NCBI RefSeq assembly: GCF_006345805.1
Contig: NC_043003.1
Coordinates: 70,246,001 to 70,310,000, forward strand
Source: Octopus sinensis
Lineage: Eukaryota
Length of the DNA: 64,000 bases
Reading direction: 5' to 3'
How positions within the stretch are numbered: position 1 is the first letter of the stretch; every line of letters starts with the position of its first letter. Of the stretch, positions 1-64,000 are shown one piece after another. Under the pieces are notes generated by a model. The model was not told the DNA's origin. It did not search any database and worked only from the letters and a program-made list of their open reading frames with translations. The position numbers and the translations under genes were made by a program.

Positions 1-90
1 TCATAATCATTAGGCTCCCCATCGTTGTTTACATCGTGTTTGTTGGGAATGTTGCGTTTGTCTTCGTGTTTTACAGTTTCAGTGTTTATA

Positions 91-400
91 TTATTGGGCC
101 ATTGTTGTGTGGCTTCTATCTACATTTTCCTGGTGTATTTTTTCTTTTAAATGTTCTATTTCTATTTCTGATATTTTTTTGGCTTTGAGAATGTATCTTC
201 GTACGTTAGCTAATTTATTAGGGTTCATTGCTGTATCCAAGTCTATATCTCTATTATTTTCCTTCCATATTTTATATGTATGTTTTGTTGTATTTTCATT
301 TTGTGGGTAGAGCATTGCTGTGAAGTATGCGTGTAAGATAGAAATGTATTCCTCACGTGTCCATTTACGTCTTTTGGGTTTTAATTGCGGGACATGAGGT
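91..400 (-). mobile_element. N-terminal fragment of an R4/Dong-like non-LTR retrotransposon ORF
   Basis: Minus-strand reading KRRKWTREEYISILHAYFTAMLYPQ...NKLANVRRYILKAKKISEIEIE resembles the N-terminal region of RLE-clade ORFs. It has the same orientation as the RT/RLE fragment at 1764-3295. Confidence 0.55.
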
Positions 401-405
401 ACAAC

Positions 406-483
<78 letters not shown>

Positions 484-500
484 GTTGTTGTTGTTGTCGT
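406..500. repeat. (TTA)n/(TTG)n microsatellite
   Basis: Direct reading of the sequence. Confidence 0.97.
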
Positions 501-581
501 TATCTTGCGTGAAATTGTTATTATATAAAGTCTAGTCGTGTTTTGATATTAATTTATCGGTGGTTTGTTTTGCCTCAAAGA

Positions 582-620
<39 letters not shown>

Positions 621-935
621 GTGTGTGTGGGTTGTGTGTGTGTGAATGTGTGTGTGTGTGTGTGCATGCGTGTGTATTATTGATTATAGTTAAAAATACC
701 TTGTAGGACAGTCTGTCTTCTCAAAGTATTTACATATTGCAGAATAAGATAAGAAAATGTATGGTTCATATTTAGATCGATAATATAATATACAGGAATG
801 GAGGACGAGTAAAACAAAATACGAAAACATTCGAAATTATAGACAGATTGTCCATTTTGTAGGAAATCCAATATGTTATATATTTCTCTTAATAAGGTTC
901 ATATTCCTAGTGCAAGCACTTTTATAAACCTATGT

Positions 936-1700
936 ACACATGTGTGTGTGTATGTATGTAAACATGTGTATGTATGTATGCATGCATGTATGTATGTATG
1001 CACGTACATATATGTATGCATGTATGCATGTATGCATGTATGACGTACATATATGTATGTATGCATGCATGTAGTATGCATGCATGTATGTATGTATGTA
1101 TGTGCATGTATGCATGTATGTATGTATGCATGGTATGTATGTATGCATGCATGTATGCATGTATGTATGTATGCATGTATGTATGTATGCATGCATGTAT
1201 GTATTATGTATGCATGGATGCATGTATGTATGTATGCATGTATGTATGTATGCATGCATGTATGTATGTATGTATGCATGCATGTATGTATGTAACTATG
1301 TATGCATGTATGTACGCATGTACATATATGTATGTATGCATGTATGCATGTACATATATGTATGTATGCATGTATGTATGCATGTACATATATGTATGTA
1401 TGTATTTATGTCTGTACATGTGTGTATGTATGTATGTACACACGTGTGTGTATGTTTGTATACATGTGTATGTATGTATGTTTGTATACATGTGTATGTA
1501 TGTATGTATGTATGTTCACATGTGTATGTATGTATGTACACATGTGTATATATGTATGCACATGTGTATGCATGCATGTATGTACACATATATGTGTGTA
1601 TGTATACAAGTGTATATATGCATGTACAGATGTGTGTATGTATGTGTATATACATTTGTATGTATGTGTATGTATGTACGCATGTATGTATGTATATAGG
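936..1700. repeat. Compound (TATG)n/(TGCA)n low-complexity tract
   Basis: About 760 bp of tatg/tgca/taca units; it explains all the HTYI/CMYV ORFs here. Confidence 0.95.
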
Positions 1701-1763
1701 TAGATTTGTATATTTTGTTTTATGTATGTATTCTCATACATAAAGTTGCAATTCTAGACATGC

Positions 1764-3295
1764 TCATATGTATCTAAATGATAAACGTCCAGAAAGGGAG
1801 TGTGTTACATATCCCAGGGCCCCAATGATTACAGGCATAAACCTGAACTTGTACTCTGGATAGAGTAACTGCTGATTTCTCAATAGTTCAGCATAGGTGT
1901 TCTCTCTTTCACTGATCTTCAGTTTTATGTTAACATCCGCTGGGCAGCTGATTTCCACAATTGTGCACAGTTTCTCTTCTGTATCCCAAATCATTATATC
2001 AGGTCTGTGCTACTTACATGTTATTGATGTCTTCACAGGGACATTCCACCAGTACTCCTTTTTATTATGAGTGGCTACGGCTTCTACCATATTGTGGGTA
2101 CTTATTTCTTCGGAGATATCGACGGATTTCATTATCGAGTGTTCTAGCAACAACATCATGTCTCATCAGTAGATAATACCGTGATGACATTTTCAGACAA
2201 CTGCTAATGATGTGGGTCATATATTCGGTGTCAACTCCACAAAGTCTGCATCGGTTGTCATATTTTATTGCTTTTTCTGCATCTCCATCCCTTTTGTGCA
2301 TGAGGTACTTTGTTGACATTTCCTGTTCCTGTATTGCAAACGCATAGCCTTCATAGTGGAAGGTAGTAATCCGGTTATTGGTCCATGATAGACCACTCTG
2401 ATGATCAATGTTGCTATCATCTCGGAGCTTTCTATTAACATATCCATGAATAGTCTTCTGCTCATATATACTCATATATACTCATCCTTTCATCTAATGA
2501 TATGTTGCGGGTGAGCCCTGCGGTTTCTTTGGGCATGTATTTAAGGTTATCAGAGAAGGAATGCTGCTCAAGGAGATGCCTTCCTGGTCTTATAATATTA
2601 TCACCCTCATATATGTTTACTTGGTCAAGGGATGCACTTCAACACTTGGTGGTTAAAAGATATTGCCGAAGGGATATGATACGACATTCAAAGGCATTTT
2701 GGATCGATGTTAAACCTCTACCGCCTTGTTTCGTTTTAGGTAGATGCGGTCTACGTCATTGTTTATGTGGAAATTATGTGTGCTTGTTAATATTTTTTGG
2801 GGGTTTCACATCAATGGCTCGGATCTCATCAAGTGCCCAATCAAGTAGCCCAAATGTTGGCATGAGTACTGGCACTGCAAACGCATCGTGGGCCACTGTT
2901 TTATTGAATGCAGAGAGTGTTCTGAGGTCTAAATTTTCTTTATTCAGCTGTAATATTCTTTAGTGACGCGTGTTGTTACAGGTGCCATTGTAAGATATGC
3001 TTTCATCCACTCCTAGATACCTGTAACATTCCTCGTCAGATAAAAGGGAAACAGTGAAGTCATTGATGGGGATGCTGCTAGTCTGGTTTACAGTTTTCTC
3101 CCTTTTCACAACCATATAACGACATTTATCCTGACCAACCTCCAACCCTACATCCTTTGAATCCTTTGAGAATGTTGTAACTAGGTCAAGGCTCTTTTTC
3201 ATCTCACGCATATTCTTTGCATAAAGTTTTAAATCATCCACAAAGAAACAGTATTTAATTTTGGTATTCCTGTTTCCTTGTGAACCAGTGAGATA
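1764..3295 (-). mobile_element. Degraded R4/Dong-like LINE: RT C-terminal half, CCHC knuckle and restriction-like endonuclease
   Basis: MDDLKLYAK (RT catalytic motif, 2960-3241), YRYLGV, CRLCGVDTEYMTHIISSC...RHDVVA (2065-2475), HRPDIMIWD...VEISCP...PVIIGALG (1764-2040). Stops and frameshifts are present. Confidence 0.88.
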
Positions 3296-3483
3296 TCCTG
3301 TATGTATGTATGTATGTATGTATGTATGTATGTATGTATGTATGTATGTATGTATGTCATTATTCAGTTTATTTTAAGATTTCTTGCCAATGGAGAAAGA
3401 ACCGGTTTCTAACCCAGATACAAGGCTCCTACATTGGAATTTCCAATATCAGGGTATTTTTGTTTGTATGTATGTAAATATGT

Positions 3484-3800
3484 GGAGGCGCAATGGCCCA
3501 GTGGTTAGGGCAGCGGACTCGTGGTCGGAGGGTCGCGGTTTCGATTCCCAGACCGGGCGTTGTGTGTGTTTATTAAGCCCAAACACCTAAAGCTCCACGA
3601 GGCTCCGGCAGGGGGTGGTGGCGACCCCTGTTGTACTCATTCGCCCCAACTTTCTCTCACTCTTTCTTCCTGTTTCTTAAGTAACGCTGCGATGGACTGG
3701 CGTCCCGTCCAGCTGGGGGAGGGGGGAACACATACGCCACAGAAACCGGGAAACTGGGCCCATGAACCCGGCTAGGCTTGAGAAGGGCGCATAAATAAAA
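3484..3800 (+). mobile_element. tRNA-derived SINE
   Basis: A box tggcccagtgg and B box ggtttcgattccc, followed by a non-tRNA body and an A-rich end. Confidence 0.75.
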
Positions 3801-4082
3801 AAAATGTAGATATGTATGTATGTATGTATGTGTAGATTTGTATGTTTTATGCATGTATTCTCATGCACATAGTTGCATATCTAGATAAGTTGTCTGGAGG
3901 CCATGGTTGAAGCCAATGGCTATTTTATTGAATAATTTACTCTTTAGTATCTTAAGATATTTTTACGCAATTTTGGTAAATATACCTGGTAAAATGAGAT
4001 ATCTGAGTTATTTTCATTAGACGACAATATAGTTACCGCACCCTCTAATACACACACACGCATACACACACACACACACACA

Positions 4083-4140
<58 letters not shown>

Positions 4141-4563
4141 AGATAGGTACGTAAAAGATGGAGGTGGAAATAGCTCAGAAGTTAGTCTAAACTATTTCAA
4201 GAGGGAATTTAGTAAAAAATGATTTTAAAAATTATATGAATAAAATATTACTGGTTTTGATGAATCTCATCTTATCAAATACCAATAAAAATTTATAAAA
4301 AATTGAAAACAGTTTATTTTCTCTCTGGGGGTTAAGAACATGTTTTTACTACAATTTCTTATAAATTTTTTACTGATATTTGATAAAATGAGATTCATCA
4401 AAACCGGTATTATTTTCATCATATAATTTAAAAAATCATCTTTATTAAATTCCCTCTTAAATTGAAATGTTTTAGACTTACCTTCCGTGCTATTTCTACC
4501 TCCATCTTTTATAAATAAAAAATTTGATTTGCATAGATTTCTAATGTTTTCCCCACTATATAT

Positions 4564-4595
<32 letters not shown>

Positions 4596-4610
4596 ATATA
4601 TACATATATA

Positions 4611-4859
4611 AAATTATAAATTAAGGTATCTACGAGATACCACCATGCTGAAAATAGCAGACATGATCTGACTCCATAAATGCAAAGTCAGAAATCCGGA
4701 TCTAGAACTAGAATTATCCTGTAATTTTTTACTAGTTTCATATTGTCTCTTTGTTTTCTCTCCGTGTTGATATATGGACAATTTGGGTGGTTTTAAAGCC
4801 AGATCATGGCTGCTATTTTCAGTACGGTGGTATCTCGTAGATACCCTAATTTATAATTT
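4611..4859. mobile_element. MITE-like / foldback element with ~60-bp terminal inverted repeats
   Basis: 4611-4670 (aaattataaattaaggtatctacgagatacc...catgatctg) is the reverse complement of 4800-4859 with about 4 mismatches. Confidence 0.7.
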
Positions 4860-5049
4860 TAATAATTATTACCTCTGAAGGTTATTTTTTCCATGCTGAC
4901 CACTTGATAAAATCGTTTTATTTTTAAATTAACGATCCTATCCTTATATATATATACACGTAAAAATAGAACAACACTGATACATACTCTCACACTCGCA
5001 TTTATTTATGTATGTGCCTTGTACATATGTATATGTGCACGAATGTACG

Positions 5050-5620
5050 TCTATGTCAGGTCGCTCTTGAGTGCTGCAGGTAAAATGTAACCCAATACGT
5101 CTTGGTGCCTAAAACGCCAATAAAGCTAAACATGCTTGGTGAGTTGGATATTTTTGGGACTGCTGCCGCTATAAAAGCCAAGCCCCCGTCAAATGGTAGA
5201 TGAGGTCAGGAGAGTCAATAGACATCTAATTAAAACTAACGGCTCAGAGGAACCCCTACTGACGTCACAGAATCCTTATAGAAGAGGGACACTTTAATGT
5301 AAAAGCAGAGGTTTCACCGATTATTGGTCATCTCGCTTCGGTCTGTCACTAGTACTAATCACGGACGTAGAGAATGGCACTCGTGTTGTACTTATAATGC
5401 AATGACGTAGAGATGTTCTTTTATGCTGATCTCCCTTGTCATTCCGTCTACTGAAAGTCTTGTGACGATGGAAGTAAGGCGACGCATACTGACCTACCAA
5501 GTTGTAAGCGCACAGTTATGCAGATCTGTAGGAGGGTTGAATAATCATCTAAGAAGTCATAGACGGAAAGTCAGAAATGCCGTTGACGATGGGAAAGCAC
5601 AAAGAAACGGCCATCGTCTG
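5050..5620 (+). mobile_element. Probable internally deleted RTE-like LINE remnant
   Basis: C-terminal motif QLCRSVGGLNNHLRSHRRK resembles the RTE CxxCxSxxGLxxHxRxH end; upstream sequence is non-coding. Confidence 0.45.
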
Positions 5621-6149
5621 TGAACATGTAACAATCAACATGTATGTGTGAGATGAGGAAGGGAAATGCGTGAAGTAGCCACATTAAACATCTCATGTCG
5701 ATAAGTGATATAAATACGTCTTTCCACACACTGCCCACAATTGTCTGCTTATAAATACACACGCACATGTGGAATATTTACATATTTACACACATTCATT
5801 AGTTTTACACACACACACACGCATTCACTTACTGGTCTGCTACTTTATACGTGTTGATATATGAACAGAAATATGAATGATAAATGGATTTGAATGAACG
5901 TGCATTTATCGATTTTTTGTGTTAATTTGTCTGTGTATATATCTATTTGTCTGTCTTTACATATTTACTTCTCTCTCTTTCTCTCTTACTCTCTCTATAT
6001 GCATGTATATATATGTACACACACATACACATGCACACAAAAATGCACGCGCACACATACATACACACATTAATATAACCAAGCACACACGCACACGCGC
6101 GCGCTCATAAATTGTTTGACTTTCTGAGACGAGAATTCATCATTATGCA

Positions 6150-6470
6150 TGTGTGGTAAAAAACTTGCTTCCCAACCTCAGGGATCCGGGTTCAGCCCCA
6201 GTGCGGGGTAACTTGGGCAAGTGTCTTCCACTATAGCCTTGGGCCGATCAAATCCTTGAGAATGGATTTAGTAGACGGAAACTGAAAGAAGCCCATCGTA
6301 TATGTGTGTATGTATGTATGTATGTATGTATGTATGTATGTATGTATGTATGTATGTATGTGTGTGTGTGTGTGTGTGGGGTATGTGTATTTGCGTTTGT
6401 GCTTGTCTCCCCATCACCGTTTTATATCCGGTATTGGTGCGTTTACGTCCGCATAAACTTAGCGGGTTCC
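6150..6470 (+). mobile_element. SINE family B copy (gtggtaag...gggttcagtcccactg...ttgggcaagtgtctt...gacggaaactgaaagaagccc)
   Basis: Matches copies at 9110, 31308, 41040 and 55990 within the window. Confidence 0.8.
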
Positions 6471-6750
6471 AGTTGATCTGATGAACAGAACAAACTGCTC
6501 ATGAAATTAACATGCAAGTGGCTGAGTACTCCACAGACACGCGTAACCTTAAAGTGAGATCCAGCATGACACAGAATGTGACAACGCTGGCCCCTTTTGA
6601 ATTACAGGTATAACTCATATTTGTCAACTGAGTGAACTGGAGTAACAAGAATTAAGTGTCTTGCTCAAGGACGCAATGCGTCATTAGGAATCGAACCCAC
6701 AACCATACGATAGCGAACCGAATATCCCTAACCACTAAACCACGCGCCTT
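6470..6750 (-). mobile_element. tRNA-derived SINE family C copy
   Basis: Shares aagtgtcttgctcaagga...aatcgaa...ctaaccact with copies at 13290, 24200, 32270 and 44570. Confidence 0.7.
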
Positions 6751-6808
6751 CACATTGGTTTCCTACAGCCCACGAGCATACACCCGAACACAGGATTTTT
6801 TCTGGACT

Positions 6809-6985
6809 TACCGCATTTGAAGCCACATAAGACACACTATTTTTCAAAAAAAAAAAAAGAATCTCCCGGGCCCTAAATGGAAAGTTGGGCCTATATTACA
6901 TACTTTAGTGCTCTAAAAACATTTTAAACCTGAATGTGCGCTGCTGAAATTGGGGTGCGTCCTTTATGGCATCAAATACACTGTA
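6809..6985. mobile_element. Degenerate pogo/Tigger-like MITE
   Basis: Left end taccgcatttgaagccacataagacacac versus reverse complement of right end tacagtgtatttgatgccataaaggacgcac. Confidence 0.45.
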
Positions 6986-7835
6986 GTTATTGTCTCATTT
7001 AATTTCATTTGAATCCACAGAATACATTCTCGAAGTTTCAAACTCACAGGTAGATCATTTTGAAGTTTTAAACTTACAGGAACTTACATGTAGACCGTTT
7101 TATTAACAACAGAAAGTTATGTAAACATCAGCCACATTTGATCCCAGAACATAAACACTGCTGGTCCAAAACCTGCTGAACGGATCCGCCCCTGATTTTA
7201 CATTTACACATCTAAAAGGCATAATTTTCCCATTACGCTTATCTTTGATATTTCAAGTATGTTTGCTCGTTCTGTGAACAGACGGGGATGTAACCACAAA
7301 AACACCCGATTCGTCTATATATTTACTCTAAAATCTTTGAGACTTGCCATTGAAGCCATCAGCTGCATACATAATACATAATTGCTGGCCGTGTGCCAAA
7401 ATTTGAAACAGTTATTAATTAAACTATTACACACAATTACAACGCATATAATAATTATTTGTACAACTAAATATTTTCTCCTTTATTTATTAATTTACTT
7501 GGCCTACTTACGTTAATTATTAATTATTCATTTCGTTAATCATTTGTTTGATCAGCTGTTTAATTAGTTATTTACTTCGCATTTTCAGAATTTTTCTTGA
7601 ACATCCACTCTTAGCGCCCCCCCTTCCGATAAGTAACACCCTCAGGTAACCGGGGTGCCCACTACCACCACCACCACCACCACCACCACCACCACCACTA
7701 ACCCCCCACCACCACCACCAACAACATCAGCAACACTACTAAGTTATGTAACAACCTTTGACAACCTGTCGTATTAGTATTTGCCTTTGTACGAACCTCT
7801 AACGATTTTATCAATCCCCCGTCGCATATACATAT

Positions 7836-7922
<87 letters not shown>

Positions 7923-8019
7923 ATCCAAACATGAAAACACAAAGAGAAAACGCAACAACGCGAGGACGTGGAACAAATATAGTATTATTGGACGCTCAGG
8001 AAGGAAGGGAAGAAGGAGG

Positions 8020-8054
8020 GTTTTACGTTTCGAGCGGAGCTCTTCGTCAGAAAC
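8020..8054 (-). ncRNA. Minimal type I hammerhead ribozyme motif in a PLE-like terminal repeat (repeat approx. 7915-8225)
   Basis: Minus strand reads GTTT-CTGACGA-A-GAGC tcc GCTC-GAAA-CGT-A-AAAC: 4-bp stem I, canonical core with one extra A, 4-bp stem II, palindromic ACGU stem III, GUA cleavage triplet. Confidence 0.65.
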
Positions 8055-8447
8055 ATAAGAAAAAGAAAGATCCAGAGAAGGGAAGACGGAGGAAAAAAAA
8101 ATCGCCAACGGTACACACGCAGATATCGCCCGAAGAAATGAATGCATGAATATGATTCGCCCGATGTCCACGGATACTATGGACTGTATTATAATCATCT
8201 CAGGAGTATGGACGATGATCTTAAGAAATATGTGATGGTGGAAACGCGCGTAGCGAAGAGTTAAAATATTTTAAAATTCCGACCATGGATTATTATCATT
8301 ATTACTATATTATCCCACCTTATATCGGCGCACCTCGGGGTGCGACCGTAAAATACCGCTTTTGCCTGTTGGCATCAGGCATAATGCAATAAATAGGAGC
8401 TTTTATATGCATATTCAAAACGTTTCCCGCAAACGAACTTAGAGGAT

Positions 8448-8478
<31 letters not shown>

Positions 8479-8574
8479 TTTACATAAAAACAGTTCAGTA
8501 CCGGTTTCAGGAAGGAAAAGTACAAAAGAAGGAACTGATTATACGAAGAGATTCCTTAACGAAAGGTAGGGAGA

Positions 8575-8637
8575 AGAAGAAGAAGAAGAAGAAGAAGAAG
8601 AAGAAGAAGAAGAAGAAGAAGAAGAAGAAGAAGAAGA
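8575..8637. repeat. (AAG)n microsatellite
   Basis: Direct reading of the sequence. Confidence 0.97.
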
Positions 8638-8829
8638 ATGCGGGAGTGCCATAATAGTACTGCAAATAGATTTCTCTCTAAGTTACCTGTAATACGTCGT
8701 ATACATCAGGGAACGAGCTACACAAAAATATCGATGGCTAGGAAAAATGTGAAAATTAGTACTTCAAAATTTCAGCTTCTACATTACAAACGAATTCACC
8801 CAAATCGCAATATTTGACACACGGTAACA

Positions 8830-9100
8830 TAATGATTCAGGGCACTAACGACTTCTTTAAATGCAGCAAACTCATAGGCTGCATCCTACGAACATTCATG
8901 ACAAGGGAACCGGTAGTTAGTTTCATATTTAGGGAAAACCCTAGTTCTGAGCAGTTTATATTACTGCTTACAATATTAATCTTCTAACTCATCCGGTCTC
9001 ATAGAAGAAATTGAAGGGTTACAAGGAACGTTCACTGGTAAAATACCTTCGGTTAAAAGTTTTATTTACCGACAATATCTGAAAGCGCTGAGTCTCTGTG
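8830..9100 (+). mobile_element. Degraded CR1-like LINE 3' fragment
   Basis: Reads IGCILRTFMTREP...IEEIEGLQGTFTGKIPSVKSF...LKALSL, paralleling SSWILRTFRSRE...RIESPQRALPKRI...RLKALKL of the CR1-like copy at 9530-11775. Confidence 0.65.
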
Positions 9101-9109
9101 GTAAGTAGA

Positions 9110-9467
9110 TTACTGTGTGGTAAGTATATTGCTTACTAACCACATGGTCCCGTGTTCAGTCCCACTGTGTGGTACCTTGGGCAAGTGTCTTCTACTATAA
9201 CTTCAGGCCGACCAAAGCAGTGTGAGTGGATTTCGTAGACGGAAACTGAAAGAAGCCCGTCATATATGTTTGTGTGTCTGTGTTTGTCCCCCCACCATCT
9301 CTTGACAACCGATGTTGGTGTGTTTACTCTCCCGTAAGTTAGTGGTTCGGCAAAAGTGACCGACAGAGTAGGTACTAGGTTTATAAAGAATAAGTCCTGG
9401 AGTCGGTTTGTTCGACAAAAGGCGGTGCTCCAACATGGCCGCAGTCAAATGACTGAAACAAATGAAA

Positions 9468-9470
<3 letters not shown>
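9110..9470 (+). mobile_element. SINE family B copy
   Basis: Near-full match to the copy at 31308-31770. Confidence 0.85.
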
Positions 9471-9512
<42 letters not shown>

Positions 9513-9529
9513 ATATATATATACTTGGA

Positions 9530-11775
9530 TAAAACTTAGATATGTTTCGACCAAAGATTGGTCCAGGCCATGTCTAACTTAATAGCACCACCTGATAGGA
9601 TTATCTGAATCCTGTTTAAATCAAGTTTTGTTTATGGTCCATTCAAGTAGTGAGTTTTTGTTGGGTGAGTTGTATCCAATTATGGGTGGCTTATCTGGTA
9701 TTCCTTGCAGGAATCTATCCAGACTCCGTTTAAAGTTGATGGGATCCTTTTCCTCTTTGATCTCTTTCGGGACAATGTTAAATAGGACAGGGCCTGTTGA
9801 GAAAAAGAAATTATGTTGCAGTGTACATGTATGCTGTGATCTTGAATTGGGCAGGGGACGTATGGCCCGTGGTCCCAGTCTTGGATGAACCTTGAAGCTA
9901 ATGTTCAGGTCGTTTGGGCAAAGTTAGCGGTATATTCTCCACATCGTACAAATGACGTACCGCTCACGGCGACGCTGGAGAGAGTAGAGTTTCAAGGCTT
10001 TAAGGCGGTCCCAATAATCGAGAGCAGCCATGTCTTCAATTCGTTTAGGGAGTGCTCTCTGGGGTGATTCAATCCTCGAGATGTTTGTCTTGTATGGGGA
10101 GACCACAGTGGGCAGCAGTTTTCAAGGTGTAGCCGTACAAAGGAAAAGAAAAGTGGTATGATGACACCTTGTTCTCTGGACCGGAAAGTTCTTAAGATCC
10201 AGGAACTCATCCTACGAGCTATATCGACCTTATTGTTGATGTGTGCACTCCAACTGAGATCGTCATCAACAATTACACCCAGGTTTCTGATATTGTTAGA
10301 GGCTGTGAGCGGTTCCCCTGAAGAAAGAGAGTATGGCTGTTTTAGTGAGGAATTTCTTCCAAAATGCACCAGCTCAAATTTTCCCTCGTTCAGTTGCATT
10401 TTGTTTCTGTCTGCCCATTGACTCACATCATATAGATCAGACTGGAGTTGAGTTCGGTCTGCTTCTTCATTGACGATTTGCTGGAGCTTAGTGTCATCAG
10501 CAAATATTTTCACTTTGCAGTAATGTACGACACTGGAAAGGTCGTTTATGTAAATTATAAAGAGTAGCGGGCCCAAGACAGTCCCCTGGGGGACACCGCT
10601 GGTGACTTTTGCTGGGCTTGAGTGGACTCCATCAACTATAAAATGTTGTGTTCTATTCGCTAGGAAATACTTAATCCAGTGTAGAAGTTTTCCACGGATT
10701 CCAACATTTGCCAATTTTGAGAGTAGGATATTATGGTCTACCCTATCGAACGCTTTACTGAAGTCAAGATATATGACATCAGAGTTCGAACCTGTTCCCA
10801 AGGCTTTGAGTATATCTTCAATGTGGAGTAAGAGCTGTGTTAGACAGTCCCTGCCACAGCGAAAGCCATGCTGATTTGCATTTAGGAGTGTGTGGGTCTC
10901 CAGGAAGTCAGCTATCCTTGATCTTAACACTCTTTCAAACACTTTAATGATGTGGGAGGTGAGTGAGATTGGGCGATAGTTGACTGCGAGGGATCTGTTT
11001 GCCTGTTTGAAAACTGGGATGACTGACTGGGATAGAAGCTGTTTCGGTACATAACCTGAGTCTAACGAATTTCTCCAGAGGTTGGTCAGAGGGACTGCAA
11101 GTTGGTGTCTACATTCCTTCAGGAGACTAGCGGGGAATCTATCAGGGCCTACAGCAGAATAATATTTGACCTCATTTATTGCTGCTATGATGTCAGTGGC
11201 AGTGAAGGTTATGTCTGAGATTTCGTTCGCTTCTCTTACGTCAAATACAGTGGGAACACTAACGACAGAGCAGTATTGTTTCTGCAGTATTTCTGCCATT
11301 TCTTTAGCATCGCGTTGGGGAATGCCGTTATCATCAATCAATGGCCCAATGGGTGAGACAGTGGTTCTATGCTTATTTGCATAAGAATAGAACACTTTTG
11401 GGTTGTGTTTGATGTTTTTGATTACCCACTGTTTCTCCACAGCTCTTTGATTTTCAATGGAGGTTTTCATGTCGGTCTGCAGATGAAGTTTTTCCAGCTC
11501 TAGCCTTTTCATTGTTATTGAATGTGGATGTTGTATGTGGGAATATTTTAATTGGTTGATTTTTTTTATTGAGTCTTTTGATGCACCTGATGAGTGTTTT
11601 TTTCTTTTTAGGGAGCCGGTTTCTGTTTGTGTTAGTAGATTTCGTGGGAGCATGTTTAGAGCATGTATAGGTGACAATGTTCTCAAAGTGCTGCCGTGCG
11701 GTCTCAATATGGGTGGAATTGAGAGTAAAAGACCAGTCGATGAAAGACAGATCCTTTCTGATTGCTCCAAATGGC
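9530..11775 (-). mobile_element. 5'-truncated CR1/L2-group LINE with uninterrupted RT domain
   Basis: YRPISLTSHIIKVFERV, NQHGFRCGRDCLTQL, YLDFSKAFDRVDH, GVPQGTVLGPLLFIIYINDL, IFADDTKL in ORF 9992-11815. The C-terminal DYWDRLKALKLYSLQRRRER lies in a shifted frame. No endonuclease domain is present. Confidence 0.95.
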
Positions 11776-11777
11776 AT

Positions 11778-11837
<60 letters not shown>

Positions 11838-11950
11838 TACTCAAAGAAATTCCAACTTTGATTTTTACGTTTTATTCACAATCTTATAGTGATGTAATAT
11901 TAGATACGAGAATATAACGAAATGATAGAATATTAAATGCCCATTCTGAT

Positions 11951-11995
11951 TGAACTAGTACTTTCATGCATTAAACTATGCAATCTTCAGGTCCA
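11951..11995 (-). ncRNA. Minimal hammerhead motif downstream of a Penelope-like GIY-YIG fragment
   Basis: Minus strand reads TGGAC-CTGAAGA-t-TGCAT agttta ATGCA-t-GAAA-GTAC-T-A-GTTCA: 5-bp stem I with one G.U, palindromic AGUACU stem III, CUA triplet. The first stem II pair is a U/U mismatch. Confidence 0.6.
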
Positions 11996-12479
11996 TGTAG
12001 TCGTGGTGACAGTTATGTTTTGCAATTTCTGTCTGTAGTCAGTGGATAAGCTGTGTCCCAGAATGTTAAATTTAGCAAACTGTATTCTGACCTATCAGTG
12101 TGTGATTTTACTAATTTATTTAATTTGATTGTTTGGTTTAGGCGTCACGGTTTGTTGAACATGTCAAGAGACCTGTGTTTTGACCCTGGCCAAAGTAGTA
12201 ATTGTTGGTCTATTTTTAGAAATGTTGTAAATATTATTTCCCAGGGATTTTTATATTTCAGTTATCGCCATCATCATTATCATCTCCTTTATTATTGTTG
12301 TCGCTGTTGGTGGCGGTAGGAGTAGCTGTGGTAATAGAACTTTAAACTTGAAAATAAGATTATTTTTACTGACTTTTAGCTGGTATTTTCATTCTATCAT
12401 CATAATGAGCACCTTTAGTGTTGTTAGTGGTCGCAGCAGTAGAAAGAGTACCTCTAAGTATTATTATTATTGTTTATTT

Positions 12480-13250
12480 AGCTTGGTTTGGTATTTATTA
12501 ATAAAGTTCTTTTCTCTGATTTTTCTTTCAATTTCACTTGAACTGTATAGTTTGTAGAATGAAAATATATTTTCGTCTGCATTTAGCTAGCTGGTTACTC
12601 AAAGGTATCTGACGGACATCTGGGTCTCTAATTTGTGTCAGTGCACACGTGAACGTTCTGATAGTGCATTTTCAGTCTGTCCATATAAAGTTCTTCACAA
12701 TTTAGGCATTTGGTGCAGTAAGTAAAATTTTTATTTTTGTGAATATTTGATGCAGTAAATTAAATATTTGCTTTTGAATATTTTCCCTGCTCTTGTGTTC
12801 CTATATTGGCTGGTATGAATGAATTGGCACGTGTGCCACATCGTCTATCACTGCATTTAGATACAGTGAATGACTGGTCTTCTTTTGCTAAGGTCAAACT
12901 TTGCCTTTTAACAATTTTTTTCAAGTTTTTACTAAGAACCATAGTTCGATCTGTGATTATGTCTTTTAATTCATTTGAGCAATGGTTGGGTTGTGTGTCA
13001 CTATAAATGGTATGACCTGTTCCAGTTATCCTCTTCTTTCGGTTGTTCTCAGTTGTTGTATGGGTATTTTTATAGCTCGCTGTATGCCATTTTCTATAAG
13101 TAGAGTACAAAGTATGGAATGTTGCGTTTTGTATGTGGTGGATAGCATGACTTACAATTCAGGTATTGATGTGCGTCCGTGTGTTTGTGATATATATCTG
13201 TGGTAATGGTGGTGTACTTTTTATTGCCATTCTATCTAGGAATGGTAATT
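12480..13250 (-). mobile_element. Penelope-like element 3' fragment (linker and GIY-YIG endonuclease), degraded
   Basis: VLSKNLKKIV...VSKCSDRRCGT (ORF 12760-13110), then CTKCLNCEELYMGQTENALSER...H and REKNFINKYQTKLN. Confidence 0.8.
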
Positions 13251-13702
13251 TGGTACTACTCATCTCTTTTGTAGGTTCAGGAGGATATTTACTGCTGAGC
13301 AAGGTGAAATGAAATGCTTTGCTCAAGATCATAACGTGCTGCCTAGTCTGGAGAGTCGAACCAGCGATCTAGTGATCGTGAATGCAACGCCCTAACCACT
13401 AGGCAACGCACCTTCACACACATACCTATATATCGTAAAATGCTCATAGGTATTGCTGCAACTATTTTTTAGCCACGGAGACATATGGTTGAAGACGTTG
13501 CTTTTGTGACCATCTTGTTTATAATTCTAGCAGTGTATCTAGTATTCTTTTGTAAGAAGACAACAGTGATCAGAAGGAGATTTGAGGGAGACAAGGTTTT
13601 AGTCGGCCGTAGGCTAAAGTACGAGACACTTGCTCAAGGTGCCATGCAGTGGGACTGAACCCGGAACCATTACCACACAGTCACATATATATTTACATAT
13701 TC

Positions 13703-13733
<31 letters not shown>

Positions 13734-13821
13734 GGTGTGGTGTGTGTGTGGGTGTGTGTGGTGTATATATATATATATTGGGTGTGTGTGTGTATAGATA
13801 GATAGATATATACATAGACAT

Positions 13822-13867
<46 letters not shown>

Positions 13868-16419
13868 AATATATATATAATGTAAATCTGTGTGCGTTGT
13901 TGTATGTACATTTATTCTATATTTGGTATGAAACAGTAAATTGTTATTTTTTACAAAAGATATGAATTAACTCTAAAACGTCTGTTACGAGAAATGGAAT
14001 TTTTTGAAGAATAAATTTCAAGGGTGTGTTTCCATTCCTTATTGAATCTAAATCACTAATTAATGTAGAAAGATAAGATCCTAAACTATGTTATATAGCT
14101 TTCTCTCAACCGCTACAAACATAGGACATTAAAAAATTCCTTGCCACTATTATTTGTAAGCGTTGTTTTTTTCTGTGTAGAAAACAGCAGATAACGAATA
14201 AGAAATAGCCAATATGATAAAAATTGGAACAAACAATCTGAATATGCATACCACATCACACTACACACTGTAGATATAAAGTTACACGATATGCCCTTTA
14301 TATGGTGACTCAACTGGAAAGAAATAGCACACAAATCGCCGCTTATGCCACCCTATTGTGGCCACATTTACTAAATTTGTTTTTAGTCTAAGGACTTATA
14401 AGATCGGTTACGCGGTCACCATGGCATATAAGTGATCGCGATCACAACATTTCCCTTGAATAGTCCGTTGCAGAGTTAATGATCAGCAATTGACTCCAGT
14501 ACCTGGTTGATACTCAATTTTATCGATCTCAGAAGGACGAAAGGCTAAGTTGACCGCGGTGGGGTTTGACCTCAGAACTTAAAGATTTGGAAGAAATGCC
14601 TCTAAGCACTGTCAAACGGTTCTGTTAGTACGCTGCCTAATAGAAACATTCAATGGGTTCTTATTATTAATTAAATGTCACTTCTATCAAACCGGATTTT
14701 CCTTTTGTGAGGGTTAAAATCCCACACTCCCCCTTGCACTCGAAGCATTTCCTTACGAAGAGTAGATGAGGTTTTCACTTTCATCGAATTCTGTATACAC
14801 GGGCCAGTAACTGGCATTTGCTGTACTACTGCAAGGTTCACTCTTTGTTGTGGCGTATTGGCTTGCGTGCCTTAATGACTTTAAGAGCTATGCCAGTAGA
14901 GCGCATGCTTCAGGTAGGACCATCCATATTGAGCGAGTCAAAATATAGAGGCCACATTAATTTGGACCACCTCTTCCTAGAGGTAGGAATGGGTTTGCGT
15001 AGGATCAACACCCTTACATAGAAAAATGCGAAGTTAGAGAAGCGTCGATAACAATACAAAACCAATAAGACTTGGGAGAGGAATGGCACACAAAGTCGAG
15101 ATCAATGAAGAGAAATATTGTCGATAGCCTATCCTCCAAAGGAAACGAAAGGCTTAAGTGAGTACCACGACTGCGAAAACTGCTGTTACTGTTATTAGTC
15201 TTATATTATTGTCACGTAGTCTCAGGTCAGACTATGCCCTTCTTCCTATTTTTTAAGGACATTTGAAGGTGATTTCACTGTTAATTCTAATAATCACATG
15301 CAAACTGTTATTGTTTGGTATTGTTTACTGAGGCGGTTTTTATCATCGTGGTTTCTGATCATGTTGTCTAACCCACAACAGGCGCCAGCTCTGATCAAAA
15401 AGAAGTTCTAGACCATGAAATTTTGTTTTCATCCGTATCATCTCGAACGACATTATTCAATGCAATTATTCTAGTTTTAAAGACTGTAGAATGTGATTTG
15501 AGTAAAATTTAGTTTCTTATTAAAACATAGACTAACGACAAAGAAAATATATCTTTGGCTCGTATCAACCATGCAATCTCTGATTTAGATACAAGGCCAG
15601 CAAATTTGAGGATTTATTTTCAAAATAATTGCATTTTCCGTCATCTTTTGTTATTTGTCTAGTTTTTCTATTTGTTGTTGTATTGCTATTGTTGTATTTC
15701 TTGGTGTACATCGAGAAAAAGCTTTATTCTATCGTTTTATCAATCTTTTCCAACGATTGTTATCTCAGCCATTTTGTAACGATAGAACTTACTTGTCTTG
15801 TTAGGAAAACGCAAATCCAGTTTGACAGATAAATTCGGTTCGGTTGGATTTGAATTCAAGACGTAATTAAATAGTGCAAGGCATTTTACCGGGTGTTCTA
15901 CCAATTTTGACCCACACTCAGATCTTCCTTAGTCACAAAACCAGAAAGGATATAAACGATCAAATTAATCCAAGAAGAATAAAAGGCTTACTCGACCTCG
16001 ATGAGATTTGAACTGATAATATTGATATGTAATTAAATACTATAAAACGTTCGATCCTGCATTCCGAGTACTTTTGCCAGTAATAACTAACTCCAGTAAT
16101 AATATTTCGTACACAACGAAGTAAAATTTTGAGGGACGAGTTAATCGAATAAATCAACCCCAATACGACTGTGCTACTCTATTTTATGGACTAAACAATC
16201 TCTGATTAGATGCAAGTCCAGCAGATTTGAGGATTTACTTAATACTATCGGACCATCGGTAACAGTATTTGATTGGTATCTTATTTTATCGACGTCTAAA
16301 CGATGAAGAGCAAAGCTGATCTCGGCGCTATTTGAAGTCAGAAAATGAAGTGCCGGAAGTAATGCTAAGCATTTTGCCAGACATGCTAATTATTTCTCCT
16401 CTAGGCACCAGACATTGAA

Positions 16420-16745
16420 TATAACTTGGAGGAACTGGTACTTATATAATCGACCCCGAAAGGATGAAACGCAAAGTCGTCCTCGACGGAATTTGAACTT
16501 AGAACGTAGCGGCAGACGAAATACCTATTTCTTTACTACCCACAAGGGGCTAAACACAGAGAGGACAAACAAGGATAGACAAACGGATTAAGTCGATTAC
16601 ATCGACCCCAGTGCGTAACTGGTACTTAATTTATCGACCCCGAAAGGATGAAAAGCAAAGTCGACCTCGGCGGAATTTGAACTCAGAACGTAACGGCAGA
16701 CGAAATACGGCTAAGCATTTCGCCCTGCGTACTAACCATTCTGCC
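16420..16745 (-). mobile_element. Dimeric SINE family A copy
   Basis: Two ...gttctgagttcaaattccgccgaggtcgactttgc... units joined at agtaaagaaata|ggtatttcgtctg. Confidence 0.85.
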
Positions 16746-17764
16746 TTATGCTAGTCTAGTAATAACGGTTCTAAAGTTTGTTGCAGGGCCATCTGTGTTT
16801 TGAGGAGAGGGGGAAGTCGATTAGATCGATTCCAGTATTTGACTAGTAATTCATTTTATAGCACCCAGAGAAATAGAAAGCAAGTTCTTCTCGGCAGAAT
16901 TCGAACTCAGAGTGTCTAAAGATCTGCCAGCTCACCGTCTTCACCACCTTATTAATAACGATCTCCGATTAAGACACGAGGCCAGCCAGCCATTTTGAAA
17001 GGAGGGCGCGTTAGTCGATAGCATCAACTTGAATGGTACTTAATTTTATTGACCCCGAAAAGATGAAAGGCAAAGCTGGCTTCGGCGGGGTTTGAACCCA
17101 AAATATGACAAGCCGGGAGAAAAGCTGCATTATATTTTGTTCGTCGCACTAAAGACTCCACAAATCCAGCATCTTCACCCCTACTATTAATAATAAGTTT
17201 TGATTTAGACATAAGGACAGCGATTTTAAGGGGAAGGGTTAGGAATACCATCAACCCCAGTGCTAGACTGGTACTTGTATCTTATCGACTCCCCACCACC
17301 AGAGGGACGAAAGCTAAAATTGATTAGAACACAGAACGCAAAAATCCAGAAAAAATAACGCAAAACATTTTTTCCGGCGCTCTCCCGATTCTGCTGCTCG
17401 CTACCAACTCTTCATCCTCACCTCTTCTATTAATTCTTTCTACTATAGTTACAAGGCGCCTCGTTCCCATCTGGTATATATTTTATCGACCTCGAAAGGA
17501 TGAAAGGCAAAGTCGACTTCAGCGGAATTTGAACTCAGAACGTAAATACCAAAGATTTACCGCTAAACATTTTATCTGATTCTATCAAATAATAACCCTC
17601 TCCTTTTCTATTAATAATAGTTATGCTTGTCAAATTGGAAAGAATCTTGTTTATATCACTGAATTAATTCTTAACTGAAAATTCTACATTTTGTGAAGAT
17701 TAATATCTTTGGTGTTTACGCCCAAAATATGCAAAGTGAGCACGTTCACTCTTGTCAGCTATGT

Positions 17765-18745
17765 ATGGAACCAACTAAGGTTTTTAACGATTCAAGGGAG
17801 AAGAAAAAAGAAAGTGAAAGAGAGAGAGGGAAAAGCGGGGGAGAAAAGAGGGAGAGGGAAAGCATGAGAAAGAGGAAGACGAAAGAGGAGAGAGCTAAGT
17901 GTGGAGCCAACTAACGGTTTTAACGATTCAAGAGAGGGGAAGAAAGAAAGAGAAAGAGAGGAGAGAGAGAGAGAGGGGAAAGTGTGGGAGAAAAAGAGAG
18001 AGCGAGGGAAAGCGTGAGAAAGAGAGAAAAGAGAGAGAGAGAGAAGACGAAGAAGGAGAGAGCTAAGTATGAAACCAACTAACGGTTTTAACGATTCAAG
18101 AGAATAGAGGGAAACAAAGAAACAGAGAAAGACAGAGGGTAGAGAAAAAGAGAGGGAGAAAGTGAGAGAAGAAGTGAGAGAGGGAAAGCGTGAGAAAGAG
18201 AGGAGAGAGAGAAGACGAAGGAGAGAGAGGGAAAACGTGAGAAAGAGAGAGAGAGAGAAGGAGAGGAGAAGAGAGGGAGAGGAGAAAGAGAGGGAGACGA
18301 GAATAGAGAGGGAGAAAGTGAGGGAGAAAAAGAGGAGGGAAAGCGGGAGAAAGAGAGAGAAGGAGTGAAAGAGAGAGTAGCTGAAGGAGAAAGAAAGAAG
18401 AGGAAGAAGAGAGAGAAGACGAAAAAAGAAGGAGAGAGAGAAGACGAAGAAATGAGAGAGAGACAAAGGAGAGAGCGAGAGAAAGAAAGGGAAAACGCGA
18501 GAAAGCGAGAGGAGAAAGAGAGAGGGAGAAGTGAGGGAGAAAAAGGAGGGAGGAAAACGTGAGAAAGAGAGGGAGAAAGAGAGAGGAGTGATAGAGATAG
18601 AAGCCGAAGGAGAAAGAGAGCAGAGGAAGGAGAGAATACGAAGAGGGAGGAGAGAGAGAGAGGGAAAACGTGAGATAGAGAGAAGGGGAGAGAGTGAAAA
18701 GAAGGAGAGAGAGAAGGAGAAGGTGGGGAGAGCAAATAGGAAATA
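17765..18745. repeat. ~1-kb polypurine (GA-rich) tract with three embedded ccaactaacggttttaacgattcaag motifs
   Basis: The motif occurs at 17771, 17907 and 18074; the rest of the plus strand is nearly all A/G. Confidence 0.92.
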
Positions 18746-19127
18746 ACTCCATTTTCACAACTTCCAAACTAGTCGTTTTTCTTTTTGATTTAGAAATTCT
18801 CCCATTTCTACATAATTCTATGAAAACTCTGTATGTTTTCTGATCAAATATTAGTCTCTCTGTTGCGTGTCTTTTGCAAAAGTAAGCTTCCATTTTAGTG
18901 TTGAGATAGTATTTCATCCGTCAATTTGCGACCGTCGTCTGAACATAAAAATGTAAGAAAGAAACCAAAAAGGGTGCAACCGCGATTGTGAGGCTAAGAA
19001 GATCGCTTTCAGTGACATTGCGTGGCACCTCGGGCAAGTATCTTCTACTTTAGTCCCAGACCGACCAATGCCTTGTGAGTTGATTTGATAGAGGGAAACT
19101 GTATAGAAGCTCGTCGTATATACATAA

Positions 19128-19320
19128 CTGTAAATATAATATGTGACAGCTATTCGATAGCCATGATAAAACTCCGAGTCTCGGATGTCAGGGCGGAAAT
19201 CCACGTCGGCATCTCTTCAGTTATCGATAACTGAAGTGATGCCGACGTGGATTTCCGCCCCTACATCCGAACCTCGGAGTTTATCATGGCTACCGAATAA
19301 CTGTCACATTATATTTACAG
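19128..19320. repeat. ~190-bp near-perfect palindrome with no spacer
   Basis: Centre is cagttatc|gataactg; the arms ctgtaaatataat...gggcggaaatccacgtcggcatc match with a few substitutions. Confidence 0.93.
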
Positions 19321-19385
19321 ATAATTCCTCTATTTACATAATATCGAGGTCTCTTTCATTCTTTTGTTGTCTTGCCTTTTCTATC

Positions 19386-19430
<45 letters not shown>

Positions 19431-19508
19431 TGCAGCGTGGAAGGTGTTTATAAGCCATTTAAGAACAAACACAAAAGCCGTTCGATTCACTTCAACATTT
19501 AAGTTTAA

Positions 19509-19558
19509 TTTGTCAAAATATTTTCGTCGCTAAAATCCGCGACCTGTTCACTGACAAA
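19509..19558 (-). ncRNA. G3-C8 variant minimal hammerhead motif (left arm)
   Basis: TTTGTCA-GTGAACA-G-GTCGC ggatttta GCGAC-GAAA-ATAT-T-T-TGACAAA: 7-bp stem I, 5-bp stem II, palindromic AAUAUU stem III, UUU triplet. Confidence 0.55.
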
Positions 19559-19580
19559 AATCCGTGCTGCATCACGGATT

Positions 19581-19630
19581 TTTGTCAGTGAACAGGTCGT
19601 GGATTTTAGCGACGAAAATATTTTGACAAA
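19581..19630 (+). ncRNA. G3-C8 variant minimal hammerhead motif (right arm)
   Basis: Same fold as 19509-19558; one stem II pair becomes U.G. Confidence 0.55.
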
Positions 19631-19779
19631 TTAAACTTAAATGTTGAAGTGAATCGAACGGCTTTTGTGTGTTTCTTAATGGCTTATAAACACCTTCCAC
19701 GCTGCAATTGTTTTCGTTTCAGCACACGATCTCAGATCAAATTACTTGCTATGCGAGTACATCTCCGTAATATTATATA

Positions 19780-19810
<31 letters not shown>

Positions 19811-19866
19811 GACTCTTGGAAATGGATGCGTGTTTTCAGTCAAATAATATATATATATATATATAT

Positions 19867-19899
<33 letters not shown>

Positions 19900-19906
19900 G
19901 ATATAT

Positions 19907-19950
<44 letters not shown>

Positions 19951-19954
<4 letters not shown>

Positions 19955-20074
19955 GTGAATCGAACGGTTTTTGTGTGTTTCTTAAATGGCTTATAAACAC
20001 CTTCCACGCTGCAATTGTTTTCGTTTCAGCACACGATCTCAGATCAAATTACTTGCTATGCGAGTACATCTCCG

Positions 20075-20077
<3 letters not shown>
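19951..20077 (+). repeat. Direct repeat of 19645-19770
   Basis: tgaagtgaatcgaacgg...gagtacatctccgtaa is repeated nearly identically after a (TA)n tract. Confidence 0.93.
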
Positions 20078-20136
<59 letters not shown>

Positions 20137-20153
20137 ATAATATATATATAATA

Positions 20154-20268
<115 letters not shown>

Positions 20269-20345
20269 TATATATATGCATATATAATATGTATATATAT
20301 AAGCATATATATGCATATATATATGTATTTATACACATATATACA

Positions 20346-20753
20346 TACAGGACGTCACAAACCGTAAACAACATGAATTTCGAAAACAAAAGAATTGAAT
20401 ACATAAACAACGAGAGAAACAAATGGAAAAACAGGACAAGTAGCATAAAGAACGACCCTTTATCAGTTGTCGAGCATTGAACGACAATATGAGTCTTCGA
20501 AGGGCAGTTGCTTCCGCAAACCAAGATAAAATTTGGGATTCCCAGAGGGTCAAAGCTGGTAACAAAAACTGCCCTTCGAAGACTCATATTGTCGTTCAAT
20601 GCTCGAAACGAGGAGTAGATGGGCAACCGACAACTGATGAAGGGTCGTTCTTTATGATACTTGTCCTGTTTTCCATTTGTTTCTCTCGTTGTTTATATAC
20701 TCAACTCTTTTGTTTTCGTGTTTCATGTTGTTTACGGTTTGCGACGTCCTGTA
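20346..20753. repeat. Long inverted repeat (arms 20346-20509 and 20567-20753, 57-nt spacer)
   Basis: The inner 39 nt are perfectly complementary; the outer parts are diverged; there is a 24-nt indel. Confidence 0.9.
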
Positions 20754-20784
20754 CCAATATATGCATATATATATACGCGTGTTT

Positions 20785-20845
<61 letters not shown>

Positions 20846-20941
20846 ATATAATATGCATATATATAAGTTAGATTATTATATAATATTATATATATATTAG
20901 TATGTATATATATATTATTTATATTATATTATATTATATAT

Positions 20942-20979
<38 letters not shown>

Positions 20980-21519
20980 TATAAATAATATCTATAATAT
21001 GTGTATGTGTGTGTGTTAATCTTTGTTGTTTTGTCCTGTTATTTTGCAATAATATGATGGGGTACTCTTCCCTTTTGTAAAGTACAAACAATCATTCTTA
21101 AACAAGAATATTATTGACTGTCTAACGATGGCTTAACTAGCCAAAACTTCGAAGTCCCTGTCAATAACATCCCTGTTTAAAAATAATATGTATATATGTA
21201 TATATTTGTGCGTATGTACGTGTGTGTATGTTTGTGTCCCCTCAGTTTGACAACTGGTATTCGTAACATAGTGGTTCAGTGAAAGAGATCGATAGAATAA
21301 ATACTTGATTTTAAAAAATAGCAAGTGTTTCGGGTGGTTCTGTTTGACTGACACTTTATTTTATCGTTCTCAGAAGGATGAAAGTCATAGCTGTCTGTGG
21401 TAGGATTTGAAATCAGAACGTAAAGAACCAAAACAAAAACAAAAAAAAAAACTGTACGGCATTTTTACTGACACTGTAACGGTTCTGCCAATCCAATACT
21501 CTCAATTATATTGACACAA

Positions 21520-21760
21520 GGCGAGCTGGCAGAACCGTTAGCGCCCCGGGCGAAATGCTTAGCGGTATTTCGTCTGCCGCTACGTTCTGAGTTCAAATTC
21601 CGCCGAGGTCGACTTTGCCTTTCATCCTTTTGAGGTCGATTAAATAAGTACCAGTTACGCACTGGGGTCGATGTAAACGACTTAATCCGTTTGTCTGTCC
21701 TTGCTTGTCCCCTCTGTGTGTAGCCCCTTGTGGGCAATAAAGAAATAAGAATCGTTAGCG
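21520..21760 (+). mobile_element. SINE family A copy
   Basis: ggcgagctggcagaaccgttagc...gttctgagttcaaattccgccgaggtcgac...aataaagaaataag. Confidence 0.88.
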
Positions 21761-21858
21761 CGTTGAGCAAAAATGTTTAGCGGCATTTTGTCTGTCTTTG
21801 GGTTCTGAGTTCAAATTCCGTCGAGATCGACGTTGCCTTTCATCCTTTCGTGGTCAAT

Positions 21859-21870
21859 TATTATTATTAA

Positions 21871-21933
<63 letters not shown>

Positions 21934-21950
21934 CATCATTATCATTATTA

Positions 21951-22012
<62 letters not shown>

Positions 22013-23347
22013 TATTATTTTTTTTTTTTTTTCTTCTTTCAAATTTGCTTCCATTTCTTGCCGAGTGTCTTCCCGACTCCTAGGGCAAAGAAACTCATAG
22101 TATACATCGGTAGGCCATTACACCAAACTCAATAGTTCGTTCATTTTTTTTTTTGTATTTTTTTAAAGTTAAATTAAAATACATGAGCAGCAACAATTCT
22201 CACATCGACAATGCTCTTCTCAATACATGTGATGTACCAGTTAAGACGATCTTTTGCACTTCTTGCAGGGATGGTAAGCCAGGGATCATTCTCATATAAT
22301 TTTCGGTTCCCTTCTTGATCATTCCTAGTGCTCCTACGATCACTGGTATTGTAACCGCCTTGAGATGCCACATTTTCTCAATTTCAATGAGTAGGTCTTT
22401 GTATTTTCTGAGCTTGTCAAACTCTTTCGCTGAGATATTATGATCACAGGGGATGCTCATGTCGATCAATAAGCAAACTTTATTGTTTTGGTCTTTCACA
22501 ACAATATCTGGTTTATTGGCCTTGATGGTTCGGTCTGTATGTACTGGAAAGTCCACAGAATGGTTACATTTTCTCCTTCAGTTACAGCCTCAGGGTGGTG
22601 ATTATACCACTTGTCGGCAGTTTTGATATTGTAATGCCGACTTATTAGCCAGTGTAGATATTGGCCAACTCTGTCATGTCTTAATTTATACTCCACTGGT
22701 GCTAAGACTTACATCCAGAGATTAGATGGTCCACTGTTTCAATCATGTCGTTGCAGAATCGGCATTTTGGGTCTGCTCCATTTTTCATCACATTGGCCTG
22801 GTAGTTCCGGGTTAATAGGCTTTGATCTTGAGCAGCCAGGATGAAACCTTCGCTCTCTGCTTTTAGCCCTGAGCTCCGTAGCCACTGATGGGTTTGCTTC
22901 TGGTCAACATCAGCTTGTTTGCTGCGGCTCACATATTTGCCGTGCAGAGGTTTCTCCTCCCACCTATCAGCCAATTGCTCGTGCGCTTTTTTCGTTGCCA
23001 TCATTTTCACCTTCTTTGCAACAATAGTTGCCGTACTTCCCTCGGGTTGTTCAGTTTGGGTATCCTGCACGAGATCAATAGCATTTTTTGCTTTCCTTTA
23101 TGATAGAATGAAGCTTCTTTCGCCTCTCGTGATTTTCCACGAGCTTAGCATCCAGTCATTCGATATTTCGAGATATTTGGCCAGTCCAATGGTGGTTGTT
23201 TTGTAAGCTAGTTCAAATTGGATCAGGCCTCGACCTCCTTGGGCTCTGGGAAGGGAAAGGCGATCTACGTCTGCCTTGGGTGGTGCATCCTATTACAACT
23301 CAGCAGCTTGCGTATTTTCCTATCTATATTCTTTACTTCACTCATAT
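21859..23347 (-). mobile_element. R4/Dong-like LINE 3' portion with 3' UTR and (TAA)n tail, cut by the gap
   Basis: CRFCNDMIETVDHLISGC, RHDRVGQYLHW and NKPDIVV...LIDMSIP...KYKDL...PVIVGALG; few frameshifts; ends in a long (AAT)n array. Confidence 0.92.
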
Positions 23348-23447
23348 NNNNNNNNNNNNNNNNNNNNNNNNNNNNNNNNNNNNNNNNNNNNNNNNNNNNN
23401 NNNNNNNNNNNNNNNNNNNNNNNNNNNNNNNNNNNNNNNNNNNNNNN
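23348..23447. other. Assembly gap (100 N)
   Basis: Run of N. Confidence 1.
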
Positions 23448-23635
23448 TCACGGTCATACAGTCGTGACATTGTTTCCTGGACCGGGCCACCGTTTTGTGC
23501 CCTTAAAAATGTTTCATTTTATTTTTCTCCAGTCTAGTCCACTAAAAAGGCGTGCAAGCCGAGCGCTGGTGCAGCCGCTCTTCTTCCCGCCAGCTTTCTT
23601 TTATTTCTTGGCAGAACTTGGCTACATGAAGCTAT

Positions 23636-23746
<111 letters not shown>

Positions 23747-24699
23747 CACTCTCTCTCTCTCTCTCTCGAACGGGCAAAATCTAATAGTTTCATCTCGCTT
23801 CCTCAAAGGAAACAAATGGTAGGTTTCATCTGAACGAATCATTAATTTACCGTATCTCGATCCGACAAGTTACAAGTCATTTATTTTGACTTCCTCCATT
23901 ATATCTCAGAACATTTTCCGTTCATACTTACGTGTGTGACCCAAAAGAACTTTATTTCAAGCGCATATATACGACACAATTACTACAGCGCGTTTAACCC
24001 AAACATTTTTCATGATTGTTTTAATTATTGCCAATTTTTTTAATTTTTTAATAAAAAAACACGTGCTGCTTAACTACCATTGAATTATCACACGCCTAAA
24101 TCTTGTCAATATCTATCTTCAGATCATTATCGATCCCTAGGCTTTACTTCCTCGAATCCTAAGAGTCATGGGGCAGGTTATCTGGGTTTTACGGCGTATA
24201 GATGACCGAGATCAAAATATTCCTTCTGAACAGAGTGCTAGACCATCATGGTGTTACTCATTTACAGCCGAGTGGATGGAGCAACGTGAAATGAAGTGGT
24301 TTGCTCAAGAACACAATGTGCCACCCAGTCCTGGAATCGAAACCACGATCTTGTGAATGTGAGTGCGACACTTTAGCAACTGTGGTCTTTAACGTCATGA
24401 GTCTTTTAAGGAATCGTTCCCAGACGAGAAACTGCAACTCCTCACGTTTTAACAACACACATACATTAAATGTGTGTGGGGGGTGCATGTGTTTGTGTGT
24501 GTGTGCGTATGTGTGTGTGCGTGTGTGCGTGTGTGTGTGTGGTGTGTGTGTGTGGTGTGTGGTGTGAGTGTAATTAATTTTATTGCATCTTGTAGCTATA
24601 TTTTCTTAACAAACTGAACCCTTTATATACATAATTGCAACTGTTATAAATATGCTCATCGACTCGGAATTCACGACAGGAGACAATTCCTTGGGTAAC

Positions 24700-26300
24700 A
24701 GTTTCTTTATTCGATCATTTAAGATCAACATGAATATTTTCTAAAAGACGTTCTACTAAACTTTGATGTTCTAGCGAAACTCAGTACAACCTCGAGCATT
24801 ACTTCTGCTCATTCTCTCCATTATTCCACGGTTGAAGTCGAGGATAGACTTTCAGACATCCATTTAATTTCTCATTTGCCTAGAACCGTGGCTCAGTTAA
24901 TCTGACAATCTACATAAACGTGTTCCTCGGGAAGAATTATAATCCACCGATAATTATCGATGATCTCGCACTAAATCTCTTTAGTCAGTACAAATTCATC
25001 TCTGGTCATCAGATGCTGGGACATTCTGAAACCCTTATGGAGCGGGTGATCTTTTGAATTATACTGGTTACACTTGCAGCTGTCTGTATTAGTCCTGATA
25101 CACCTGATACGCCTCGAACAATTTAATAGGAGCCACAGTCCGACACCGATGCTAATCTACAATTAAATCCATATGTATAGGTTGAGCTGCAAACTGTGAT
25201 TTGCATTAATTATAATTCTGAGCGTCAAGGGTCTGAAAACGAGGCCATCTCCACGCGCTTTTGACTGGCTTAAATTCAGAAAAGTTTCATTGAGACAATC
25301 TGCTCCCGCTCACCATGCAGTGTATTGCGTAAAGAGGAGTATTCTTCTCGGTGTGTCTACTTAGAATCTGATAAGTGCGTGAGGGTCTGGCAGCACCACC
25401 AAAGGTAAATGCTTATCACGTAGTAGGAATTTGACCGCAGGTCAAAGGTTTCCGTTTCTGTAATCGTTGAACGATTTAGACAAATCGAGCTATTCAAACG
25501 AAATCTATAGGATAGACCATCATATTCCAGTGATCGGTTCTTTGAGCATCAGTACAATATTTTAATCCTTCTGGTAATACTTTGAAATTATTTTGCATCT
25601 TGAGCAGATTTGCAGTAAGCGTTTGAATTAGGTTTTAAAATCACAGAATCATCTCTTTCCTGTTTGTGCTGCTGTCATCTGAAACCAAAGAGCAACTGTG
25701 GCGTCTCCTTGTTTTTAGCTTTGCCACAAAACACTTTACTTTTCATAATTCAAGTATTACAAACTTATTATTTAACTTAGAAGAAATGGGTTAATAGTAC
25801 TTCTCGCCACCCCGCGTGTTCTATTTTCCCATTCAAGTACCTTCTAATTACCTTTCTAGCTTGTAATATTTCTACTATGCACACCTGTTAACTCCTACCT
25901 AATTTTCCTTTCAAGAATTTATAAATAGATAGTGGGAGTTTCTTGAAGGAACTAATTGTCTTCTTAACACACTCCAAAAACCTATTTTAATAATAGCTCC
26001 CATTGACTAATCCTGTTAAACAGTCGGTGTAAACTTTCTGGGAACTACCTAGCTTCGCGTGATTTGCTTAACTGGAACTATGCCTGTTTATCACACACTT
26101 TTCAAAAATATTTGAACTGACGTAGACACAATTCATTGCGTCGTTTAATATCGGTGTATATCTCGTGGGTGCCTTTAAAAGAAATTAGGTCTCTAGATAT
26201 TTTTTTCTCTTCCATTCAATACTCTCGGGAGCCCTGCAGGTAAGTCAAGGACGCTGCTTTGCATACACTGAATCGTATAAAAAGGTTTCAATCAATCCAG
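24700..26300 (-). mobile_element. Possible very old LINE RT relic
   Basis: Only eroded motif-like strings in RT order on the minus strand (LDLSKSFND; ..SGSRLS..; GDGLVF), with many stops. Confidence 0.3.
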
Positions 26301-27674
26301 AATAGAAAACAGTTTACGGAGAAAATACTTAGCAGTATTTCTTCCGGCTCTTTCTGAATTCAAATTCCATCGAAGTCGACTTTGCTTTCATCCTTCCTGG
26401 ATCGATGAAATAATACCAGTTGAGCACTGGAGTCGATGTAATCCACTCCTCCTTCTCCTCAAAATTGCTGGCCTTGTGACAAATTTAGAAAGAATTACTC
26501 TTGTCTGTTAATCTAAAAATAAATATTCTTTGTGTATGTGTATGCGTGTGCATGTGTGTGGGCGTGAGTGTGTCTGTGTGTGCTTGTGCTAAAGTGTGTC
26601 TGTGTGTATATATATTTGTGGCTGTCTATGTGCATGATTGTGTATGTGTGTATGTGTACCAGCTTATTCTATCATCATGGTACGTTCAAATGTATTTCTT
26701 TCGCTTGTATTCATTCGGTTATTATTGGCGTTGCTTTCAAACTGTTGCAGTCGCCGTCGTCGCTGTTACTAATGTTGGTGCTACTTCTCTTATGGTCATT
26801 TCTTCATTTATTTTATGGTGAAGGAAATTAAATATAGACTGAACCACGAAGAGTAAACGAGCCCTTTCATGAGGGAACTCTCAAAGAATCTGACAGTAGT
26901 TTTTATCGGATTAGTTTCATTGATTAATGTGGAAACATAGAATCAAAATGCCAGTTTTAGGATTGACTATTTTTCTGTACTCGGCAATCGGACAGGAAAG
27001 CAAGTTCTCAATTACTCTATGTTGTAATCTACAGTACGAACAGAAGCGTGTTATGTGTTTATGTTATTATAAATTTCCGCCTGCTGCAATCATTAACGCC
27101 GATGTCGTTCCCGTTGACGTTAATGAGGATATTGAGGATATATTGTAAACATGTTCTCGTTTATTGCGAATTAGGCCTTCTTCTCTGAAAGCTAGGGTGA
27201 AGGCTACTACAGTCGAAGGAGACGACACTCTTTAATCTACTACGTAGCCATGTGTAATATCCAGTCTTTTAACCGCCTTGTCAATAAATGTATAGCAATA
27301 AAGGTACCATAACATCCTGCTCCAAGGAAGATATTCTATGAAAATTATCTTCCCCTATCCATCTTTTGCTCTAAAATACGTTAATGTCTACAATATCACA
27401 TGTATATGACTTACCAACCGGGAAAACGTGTTCACTTGCTAAATCAAACAACATTATAGTTAGTTGGTTCACAGAATAAAAATGTGTGTGAAGTCCAGAT
27501 ACAAAAATATTTATTAATACTGTTGTTGCGACAAACGATAGAAATAAGATATTTCCACCAAGTGAATTTGTTCGTGTATGTCCGTGAGATATGTTTATGC
27601 GTCAGCAATGATAATAGATTGTAATAGTCGTCGAATTTCTTCGCCGAAATTGACTTTTGTTGTGTCACGAATGT

Positions 27675-27741
<67 letters not shown>

Positions 27742-27829
27742 TGTGTGTGTGTATGTGTGTTTGTGCAGAAGGTTGAAAAGGAACACACGAGTTGATATGT
27801 ATAAGGAAAATATAATAAAACAATAACAA

Positions 27830-29640
27830 TCAAAGAGGCTGATAAAGGGAGTGCAGTTGTTTTAATGGGCATGGTATACTGTATGACTTTAGTATTATCC
27901 ATATTAGAAGACATAACATATTATGAAAAGGTCCAACACTACAGTCAGCAGAAAATAATGAGAAACCTAAAAACTATGTTGAACCTATACAGAGAAGGGC
28001 GCACCGGTAAGGAATACGATTATATGACTAACTTCATTAGTAAATCCAGTCAATTCTACGATATTCCTAAGATGCACAAACGTGAAGAAATAAGTAACGC
28101 ATGCAGGATAGCCACAGACATAATAACTAAGGTCCCTACTCCTAATGACCTCAAATTAAGACCTGTAATAGCAGGCCCCGCATGCGAAACCCACCACCCC
28201 AGTAAACTTTTAGATACCCTCTTAAAACCATTCTTCAAGCGTATCAAAAGCTACATAAGGGATGACCTAGATATGCGCAATCACCTCCCTAAAACAATGA
28301 ACAAAAACACTCTACTAGTATCCCTCGATGCAGACAACCCTCTATTGTAATATCCCCTACAACTTATGAATAGGGACAATTCAATTCTGGTTAGAGAATT
28401 ACGCCAATGAACTCCAACATCGCATCAAAAATTTTTTTTTTAATTCATCTTTGAGAATAACTACTTTGTCTTCAAAGACAACTTCTATCGACAAAAATCG
28501 GAGAATACAATAGGTACGAGAATGGCCCCCTCCCTTGCTAATTTAGTCATGGGGTATCTAGAAATCAGCCTTTATCGTAAGGTACTAGAAAAATACGAAA
28601 AATACGGCAACCCATTCTCCCTCTACATAGCAAATAACTGAAAGAGATATCTGAATGACTGTTTCATCTTTGGCATGAAAGTATAGAGTGACTTAAAGAA
28701 TTTCAAACGCTTATAAATGGACTTGACGTAAACATTCAGTTCACGATGGAATATAGCCATCAACAACTTCCATTCTTTGATATCCTCACCGTTCAACTCA
28801 TGCCACCCCAGACACACGAGAATGAATATCCCCTTCAACAAAGCAAAAAGGATTTATACTATAGTTTCTAATACAGGCACCAGGGACACACGACTACATG
28901 AACTAAAGGATTCACTTATTACCAGGAACCACCCTTCATGAATAATTGATATAGGCTTTCAACGTGCCCAACAACTCAACAAACACGAACTCGGACATCC
29001 CAAACTCAAGAAGGATTTTCAACCAAAAGCCCTACCATACATCTCCATACACAACCTCCTTAACAATGAAGCATTCGGCACCATCCTCCAGAGCATACCT
29101 CTACTAAATAGTAACCACAGAATTAATTTAACCCTGCAAAACATACACCATCATAAAAAGCAAAAGACAACCCAAATCTATGAAAAGTCTCCTAACACAA
29201 GCCCAAGTACACTCGGCAACAACACTGAAGCCGTCAATAAAAAAAATGCAGAAGACCTAACTGTGGTATATGCGTCAACCTAATTGCAGGATTGGAGGTC
29301 TCTTCAAACAGAGTCAACATTTTACAGTGAAAAACAACTTCACGTGTGCTTCGGAACACCTAATATATTTATTAACTTGCCCAGGGTGTCGAGAGCAATA
29401 CATAGGCCAAACCAAAAGCAGTCTACGTCAAAGGATGGCTCTACATAGATCCCAGATCAAAATTCAGGAATACAGAAAAATAGCATTCAGCGAACATATC
29501 GACATTTGAACCACTAACGAACAACCCAGCTTCAGAATTTTCCCTTCTATAAATTCAGAGACGATGCAAACTGTAGTCAGCACGTTAACAAAGAGTTATA
29601 TTTTATCACAAAATATAAACCCCTTTTAAAAGCGTCCACC
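27830..29640 (+). mobile_element. Penelope-like element, degraded RT and GIY-YIG
   Basis: KEADKG, FYDIPKMHK...LRPVIAGP, LLVSLD, NYFVFKDNFYRQ...IGTRMAPSLANLVMGYLE, RYLNDCF, LPFFDIL, LIYLLTCPGCREQYIGQT...RQRMALHRSQI. Confidence 0.92.
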
Positions 29641-31307
29641 ACAAATTACACTATTACAAGGTCCTTAGAGTAATACCCACGTAAATATTAAAAACGATAC
29701 ATTCAGATCAGTCACTACCCATGAATTTATTCAGAACAATTCCAATCACTACTATTATAACCACAACAGGTCACTTTTAGGTCACTTGACCATTTAAGAG
29801 GATTCTGCCAGCATCCTACTACTGTTGAAAAAGAATAGGCGCCAGAAACAAAATCGTTAATGACATTCCACAATGTTCTTTTTCAACGGGGTTTCTAACA
29901 AGTCTATTGGGTATATTGTGTTTTCACTTGCTTTCACGTCAGAACACGGTGATTTGGGTTCAATTCCTTGGCATTAAGAGTTTGAAACTGCCAATAATCC
30001 CGTTATAAATCAAATAACATCGAACCAACAAAAAGCCTTTTGTTATGCTAGAAATAGTTGTTATATTTCTCTAAAAATTCACACCTACCTTCATAGAAAT
30101 AAGGGAGAGACACATTCAACGGAATGATCACAGTTGGGTAAACTTTGATCATAGGTTTGCTGGATGAAGGCCTATATGGGTTACAACGAAAACAAAAAAT
30201 ATCCTCCATTGATAGTGAAAGGAGAAGGATAGATGAAATTGAAACACGACTTTTATTCTCGTTTATCTTTTACTTATTTTAGTCATTGGACTGCGGCCAT
30301 ACTGGAGCACCACTTTGAAGATTTTAGTTGAACAAATCGCTCCCAGCACTTGTTTTTGAAAGCCAGACACTTATTCCGTCGGTTTCTGTTGCGAAATTGC
30401 TAAGTTACAGGGGCGTAAACAAATAAATACCGGTTGTTAAGCAGTTGTGGGGGACAAACACAATCACAAAGACACACATGTGCATATATGTGCGTGTGTG
30501 TGTGTGTGTGTGCGTGTGTGCGTGCGTGTGTGCGTGCGTATGCGTGTGAGCGTGCATGTGCATGTATGCTTGCATGTGCGTGTGCGTGTGTGTACAATGT
30601 GTTTCCACACGGTTTCCTTGTACCTCAATCTCTTGCAAGGCATTGATCGACCCGGGGCTATACTAGAAGACACGTGCTCGAGACGGCTGTGTAGTGAGAC
30701 TGAACCCAAGACCATGTAGTTGCAAAGCGCGCTTCTTAATCGTTCGTTAGATTGCGGCCAAATTGGAACACCACCTTCAAGGAGTTTTACTACGTCAAGA
30801 AAAAACACTCGGTTTATATTTCAGCTTCGTAATATCCTCTTTACAATTTTGTTTGGCTGGGATGACCAGTGCTTACAGCGAAGACTGATAGAATGAGGTT
30901 ATCCAGTTATCCTCAAGCTGGACACTCGGTCCGAATCGTAGTAATAGAGTGAAGTGCTCTAAAGATCTGCAAATGCCAAGTTAAACCGGGCGATATATTA
31001 AGTGTTTAGTCTTTATTTTATCGATTGACTAAATTACAATTTTGACACAAAGCCAGTTTTGTTATGACTGGCGTTTTTGTGTCAAACACATAAAGACAAA
31101 TACGACAAATGCACACACACAGATACACAGCCGCACTGATTTTGTTACAAATTAAGCCAGGATTTATTAAGAAACCAACAGAAATGTCATAATAGATACT
31201 TTCTCGGTGTAAATCTCCACATCAAAATTTAAGATGCATAAAGTGGCAATGATAATAACAGGAATAACAATTATTATGCGAGTTCGTGTCCAGCGAAAAT
31301 ATATAGG

Positions 31308-31770
31308 ATTGGCTGTGTGGTAAGTAGCTTGTTTACAAACCACATGTTTCCGGGTTCAGTCCCACTGCGTGGCACCTTGGGCAAGTGTCTTATCTTATAG
31401 CCTCAGGCCAACTAAAGCCTTGTGAGTGGATTTGGTAGACGGAAACTGAAAGAAGCCCGTCGTATATATATATATATTATATATATATATATATATAATA
31501 TATATATATATATGTCTGTGTGTGTGTGTGTGTGTATGTGTATGTGCATGTATATGTTTGTGTCGGTGTTTGTCCCCCACCCAACATCGCTTGACAACCG
31601 ATACTGGTGTGTTTACGTCCCCGTAACTTAGCGGTTCGGTAAAAGAGACTGATAGAATAAGTACTACGCTTACAAAGAATAAGTCCTGGGGGCGATTTGC
31701 TCGACTAAAGGCGGTGATCCAGCGTAGCCACAGTCAAATTACTGTAACAAGTAAAAGAGTAAAAGAGTAA
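31308..31770 (+). mobile_element. Full-length SINE family B copy with internal (TA)n(TG)n
   Basis: Head ggctgtgtggtaagtagcttg...gggttcagtccc; tail ...cagtcaaattactgtaacaagtaaaagag. Confidence 0.88.
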
Positions 31771-31844
31771 AGAGAATATGTAACAATTTATTTTAGTTTA
31801 AATTTCTTTTAATAAGTATCTATTCTTATTATACATGCATATAA

Positions 31845-32240
31845 AGGCGGCGGGCTGGCAGACTCGTTAGCACGCCGGGCGAAATGCTTAGCGGGATTTC
31901 GTCTACCGCTACGATCTGAGTTCATATTCCGCCGAAGTCGAGTTTGCCTTTCATCCTTTCGGGGTCGATAAATTCAGTACCAGTTACGCATTGGGGTCGA
32001 TGTAATCGACTTAATCCGTTTGTCTGTCCTTGTTTGTCCTCTCTGTGTTTAGCCTTTGTGGGTAGTAAAGAAATAGGTATTTCGTCTGCCGCTACGTTCT
32101 GAGTTCAAATTCCGCCGAAGTTGATTTTGCCTTTCATCTTTCGGGGTAGATAAATTATATACCAGTTGCGTACCAGGATCGATCTTATCGACTGGCCCCC
32201 TCCCCCAAAATTTCAGGCCTTGTGCCTAGAGTAGAAAGGA
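31845..32240 (+). mobile_element. Dimeric SINE family A copy
   Basis: Junction gtagtaaagaaata|ggtatttcgtctgccgctacg at about 32065. Confidence 0.88.
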
Positions 32241-33329
32241 TTATACATAGATATATTTATTTATTTATTTATTACTGGCACTCCGTCGGTTGCAACGATG
32301 AATGTTCCACTTGATCCGATCAACGGAACAGCCTGCTCACGAAATTAATGTGCAAGGAGCTGAGCACTCCACAGAGATGGGTACTCTTAAAGTAGTTGAC
32401 AGAGAGATTCAGCGTGACACAGAATAGGACAAAGATAGTCCTTTGAATTACGTGTGCAACTTATTTTTGCCAGGTGAGTGGACAGGAGCGATGGGAAATA
32501 AGGATACAGCGCGCCCTTTGAAATCGATATCACGACCATACGATCGTGATATCGAGTTCAAATTCCGCCGAGGTCGACGGAAATTATACCGACCAATCCG
32601 TAACTATGTGCCGTGTGATTGAACTCTAAACCTTATGGTTCCGAAGTGAAATTCTTCCCCTTAAAACCATTGCATACCTCGATAGTATTTTCATTTTTAT
32701 CGATCCTGGAAGAATGTAAAGCAACATTGCCTCCGTTTAGGATTTAATCACAAAGAAACGACGCAAGATAATGGTGCGAATTTTACTCAAACATTGTAGA
32801 AATAACGTAAGGAATTATGATTTTGACTTTGGCAATCTTCGTCCAAGTTGAGAGGTGGAGGGAGGGCACCTGAACACCCAACACAATCACAAACAAAACA
32901 TGTCGAAAGTGTGAAGGAGTTCCTTGTGGATGAATGACTGTTTACTGTAATTGTATCAGCTTTCAATTGTTAACGGTCTCTTGCCATTGGATTCATATAT
33001 TTATCCAATTAATTATGCTACACTTCCCGGTTGATGTAGAGCAGAACAGCTAGATCTTTGTTGTTGTTGTGTGTGTGTGTGTGTGCGTGTGTGTGTGTGT
33101 GCGTGTGTGTGTGTGCATGTGTGTGTGTGTGTGGCCGGCCAATGTAAGCCACGATGCGTAACCAGTGGTTTTCGAACTAAGTAACTAGTGCTGAATTTCA
33201 AGCTCAACACAAGAGACTTACCTTATCTTTCGCCACAAGAAATATAAAAAACGAGTGGAATCTGGTGACCGATGCTGCTGCTGTTTACAAAATTGTGATA
33301 TGAAATAAAAGTTCATGAGTAATCCACGA

Positions 33330-33720
33330 GTAGGCGGTAAGCTGGCACAATGGACAAAATGCTTATCGGTATTTCGTCTGGCAGAATCGTTAGCACGCCG
33401 GGCGAAATGCTTAACAGTATTTCGTCTGCCGCTACGTTCTGAGTTCAAATTCCGCCGAGGTCGACTTTGCCTTTCATCCTTTCGGGGTCGATTAAATAAG
33501 TAACAGTTACGCACTGTGGTCGATGTAATCGACTTAATCCGTTTGTCTGTCCTTGTTTGTCCTCTCTGTGTTTAGCCCCTTGTGGTATTTCGTCTGTCTT
33601 TATGTTCTGAGTTCATATTCTACCGAGGTCGATTTCGCCTGTTATCCCTTTCGGGGTCGATGAAACAAGTAGCAGTTGAGTACTGAGGTCGATGTAATCG
33701 ACTTATCCTCTAAATTACTA
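33330..33720 (+). mobile_element. SINE family A composite
   Basis: Duplicated head (gcttatcggtatttcgtctg) followed by two bodies. Confidence 0.82.
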
Positions 33721-35390
33721 GCCATGTGCCATAATTTAAAAGCAATTAACAAGCCACGAAGGTTTCGAATTTGCCAGTGCTGTTTTGTGCTCACCTACTA
33801 AAACCGAGTTCTGCTTAGTGGCGACATCTTCAAAATTTATTTACAATTTATATAATTTAGAGACAACATTCATTCTAAGATTCTTTTGAAGTGTTTGAAC
33901 CATGGTAAAACATGTATAAATAAATCAAAACCAACTCGAAGAGGACTGAAGAATTAACGTAACTGATACAATTAATTTGATTGATGCACAAAGGAACACG
34001 ATCCCAATTTCGTTGTTTTGATTCCCGAAGCGGGCGATACGCTGTGTTCTTGAGCAAAACACTTCATCTCACATTGCTCCGGTCCACTCCAGTGTGAATG
34101 AATTACCCTGGAATGAACTGGTGTCCTGTTCTGAGGAGATGTAATTTTGGCCCCTTCTTCGCCATGGAATCCAGATAAACGGCCCTGAGAGAGCACAATT
34201 GTAGAGTAAGGAAATTCTGTGACATTCAGTGGTCATCTATGTATAACACTCCGTGATCATATTTAAAAAGATTGTTTTTATACACAAAATGAACGTTAAT
34301 TCAGTAACCAATGCAAAACGAAAAATAGATCTTATCATTTCAAGAAGAAATGTACACATTTTAAACAAGTGAACCCGTAATCTTAAGGTTGCACTCGATT
34401 ACATCAGAAATGTTTAAATAACTTAGTTTTCGCAGCCAAAATAACAAGTTGAAACATAAATGTATATTTGTAAAACTATTTTCTCGTTTATGCAACTGAA
34501 GGGAAAATAAAGGAATGAAAAACGTGCTAAACTCACTTAATATGCTTTTTAAATATTATGTAAATTGCTGTGCTGGAAACGACAGGCAGTTTAGAGAAAG
34601 GTTGTTGTTAACATTCTCAATAAAGAATCATGTAATAATAAAGAATCATGTTGTTAACATTCTTAACAAAATAAATGATATTCCTTGTTTTAAGAATTTG
34701 TTTTTCCTCTTTACTTATAATTCGATTCACGTTTAGATTTAATTCTTTTTTTTTTTTTTCATGAGCCCTAGGACTCATAAGACCGGTTATTCAGTTTCAG
34801 TGGCGTATAAGTGACTGGGATCATAACATTTCCCGAAGAGACACTAGCCCGTTGCAGGTTTTTATGACCAGCAATTTTTGAAGGGGGGGATCAGGTCAAT
34901 TATATCGACCCCAGTACTTGACTGGTACTTTATTTTATCTCTCCCACCACTACAACCACTGGCGCTGCCGCCTCCTCCGAATCCACAAAAGGGAGAGACA
35001 ATTGAACTTAACCTTTTAGAACAAAAATGGTTGTAAAGTGAATGAAAAAAAGATTTGTTCGTTTAATGGCGCTTCAGTTCAAATCTGCTTCAATTTGTCT
35101 CGTTAGGTTTGCAAGTGAGATTCATATTACTCATGCTTTTGTAACATGTATTAATCAGAAGTAGCCAGCGAGAGACGGGTGTTGTGTTTAAAGTCTAGAT
35201 TGTCTGTTGTTAATATAATGTCGTTTATTAAGTTTTGTAAATCCCTGAAGCTCATAGACATATTTATCAATATCAGATGTATGACGCTTATAAAGCGAAT
35301 TTCAATAAAGGTATATGTGAAAATATTCAATAGAGCAAATCAATTATTGTTCAACATTTTATCCTAACTCATAGAATAAATGGTATATAA

Positions 35391-35791
35391 TATACTAGCA
35401 GTATCGCCCGGCGTTGCTCGGGTTTGTAAGGGAAATAACTATGTAAGCATTTTTAGAGATGTAAAGTATAATAGCCATCTCAATATGGCTAACCACAAAG
35501 GGGGGGGGTGTTACTGTAGCTTTTTACGTTCTGAGATTTAATAATAAATTTTTAGAGAGTTACTTCCCTTATATATGCCAAAAATGCATTAAAATGGGAA
35601 AAATTGATGGTAATTTTTTTTTAAATCGTAGACTCATCGTAGACGCGCGCTAATACCCAGAAGGGCTCGATATGAATCACGACTATAAGATACCCGGTTT
35701 TGGTTAAACTGCACCGCAAAATGTGGGAGTAGTTAGGAATCTAAATCGTAGGAGACAGACAGCACACAACCTCACTTTTATATATAAAGAT
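35391..35791 (+). mobile_element. Non-autonomous Helitron/Helentron-like element
   Basis: Starts tatactagcagtatcgcccggcgttgctcggg and ends acacaacctcacttttatatataaagat; this end pattern recalls Lep1/DINE-type elements (inference). Confidence 0.55.
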
Positions 35792-37966
35792 AACTTTTTT
35801 ATAGGACATCGCATCTCATATTTTCTTTATAGAGAATAAATAATGCCTTCCGACACAATCATAAAAAATGCACCTTTTGAAGGAGTCAATTGTTTCATTA
35901 CGCAATATAAAGCGGTATAGAGACGGTGAAATAAAGTACTAAAAGCCTGCTTTTAAATACAGAATGTTTGATCATTAAGTCTGTCACTCTACTGATTCCG
36001 TTATTAAAAAAGCTTCTCTTGATAAATGAAAGATATTGTTATACTGTTTCAACGTGAGATGAATTTTCATCAAACGATATTAATTAAAAGCATTAGATTG
36101 AAACCCATTCAGTTAAATATCAATTAAAACAGTAGCTTACTGATTTATTTGATAACAATGTTATTGTATTCTTTTAACTATAACTATATATATGTATGTA
36201 TCTGCTGCGGTTAGAAATGATTACAGACAATGTTATCTGCGATTTTTATGGTCTATCTCAGCAAGAGAAAAACAAAATTTACATAAATATTTTTCCAGAA
36301 ATGAAAGGGTATGAATGTTGAATTTGGGAAGCACTGGGACTGTAAATGTGTGTACCAAAGTGTTTAAAGTAGCACTAGAGTTTTGCTCTATTATTAACCC
36401 TAGTTTACAAATGATGGCCCTATGTCAAGCAGTTAAAGTTTTCGCAGGTAATTAGATTTACTTTGTGTGCTGATTTCTAACAAACGAACAGAGAAAACAT
36501 GTAAGTCATTATTTTTACTTTTGAGGCAGGAGTAAAGGAAAAGAGTTTGTGTTGAAAAAAGACCTATTTTTAAAAAGAGGAAATACGGTATTATGTCAGC
36601 CATAACATCTAATGATCATTAATAGATGGTTTTCTTTAATTTCAATTGGGAATGAACCTGTGTTATTATATAGATTGGCCTGGTGAGCACCTCTTACCAT
36701 ATTAAAAACAATAGATATCAAAAGAATTATTTGATGAGCGTCAACAGTTTTGGTTACCATCGAGAAAATGGAGTTTGGGTGAGCCTTACAGATCGAAGCT
36801 CCAGAAGTGGCTGAAGAAGTTGTCTCATACTCGAATTCAGAAACTGACAAGAATAAAGCTCCAATTCCTGTTGTAGGACACCATTCTCTTTCGAGACTAG
36901 AGTGCGAATGGAGGCTATAGAAAAATAACGAAGGGTTGCAAGAGAAAAAAATAGAAAGACAGGTGAGCCGAACAAGAATATGCTTACGGCTCCAAAAATA
37001 AACCCCAAGAAGACTTGCAGATATGACAGTGAAGCAAAATGACAGAAAAGCTAACAGAGTTACACTTTGAGAAACGCAAGTACAGTGTTGGAAATACTAA
37101 CTTAAATGATCAAAGAGTAACAGAAACACCACCAAAAATAACAACTACAACTACAACTACAACTATTAAATAGTACCTTTTGTACATGTCGCAGATCATA
37201 GTTTTATACTGAATACGAGCCAGCTCCAGGACAAGGATACGATTGTGGAAGACGCACGTTACAAGAGAGAGCGGATCTTTACTCGAAAATTTTATTCAAG
37301 AAAAGGCAAAGAGAAAAATGACAAACTTCTATTTTGCATGTAACGGGGGATGTTTACATATCTCCATGAAAAAGAAGTCGAAATGATGCTTCAGCCATAT
37401 GTGAGTAGATGTGTAGTGCAAGTAACAATCTGAAAGAAGCAACTGAGTCAAGACTGAATATTTGTGTTACTGGTATACTCCATCTGACAATGTTCTAAGG
37501 AAGGGTTTCACCAAAGGCGATGGTAAAGATACTTGCTCAAGATGCTACGCTATGGCATTGAACCGGGATCGCATAGTTCTGAAGCAAACTTCTGAAACAT
37601 TTCGCCAAGCCTATCTATTAACATACAGACAACACACACTCACACATGCACACACACATACACACATACATACAGGTAGAGAGATACATAAATAGACAGA
37701 TATAAGTATATACATGTGTGTGAGTGTATATATAGATGTATATATATATGTGTGTGTGTATGTATGATATTTATATATGTATGTACACTTACATACAAGC
37801 ATTATGCTCACATACACACGCACACACACTCACATATATAAAAATATATTTCTCTATATGAATATATACATTTATACACATGCATTTCTTTATGTGTACC
37901 GCGCACGTAGGGTGTGTGTGTGTGTACGTGTGTGAGTGTATGTGTATGTACGTGCGTGTGTGTGTT

Positions 37967-38079
<113 letters not shown>

Positions 38080-38492
38080 ATATACATGCTACCATTAAAC
38101 ATGTGAGTCTCAGTTAGTTTGAAAACTATAAGTTTTGAAAGATGCAATTTCGTATTGTTTGAACTTGTATTTTTTTCTGAAGCTTTCGGTCTTCGAGATG
38201 CTACATTAGTGGCACTGAAGACAGATGCAGCCTTAGGAGAGAATAACTTTGAAAACTTTATGCTTTGTTATACCCTTGTGATTGCGTTTAGTTTAAGTGT
38301 TCTTATCTCTTCTTCTTATTTTTACAACAAGAAGTGAATGCGTTCCAAAAAGAATTTTATCCTATTGTCCATGAGAAAAAATGCTAGTTTTCGAAAATAT
38401 AAAGCAATGATCTCGAATGTTTGCCTTCGACGCTTGTTTTGAAAATACTAGGTGCATTGTAATTGAACATTGCTAAACTCACTGGATACTGA

Positions 38493-38557
<65 letters not shown>

Positions 38558-38563
38558 CCCCCT

Positions 38564-38600
<37 letters not shown>

Positions 38601-40694
38601 AAATGAGTTTGAAGTATAGAATTAAACCTTTTGATCTTCATTATCTATTTATTAATCGATTCTGCTTCTATGCAGCTATAGAGTGTCACCAAATTTGATA
38701 TTTGTCCTACAGCATAAAGCCTGCAGAAGAGATATATTTTGTAAGCGTCTCGATAACTTTGCACCAAATTATGGGGGCCACCACTGAATCCAGATGCTTG
38801 AAAGACGGGAACATTACTAAACGAAACAGTAATATCTTTGTGAGTACTCTGCAAGTTAACTTTCATCGAAGTGCAAAGCTGAGCTTTCATCTAGGATGAT
38901 GCACGAAGTCGAACTACATTGTTCTTTATGAACTGCAACATCATTCTTCAACTCTTACTTAAGCAGCCATAAAATACTACTGAAAAGATTTTCTTATCTT
39001 TAAGACAGAGCAAGAGAGAGAAAGAGAGACTGATACGTGTGTGTGTGTATGTGTGTGTGTTGACAAACAGCTGCATTACTTGAAGGTTCACAAATGCAAC
39101 GCTCTCGACTGATCGTTCAGATGCTTACTTCTAAGTGTTAAGGAGGTCACAGTTTCTATATAAGGCTGACTGTTATTGGATGGTTGATGAGATACGTTCA
39201 AAACGATTGATTCGAATTACGAAAATAAGTCGGTATTTACCACTTGCTGCTGAATGGGAATATATTACGGGTTGGAGAAAATTTTTTCGTTTATAAATTT
39301 TTATCATATCGTAGTTATCTAATACTGAAGAAATGGGGCACTTATCTGCATGTTTATCACCAAATTATATTTTACTCAGTTTGACTTTTCATTTACTGAT
39401 ATATTTCTAAATACTTAACTATTGCAATATATTCGTCTTCATCCATCATTATGAATATATTAATTATATTCAATGAATATATTAATTATTCTTGTATATA
39501 TTTCATGTTATTTGTCTTTGAATTCTTCGATGTTTGCTTTAGTCTCATGTAGATTTTATTGTGTGGGTAATCTTTTTTTCTTCACCTCGGTGTAAGGCTT
39601 TTTCTTTCTTTCTTTCTTTCCTTTTTGTCATATTTCGATTGTACGAAGAGTGTTGTTCCCTTTATATATAAGTGTAATTTGTTTTGGACTGATTTATTGT
39701 TTTAAAAGTGTAAGAAGTTCCTCTTTTAAGGAAAGAGCGATTTCTTCCAGCGGAGAATTTAGTTATATTATTTATATCGTTGTGTCATGTCAGTAAAAAC
39801 GGTGTACGTATAAAAGTAAGTATGTTATTTAACAAATGTCTCTTCCATTCCGAAATATCTAAATATTTCATTAACTAGAATTTCCGCTTGTACAGTTCCC
39901 ATATCCGACATAGCTACTTTTGTCATTAGATCAATTTCTTTCTGAATTCAGTCTACAATCTTCTTTTCCTGAAGGCTCAGTGTTTTCCTGTTTAATGGTA
40001 CGTTTGTATAATTCTTTAAATGGAAGAATTATATAACTGGAAGAATGGTAAATTCTAAATAACGTTTTCACTATTTGTTTTTCACATTTGGTTTGCAAGA
40101 TTCTTGATGGGAATTCGTGGAAACATATTTTGTTGTACCTTGGGTGTGGGTGGGTCATTAGGCCAAAAATATTAACGCGCTGGTTTTATGTTACTTCTTT
40201 ATTGTTATTTGTCAATTGGTTAACCATTTAAACCATTAAATAATCGATTGCTTGAACAATAAATTAGGTTGGTCGGTTGATCAGAGTCCTTTCCTTGCAA
40301 CCACTTTGGAGCAGTCTGTTTCTAAATGCAATACACCATTAATATTTGTAAACTGTTATAGTCACAGGAATTGTATAAAATGCTACAGAATATATATATA
40401 TATATATTAATAAATTTTAGGGTAGCAAAAAGATTTAGAAAAATTATTTGCTACCAGTGGTCTAGCGAGAAGAAAAAATTAGTCAATAGACTATATGTTA
40501 TTCATATAAAAATACAGTGTACATTTAAACACATAAGAGATGGCCGTAACAGGACATACTGACTCGCTAGAAAGAGTAGTTAAACTACAAACCACTATAT
40601 TTTGAAAGAATAAACCGCCATGCATATATATATTTGTATACATATATGTATCTCTATGTGTATGTGCATACATATGTGTATTTGTGTGTGTGTG

Positions 40695-40730
<36 letters not shown>

Positions 40731-41039
40731 AGATATATTAATATATGAAGGTACATGTATGTATAAGAATAAAAACAGAAGTGTGTGCAACGATGCAGAC
40801 AAAGTACCCCAAGCTTATTAGAAACAATTTGGTCTCGAGAAAATCATAAAAAATTCATCACAAAATGATATTAAATGGTGGTCAAAGAAGAAAATAGTGT
40901 CCTTAATTCATTGATTACCAAACTAATGTGTTTATTTCTATATTATCTTTTTATTTCTACCAAATTACCCAAATACTCAAAACATATGTATCAGCGTATA
41001 TTTTGAAAAAATAAACCGCCATACATATATATATAGGCG

Positions 41040-41155
41040 CAGGAGTGGCTGTGTGGTAAGAAGCTTGCTTCCCAACCACATGGTTCCGACCAAAGCATTG
41101 TGAGTGGATTTGGTAGACGGAAATTGAAAGAAGCCCGTCGTATATATATATATGT

Positions 41156-41200
<45 letters not shown>

Positions 41201-41410
41201 TGTCTGTCTGTCTGTCTGTGTCTGTGTCTGTGTGTGTCTGTATCTGTGTGTCTGTGTGTCTTGACAACCAATGTTGGTGTGTTCCCGTAACTTAGCGGTT
41301 CGGCAAAAGAGACCGATAGAATAAGTACTAGGCTTACAAAGAATAAGTCCTGTTCGATTAAAGGCGGTGCTCCAGCATGGCTGCAGTCAAATGACTGAAA
41401 CAAGTAAAAG
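41040..41410 (+). mobile_element. SINE family B copy
   Basis: Matches 31308-31770, with an internal deletion. Confidence 0.85.
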
Positions 41411-41719
41411 AAAAAAATATCGATTCGTTCGACTAAGACCCTTCAAGGCGATGCCCCAGTATGACCACGGTCCATTGAGTGAGAAAATAAAATAAAAGGC
41501 GCGTATTAAACCGGATCCCTCAGTAGCGCAAAGAAAGGTATCTTGTTAACTTTCTCTCTTACTGCTTCGGTTTTACTGTTAAGAACGAACTGGGAGTGTA
41601 GTGACTGACAAAAGAAACGAGTATTTATAATGTCAGAAAGGAGAGAGGAATATATTCTGGCCTTCTAGGTTGCTGGGTAAGATCTCTATTGAGGACGACA
41701 TTGGTTTCCTAAAATAAGC

Positions 41720-42110
41720 GGCGAGCTGCCAAAATCGTTAGCACGCCGGGCGAAATGCGTAGCCGTATTTCGTCTGCCGTTACGTTCTGAGTTCAAATTC
41801 CGCCGAGGTCGACTTTGCCTTTCATCCTTTCGGGGTCGATTAAATACGTACCAGTTACGCACTGGTGTCGATGTAATCGACTTAATCCGTGTGTCTTTCC
41901 TTGTTTGTCCCCTCTGTGTTTAACCCCTTGTTGGTAGTAAAGAAATAGGTATTTCGTCTGTACGTTCTGAGTTCAAATGCCGCCGAGGTCGACTTTGCCT
42001 TTCATCCTTTTGGACTCGATAAATTAAGTACCAGTTGCGTACTAGGGTCGATCTAATCAACTGCCCCCTCTTCCACCAAATTTCAGGCCTTGTGCCTAAA
42101 GCAGAAAGCA
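41720..42110 (+). mobile_element. Dimeric SINE family A copy
   Basis: Same dimer junction at about 41940. Confidence 0.88.
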
Positions 42111-42689
42111 TTATTTTCCTAAAAATGCTGTTTTAATAGATACGTATCCAATTTTAAAAAAAAACACACTAATAGTGCGCATCGCGAGTGGGCCAGCTCG
42201 TATTAAGAGGTGTGACAGTAACTTCGAAGTTTCGGCTTTATAGCCTTCGTCGAACAGTCCGATTTCGAAGTCACTATCACCGCCCTTGTAAATACTTAAT
42301 AAACATGAAGTCTGCAAAAAGAATGTTGTATAATTCTTCAGTTTAATGTCAGATTGTTTTTATTGGAATCTGACATTAAAACAATACGTGTGTGTGCGTG
42401 TGTGTGTGCGTGTGTGTGTGTGTGGTGTGTGTGTGTGTGTGTGTGTGTACATACATGCATAGTTATACATGCACACACACACTCACATGGAAACGACCTT
42501 CACATTTTCATGATTTAATCTGGAGCTTTGCCGTATTTATTTCAACCCTGATCAAACTTTGAGACTAATGATTTGTAGGTACGTGCTATTTCGTTATGCA
42601 GCCATGATATTCTATAAACTATATTAAATGTTGTTTATAAGTCAATGCCACATACTACTGCGTTAACAGTGCACTTTTCCATTATTATA

Positions 42690-43340
42690 CGTCTCGTACG
42701 TTCTGAGTTCAAATTCCGCCGAGGTCGACTTCGTCTTTCATGCTTTCGGGGTCGATAAATTAAGTACTGGGGTCGATCTAATCGACTGGTCCCCTCTCCA
42801 AAACTTCTGGGCCTTGTACCTAGTGTAGAAATGAATATTTTAAATTCCGCCGAGGTCAACTTTCCCTTTCATCCTTTCGGGGTCGATAAATTAAATACCA
42901 GTTGCGTACTGGGGTCGATCTAATGGACTGTCCCCCCCCCTCTCCAAAAATTCTGGGCCTTGTACCTAGAGTAGAAAAGAATATTTTAAATTCCGCCGAG
43001 GTCAACTTTCCCTTTCATCCTTTCGGGGTCGATAAATTAAATACCAGTTGCGTACTGGAGTCGATCTAATCGACTGGGCCCCCCCTCTCCAAAAATTTTG
43101 GACCTTGTGCTTAGTGTAGAAAAGATTATTTTAAAGACAAGCTGGCAGAAGCGTTAGCACGTTGGACGAAATGCTTAGCAGTATTTCGCCCGTCGCTACG
43201 TTCTGAGTTCAAATTCCGCGGTGGTCAACTTTGTCTTTTATCCTTTCCGGGTCGATAAATTAAGTACCAGTGAAACACTGGGGTCGATGTAATCGACTGG
43301 TTCCCTCCCCACAAGTTTGTGACCTTGTGCCTCCAGTAGG
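42690..43340 (+). repeat. Head-to-tail array of SINE A 3' modules (~143-bp unit)
   Basis: aaattccgccgagg...tagaaa(a/t)gaatatt is repeated three times, followed by a further SINE copy. Confidence 0.88.
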
Positions 43341-44569
43341 AAAGATTACTAAACGTCTCGTACAGGAAACTTCGTAGCAAAAAATCAGTGCTGGCTATAA
43401 TTTCTGTAGAAATAACCTTAACAAGATAATGTAAAGAGCACAGCTAACGCAGTAGGACGTGGTGCTGAGTTATAAAAAGCCTTTAACATACTTTACAGTA
43501 TGTTATGGTTGCATAACGAAATACCACGTGCCTACAAGTCATTAATATTTACATATCAACTCCAGGAATATGTAAATTGGTATATCCAGTAACTAAACAT
43601 CGCTGTTTACAGTGGCTATTTAAGTAATGTGTTAGAGGATGATTAATGGGTTAGCTGGGTGCTATGAAGGGACAATACCTCGCGAGATAGGGCATATCCG
43701 CCCATTACCTATTTTCGTTCTTCGATCTCATTGTTTGTATGTGACGTCTTGTATAGGAAACTTGGTAGCAAAAATCGGTGATGGCTATAATTTTTATGGA
43801 ATATCTGTAGAAGTAACCTTAACCAACTTTGGGAGCTACCCCCGTTTTGTGAAGGGATTATGACTCAACTTGCCGTCAAGCATACATTTCGATTGGTTGA
43901 GGATTATCACGAAATTGGGCATAGAATTTGGTTAGATCTCCTACACCATTGTGAGAAATTGTTATTCACATTGTCACAATAACACAATCAATGCCTTAAC
44001 TTTTTGCGCAATTATCGACCGTACTGTCACATGACCTATTACGCCTATATGACGCGTAGTTGTTCATTCATATGCTCACGTGGTACATTCGCTGGACTCT
44101 CGCAGCTTTAACTTCTGGTGTAAGTATCGTTCATATAATTACACGACGTTAATATGAGGACATCACGGTGAAGTCATCTAAGTTTTTGAGTGATGTCATG
44201 ATGGTCTTCAACTAATCAAACTGATGGGAATTTTAGCCGTAATCTCTTCCCAAAAGGGAGCGAACTTCGAAACTCCTGAGAAAAGGTAAGGCATATTTCG
44301 CAAACCGTGAAAATGTGAAATCAGTTGAGTAAATATATAAAATTTCTCCGTAAGGACTCTAAGTGCATTTTCAATTTCTTTCCTTTATGCTTTTACTCGA
44401 GTGAATAGTATGAGTATGTATATGTATATATGGTAGTAAGTGTGTGGCTTCCGAAGGGGATTAAATACCATGTCGGCACGTGTTGTAGTTTTGTTTCTAT
44501 AGCTCCAGTCCGGATACTTGTTGATCAAGCTTCGTACATACATACATACATACATACATACGTGCGTAC

Positions 44570-44905
44570 GTACATGGAGGAGACCCCCTTCGGTCATGAA
44601 TGACCACGGGATTGTACCTAGAAATTTGCCATCCGAGGCACAAGTCCGAACAAGGTTGTTTGTGGAAGACCAGCAGTCGCCCATGCATAACAGCCTCCCC
44701 TCTCCATACCACGTACGTTATCCAAGGGAAAGGCAAAGGCCGATACAGCGATGTATGTCGCAACTCATTTCTACAGCTGAGTTAACTGGAGTAACGTGAA
44801 ATAGTGTCTTGCTCAAGAGCACAACACGCAGCCGGGTCCACGAATCGAACTCACAACCTTACGATGTTAAGCTCGACGCTGTAACCACTGAGCCATGCGC
44901 TTTCA
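44570..44905 (-). mobile_element. tRNA-derived SINE (family C head with a different tail)
   Basis: Minus-strand head gcgcatggctcagtggttacagc...gtgagttcgattcg. Confidence 0.7.
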
Positions 44906-44964
44906 CATACAAACATACATACATATATATATATACATACACACACACACACACACACACACAG

Positions 44965-45001
<37 letters not shown>

Positions 45002-45719
45002 ATAAATATATTTATATACGTATGTGCGCGCGTGTGTGCATGTGTGTGGTTGAAACATAGAAAAACAAGACGAAGACAGGTGTATGAACAAGAAGCAGAG
45101 GTATTAATTTGACGCTCAGAAAAATGAATAAGTCTCTTACGTTCGAGACTACGCTCTTCAACAGAAAGAAATAAGAGAAAATAAACAGAGATTGAAAAAA
45201 AAAAACTTGCAGATTTATCGGCAAAGCATGGCGAATGATTAGAAAAATGTTTGAAAGAAGCGGTTGAAAGAAAGAGAGATAATAAAGTACTGGTGATCCC
45301 AAATGAAGGTGCGTGTGCATGGTATGCATGTGAGAATGGTGTGTGTGAATGTGTAAGTGTGTGTGTGTGAATAGGGGCCAGTGACTTTTGACGCGTGTGT
45401 GTGAGCGTGTGAAAGTGTGTGCGTCTGTAACATGTGGCTGCTCATATAGTGATGTGTGTGGTGACGCTATTGAAGATTTTGTGTGGGTGTGTGGATGGTG
45501 GTGTGTGGGTGTTGGGAAGTGGTCAGTGCTAGTGTGTGGTGTGATGTGGAGTGGTGTGGTGTGGTGGGGTGAGGTGGATGGTGGGAGTAGGGATGGGTGG
45601 GTTAGATGGGGTAGGTGAGGTTAGGGCGGGGTAGAGGTGGGTGGGGTGCTATCAATGAAGAGAGGAGGTAGGTAGGAGTGAAGTGAGGAAGTAGGTGTTA
45701 GATGAGGAGAGGAGGGGAG

Positions 45720-46285
45720 TCAGATGAAGAGAGAAGGGGAGTCAGATGAAGAGAGGCGTTGAGCCCATGTGACGCAAAGGAGCGAAGAGAGAAAATTCCT
45801 GTTCGCGGCTAAGGCGGGAGTCCGGATGGCCCCTGTGCAAAAACAGTCCGAACACAGAGGGATGTTGATCGGTAGAGCGGAAATAGCGCGAGACCAGGTT
45901 GTCATTGCCGGGTCTGATGTCTCGGAGATGCTCCGTGAACCGGTCAGCCAAGCGGGTGTCCTGTTTGACCGATGTACAGGGAAGGGTAGAAAGAGCAGGA
46001 GCTGCAGTAAATGACGTTATTAGAAGTGCAGGTAAAGGAGTTGGTAATGTGATAGGGACAATGATGGGTGCCTGCGAGGATGGTGGTGTTGGAGAGGTAG
46101 GGACAAGTACGGCAGCGTGAGTGGAGTAGGGAAACGAGCTAGGCTAGGAGGTGGGGTTAAGGAAGAAACTGTGGGTCAGGAGGTCACACAGGTTGTAGTC
46201 TCGTTTGATGGAGGGAAAGGATAGGTTGGGGAAGATGTGCGAGGTGAAGGTGGGTGGACTGGAGTGGCTAGGGATGAAGTGAACA
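45720..46285 (-). mobile_element. Penelope-like element GIY-YIG 3' fragment
   Basis: NSFTCTSNNVIYCSSC...SLYIGQTG...ADRFTEHLRDIR...VSRYF...SRLSREQE. Confidence 0.85.
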
Positions 46286-46900
46286 ACCTTCTGAAAGATG
46301 TCGTCTGGAATATCATTGAGAACCTCCTTAATCCGTGTCTCCAAGTCCTCCAGTGTGCGATATTTTGTATTGTATACCACCTCTTTTGCGTAACCCCACG
46401 GGTAAAAATCACATGAAGCGAAATCTGGACTTCTTGGAGTTCTGGACTTCTGGACTTCTGCGGTCACACTCTTCAGGTTTTAGCTCCTGCGCGTAATGCG
46501 GTTTCCTCGAAGGAAAATTCAATTCTTTATGCAGCACCGTACGTATTATGTGACTTGCAAGTCAACTTTCTCGAGCTGCTGGACGTGTTGATTTTTGAGA
46601 GCTGCGATTAAACATTCCGTTGATTGGGACGTAGTTGGACGACCACTTATTGTATCATTCACAGAGTCCGTAGTCATCAGCTCTGCATGAAAACTTTTTA
46701 TTGTCTCCGGACGTAGTATTGCATTCTTACCTTTCTATGCACGCTACCATCTCTGAACCAAATCAATGGAATTCCAGACTTCATAGCCTGCTAGTATCTT
46801 AGCGACTGGCCAGCTGGGAAATAAGAAATAAGACAATAAGAAAATAATTTAAAAATCCCCATTAGTGTTGGCTGTTCAAAAAATGTTTTCGTCACGACTA
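46285..46900 (-). mobile_element. Internally deleted Tc1/mariner transposase relic
   Basis: RTVLHKELNFPSRKPHYAQELKPEECDR joined to PRSPDFASCDFYPWGYAKEVVY...TLEDLETRI. Confidence 0.8.
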
Positions 46901-47108
46901 CAGTGATACTAAAAATTCTATAAGCAATTTCTAATGCCTAGTTGTTTATCTGTATGTATATAAACACGTATCTATTCAGACAAGTATATTTACATACACA
47001 TACATTCATCTCTAGACATAATTATAGAGATATACTGGTACTACATATGCATACATATATATATATAGCCATAAGTACATATACATCCATATGCATAGAA
47101 ATGTAATG

Positions 47109-47176
<68 letters not shown>

Positions 47177-47496
47177 GAGAGAGAGAGAGTGTGGGGAGAG
47201 AGGGAAAGTGAGAGTTAGAAAAAGAGAGGGAGTAGCATACATAGATATACATAGATATACATATATATACATAAATATATATATTTCGACAGAAACTAGA
47301 ACTCTTATGTACATCTAATTAATTTTACTTATTTTCCATTTCACTAGTAATTGGTTTTGCTAAATCAAAAGAAAAACTTATATCTTGTTCCTACTAATTG
47401 CCATTTTGGAAGGCTTTCTTAAAATCATCATTTCCTTCTTATATTCTTCAAATTGTAATTTATCATAGGATATTTTCTATTAGCTTTTCTTTACAC

Positions 47497-47547
<51 letters not shown>

Positions 47548-48392
47548 TTTCTACATCAGCCACATCAGACGTAATCCATAATTGTTTTTGTTTTATTGCT
47601 GAACTTAATTCATTTTTTAATTTACCTTTGGGGTAAGCGTTCAGATTATTTCTGCCTGAACTGAAAGCGCATTTGTAAAAATCGAATCGCAGAACACTTT
47701 GCATTCATTCCGCCAGCGTTTTTCATTGTGACTCCGGAAATCTTGAGGTTTTTCTTCCACTTTTTGTTGTGTGGAAAGCGCATCAGGAAATTTTGCATTT
47801 ATTTCTCCAGTAATTTACAAGGTGACACGAGAAATCTTACGGTTTTTTTTTCCTTGTTTTATTTAGTGCAAGAAAAAGGAGAAATTTGATGTTGAGATGC
47901 TTGCATTTATATGAAACCGAAGTGAAACGTGATCAAACAAGAATATAAAAACCAATATGGACTTGGACGGTCAATGAAGCGTCTACCCTGAGATTCGGCC
48001 AATCTGGGACATCGTTGGCTGTTAAAATGTCCAATTATCATAATCTTAAAGGCTATCTGAAAATAGAAGGTTCTTTATGTTTCTATTTAAACGAAATGTA
48101 TTCATATAGATGCTGGCGTCGCCGTTTGGTGTAAGAAGCTTGCTTTGCAACAACAGGATTTGGGGTTCGATTCCACTGCTCGGCACTTGAGATTTCTATT
48201 ATAGCCCCGTGTTGACTGATGCCTTTTGACTGAATCTGGCAGACGAAAACTGTCTTTGTTCGTGTAGTCTCCTCACTACCACCACCGCACACACACACAC
48301 ACACACTGCTTGGCAATTGGTGTAGGTTTGCTTTCCTCTTTGTAACTTGGCTGTCCGACGCAAGAGACCGATAAAATAAATACTAGGGTAGA

Positions 48393-48589
48393 TTTACACT
48401 ATTTACATTATTTACATTTGACGGATACTTGTCCTCATATCGTTTGTTGTTAACACAACGTTTCGGCTGATATACCCTCCAGCCTTCATCAGGTGCCTTG
48501 GGGAAATTTCGAACCTGGGTTTCTCATTCCTAAAGTATTTTCCGATGTTGTTGTTGTTGTTGTTGTTGTTATTATTATTATTATTATTA

Positions 48590-48629
<40 letters not shown>

Positions 48630-48711
48630 CAGATCACTGTCTGGAATCGAACTCTGAATCTTGGAGTTAGTAGCCCGCGCTCTTAACTACTACGCCATAT
48701 GCCCTTGGGCA
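48393..48711 (-). mobile_element. tRNA-headed SINE-like element: head, (AAT)n, hammerhead-containing tail
   Basis: A box tggcgtagtagtt, B box gagttcgattcc; a second copy lies at 52682-52998. Confidence 0.8.
48452..48497 (-). ncRNA. Minimal hammerhead motif in SINE tail
   Basis: GGCAC-CTGATGA-A-GGCTG gagggtatat CAGCC-GAAA-CGT-T-GTGTT: canonical core with an extra A, 5-bp stem II, palindromic AACGUU, GUU triplet. Confidence 0.68.
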
Positions 48712-50039
48712 ATAACACCAAAGCAAAGCCCGATAACAGTGTTCAATAAAATAGAATGGATTTGTTCGACTAGAATTTCCAAAGCTGTGCCCTAGCATGA
48801 CCGCAGTCCAATGACTGAAATAAAGTAATGGATAAGAGTTAAAAGGTACAAGAAGTACAGTAAAAGAAGATAAAAATCGTGAGAATCCTGTCGGAATGTT
48901 TTCTGGTCTGCCTTTAGACGATCGATCTACTCTGGGTCAACTAACAAATTCAATAAAAATTCATTTCGTATATTCTCTCAGAAAAGATAACTGCTTGAAC
49001 GATCATAGCTCTTTCTGTGTTATTGTAAATATATTAGGAACGGCGTTAACTACTTACGTGCAATGTTAAAGTAACAGTTGCCATACTACATCTAAATGAG
49101 CGATATTGTACACATACAGAGAGAGAAGAGGCAGAGAGAGAGGGAGAGAGAGAGAGAAGACTGTTGTGGCAGAAAATTCTCCTCCTAGACGTGAGTGAAA
49201 ATATATTAGGCTGGAATCATGAAACTGGATCGTAGAACGAATGCATTTCTTCGTTCTTTTGTTTCGTCAATAACGAACACCAAATGAAAGCCCGATAACA
49301 ACGAAATTATTCTTATTAAAACAGCGTATGGTATATTTGTTGATGTGTGTAAAAACTGGCTAGGCTATAATGATATAAATAATGTCGCGCTGAGCAGCGT
49401 TCAATGAAATATATCCGTATGAAATTATATTGAACACATTCAAGTGTATTAGGATGTGTTAAGACCTTTCGCTGCGAGAATAGTTTCGGGAAAAAATTCT
49501 CCATTTAAACATTGTGAAAACATTATTTCCGCAGTGGAAGGTCTTCACATGTCCAAATGCACTCGAACATGTTAAATATAACTTAACACGAATATACTTT
49601 ATTCAACGCTACTTCGTGTAACAATACACTACAGTTTGTTCCTCTATGTCCTGAGTTAAGATCAACAAGATATGAGTTAAGATCAACAAACCTATGTTCA
49701 TAGGTTCAAATTTGAGCTTCTAAATTAAAAAAAACACATTTGCAGAGAAATTGTTGACTGGTTGAACCGCCTTTATGTGGATATTTTTTGTGAGGGTAAA
49801 ATAAAGATGATTGACTGGCATAATCTGTATTAATTTTTAAATAAGTCATGCAACAATGTAGATGTGACTGTATGTACACCTGTATAAATATTTTTTCTTG
49901 AGCCCTAGACCTCATAAGGCCGGTTACCCAGTTTTCATGATATATAAACGGCCACAATCAAAACATTCCCCAGGGTGGGATGCCGGTTAGGTACAGGGTT
50001 CACGCCCAGCAATTTTGGAGTGGGAAGAGACAAGCCTAT

Positions 50040-50610
50040 TATATGGATCTTGTGTAATTGACTGGTGCTTTGTTTTATCGATCCAAAAGGTATGAAAGAC
50101 AAAGTTGACTTCGCCAGGATTTGAACTCAGATCGTAACGAGTCAGGTCACGAAGCAATGTGCCCGAAGTGCTAACTATTCTTATTTCTTTTTTATTTCTT
50201 TATTGCCCACAAGGGGCTAAACTTAGAGGGGACAAACAAGGACAGACAAAGAGATTAAGTCGATTATATCGACCCCAGTGCGTAGCTGGTACTTAATTTA
50301 TCGACCCCGAAAGGTGAAAGGTAACGTCGACCTTGGTGAAATCTGAACTCAATACGTAACTGCAGACGAAATACCTATTTCTTTACTACCCACAAGGGTC
50401 TAAACACAGAGAGAACAAACAGGGAAAGACAAACGGATTGGGTCGATTATATCGACCCCAGTGCGTAACTGGTACTTATTTAATCGACCCCGAAAGGATG
50501 AAAGGCAAAGTCGACCTCGGCGGAATTTGAACTCAGAACGTAACGGCAGGTGAAATACCGCTAAGCATTTCGCCCGGCGTGCAAACGTCTCTGCCAGCTC
50601 GCCGTCTTTG
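50040..50610 (-). mobile_element. Multimeric SINE family A
   Basis: Three tandem bodies, including the agtaaagaaata|ggtatttcgtctg junction at about 50370. Confidence 0.85.
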
Positions 50611-51739
50611 CAATAGATGTATATAAATATATATAAATATTTTCGAGATATGAGGTGCCGATTGTTCTTAATGAATATACGTAAGTGCCAAAATGTATCT
50701 TGCACTACAATCTTGGCATAATCTTGAAGATATCTATTAAAGCAGATAACCATTTGGAGCATTTGTTAATCCTAGCATAGAGAAATTAATCACAAACAGA
50801 GACAGTTTAAATATGCTTAAAGTAAGATGGGGGTCTATAATAATCTGATGATTGGTTTCCAAGTCAACTGAAATCGATTTACTATTTCACCTGACGACGT
50901 AAATCAATAAACGCGGTTAACATGTTACAGAAAGGAAAGGCGGTGAGCTGGTAGAATCGTAAACATGCCGGACGAAATGCTTAGTGCCGTTTCGTCCGTC
51001 TTCATGTTCTGAGTTCAAATTCCTCTAAGGTTGCTAAAATTTGAAATCAATATGTTACAGAGAGAGAGAGAGAGAGCACGCTCTCGCACGTCGGACAAAA
51101 TGCTTAGCGGCACTTCTTCCATAAAGTACCAGTTAATACTCGGGTCGATGCAATCGACTTGCTGCGTCTCTTCAAAATTGCAGACTTGGAATCTTGCAAT
51201 AGACTGGCGTCCCGTTCAGGGGTAATGTTGTGGCCTGAGTAACAGGCTTTGAGTCATGAAGACAGCAAGTTGTCGGGATTTTAGCACGCCAGGGAAATGC
51301 TTAGCGGCATTTCGTCCGTCTTCACGCTCTAAGTTCAAATTCCGCTTAGATCAACTTCCTCTTTCATCCTTTCGGGGTCGATAAAATAAGTACCAGTTGA
51401 ATACTGGGGTCGATGTAATCGACTTACCCACTCCCCAGAAATTGCTGGCCCTTTGCCAAAATTTTGAAAACTATGTCATTACCGATTTTAACTCCAAAAC
51501 CAGGTCAGATTCTTGAAAGAAGTCATTAAGAATCACCAATATAGTCAAAAGTATTTTATTCCACAGATGAGATTCAGTTTGCAATTTACATGATAATGTT
51601 ACCATTTTATTATTAGCTGAAAAAATATTGATTTCACATTTCTTGATCGCCAAAATTTATTTGTTAATGAGTAGGTTAATCGATATCTATGATCGATCAA
51701 ATATTCCAACAGCACTTTCTGATTTCTCACAAGAACATT

Positions 51740-52392
51740 TTCTCACGACACCCAGCGTTAAACTTGGGAAGTCTGCTATAGAGACATTGAGCATGCTTCG
51801 CCTAGCTTTCGGTGACCAGGCAATGGGTTGTACGCAAGGTTTTGAGTGGCACGTATGCTTCAAAACTAGGAGAACGTCCCTGGAAGACGATGAGCTATCT
51901 GGAGGAACTACCACGACCGTCATCCCTGGAAATGTGGTATTGTACATCGAGAATTTGTCCCCCAGGGCCAGGCCGCCACACAAGAGTTCTACTGCGACGT
52001 TTTGAAGCATTTGAGAGAGGACGTTCGGCGAAAGCGACCGGATCTGTGGAGCGCGAAGAATTCTTCACGACGGCAATGTGTCATGTCACCAAGCTCACCT
52101 CATTCTTAAGTTTCTTGCTAAATCAACATGGTTTCGCTCCCGTACCTGCCCCATTCCCCAGATTTAGCACCTGCCGACTTCAATCTCTTCCCCCAAGCTG
52201 AAAATGTAGTTCAAAGGTCGCCGTTTTAACATTGTTGTCGAGATCAAGAGCGAATCGCAGGAGGTCCTCGACTCGCTTACGGAAAACGACTTCCAAGCTG
52301 GATTCCAAAACTGGCAGGAACGCTGGAACCGATACATTGCTGCGCAAAGTGGATATTTCGAAGAAGATGATGTCAAAACTTAGGTACATAAG
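51740..52392 (+). mobile_element. Mariner transposase relic with central deletion
   Basis: KLGKSAIETLSMLRLAFGDQAM...FEWH..FK..RTSLEDD; later FNIVVEIKSESQEVLDSLTENDFQAGFQNWQERWNRYIAAQSGYFEED. Confidence 0.9.
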
Positions 52393-52468
52393 TTATTTAC
52401 ATTATTTACATTATTTACATTATTTACATTTGACGGATATTTGTCCTCATTTTGTTTCTTGTTAACAC

Positions 52469-52634
52469 ATCATCATCGTCATTGTTCGACCGTGGTCCAG
52501 ACAATGGAATTTACCATGCTACACCAGACTTCACGGTCCATCATAGCATTACGGAGGTCCTGTTGCTGGATGCCTGTATCCTTGGAGATTACATCAGGGT
52601 AGGAGAGTGTACGCCCTCTGGTATCGCGAGTAGA
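52469..52634 (-). mobile_element. Short RTE-like LINE 3' end with (GAT)n tail and 9-bp TSD tgttaacac
   Basis: Reads RGRTLSYPDVISKDTGIQQQDLRNAMMDREVWCSMV; tgttaacac occurs at 52460-52468 and 52635-52643. Confidence 0.72.
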
Positions 52635-52681
52635 TGTTAACACAGCGAGTAGATATTAACACAAAGGCTGATATACCCTCC

Positions 52682-52779
52682 ATATGCCCACGGTCATATG
52701 GCGTATTGATTAAGAGCGCGGGCGACTAACCCCAAGATTCAGAGTTCGATTCCAAGCAGTGACCTAAATAATAATAATA

Positions 52780-52843
<64 letters not shown>

Positions 52844-52998
52844 TGACAACATTGAAAAATACCTTGGGAGTGAGAACCCAGATTCGAAATTTCCCCATGA
52901 CACCTGATGAAGACTGGAGGGTATATCAGCCGAAACACTGTGTTAACAACAAACAAGATGAAGTCAAATATCCATCAAATGTAAATAATGTAAATAAG
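52682..52998 (+). mobile_element. Second tRNA-head/(AAT)n/hammerhead-tail SINE copy (ribozyme decayed)
   Basis: Colinear with 48393-48711; here gaaacgtt has become gaaacact and ggctg has become gactg. Confidence 0.8.
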
Positions 52999-53007
52999 TT
53001 ATTCATT

Positions 53008-53441
53008 TTATTAAATATAGCTAGTCCTGGATCTTTTTGTGAAAGAATGTATGTATGTTTGTATGTATGAATATATAAAAATAAAGTGTTGTGACTTTTG
53101 CATAAGACTCTTCAAAACGGACTGCAATGACCAAGATTAACAATTAGGACTACTTTGCTTCAGTCATGGGACTGTGGCCATTCTGGGGCAGCATCTTGAA
53201 GTATATGGTTAATCAAATCGCCCCCTGCACGTAACTATTAAGTCTGATACTTTATCTATTCGTATCTTTTAGCGTAACTGCTAAGTTACGAAGATGTAAA
53301 CAAACCAGCACCGGTTATCAACCGGTGTTGGGACGGCAAACACGGGCACAGACGCGCTCGTACACAAACACGCACACAAGCACGCACAGAGACACGCATA
53401 CACATACACTCACACACACACATATATATGTATGTATATAT

Positions 53442-53485
<44 letters not shown>

Positions 53486-53506
53486 TATATACACCTATAT
53501 ATATAC

Positions 53507-53586
<80 letters not shown>

Positions 53587-53777
53587 ATTATATATATATA
53601 TTATATATATATATATTATATACACGCACACATAAACACACGCACTATGGATTTCTTTCAGTTTCCGTCTGTCAAAACCACTCACAAGGCTTTGATAGGC
53701 TTATAGTAAGACACTTGCCCAAGGCACCACACAGTGGGACTGAACCCAATTTTATATATATATATATATGTATTATG

Positions 53778-53862
<85 letters not shown>

Positions 53863-54308
53863 CATATATATATATATATACGCATACATATATATGTGTG
53901 TGTGTGAGTGTATGTGTTTGCGTATCTCTGTGCGTGCTTGTGTGCGTGTTTGTGTACGAGCGCGTCTGTGCCCGTGTTTGTCGTCCCAACACCGGTTGAT
54001 AACCGGTGCTGGTTTGTTTACATCTTCGTAACTTAGCAGTTACGCTAAAAGATACGAATAGATAAAGTATCAGACTTAATAGTTACGTGCAGGGGTCGAT
54101 TTGATTAACCATATACTTCAAGATGCTGCCCCAGAATGGCCACAGTCCCATGACTGAAGCAAAGTAGTCCTAATTGTTAATCTTGGTCATTGCAGTCCGT
54201 TTTGAAGAGTCTTATGCAAAAGTCACAACACTTTATTTTTATATATTCATACATACAAACATACATACATTCTTTCACAAAGAGTTCCAGGACTAGCTAT
54301 ATTTAATA

Positions 54309-54309
<1 letters not shown>
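53008..54309. repeat. 1.3-kb local inverted duplication (arms ~53008-53430 and ~53885-54309)
   Basis: About 420-bp arms with roughly 6 visible substitutions; they include non-SINE flank as well as a SINE B tail. Confidence 0.95.
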
Positions 54310-54357
<48 letters not shown>

Positions 54358-55789
54358 GAGGCTACCACACCCTTTCTGTCTACAAAATTCACTGACAAGG
54401 CTTTGGTCGGCCCTGGGTTAAAGACACTTGCCCAAGGTGCTGTGCAGTGAGACTGAACTTATAATTATGTGGTCGCTAAGTGAGCTGCTTAACCACAACG
54501 CAACCATGCCTAATGGAAATTAATTTGTTTTGTTTTTTCTCTAATGCATATTTGTGAAGAATGCGGTGATTACTGTTGCATTTTTCGCAACATTCTTGAT
54601 TCGTGTTGCTGCACTAATCACTTTCTTCTTTTTTTTTGTAATATTGCTGTACACTACAATACAGTTGTTTCATCTTATGTTGTGGGTGTCATCAAATTAC
54701 TGATACATTTCTTGTGGCATGAACTTCCGGAGACTTGATTGCTTACACAAAAGAAAATATTCTTCAATGAGTTTTCTTTAAGTCAAACAAAAATATCGAA
54801 CACAAAAACAAAAAATTTGCTAGTCCAGTAATGTCTTTGAACTCATCACGCTGTAATGTGTAAATGTCATATATACGTATTCATGAAATAAGATCCGTTT
54901 TGAAGTCATTGGCATTATTGTGGCATTATCGTGGTATTATCGTGGCATTATGGCATTATCGTGAATACACCTTGATTCAGTCGTGTTCGAAAGAGGCACA
55001 GTTTTGTAAAAGAAATCGCATTGAATATACGATATATTTTGCTGTATTTTGCTAGCAATAAAGAAACACACTGGTTCTATTTCATTTTTTTTTCATATTT
55101 GTCAGTTGATTAAATATTTAATCACTTAAGTAATTACTCGTTTGTTGACATTCGGTTAATCAATCAGTCATTTAGGTTTATCAAAGTCTTCTTCAAGGAC
55201 ATGCCCTCTCTCCTCCAGCTCAGCTTCTAGTCTTTCTTTCTCATAACTCACTGATTCATTAAACAAATGATTAATCAAACAATTGATTAGCCTTGTGGCT
55301 CAATACTTAACCAATTGACAAATAATTAAGAAATGAAATAGAAACGGTGCATGCGTTTATTTCTTTATTGCCCACAAGCGGGTAAACGGAGAGGGAACAA
55401 ACAAGGACAGACAAAGGGTTTAAGTCGATTATATCGACCCCTATGCGTAACTGGTACTTATTTAATCGATCCCCGAAAAGATGAAAGGCAAAGTTGACAT
55501 CGGCGGAAATTGAACTCAGAACGTAAAGGCAGATAGTCACATGCTGTGTATGACTTTCCCGATGCATTTCAACTCTTTGAATAATCATCATTTACCATTC
55601 ATCGTTTACTTGTTCCATCGTCTTGAATAATTTTTAGTTGAATTGAGAGACCCCAGTACTTATTTCTATTTGAAGCCTGATACTTATTCGATAAGTCCCT
55701 AAGTTACGGGGACGTAAACACACCAACACCGGTTGTCAACCGTAGTGGGAGATTAACACATACAAAGACATACACCCATACATATATGC

Positions 55790-55824
<35 letters not shown>

Positions 55825-55842
55825 CATACATACATACACACA

Positions 55843-55876
<34 letters not shown>

Positions 55877-55893
55877 CGTATGTATGTATATAT

Positions 55894-55987
<94 letters not shown>

Positions 55988-55989
55988 AG

Positions 55990-56200
55990 GAGTGGCTGGT
56001 AGGCCCAGCAATAGCTGTGTGTTAAGTAGCTTGCTTACCAACATGCTTCCGGGTTCAGTCCCACTGCGTGGAACCTTGGGCAAGTGTCTTCTACTATTGC
56101 CTCGGGCGGACCATAGCCTTGTGAGTGGATTTGGGGTCGATTTGTTCCACTAAAGGTGGTGTTCCAGCATGGCCGTAGTAAAATGACTGAATTAATTAAA
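55990..56200 (+). mobile_element. SINE family B copy with internal deletion
   Basis: Head and tail are joined at gagtggattt|ggggtcgattt. Confidence 0.78.
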
Positions 56201-56299
56201 AGAATTAAAGAATATATAAATATATATATGTGTGTGTGTGTGCGTGCTTGTGTTTGCGTGTGTGTGTGTATTCTTTTATCTTTCTATATATATATATAT

Positions 56300-56536
56300 A
56301 TAATAGTTATCGCCATACTAATATGGCATTCTTATAAAAATAAGAATAAAGCTGTCCGCTTATTAGCTCCATGAGGCCATCGCCTTAAGTTAGCTATTTG
56401 ATACACAAACTGTATCCATATAACCTTCGAACAAGGGAGGTCAGTCGCTCCACACTACTTGACCGGCAGCTACAGACGCGTTTCGGGGTATTGCCCCTTT
56501 TCAATGCAGCGTAGCCAGCCAGTAGGTGTCGCTTCT
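56300..56536 (-). repeat. PLE-like terminal repeat unit, interrupted by the Tx1-like LINE (continues at 61913-61969)
   Basis: Reverse complement of 62257 to about 62495. Confidence 0.9.
56463..56518 (-). ncRNA. U3-A8 variant type I hammerhead ribozyme motif
   Basis: CTGGC tac GCTGCA-TTGAAAA-GGGG caata CCCC-GAAA-CGCG-T-C-TGTAGC t GCCGG: two-part stem I, 4-bp GC stem II, palindromic ACGCGU stem III, GUC triplet. Confidence 0.72.
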
Positions 56537-56772
56537 AAAATCTTTATTATGATTATAAAAATCTTACAGAGATAGTACATTACAATACAAAACATAATTA
56601 CAAAAAGTTTACGTTGTTCGTTTGATATTTACATATGTTGATTATTGATTTTGATACTAGACTTTACTTTCTCCTTTTTTTTAAAAAATTAAAAATGATT
56701 TTGGCCAGCTAGGTATATCACAGTCAGGATTCTTACCCGACAGCCTAAGAGCCCAGAGACTATTTTCTCCCT

Positions 56773-59700
56773 TCATGATGACCAAGCAGGGTTACTCACA
56801 CCCACCTTTTTTATCACATCATTCCATCGATTCACATACTTTTTCTGTGTCAGGTTCCTCTTCTCTAAATCCATCTTGCTCTTTAGATGGTATCTGAAGT
56901 ATTTTAACATACCATATCCAGAGACAAAGGTTCCTGACACCAAACCTTCCAATCTAGTTCTCCACACACACTCTTTCAGTACTGCCACCGTACAGTGAAA
57001 ACAAGCCTCACCTTCCTTTGAGAGTCCAGCTGGCGGTATCATCTTTATTATAGAACCAGCCGATAGCTGTACTCGTCCCAGATGCGACAACACGTGTTCT
57101 ACGTAACTTATTAAGCCTGACAGCTCCTGACAATGTACAAAAGCGTGCTGGACGGTTTCATCGTCCAACCCACATCTTGGACATGTCGGTGGCACTGATA
57201 TTCCATGCCTATATAACTTATCGCGAACAGGTAGAGCATTCCTATAGCACTGCCAAGTCAGGGATTTTTGGTAATTGTCCAAATACCCCGGCTTGAAAGT
57301 CTTCTTAAACAGGTCGGATAGTTGATCCTCATCGAACCCCAGAGCCCCTCTTAGGACGTCGTCATTTTTTGCCTCTACCATCCTTCTATAAAATGTCGAG
57401 GTGGTATTCCCGCAGCCGGCTTTGCCTATCTTGTGGATCAGCCAGAGTGCCTGTCGGCACTCTTTCTGCCATAAAGTCAGGTTCCGTCTTTTATGAAACC
57501 GGGTTTAAATCTCTCCATAGAGTCCGGTTGCGGGAAGAAATTATCTGCCAGCGGACTCCACACCTTATCACCTCCAGGTGAAACCAGAGATGTCTCAGTC
57601 TCAGCGCATGCCTGCGCATCATTAACCAAGGCATCCCCAGCCCCCTTTAGTGGTTCCTGGCAACACACGGAGCGCCTTACAAGTGGCTTTCCTCCCTTCC
57701 ACAAAAAGCGGAAAAGGAGTCGATCCAACTTGCTTAGCCACAAATCGGGGGCAAGGCACGACAGTCAGGCGATAGGTGATTACAGATGCTATAAACACCT
57801 GTACCACCTCCGCCCTCCCTTTCAAGGAAAGATGCCTTCCGGACCACTCCCGAACTATGGCTTCTACCTTGGTCACTACCTCGCTCCAATTTTTCTCCGT
57901 CTGGGAGTCTGAACCAAACCAAACTCCAAGCAATTTAACAGGACCATCTGTCCAGTGTCCAACAACACTGGACGATATCGGCTTGTTCCTCCAGGTGCCG
58001 AGGCGCAAACCAGTGGACTTGTCCTTGTTAACTTTTGCCCCAGCCACCGCTTCGTATCTTCGGAGAGCACCTTCTACACAAGTTAGTTGTGCTTCGTTGG
58101 ACACGATGAAGGTGACGTCATCCGCATACGCAGAAACAGACTTACCGCATCCGATTTCATTAGGATTGCATCTCACCGTCTCCAACTCCCGCAGCAATGG
58201 CTCAAGAGCCAAAACGTACAGGAGAGGGGACAAGGGACATCCTTGACGAACTGAACGCTTAATCGAAAACGGTTCCGTTAAGTAACCGTTTATCTGGACT
58301 GTGGACTTGATACCGCTGTACATAGCTGATATCCACCCGCGAAAGTCAGGACCTAGCCCAGCCGCTTCGAGAACCGTCGCCAGGTACTGATGATCTACCC
58401 TATCAAATGCTTTACTTTGGTCTAAATGGACCAATGCCCCTCCTTTGCCGGCTAATTGCCCAACCCTGTCTATAGTGTAGCGTAGAAGGTGAAGATTATC
58501 TTCGATCGACCTGCCTGGGATTGCACATGTCTGTGCCCGCCTTTCCGACAAGTTTTTCCATGACGACCTTCAACCTTTCTGCTAACACCTTGGCCAAAAT
58601 CTTTAACTCTACATTAAGTAGAGTTATGGGCCTATAATTACTAATATTATCCCCCTTGCTCGGGTCTTTCTGGATCAGCGTCACAACTCCCCGGCTCACA
58701 GAACTGGGAATCCTCCCATTCTGTTGCCAGTTTGCGTAGACGCTTGCCAGTATGTCCCCGAACAAGTCCGGCATACAACAATAAAACTCATAGGGCAGAC
58801 CATCCAGTCCCGGCGACTTTTCCCGGGCGCATTCATTCAGCCAAAACCCCTCTTACCTCCGCGGGAGTAATCGGTCCTTCACAGCGTTCAGCTCTGCTTG
58901 GCGAGAGCCGAGGCCCACCAGCTAGGAAGTTCTGTAAGTCCTCCCCTCGCTCGAGTGGATCGCCCTCCCCAAACAACCGAGCGAAATGCTGTTGAAAGAC
59001 CTTCTGTATCTCCTCCTGTCCATAGATTTTGCGTCCCTGTTCGTCAGTTAAAGACTTAATAGAGGACTTTTTGCCCTTCTGACTCTCCACACGACGTGCC
59101 CATCCGGCAACATAATACCTTCTCGTTTCACTGCACGTAGCTTAGCTCTGACTCTACATCCTTCATGCTTGGCATTGAGGTGACGGTACAAGATCGTTCT
59201 CTCTGCTAACACTCTAGATGCACAGCCAGATCCCATTGCCTCGTCTAAGTTCTTAACTAAATCCGCCCTCTATTCTAGTCCTATCTAAACTTAGCTGGTT
59301 GCTAAATCTAATGGACTCCAAACGGATGGCTCTTTTGAGGGCGATCCACCATCTATTATTAATGATGGTTCCACATAATGCCCTCTGGACTAATTCCATA
59401 ATCCGGTTACGGAAAGCTTCACAAGCCAAAATAGACTTGTTCATTTTCAGTATCCGGGTCCCTGTCTATGGCATTTATCTACATGTACCTCACACGTCAC
59501 TAATTTGTGATCCGTGTAAGGCACAATACAAAATTGTGGACAGCTAATGCTATCCTATCTCGTTCTTTAACAAATACCCTATCTATATACGATCTGCGTG
59601 AGCCGTCATTGTTACTCCACGTCCACTGTGGAATGCTCGGCTCATCCATTCGAACCGATCTACTAGATTAAAGCTCGTCAGTAGACCCTTAAGGCAAGGA

Positions 59701-60172
59701 TTCCCCCTTCTATCAGACGAGCCCACACTATCTATCCGCGCATCGATGATAGTGTTGAAATCCCCTACCAATACTACCGTTTTAGACGTCACTAGAAAAT
59801 GCTCCAAGTTCCGATAAAAACCAGTCTGCCCTACCCTCATTAGGAGCATAAACAGCTACCAACCTGAAGGACTGCTTACTCACGTGAGTTACATCGAGGA
59901 CAACCAGCCTACCTTCTGGGTCCATAAAGACAGTACTTACCTGTAAGTCCAAGTTCTTCCTGATAAGGACTGCCACGCCTGCACTCCTCCTCGGCTAGGA
60001 GAAATAAATTTCTCGTAACCATTGAGAAGATGCGAGAACGCTTGGGTTCCTCTCATCTTGGACTCGGTGACAATGGCTACATCTATTCTGTGTGTCCTGA
60101 GGTCGTCCAGCAAGCAAGCCTGTTTCCATTTCGACCCCATTCCCGCACATTTATACAGCCCAACTTAATCAT
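56773..60172 (-). pseudogene. LINE ORF2 (APE endonuclease, RT, zinc-binding C-terminus), about ten frameshifted pieces
   Basis: MIKLGCINVR start at 60172; VTES; VAVYAPN; VLVGDFN; YRPITLLNVELKILAK; LDQSKAFDRVDH; VRQGCPLSPLLY; AYADD; CPRCGLDDETVQHAFVHC. Confidence 0.93.
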
Positions 60173-60371
60173 CGATGAATGAAGAAAGTTTGTTACTTAC
60201 GGTTGTGAGAGGGAGCATGGCAGCTTTTGTCTGCCTGCCTCCCCCACACTCTCCGTTGTTGCTGGGCATTTAACCGGCGTTGCCACTGGGCTCTGGGATG
60301 GAGTGGCTGCCGGGCTAATATTCAATTTCCAGCTATCACCTCTTGTGTGACATCTTTAATCAGGTTGTCCC

Positions 60372-61746
60372 TCACGTGTAGTTGGAATAGTCTCTCCTTC
60401 CATTCCTCCTCTCCAACCTCGCATACCTCCAATCCGGTTTTTTTTCCGATGATTTGAAACATTTTATGTTTGGTTTCGCCTTTATGTACCAAACTACTCT
60501 CTCGTTTTTTGTGTTATAAGCAATGCACCTATCGGTTTTTTTGAATCCTTTTAAAGTTGGGGGCTGGGGTTTAATGAAATGCTGGCCTACAAAAGTAGTG
60601 CCAGCGGGTGGGATTGGATAATTTTTTTGTGTTGTTCTTGTTCTTCTGCGTTTTTTTTCTTTTGTTTTGGGTGGGGAGTCCGGGGTATTGGATTTCTTCC
60701 TTTTGTTGGTTACAGTCGTATATTCCATTACTTCCAGTTCTTTTCCATTTGATAAAATATTTTCCACCTCGTTTTCGTTTTCGCTTTGTTTTCCATTCAT
60801 TTTCTTTTCCTCCTTTTGACTTTCATTTTGCTTTTTCCGGGTATTCTCTTTTGTTGTTGCTGTGATGTCTGCTTTGTTCTCCACAGCGGTTTGAATGGGG
60901 GCATTAACGGGTTTTTTCTTTTTGCACTCTGAGCGGACGTGACCCTTCTGCCCACATTTGAAACATCTGGGCCTACGTCCCTCCACCGATACCCGCGCAG
61001 TGTGTCCATCCCCCACGAAGACCCTGTCTGGCAAACTCTCCTCCAGCGTTGCATTGTCAGCTTGAACGATCATTTCAAGCTGCTGACTTTCCAAAATTTG
61101 CCTCTTTCATCCTCATGTTTAAAATGTTTAATTTCTCTTCTACGTCGAATACGACCGCTGTTGCTGCCCACATTACATTACATCGTAACCTGTTGGTATA
61201 TCCTCTATTGTTATCTTAGCTGTTCTGCGCCCTAAGTACGTGGGCAGCAACAGGATGTCTGCACTCTTCAACGTTTGAGTTGAAATTTCCTTCGCTATGC
61301 TAGCCGACTCGAAATGCGCTTCAATAGTAGCGCTTCTCACTCCTCGGCCAACATAGCGAACCTTGTTCCAATTGGTGCCATGCACCGTTCTACCAATTCA
61401 TTTCTTACATCTGCAATCTTTTTTTCCTTAATATTATATACCTTATAAATTACCGTCTTCTCACTGATGATTGCTTGTAAGGTGTCAGGGGCGGTATTAT
61501 TCTCGTTTCTTCTCCATTCCTTTGTATGAACTTTCTGAACTTGAAGAGATCCTCCATTGTTACTTCCAGTTCTATAACATTGCCTCCAACGGCTTCCGAA
61601 AAACTTTGTTTTCTCCTTGTATCCATTTGATTTCCATTTTTTATAACTTCTCCCATCTCGGGAAAATCAGAATTTGACGTTAAGTCAAGATCCATATTAA
61701 AATGCAAGTGACTTGTCACAAGAGACAAGATAAAAATTAATTCCAC
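60372..61746 (-). pseudogene. LINE ORF1 (gag-like, CCHC zinc knuckle), frameshifted
   Basis: RPRCFKCGQKGHVRSEC in ORF 60372-61094; upstream pieces are 61173-61385 and 61450-61746. Confidence 0.85.
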
Positions 61747-61912
61747 ACTGAATTAAAGTTCATATATAAAAAGAAATTTTCTACCCCGAAGGGCGAAAAT
61801 TACTTTGTTCCACAAGTTAATACTCCAAAAATTGTACGTTTAAATCCAGAACAGAACGAACTAACATAACAGCTTACAGCGTAAAATAATCCGACGTAAT
61901 CCAAGGAAAAAT

Positions 61913-62552
61913 CAGTAGGTGTCGCTTCTGACAATCTCTGTTCGATGGTTTTATTTACCTAGTTTCGGTGGAATACATCCACTTGTTTTCAATAATAGAA
62001 ATATTAAAATTACTAAGTCTCTCTAAAAGAGAACAGCGGCAGCGTTCCCGGAAAATAATAGTTATCGCCATACTAATATGGCATTCTTATAAAAATAAGA
62101 ATAAAGCTGTCCGCTTATTAGCTCCATGAGGCCATCGCCTTAAGTTAGCTATTTGATACACAAACTGTATCCATATAACCTTCGAACAAGGGAGGTCAGT
62201 CGCTCCACACTACTTGACCGAAACTAGGTAAATAAAACCATCGAACAGAGATTGTCAGAAGCGACACCTACTGGCTGGCGACGCTGCATTGAAAAGGGGC
62301 AATACCCCGAAACGCGTCTGTAGCTGCCGGTCAAGTAGTGTGGAGCGACTGACCTCCCTTGTTCGAAGGTATATGGATACAGTTTGTGTATCAAATAGCT
62401 AACTTAAGGCGATGGCCTCATGGAGCTAATAAGCGGACAGCTTTATTCTTATTTTTATAAGAATGCCATATTAGTATGGCGATAACTATTATTTTCCGGG
62501 AACGCTGCCGCTGTTCTCTTTTAGAGAGACTTAGTAATTTTAATATTTCTAT

Positions 62553-62555
<3 letters not shown>
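61913..62555. repeat. Cluster of inverted PLE-like terminal repeat units
   Basis: 61992-62220 is inverted against 62328-62555 (about 228 bp, near identical); 61930-61969 is inverted against 62217-62256. Confidence 0.93.
62275..62330 (+). ncRNA. U3-A8 variant type I hammerhead ribozyme motif (second copy)
   Basis: Same fold as 56463-56518; core at 62289-62295, predicted cleavage after C62318. Confidence 0.72.
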
Positions 62556-62583
<28 letters not shown>

Positions 62584-63149
62584 AGACAGAAAATGGAACA
62601 AGAATATAACAGGCTACAACAAAACATCCAGACAGTTAGACGATACAAAAAAGGACAGGTCATTCGGAGCTTCCTATCCTCAGTCGAGTTCCAGATCGTC
62701 TTTGCAGTTTCGGCTGCTTACACTCGAGCTAAGATCACGAGATTCCTTGAAAGAAAGCAAGTGAATGTATACGAAAACAAGGACGGAAAAAACGGAGAAA
62801 TGGTACACAATTACAAATACAAATAACGGGATATTAACAACAGATGTCTTTCGACTAAGGACGAATTAAATTAAGCTGGCGTGTGTGGAAGTGAAGCCTT
62901 ACGGTAGGAACATAAGAGGTGAAAGTCATCGGAAGGAAAATACGAGATGCTACACGGATGATAGTCGAACCAAGAAAGAAAGGTCAAGCTTGGCGAAACA
63001 CCGGTCACGTGGAAGGAGAGGAGAGTGGTGGGGTCAGAGGGATTGAAGAATTAGGGAGGGACGAGAAAAGAAAGGGTCAGAGTGAAGAAAGTGTGAAGGG
63101 GCCTAAAACAAAGAGTAAAAGAGTCGTACACACAAACACATACACGCAT

Positions 63150-63338
<189 letters not shown>

Positions 63339-64000
63339 GTTTTAAAAAGATTTAATTTTACCTATACGGTTACTTTTATGAGCTAGGCCACTGATATAAT
63401 CATTTTTTAAATTATATCCTTATTTTATAGATATATATATATATATATACCACGATCTTCCGCTTTCAAATTCAATCACAAGGCATTTGTCGGTCTGGAA
63501 TTATAGTAGAAAACATATTTCCAAGGTTCCACCAAATGAAACTGATCCTGAAACCATGTGGTTGCAAAGCGAACTTCTTAACCAGGAAACCATGTTTGCT
63601 CCTACATTCTTTTATTCCTTTGTTTCAGTCAATTAACTACGGCCATGCTGGAGCAGAACCTTTAGTCGCACAAATCGACGCGAGGACTTATTCTTTGTAA
63701 GTCTAGAACTTATTCAAGTAAAAATCGATTATTTTCGACTCTGGCAGATTTTAGTAGTTAAACAATGTAATCAAAAATAAATCCGTCTTCCTTTTATTAA
63801 TCTAAAACGTGAGACATTGGAATCAATTAAACAGTAATTATAAAGAATCCTAGAGCATATGATTAAGTTAATGTGAGAAATAGTGAAAATCTAGCCTGAG
63901 ATGTGTTGGCTCATCACTCCTGTTTTGAAAGCTAGTTTCCAAATCATCGTATAATATAATTTAGATAATAAGAAAACTAACGTGAAATGATGAATGTCTT

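What the first reader, a model, noticed from the sequence alone, without database searches (positions are those of the whole stretch)
56463..62330. Full-length Tx1-like LINE inserted immediately upstream of a hammerhead ribozyme in a Penelope-like terminal repeat, with an empty target in the same window
Seen: a 5376-bp two-ORF LINE (56537-61912, minus) is flanked by the exact 17-bp duplication cagtaggtgtcgcttct. An uninterrupted copy of the same repeat (62219-62555) shows the empty site at 62257-62273, within 2 nt of stem I of a hammerhead fold. LINE and ribozyme are on the same strand, so read-through from the LINE would meet the predicted GUC cleavage site about 60 nt past its 3' end. Established: the Tx1 clade includes target-specific elements that insert into other transposons, U2 snRNA genes and tRNA arrays. 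Inference: this may be a site-specific LINE that parasitises hammerhead-bearing PLE repeats and perhaps uses the ribozyme for 3' processing. One insertion alone cannot show specificity.
Basis: partly seen in the sequence, partly recalled or inferred. Interest (0 to 1): 0.82.

Follow-up and report, generated by a model that had tools for sequence, protein, structure and literature searches.

The report
Broken LINE nested in hammerhead-ribozyme repeat
A 5.4-kb L1/Tx1-type jumping gene, with its reading frames already broken, has landed inside one unit of a small Penelope-style repeat that carries a hammerhead ribozyme. This looks like an ordinary transposon-in-transposon insertion, and nothing here shows that the element aims at the ribozyme or uses it.

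Summary
The physical observation holds. A 5376-bp insert (56537-61912, minus) is flanked by an exact 17-bp duplication, and an uninterrupted paralogous site lies at 62257-62273.

The insert is an L1/Tx1-group LINE. It has a CCHC ORF1 and an ORF2 with APE, RT and zf-RVT domains, and its best solved relative is human L1 ORF2p. It is not an intact two-ORF element: ORF2 needs at least 10 frame corrections and ORF1 is also split. Clade assignment to Tx1 could not be tested.

The host repeat is a 337-nt unit carrying a well-formed type I hammerhead with a U3-A8 core, a variant documented in Penelope-like elements. Rfam misses it, but Rfam also misses a canonical-core control in the same window.

The repeat cluster has a PLE-type layout: a partial tandem plus a head-to-head inverted copy, both ending in (TA)n. 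It contains no PLE ORF. Its units are about 99-100% identical, so the LINE was probably already defective when it inserted.

Targeting and ribozyme-assisted 3' processing remain untested, because no other copy of this LINE or repeat could be found. Indirect evidence leans against both: related LINEs sit in unrelated flanks without hammerheads, and only one weak-helix-III ribozyme lies downstream.

The parts
56537..61912 (-). L1/Tx1-group LINE copy, 5376 bp. Structurally full-length (5' UTR, ORF1, ORF2, 3' UTR) but with broken frames.
   Evidence: It has no other copy in the window.
60375..61752 (-). ORF1 remnants, split over three frames. One CCHC zinc knuckle lies at about 60918-60968.
   Evidence: frames; zf-CCHC 3.1e-05, with no Transposase_22 hit.
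56773..60164 (-). ORF2 remnant, spread over 11 segments in three frames (at least 10 frame corrections). APE is at about 59503-60164, RT at about 57919-58650 and zf-RVT at about 57124-57270.
   Evidence: stitching. Exo_endo_phos 6.3e-13. RVT_1 7.6e-24 and zf-RVT 3.9e-11; human L1 ORF2p 1.1e-51, against R2 8.6e-23.
56537..56772 (-). AT-rich 3' UTR ending ...AATAAAGATTTT, with AATAAA at 56543-56548. There is no poly(A) tail.
   Evidence: Related LINEs also end at AATAAA plus 4-14 nt without poly(A).
56520..56536 (.). Target-site duplication, 3'-side copy relative to the LINE sense strand.
61913..61929 (.). Target-site duplication, 5'-side copy relative to the LINE sense strand.
62257..62273 (+). 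Uninterrupted paralogous ('empty') target site. It reads AGAAGCGACACCTACTG on the + strand, which is the ribozyme sense strand here (one search lists it as a minus-strand match to CAGTAGGTGTCGCTTCT), and forms the 5' arm of the distal extension of hammerhead helix I.
56300..56519 (-). Repeat unit U-A, distal part (positions 56-274 in ribozyme-sense numbering). It contains the LINE-side hammerhead.
61930..61967 (-). Repeat unit U-A, proximal part (sense positions 1-38).
61968..61991 (-). 24-nt spacer between the tandem units. It may be a PLE-type 'tail' or part of the roughly 362-nt tandem period.
   Evidence: The 'tail' interpretation is an inference from PMC8557442.
61992..62220 (-). Repeat unit U-B (sense positions 110-337). 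It is 5'-truncated about 9 nt past the predicted cleavage site and has no hammerhead.
   Evidence: It is 166/166 identical to U-A.
62219..62555 (+). Repeat unit U-C, a complete 337-nt unit. It is inverted head-to-head against U-B with a 2-nt CG overlap.
   Evidence: The fold z-score is -7.15.
56469..56510 (-). Hammerhead motif downstream of the LINE; the extended stem spans 56461-56520. C17 is at 56475, 62 nt past the LINE 3' end.
   Evidence: The sequence is identical to the U-C ribozyme except for G to U in the internal loop of helix I.
62283..62324 (+). Hammerhead motif in the uninterrupted unit. Helix I is GCUGCA/UGUAGC, followed by a 3x1 internal loop and a 7-bp closing stem (62273-62332). 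The core is UUGAAAA (U3-A8). Helix II is GGGG-CAAUA-CCCC, followed by GAAA. Helix III is the palindrome ACGCGU. C17 is at 62318.
   Evidence: U3-A8 covariation is documented in PLE hammerheads (PMC4209133).
56285..56299 (.). (TA)n abutting the 3' end (CTATTAT) of the minus-strand tandem array.
62556..62577 (.). (AT)n abutting the 3' end (CTATTAT) of the inverted unit.

Best explanation
This is an ordinary nested retrotransposon insertion, built in two steps.

1. A non-autonomous, hammerhead-bearing Penelope-type repeat integrated into a (TA)n microsatellite. It is retrozyme-like or solo-pLTR-like, with a unit of 337 nt and a tandem period of about 362 nt. Integration produced the typical PLE product: a partial tandem plus a head-to-head inverted copy, with both 3' ends primed on (TA)n.

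2. Shortly afterwards an L1/Tx1-group LINE RNA was inserted by APE-nicked, target-primed reverse transcription. The site is in the 5' arm of the ribozyme's extended helix I. The bottom-strand nick is 5'-CTTCT^GACA-3' and the second nick lies 17 bp away, which gives the 17-bp duplication.

The repeat units are still 99-100% identical, while the LINE carries at least 10 ORF2 frame disruptions. The LINE RNA was therefore most likely already defective and was mobilised in trans by an active relative.

The shared orientation and the closeness to the ribozyme are most likely coincidence. They have no demonstrated role in targeting or RNA processing.

Shown: the insertion, the duplication, the empty paralog, the domain content, the broken frames, the hammerhead-shaped motif and the cluster architecture. 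Inferred: the order and timing of events, trans-mobilisation and PLE-mediated origin of the cluster.
For: - Exact 17-bp duplication and empty paralog.
- APE, RT and zf-RVT domains with a CCHC ORF1; L1 ORF2p is the best solved relative.
- ORF2 is in 11 frame segments. One break is an 8-nt imperfect duplication, not a homopolymer slip.
- U-A versus U-B is 166/166 identical, and restored U-A versus U-C is 273/275.
- The cluster is a tandem plus an inverted copy, with (TA)n at both outward ends. This matches published PLE insertion architecture and microsatellite bias (PMC8557442).
- Related LINE copies in another assembly (about 40-55% amino-acid identity) have no hammerhead nearby. At least two sit in unrelated flanks, one with an ordinary 13-19-bp duplication.
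- The LINE UTR ends share no similarity with the repeat.
- L1-Tx1 and Penelope families are both abundant and recently active in cephalopods, so nesting is expected (PMC13282606). Cephalopods are the likely source clade, because the nearest named homolog is from a cuttlefish.
Against: - Only one copy of this LINE family could be examined, so targeting is neither shown nor excluded.
- Many Tx1-clade families do target other transposons or satellites (PMC4494074).
- Two copies of a related LINE share about 250 nt of 3' flank, a 118-nt satellite-like unit. This could mean target preference or 3' transduction in this lineage.
- The stitched ORF2 contains no in-frame stop, which is somewhat unexpected for neutral decay. 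Local assembly indel error therefore remains possible.
Confidence: 0.7

Rival explanations
1. The LINE family is target-specific. Its endonuclease, or that of its active partner, recognises the 17-bp region in the extended helix I of this hammerhead repeat family. This would parallel Tx1L in Tx1D or Tx1-Mar in Mariner-N4_AMi.
For: - Tx1-clade elements often target other TEs, satellites or small-RNA genes (PMC4494074).
- The insertion is precise, full-length and in a multicopy element.
- Two related LINE copies share one satellite-like 3' flank.
Against: - There is a single insertion only.
- Relatives L001 and L008 sit in unrelated flanks, and 48 kb or more of related loci contain no well-formed hammerhead. 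The relaxed scan gave one weak, non-palindromic hit, about 6 kb from the LINE in L007.
- The nick site CTTCT^GA resembles generic L1-type pyrimidine^purine cleavage.
- Two other units of the same repeat, within 700 bp, are unoccupied.
- Clade membership in Tx1 is unverified.
Confidence: 0.13
2. Read-through LINE transcripts are trimmed by the downstream hammerhead. This would leave a 62-nt tail of target sequence that defines the RNA 3' end. The tail might also guide the next insertion by annealing to a new repeat, in the way R1/R2-type co-transcription and read-through do.
For: - The ribozyme is on the same strand, and C17 is 62 nt past the LINE end.
- The target-site duplication keeps the ribozyme and nearly all of its extended helix I intact downstream of the LINE.
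- AATAAA lies only 6 nt from the LINE end, so transcripts must extend into the flank.
- A shared 250-nt 3' flank in relatives may indicate read-through or 3' transduction in this lineage.
Against: - Only one hammerhead is on that strand, because U-B lacks it.
- Helix III is 2 bp and palindromic. That class is reported as nearly inactive as a monomer and needs dimers (PMC4209133; PMC7229834).
- Relatives form the same AATAAA-proximal 3' ends with no ribozyme downstream.
- The LINE copy here is defective.
- There are no RNA data.
Confidence: 0.05
3. The LINE is actually intact and very young, and the frame breaks are local assembly errors in a repetitive region.
For: - All disruptions in the stitched ORF2 are frame changes, with no nonsense codon in 1113 codons.
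- The flanks and the duplication show essentially zero divergence.
Against: - Break points are not at long homopolymers, and one is an 8-nt duplication.
- Another LINE in the same window keeps a 607-codon uninterrupted ORF. That argues against a uniform indel error rate of about 1 per 340 bp.
Confidence: 0.1

Closest known systems
Tx1-clade target-preferring LINEs: Tx1L in the piggyBac-type Tx1D, Tx1-Mar in Mariner-N4_AMi, Tx1-9_AMi in Harbinger, Keno in U2 genes (Kojima & Fujiwara 2004; PMC4494074)
   Same: It is an APE-type LINE of the L1/Tx1 group sitting inside another mobile element, with a clean target-site duplication.
   Different: Those families are defined by many copies at one site, whereas here there is one copy. 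RT phylogeny against Tx1 references was not possible. A hammerhead or PLE repeat has not, to my knowledge, been reported as a Tx1 target.
Minimal and canonical type I hammerheads of Penelope-like elements (Cervera & de la Pena 2014, PMC4209133)
   Same: - Type I topology, with a 6-bp helix I and a 4-bp helix II carrying G10.1-C11.1.
- A very short palindromic helix III (ACGCGU), which implies action as a dimer.
- The U3-A8 core covariation reported for Cercyon-related motifs.
- Paired motifs on opposite strands a few hundred bp apart.
   Different: - There is no RT/GIY-YIG ORF between the repeats.
[quoted passage not shown]
- Activity is untested.
Animal non-LTR retrozymes (PMC7229834; bioRxiv 10.64898/2026.07.22.740005)
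   Same: - Unit of about 340-360 nt with low GC content and a type I hammerhead.
- Head-to-tail arrangement.
- Strongly structured unit RNA (z = -7.15).
- Proposed derivation from PLE pLTRs.
   Different: Only about 1.5 tandem units plus one inverted unit are present. No two hammerheads lie in tandem on one strand, so this locus cannot release a monomer circle by itself.
R2, RTE and L1Tc elements with HDV-like ribozymes, and R1/R2 co-transcription with the target (Eickbush & Eickbush 2010; cited in PMC4209133 and PMC4494074)
   Same: They are the precedent for the idea that a self-cleaving ribozyme trims a LINE transcript that is co-transcribed with its target.
   Different: Those ribozymes belong to the element itself and process its 5' end. 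Here the ribozyme belongs to the host repeat, lies 3' of the LINE and has no shown role.
L1 3' transduction and trans-mobilisation of defective copies
   Same: The AATAAA signal lies at the very end, so read-through into the flank is likely. The defective copy probably inserted with the help of an active relative.
   Different: There is no poly(A) tail. The 3' end is defined a few nt after AATAAA, as in its relatives.

Membership tests
L1/Tx1-group non-LTR retrotransposon | N-terminal apurinic/apyrimidinic-type endonuclease in ORF2 | tested here: met
   Exo_endo_phos 6.3e-13 on the stitched N-terminus.
L1/Tx1-group non-LTR retrotransposon | RT domain closest to L1-type RTs | tested here: met
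   RVT_1 7.6e-24. Human L1 ORF2p scores 1.1e-51 against R2 at 8.6e-23.
L1/Tx1-group non-LTR retrotransposon | C-terminal Cys/His zinc-binding domain after the RT | tested here: met
   zf-RVT 3.9e-11, with the motif CPRCG...HAFVHC.
L1/Tx1-group non-LTR retrotransposon | Separate upstream ORF1 (nucleic-acid-binding) | tested here: met
   ORF1 remnant with one CCHC knuckle and no Transposase_22 match. The frames are broken.
L1/Tx1-group non-LTR retrotransposon | Intact, potentially autonomous coding capacity | tested here: not met
   ORF2 needs at least 10 frame corrections and ORF1 is split.
Tx1 clade (as opposed to L1 proper) | RT-domain phylogeny grouping with Tx1L, Keno or Kibi | not testable with these tools
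   No Tx1 reference sequences were reachable, and the named hits were uninformative. There is only a lead: L1-group LINEs of cephalopods are catalogued as L1-Tx1 (PMC13282606).
Target-specific LINE | Recurrent insertion of independent copies at the same target sequence (>20% of copies; PMC4494074) | not testable with these tools
   There is one copy in the window. No protein is more than 69% identical. Metagenome and viral collections returned nothing.
Hammerhead ribozyme, type I | Conserved core (C/U)3-U-G-A-N-(G/A)8-A ... G-A-A-A ... U-H17 | tested here: met
   The core reads UUGAAAA ... GAAA ... UC, with the U3-A8 pair. That natural covariation is documented in PMC4209133.
Hammerhead ribozyme, type I | Three helices around the core, with helix I open | tested here: met
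   Helix I is 6 bp, then an internal loop and a 7-bp stem. Helix II is 4 bp with G10.1-C11.1. Helix III is the ACGCGU palindrome. The descriptor gave 0 hits in 100 shuffles, and the fold z-score is -3.77.
Hammerhead ribozyme, type I | Match to curated Rfam hammerhead covariance models | tested here: not met
   There was no hit at gathering score or at E<=10. A canonical-core minimal hammerhead at 48452-48497 is also missed, so the test lacks power for this class.
Hammerhead ribozyme, type I | Compensatory changes across homologous copies | tested here: inconclusive
   Only two near-identical copies exist. Their single difference falls in the internal loop of helix I.
Hammerhead ribozyme, type I | Self-cleavage | not testable with these tools
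   This needs in vitro transcription of monomer and dimer constructs.
Penelope-like element (autonomous) | RT plus GIY-YIG ORF between pseudo-LTRs | tested here: not met
   No such ORF lies in or near the cluster. The other RT in the window (9992-11815) is a FADD-type LINE.
PLE-mobilised non-autonomous repeat / non-LTR retrozyme | Hammerhead-bearing unit in a partial tandem with an adjacent inverted 5'-truncated copy, and microsatellite insertion | tested here: met
   The layout is sense 110-337, a 24-nt spacer and sense 1-274 on the minus strand, with an inverted full unit. There is a 2-nt junction overlap, and both 3' ends read CTATTAT followed by (TA)n. Compare PMC8557442.
PLE-mobilised non-autonomous repeat / non-LTR retrozyme | Two or more hammerheads in tandem on one strand, allowing release of a unit-length RNA | tested here: not met
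   Each strand carries one hammerhead. U-B starts 9 nt past the cleavage site.

The most novel reading that the evidence does not exclude
An L1/Tx1-group LINE lineage that homes to a defined site in the extended helix I of hammerhead-bearing PLE or retrozyme repeats. Read-through transcripts would be cut by the host repeat's ribozyme. That would leave a 62-nt target-homologous 3' tail that anneals to the next repeat and guides target-primed reverse transcription. A LINE would then be exploiting another retroelement's ribozyme.
Probability: 0.06. Interest if true: 0.75.

Novelty: new member of a known kind. Interest (0 to 1): 0.25.

Why it matters
If the insertion is what it appears to be, it is a routine nested-TE event. 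Its value is as a cleanly resolved example:
- a dated, dead-on-arrival LINE insertion;
- a well-formed U3-A8 hammerhead repeat, probably in a cephalopod-type genome;
- a textbook PLE-type tandem/inverted integration into (TA)n.

It also shows that Rfam models miss this class of hammerhead, so such repeats will go unannotated in invertebrate genomes.

It would only be a new LINE target class if many copies of this LINE proved to sit at the same 17-mer. A new use of a hammerhead would additionally need RNA ends at the predicted cleavage site.

Tried and rejected
- **Rfam.** I searched at gathering score and at E<=10 on the whole window, on 500-800-nt slices and on an 86-nt slice. There was no hammerhead hit. 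This is not evidence of absence, because a canonical-core control also fails.
- **Other copies of the repeat, target or LINE.** I looked in the window, in metagenome contigs by ribozyme pattern and by protein, and in viral contigs. Nothing was found. The genome-contig collection holds only bacteria and archaea, so I did not scan it.
- **Protein searches.** I used the RT fragment and the stitched ORF2. The best hits were 55-69% identical, so the source genome and this LINE family are not in the collection. A flank census was therefore impossible.
- **Cluster look-up for names or organisms**. It returned no names.
- **PLE ORF in the window.** The 607-aa RT at 9992-11815 is a FADD-type LINE, only 28% identical to the LINE studied. 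It is not a PLE.
- **Target-derived sequence in the LINE UTRs.** A word-7 BLAST found only chance 7-10-mers.
- **Assembly error as the cause of the frame breaks.** The breaks are not at long homopolymers, and an intact 607-codon ORF lies elsewhere in the window. I kept this only as a minor rival.
- **Chimeric retrocopy by template switching.** I rejected this because the exact 17-bp duplication and the seamless restoration of the unit fit simple insertion.

Full report
**Observation**

The 17-mer CAGTAGGTGTCGCTTCT occurs exactly three times in the window: 56520-56536 (+), 61913-61929 (+) and 62257-62273 (-). Dinucleotide shuffles gave none.

Between the two direct copies lie 5376 bp (56537-61912). 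The bases just outside the duplication differ on both sides, so the duplication is exactly 17 bp.

With the insert and one duplicate removed, the flanks form a continuous copy of the repeat. That copy aligns 273/275 with the uninterrupted unit at 62219-62555. An insertion with a target-site duplication and a paralogous empty site is therefore real.

**The insert**

Translating the minus strand gives LINE proteins, but not two open reading frames.
- ORF1 remnants run from about 61752 to 60375 in three frames and contain one CCHC knuckle.
- ORF2 runs from 60164 to 56773 but is spread over 11 segments in three frames. It needs at least 10 frame corrections.
- The break points are not at long homopolymers. 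One is an 8-nt imperfect duplication.

Stitched, ORF2 is 1113 aa with three domains:
- an APE endonuclease (Exo_endo_phos 6.3e-13);
- an RT (RVT_1 7.6e-24);
- a C-terminal zf-RVT domain (3.9e-11).

The best solved relative is human L1 ORF2p at 1.1e-51, against R2 proteins at about 1e-22.

This places the element in the L1/Tx1 group. I could not test whether it belongs to the Tx1 clade proper, because no Tx1 reference sequences were reachable.

The nearest proteins are only 50-69% identical. Most come from one ENA assembly, and the only species-level name among them is from a cuttlefish. Cephalopod L1-group LINEs are catalogued as L1-Tx1 (PMC13282606). That is a lead, not a test.

The element ends ...AATAAAGATTTT with no poly(A) tail.

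**The host repeat and its ribozyme**

The window holds three copies of a 337-nt unit and no others. On the minus strand the order, in ribozyme-sense numbering, is:
1. unit positions 110-337 (U-B, 62220-61992);
2. a 24-nt spacer;
3. positions 1-55 (the start of U-A, ending in the upstream copy of the duplicated 17-mer);
4. the LINE;
5. positions 39-274 (the rest of U-A).

A complete unit (U-C, 62219-62555) lies head-to-head on the plus strand, with a 2-nt overlap at the junction.

Both outward 3' ends stop at CTATTAT and run into (TA)n. Partial tandems, an adjacent inverted copy, short extra 'tails' and a microsatellite bias are the published hallmarks of Penelope-like element integration (PMC8557442). 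There is no RT/GIY-YIG ORF, so this is a non-autonomous cluster, retrozyme-like or solo-pLTR-like.

The hammerhead has these parts:
- helix I GCUGCA/UGUAGC, continued past a 3x1 internal loop by a 7-bp stem that starts at G62273;
- core UUGAAAA;
- helix II GGGG-CAAUA-CCCC;
- GAAA;
- helix III, the palindrome ACGCGU;
- C17 at 62318, or at 56475 in the LINE-side copy.

A descriptor I wrote finds it on both copies. It also finds one unrelated minimal hammerhead at 48452-48497, and nothing in 100 shuffles of the window.

The U3-A8 pair in place of C3-G8 is a covariation reported for PLE hammerheads (PMC4209133).

The 71-nt region folds as predicted (z = -3.77). The whole unit is strongly structured (z = -7.15). 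The 17-mer target forms the 5' arm of the distal extension of helix I.

Rfam reports no hammerhead at any threshold. It also misses the canonical-core motif at 48452-48497, so its silence is uninformative for this class.

**Timing**

U-A and U-B are identical over 166 nt. The restored U-A differs from U-C by one substitution and one 1-nt indel, and U-B shares that indel. The duplication is 17/17.

The cluster is therefore very young, and the LINE insertion is younger still. At least 10 ORF2 frame breaks, plus further breaks in ORF1, are more than that age allows. The LINE RNA was therefore most likely already defective and was mobilised in trans.

One caveat applies. The stitched ORF2 has no in-frame stop, which leaves local assembly error as a minor alternative. 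However, a 607-codon uninterrupted ORF elsewhere in the window argues against a generally high indel error rate.

**Targeting and ribozyme use**

No second copy of this LINE or this repeat could be obtained. The decisive flank census was therefore impossible.

Indirect evidence leans against both ideas:
- Related LINE families fetched from another assembly also end a few nt after AATAAA without poly(A). The relaxed hammerhead scan of their loci gave only one weak, non-palindromic hit, about 6 kb from the LINE in L007.
- Two of those copies (L001, L008) sit in unrelated flanks. L008 has an ordinary 13-19-bp duplication.
- Two other related copies (L004, L007) share about 250 nt of 3' flank that contains a 118-nt satellite-like unit. 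This could be target preference or 3' transduction, so the lineage is not proven to be indiscriminate.
- The inferred first nick here, 5'-CTTCT^GACA-3', resembles relaxed L1-type pyrimidine^purine cleavage.
- The LINE termini share nothing with the repeat.
- A read-through transcript would carry a single hammerhead with a 2-bp palindromic helix III. That class is reported to be nearly inactive as a monomer and to need dimers (PMC4209133; PMC7229834).
- U-B, the neighbouring unit on the same strand, lacks the ribozyme.

**Verdict**

The most likely explanation is an ordinary nested insertion of a defective L1/Tx1-group LINE into a young PLE-type hammerhead repeat cluster (confidence 0.7).

Site-specific targeting (about 0.13) and ribozyme-assisted 3' processing (about 0.05) remain open but unsupported.

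Both the LINE family and the repeat family are new members of known kinds.

Noticed in passing
window 48452-48497 (-), with a decayed copy at 52685-52996 (+): A second, unrelated minimal hammerhead motif. It has a CUGAUGA core, a bulged A before helix II, a 6-bp helix II, a palindromic ACGU helix III and U17. It lies just 3' of a tRNA-like SINE head and (ATA)n/(AAC)n runs. The 87%-identical copy at about 52.9 kb has lost the core (ACGU changed to ACAC). Rfam does not detect it.
   Followed up: partly
window 8020-8054 (-): A weak hammerhead-like match (CUGACGA, 4-bp helices, ACGU) in a low-complexity context. It may be chance.
   Followed up: no
window 9992-11815 (-): An uninterrupted 607-aa RT ORF from a different, FADD-type LINE. 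It is only 28% identical to the LINE studied and is flanked by (TG)n/(TA)n. It is not a PLE.
   Followed up: partly
window 2065-2475 (-): A 136-aa ORF with a weak zf-RVT match (E = 0.0014). It is probably the C-terminal remnant of another L1/Tx1-group LINE.
   Followed up: no
window 56285-56299 and 62556-62577: Both outward ends of the repeat cluster stop at CTATTAT and abut (TA)n. This suggests integration into a (TA)n microsatellite, with both target 3' ends used as primers.
   Followed up: partly
window 42764-43135 and 17866-18220: Two short tandem arrays: 146-nt units in 2.6 copies at 90% identity, and 168-nt units in 2.1 copies at 81% identity. Their nature is unknown.
   Followed up: no
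L006 1-16307 (ENA ERZ21867824 ctg108305l): A related LINE family (about 40% amino-acid identity) forms a head-to-tail tandem array with a 6432-bp period at 99% identity. ORF1 (643 aa) and ORF2 (1158 aa) are intact.
   Followed up: partly
L004 15784-16043 and L007 3333-4291: Two copies of a related LINE share about 250 nt of 3' flank. In L007 it continues as 7 copies of a 118-nt tandem repeat. This is either satellite targeting or 3' transduction.
   Followed up: partly
L008 6363-6394 and 10090-10115: A 5'-truncated copy of the related LINE with a 13-19-bp target-site duplication (GCAGAC)ATTCATACACAAG in an unrelated flank. This is ordinary L1-style insertion.
   Followed up: partly
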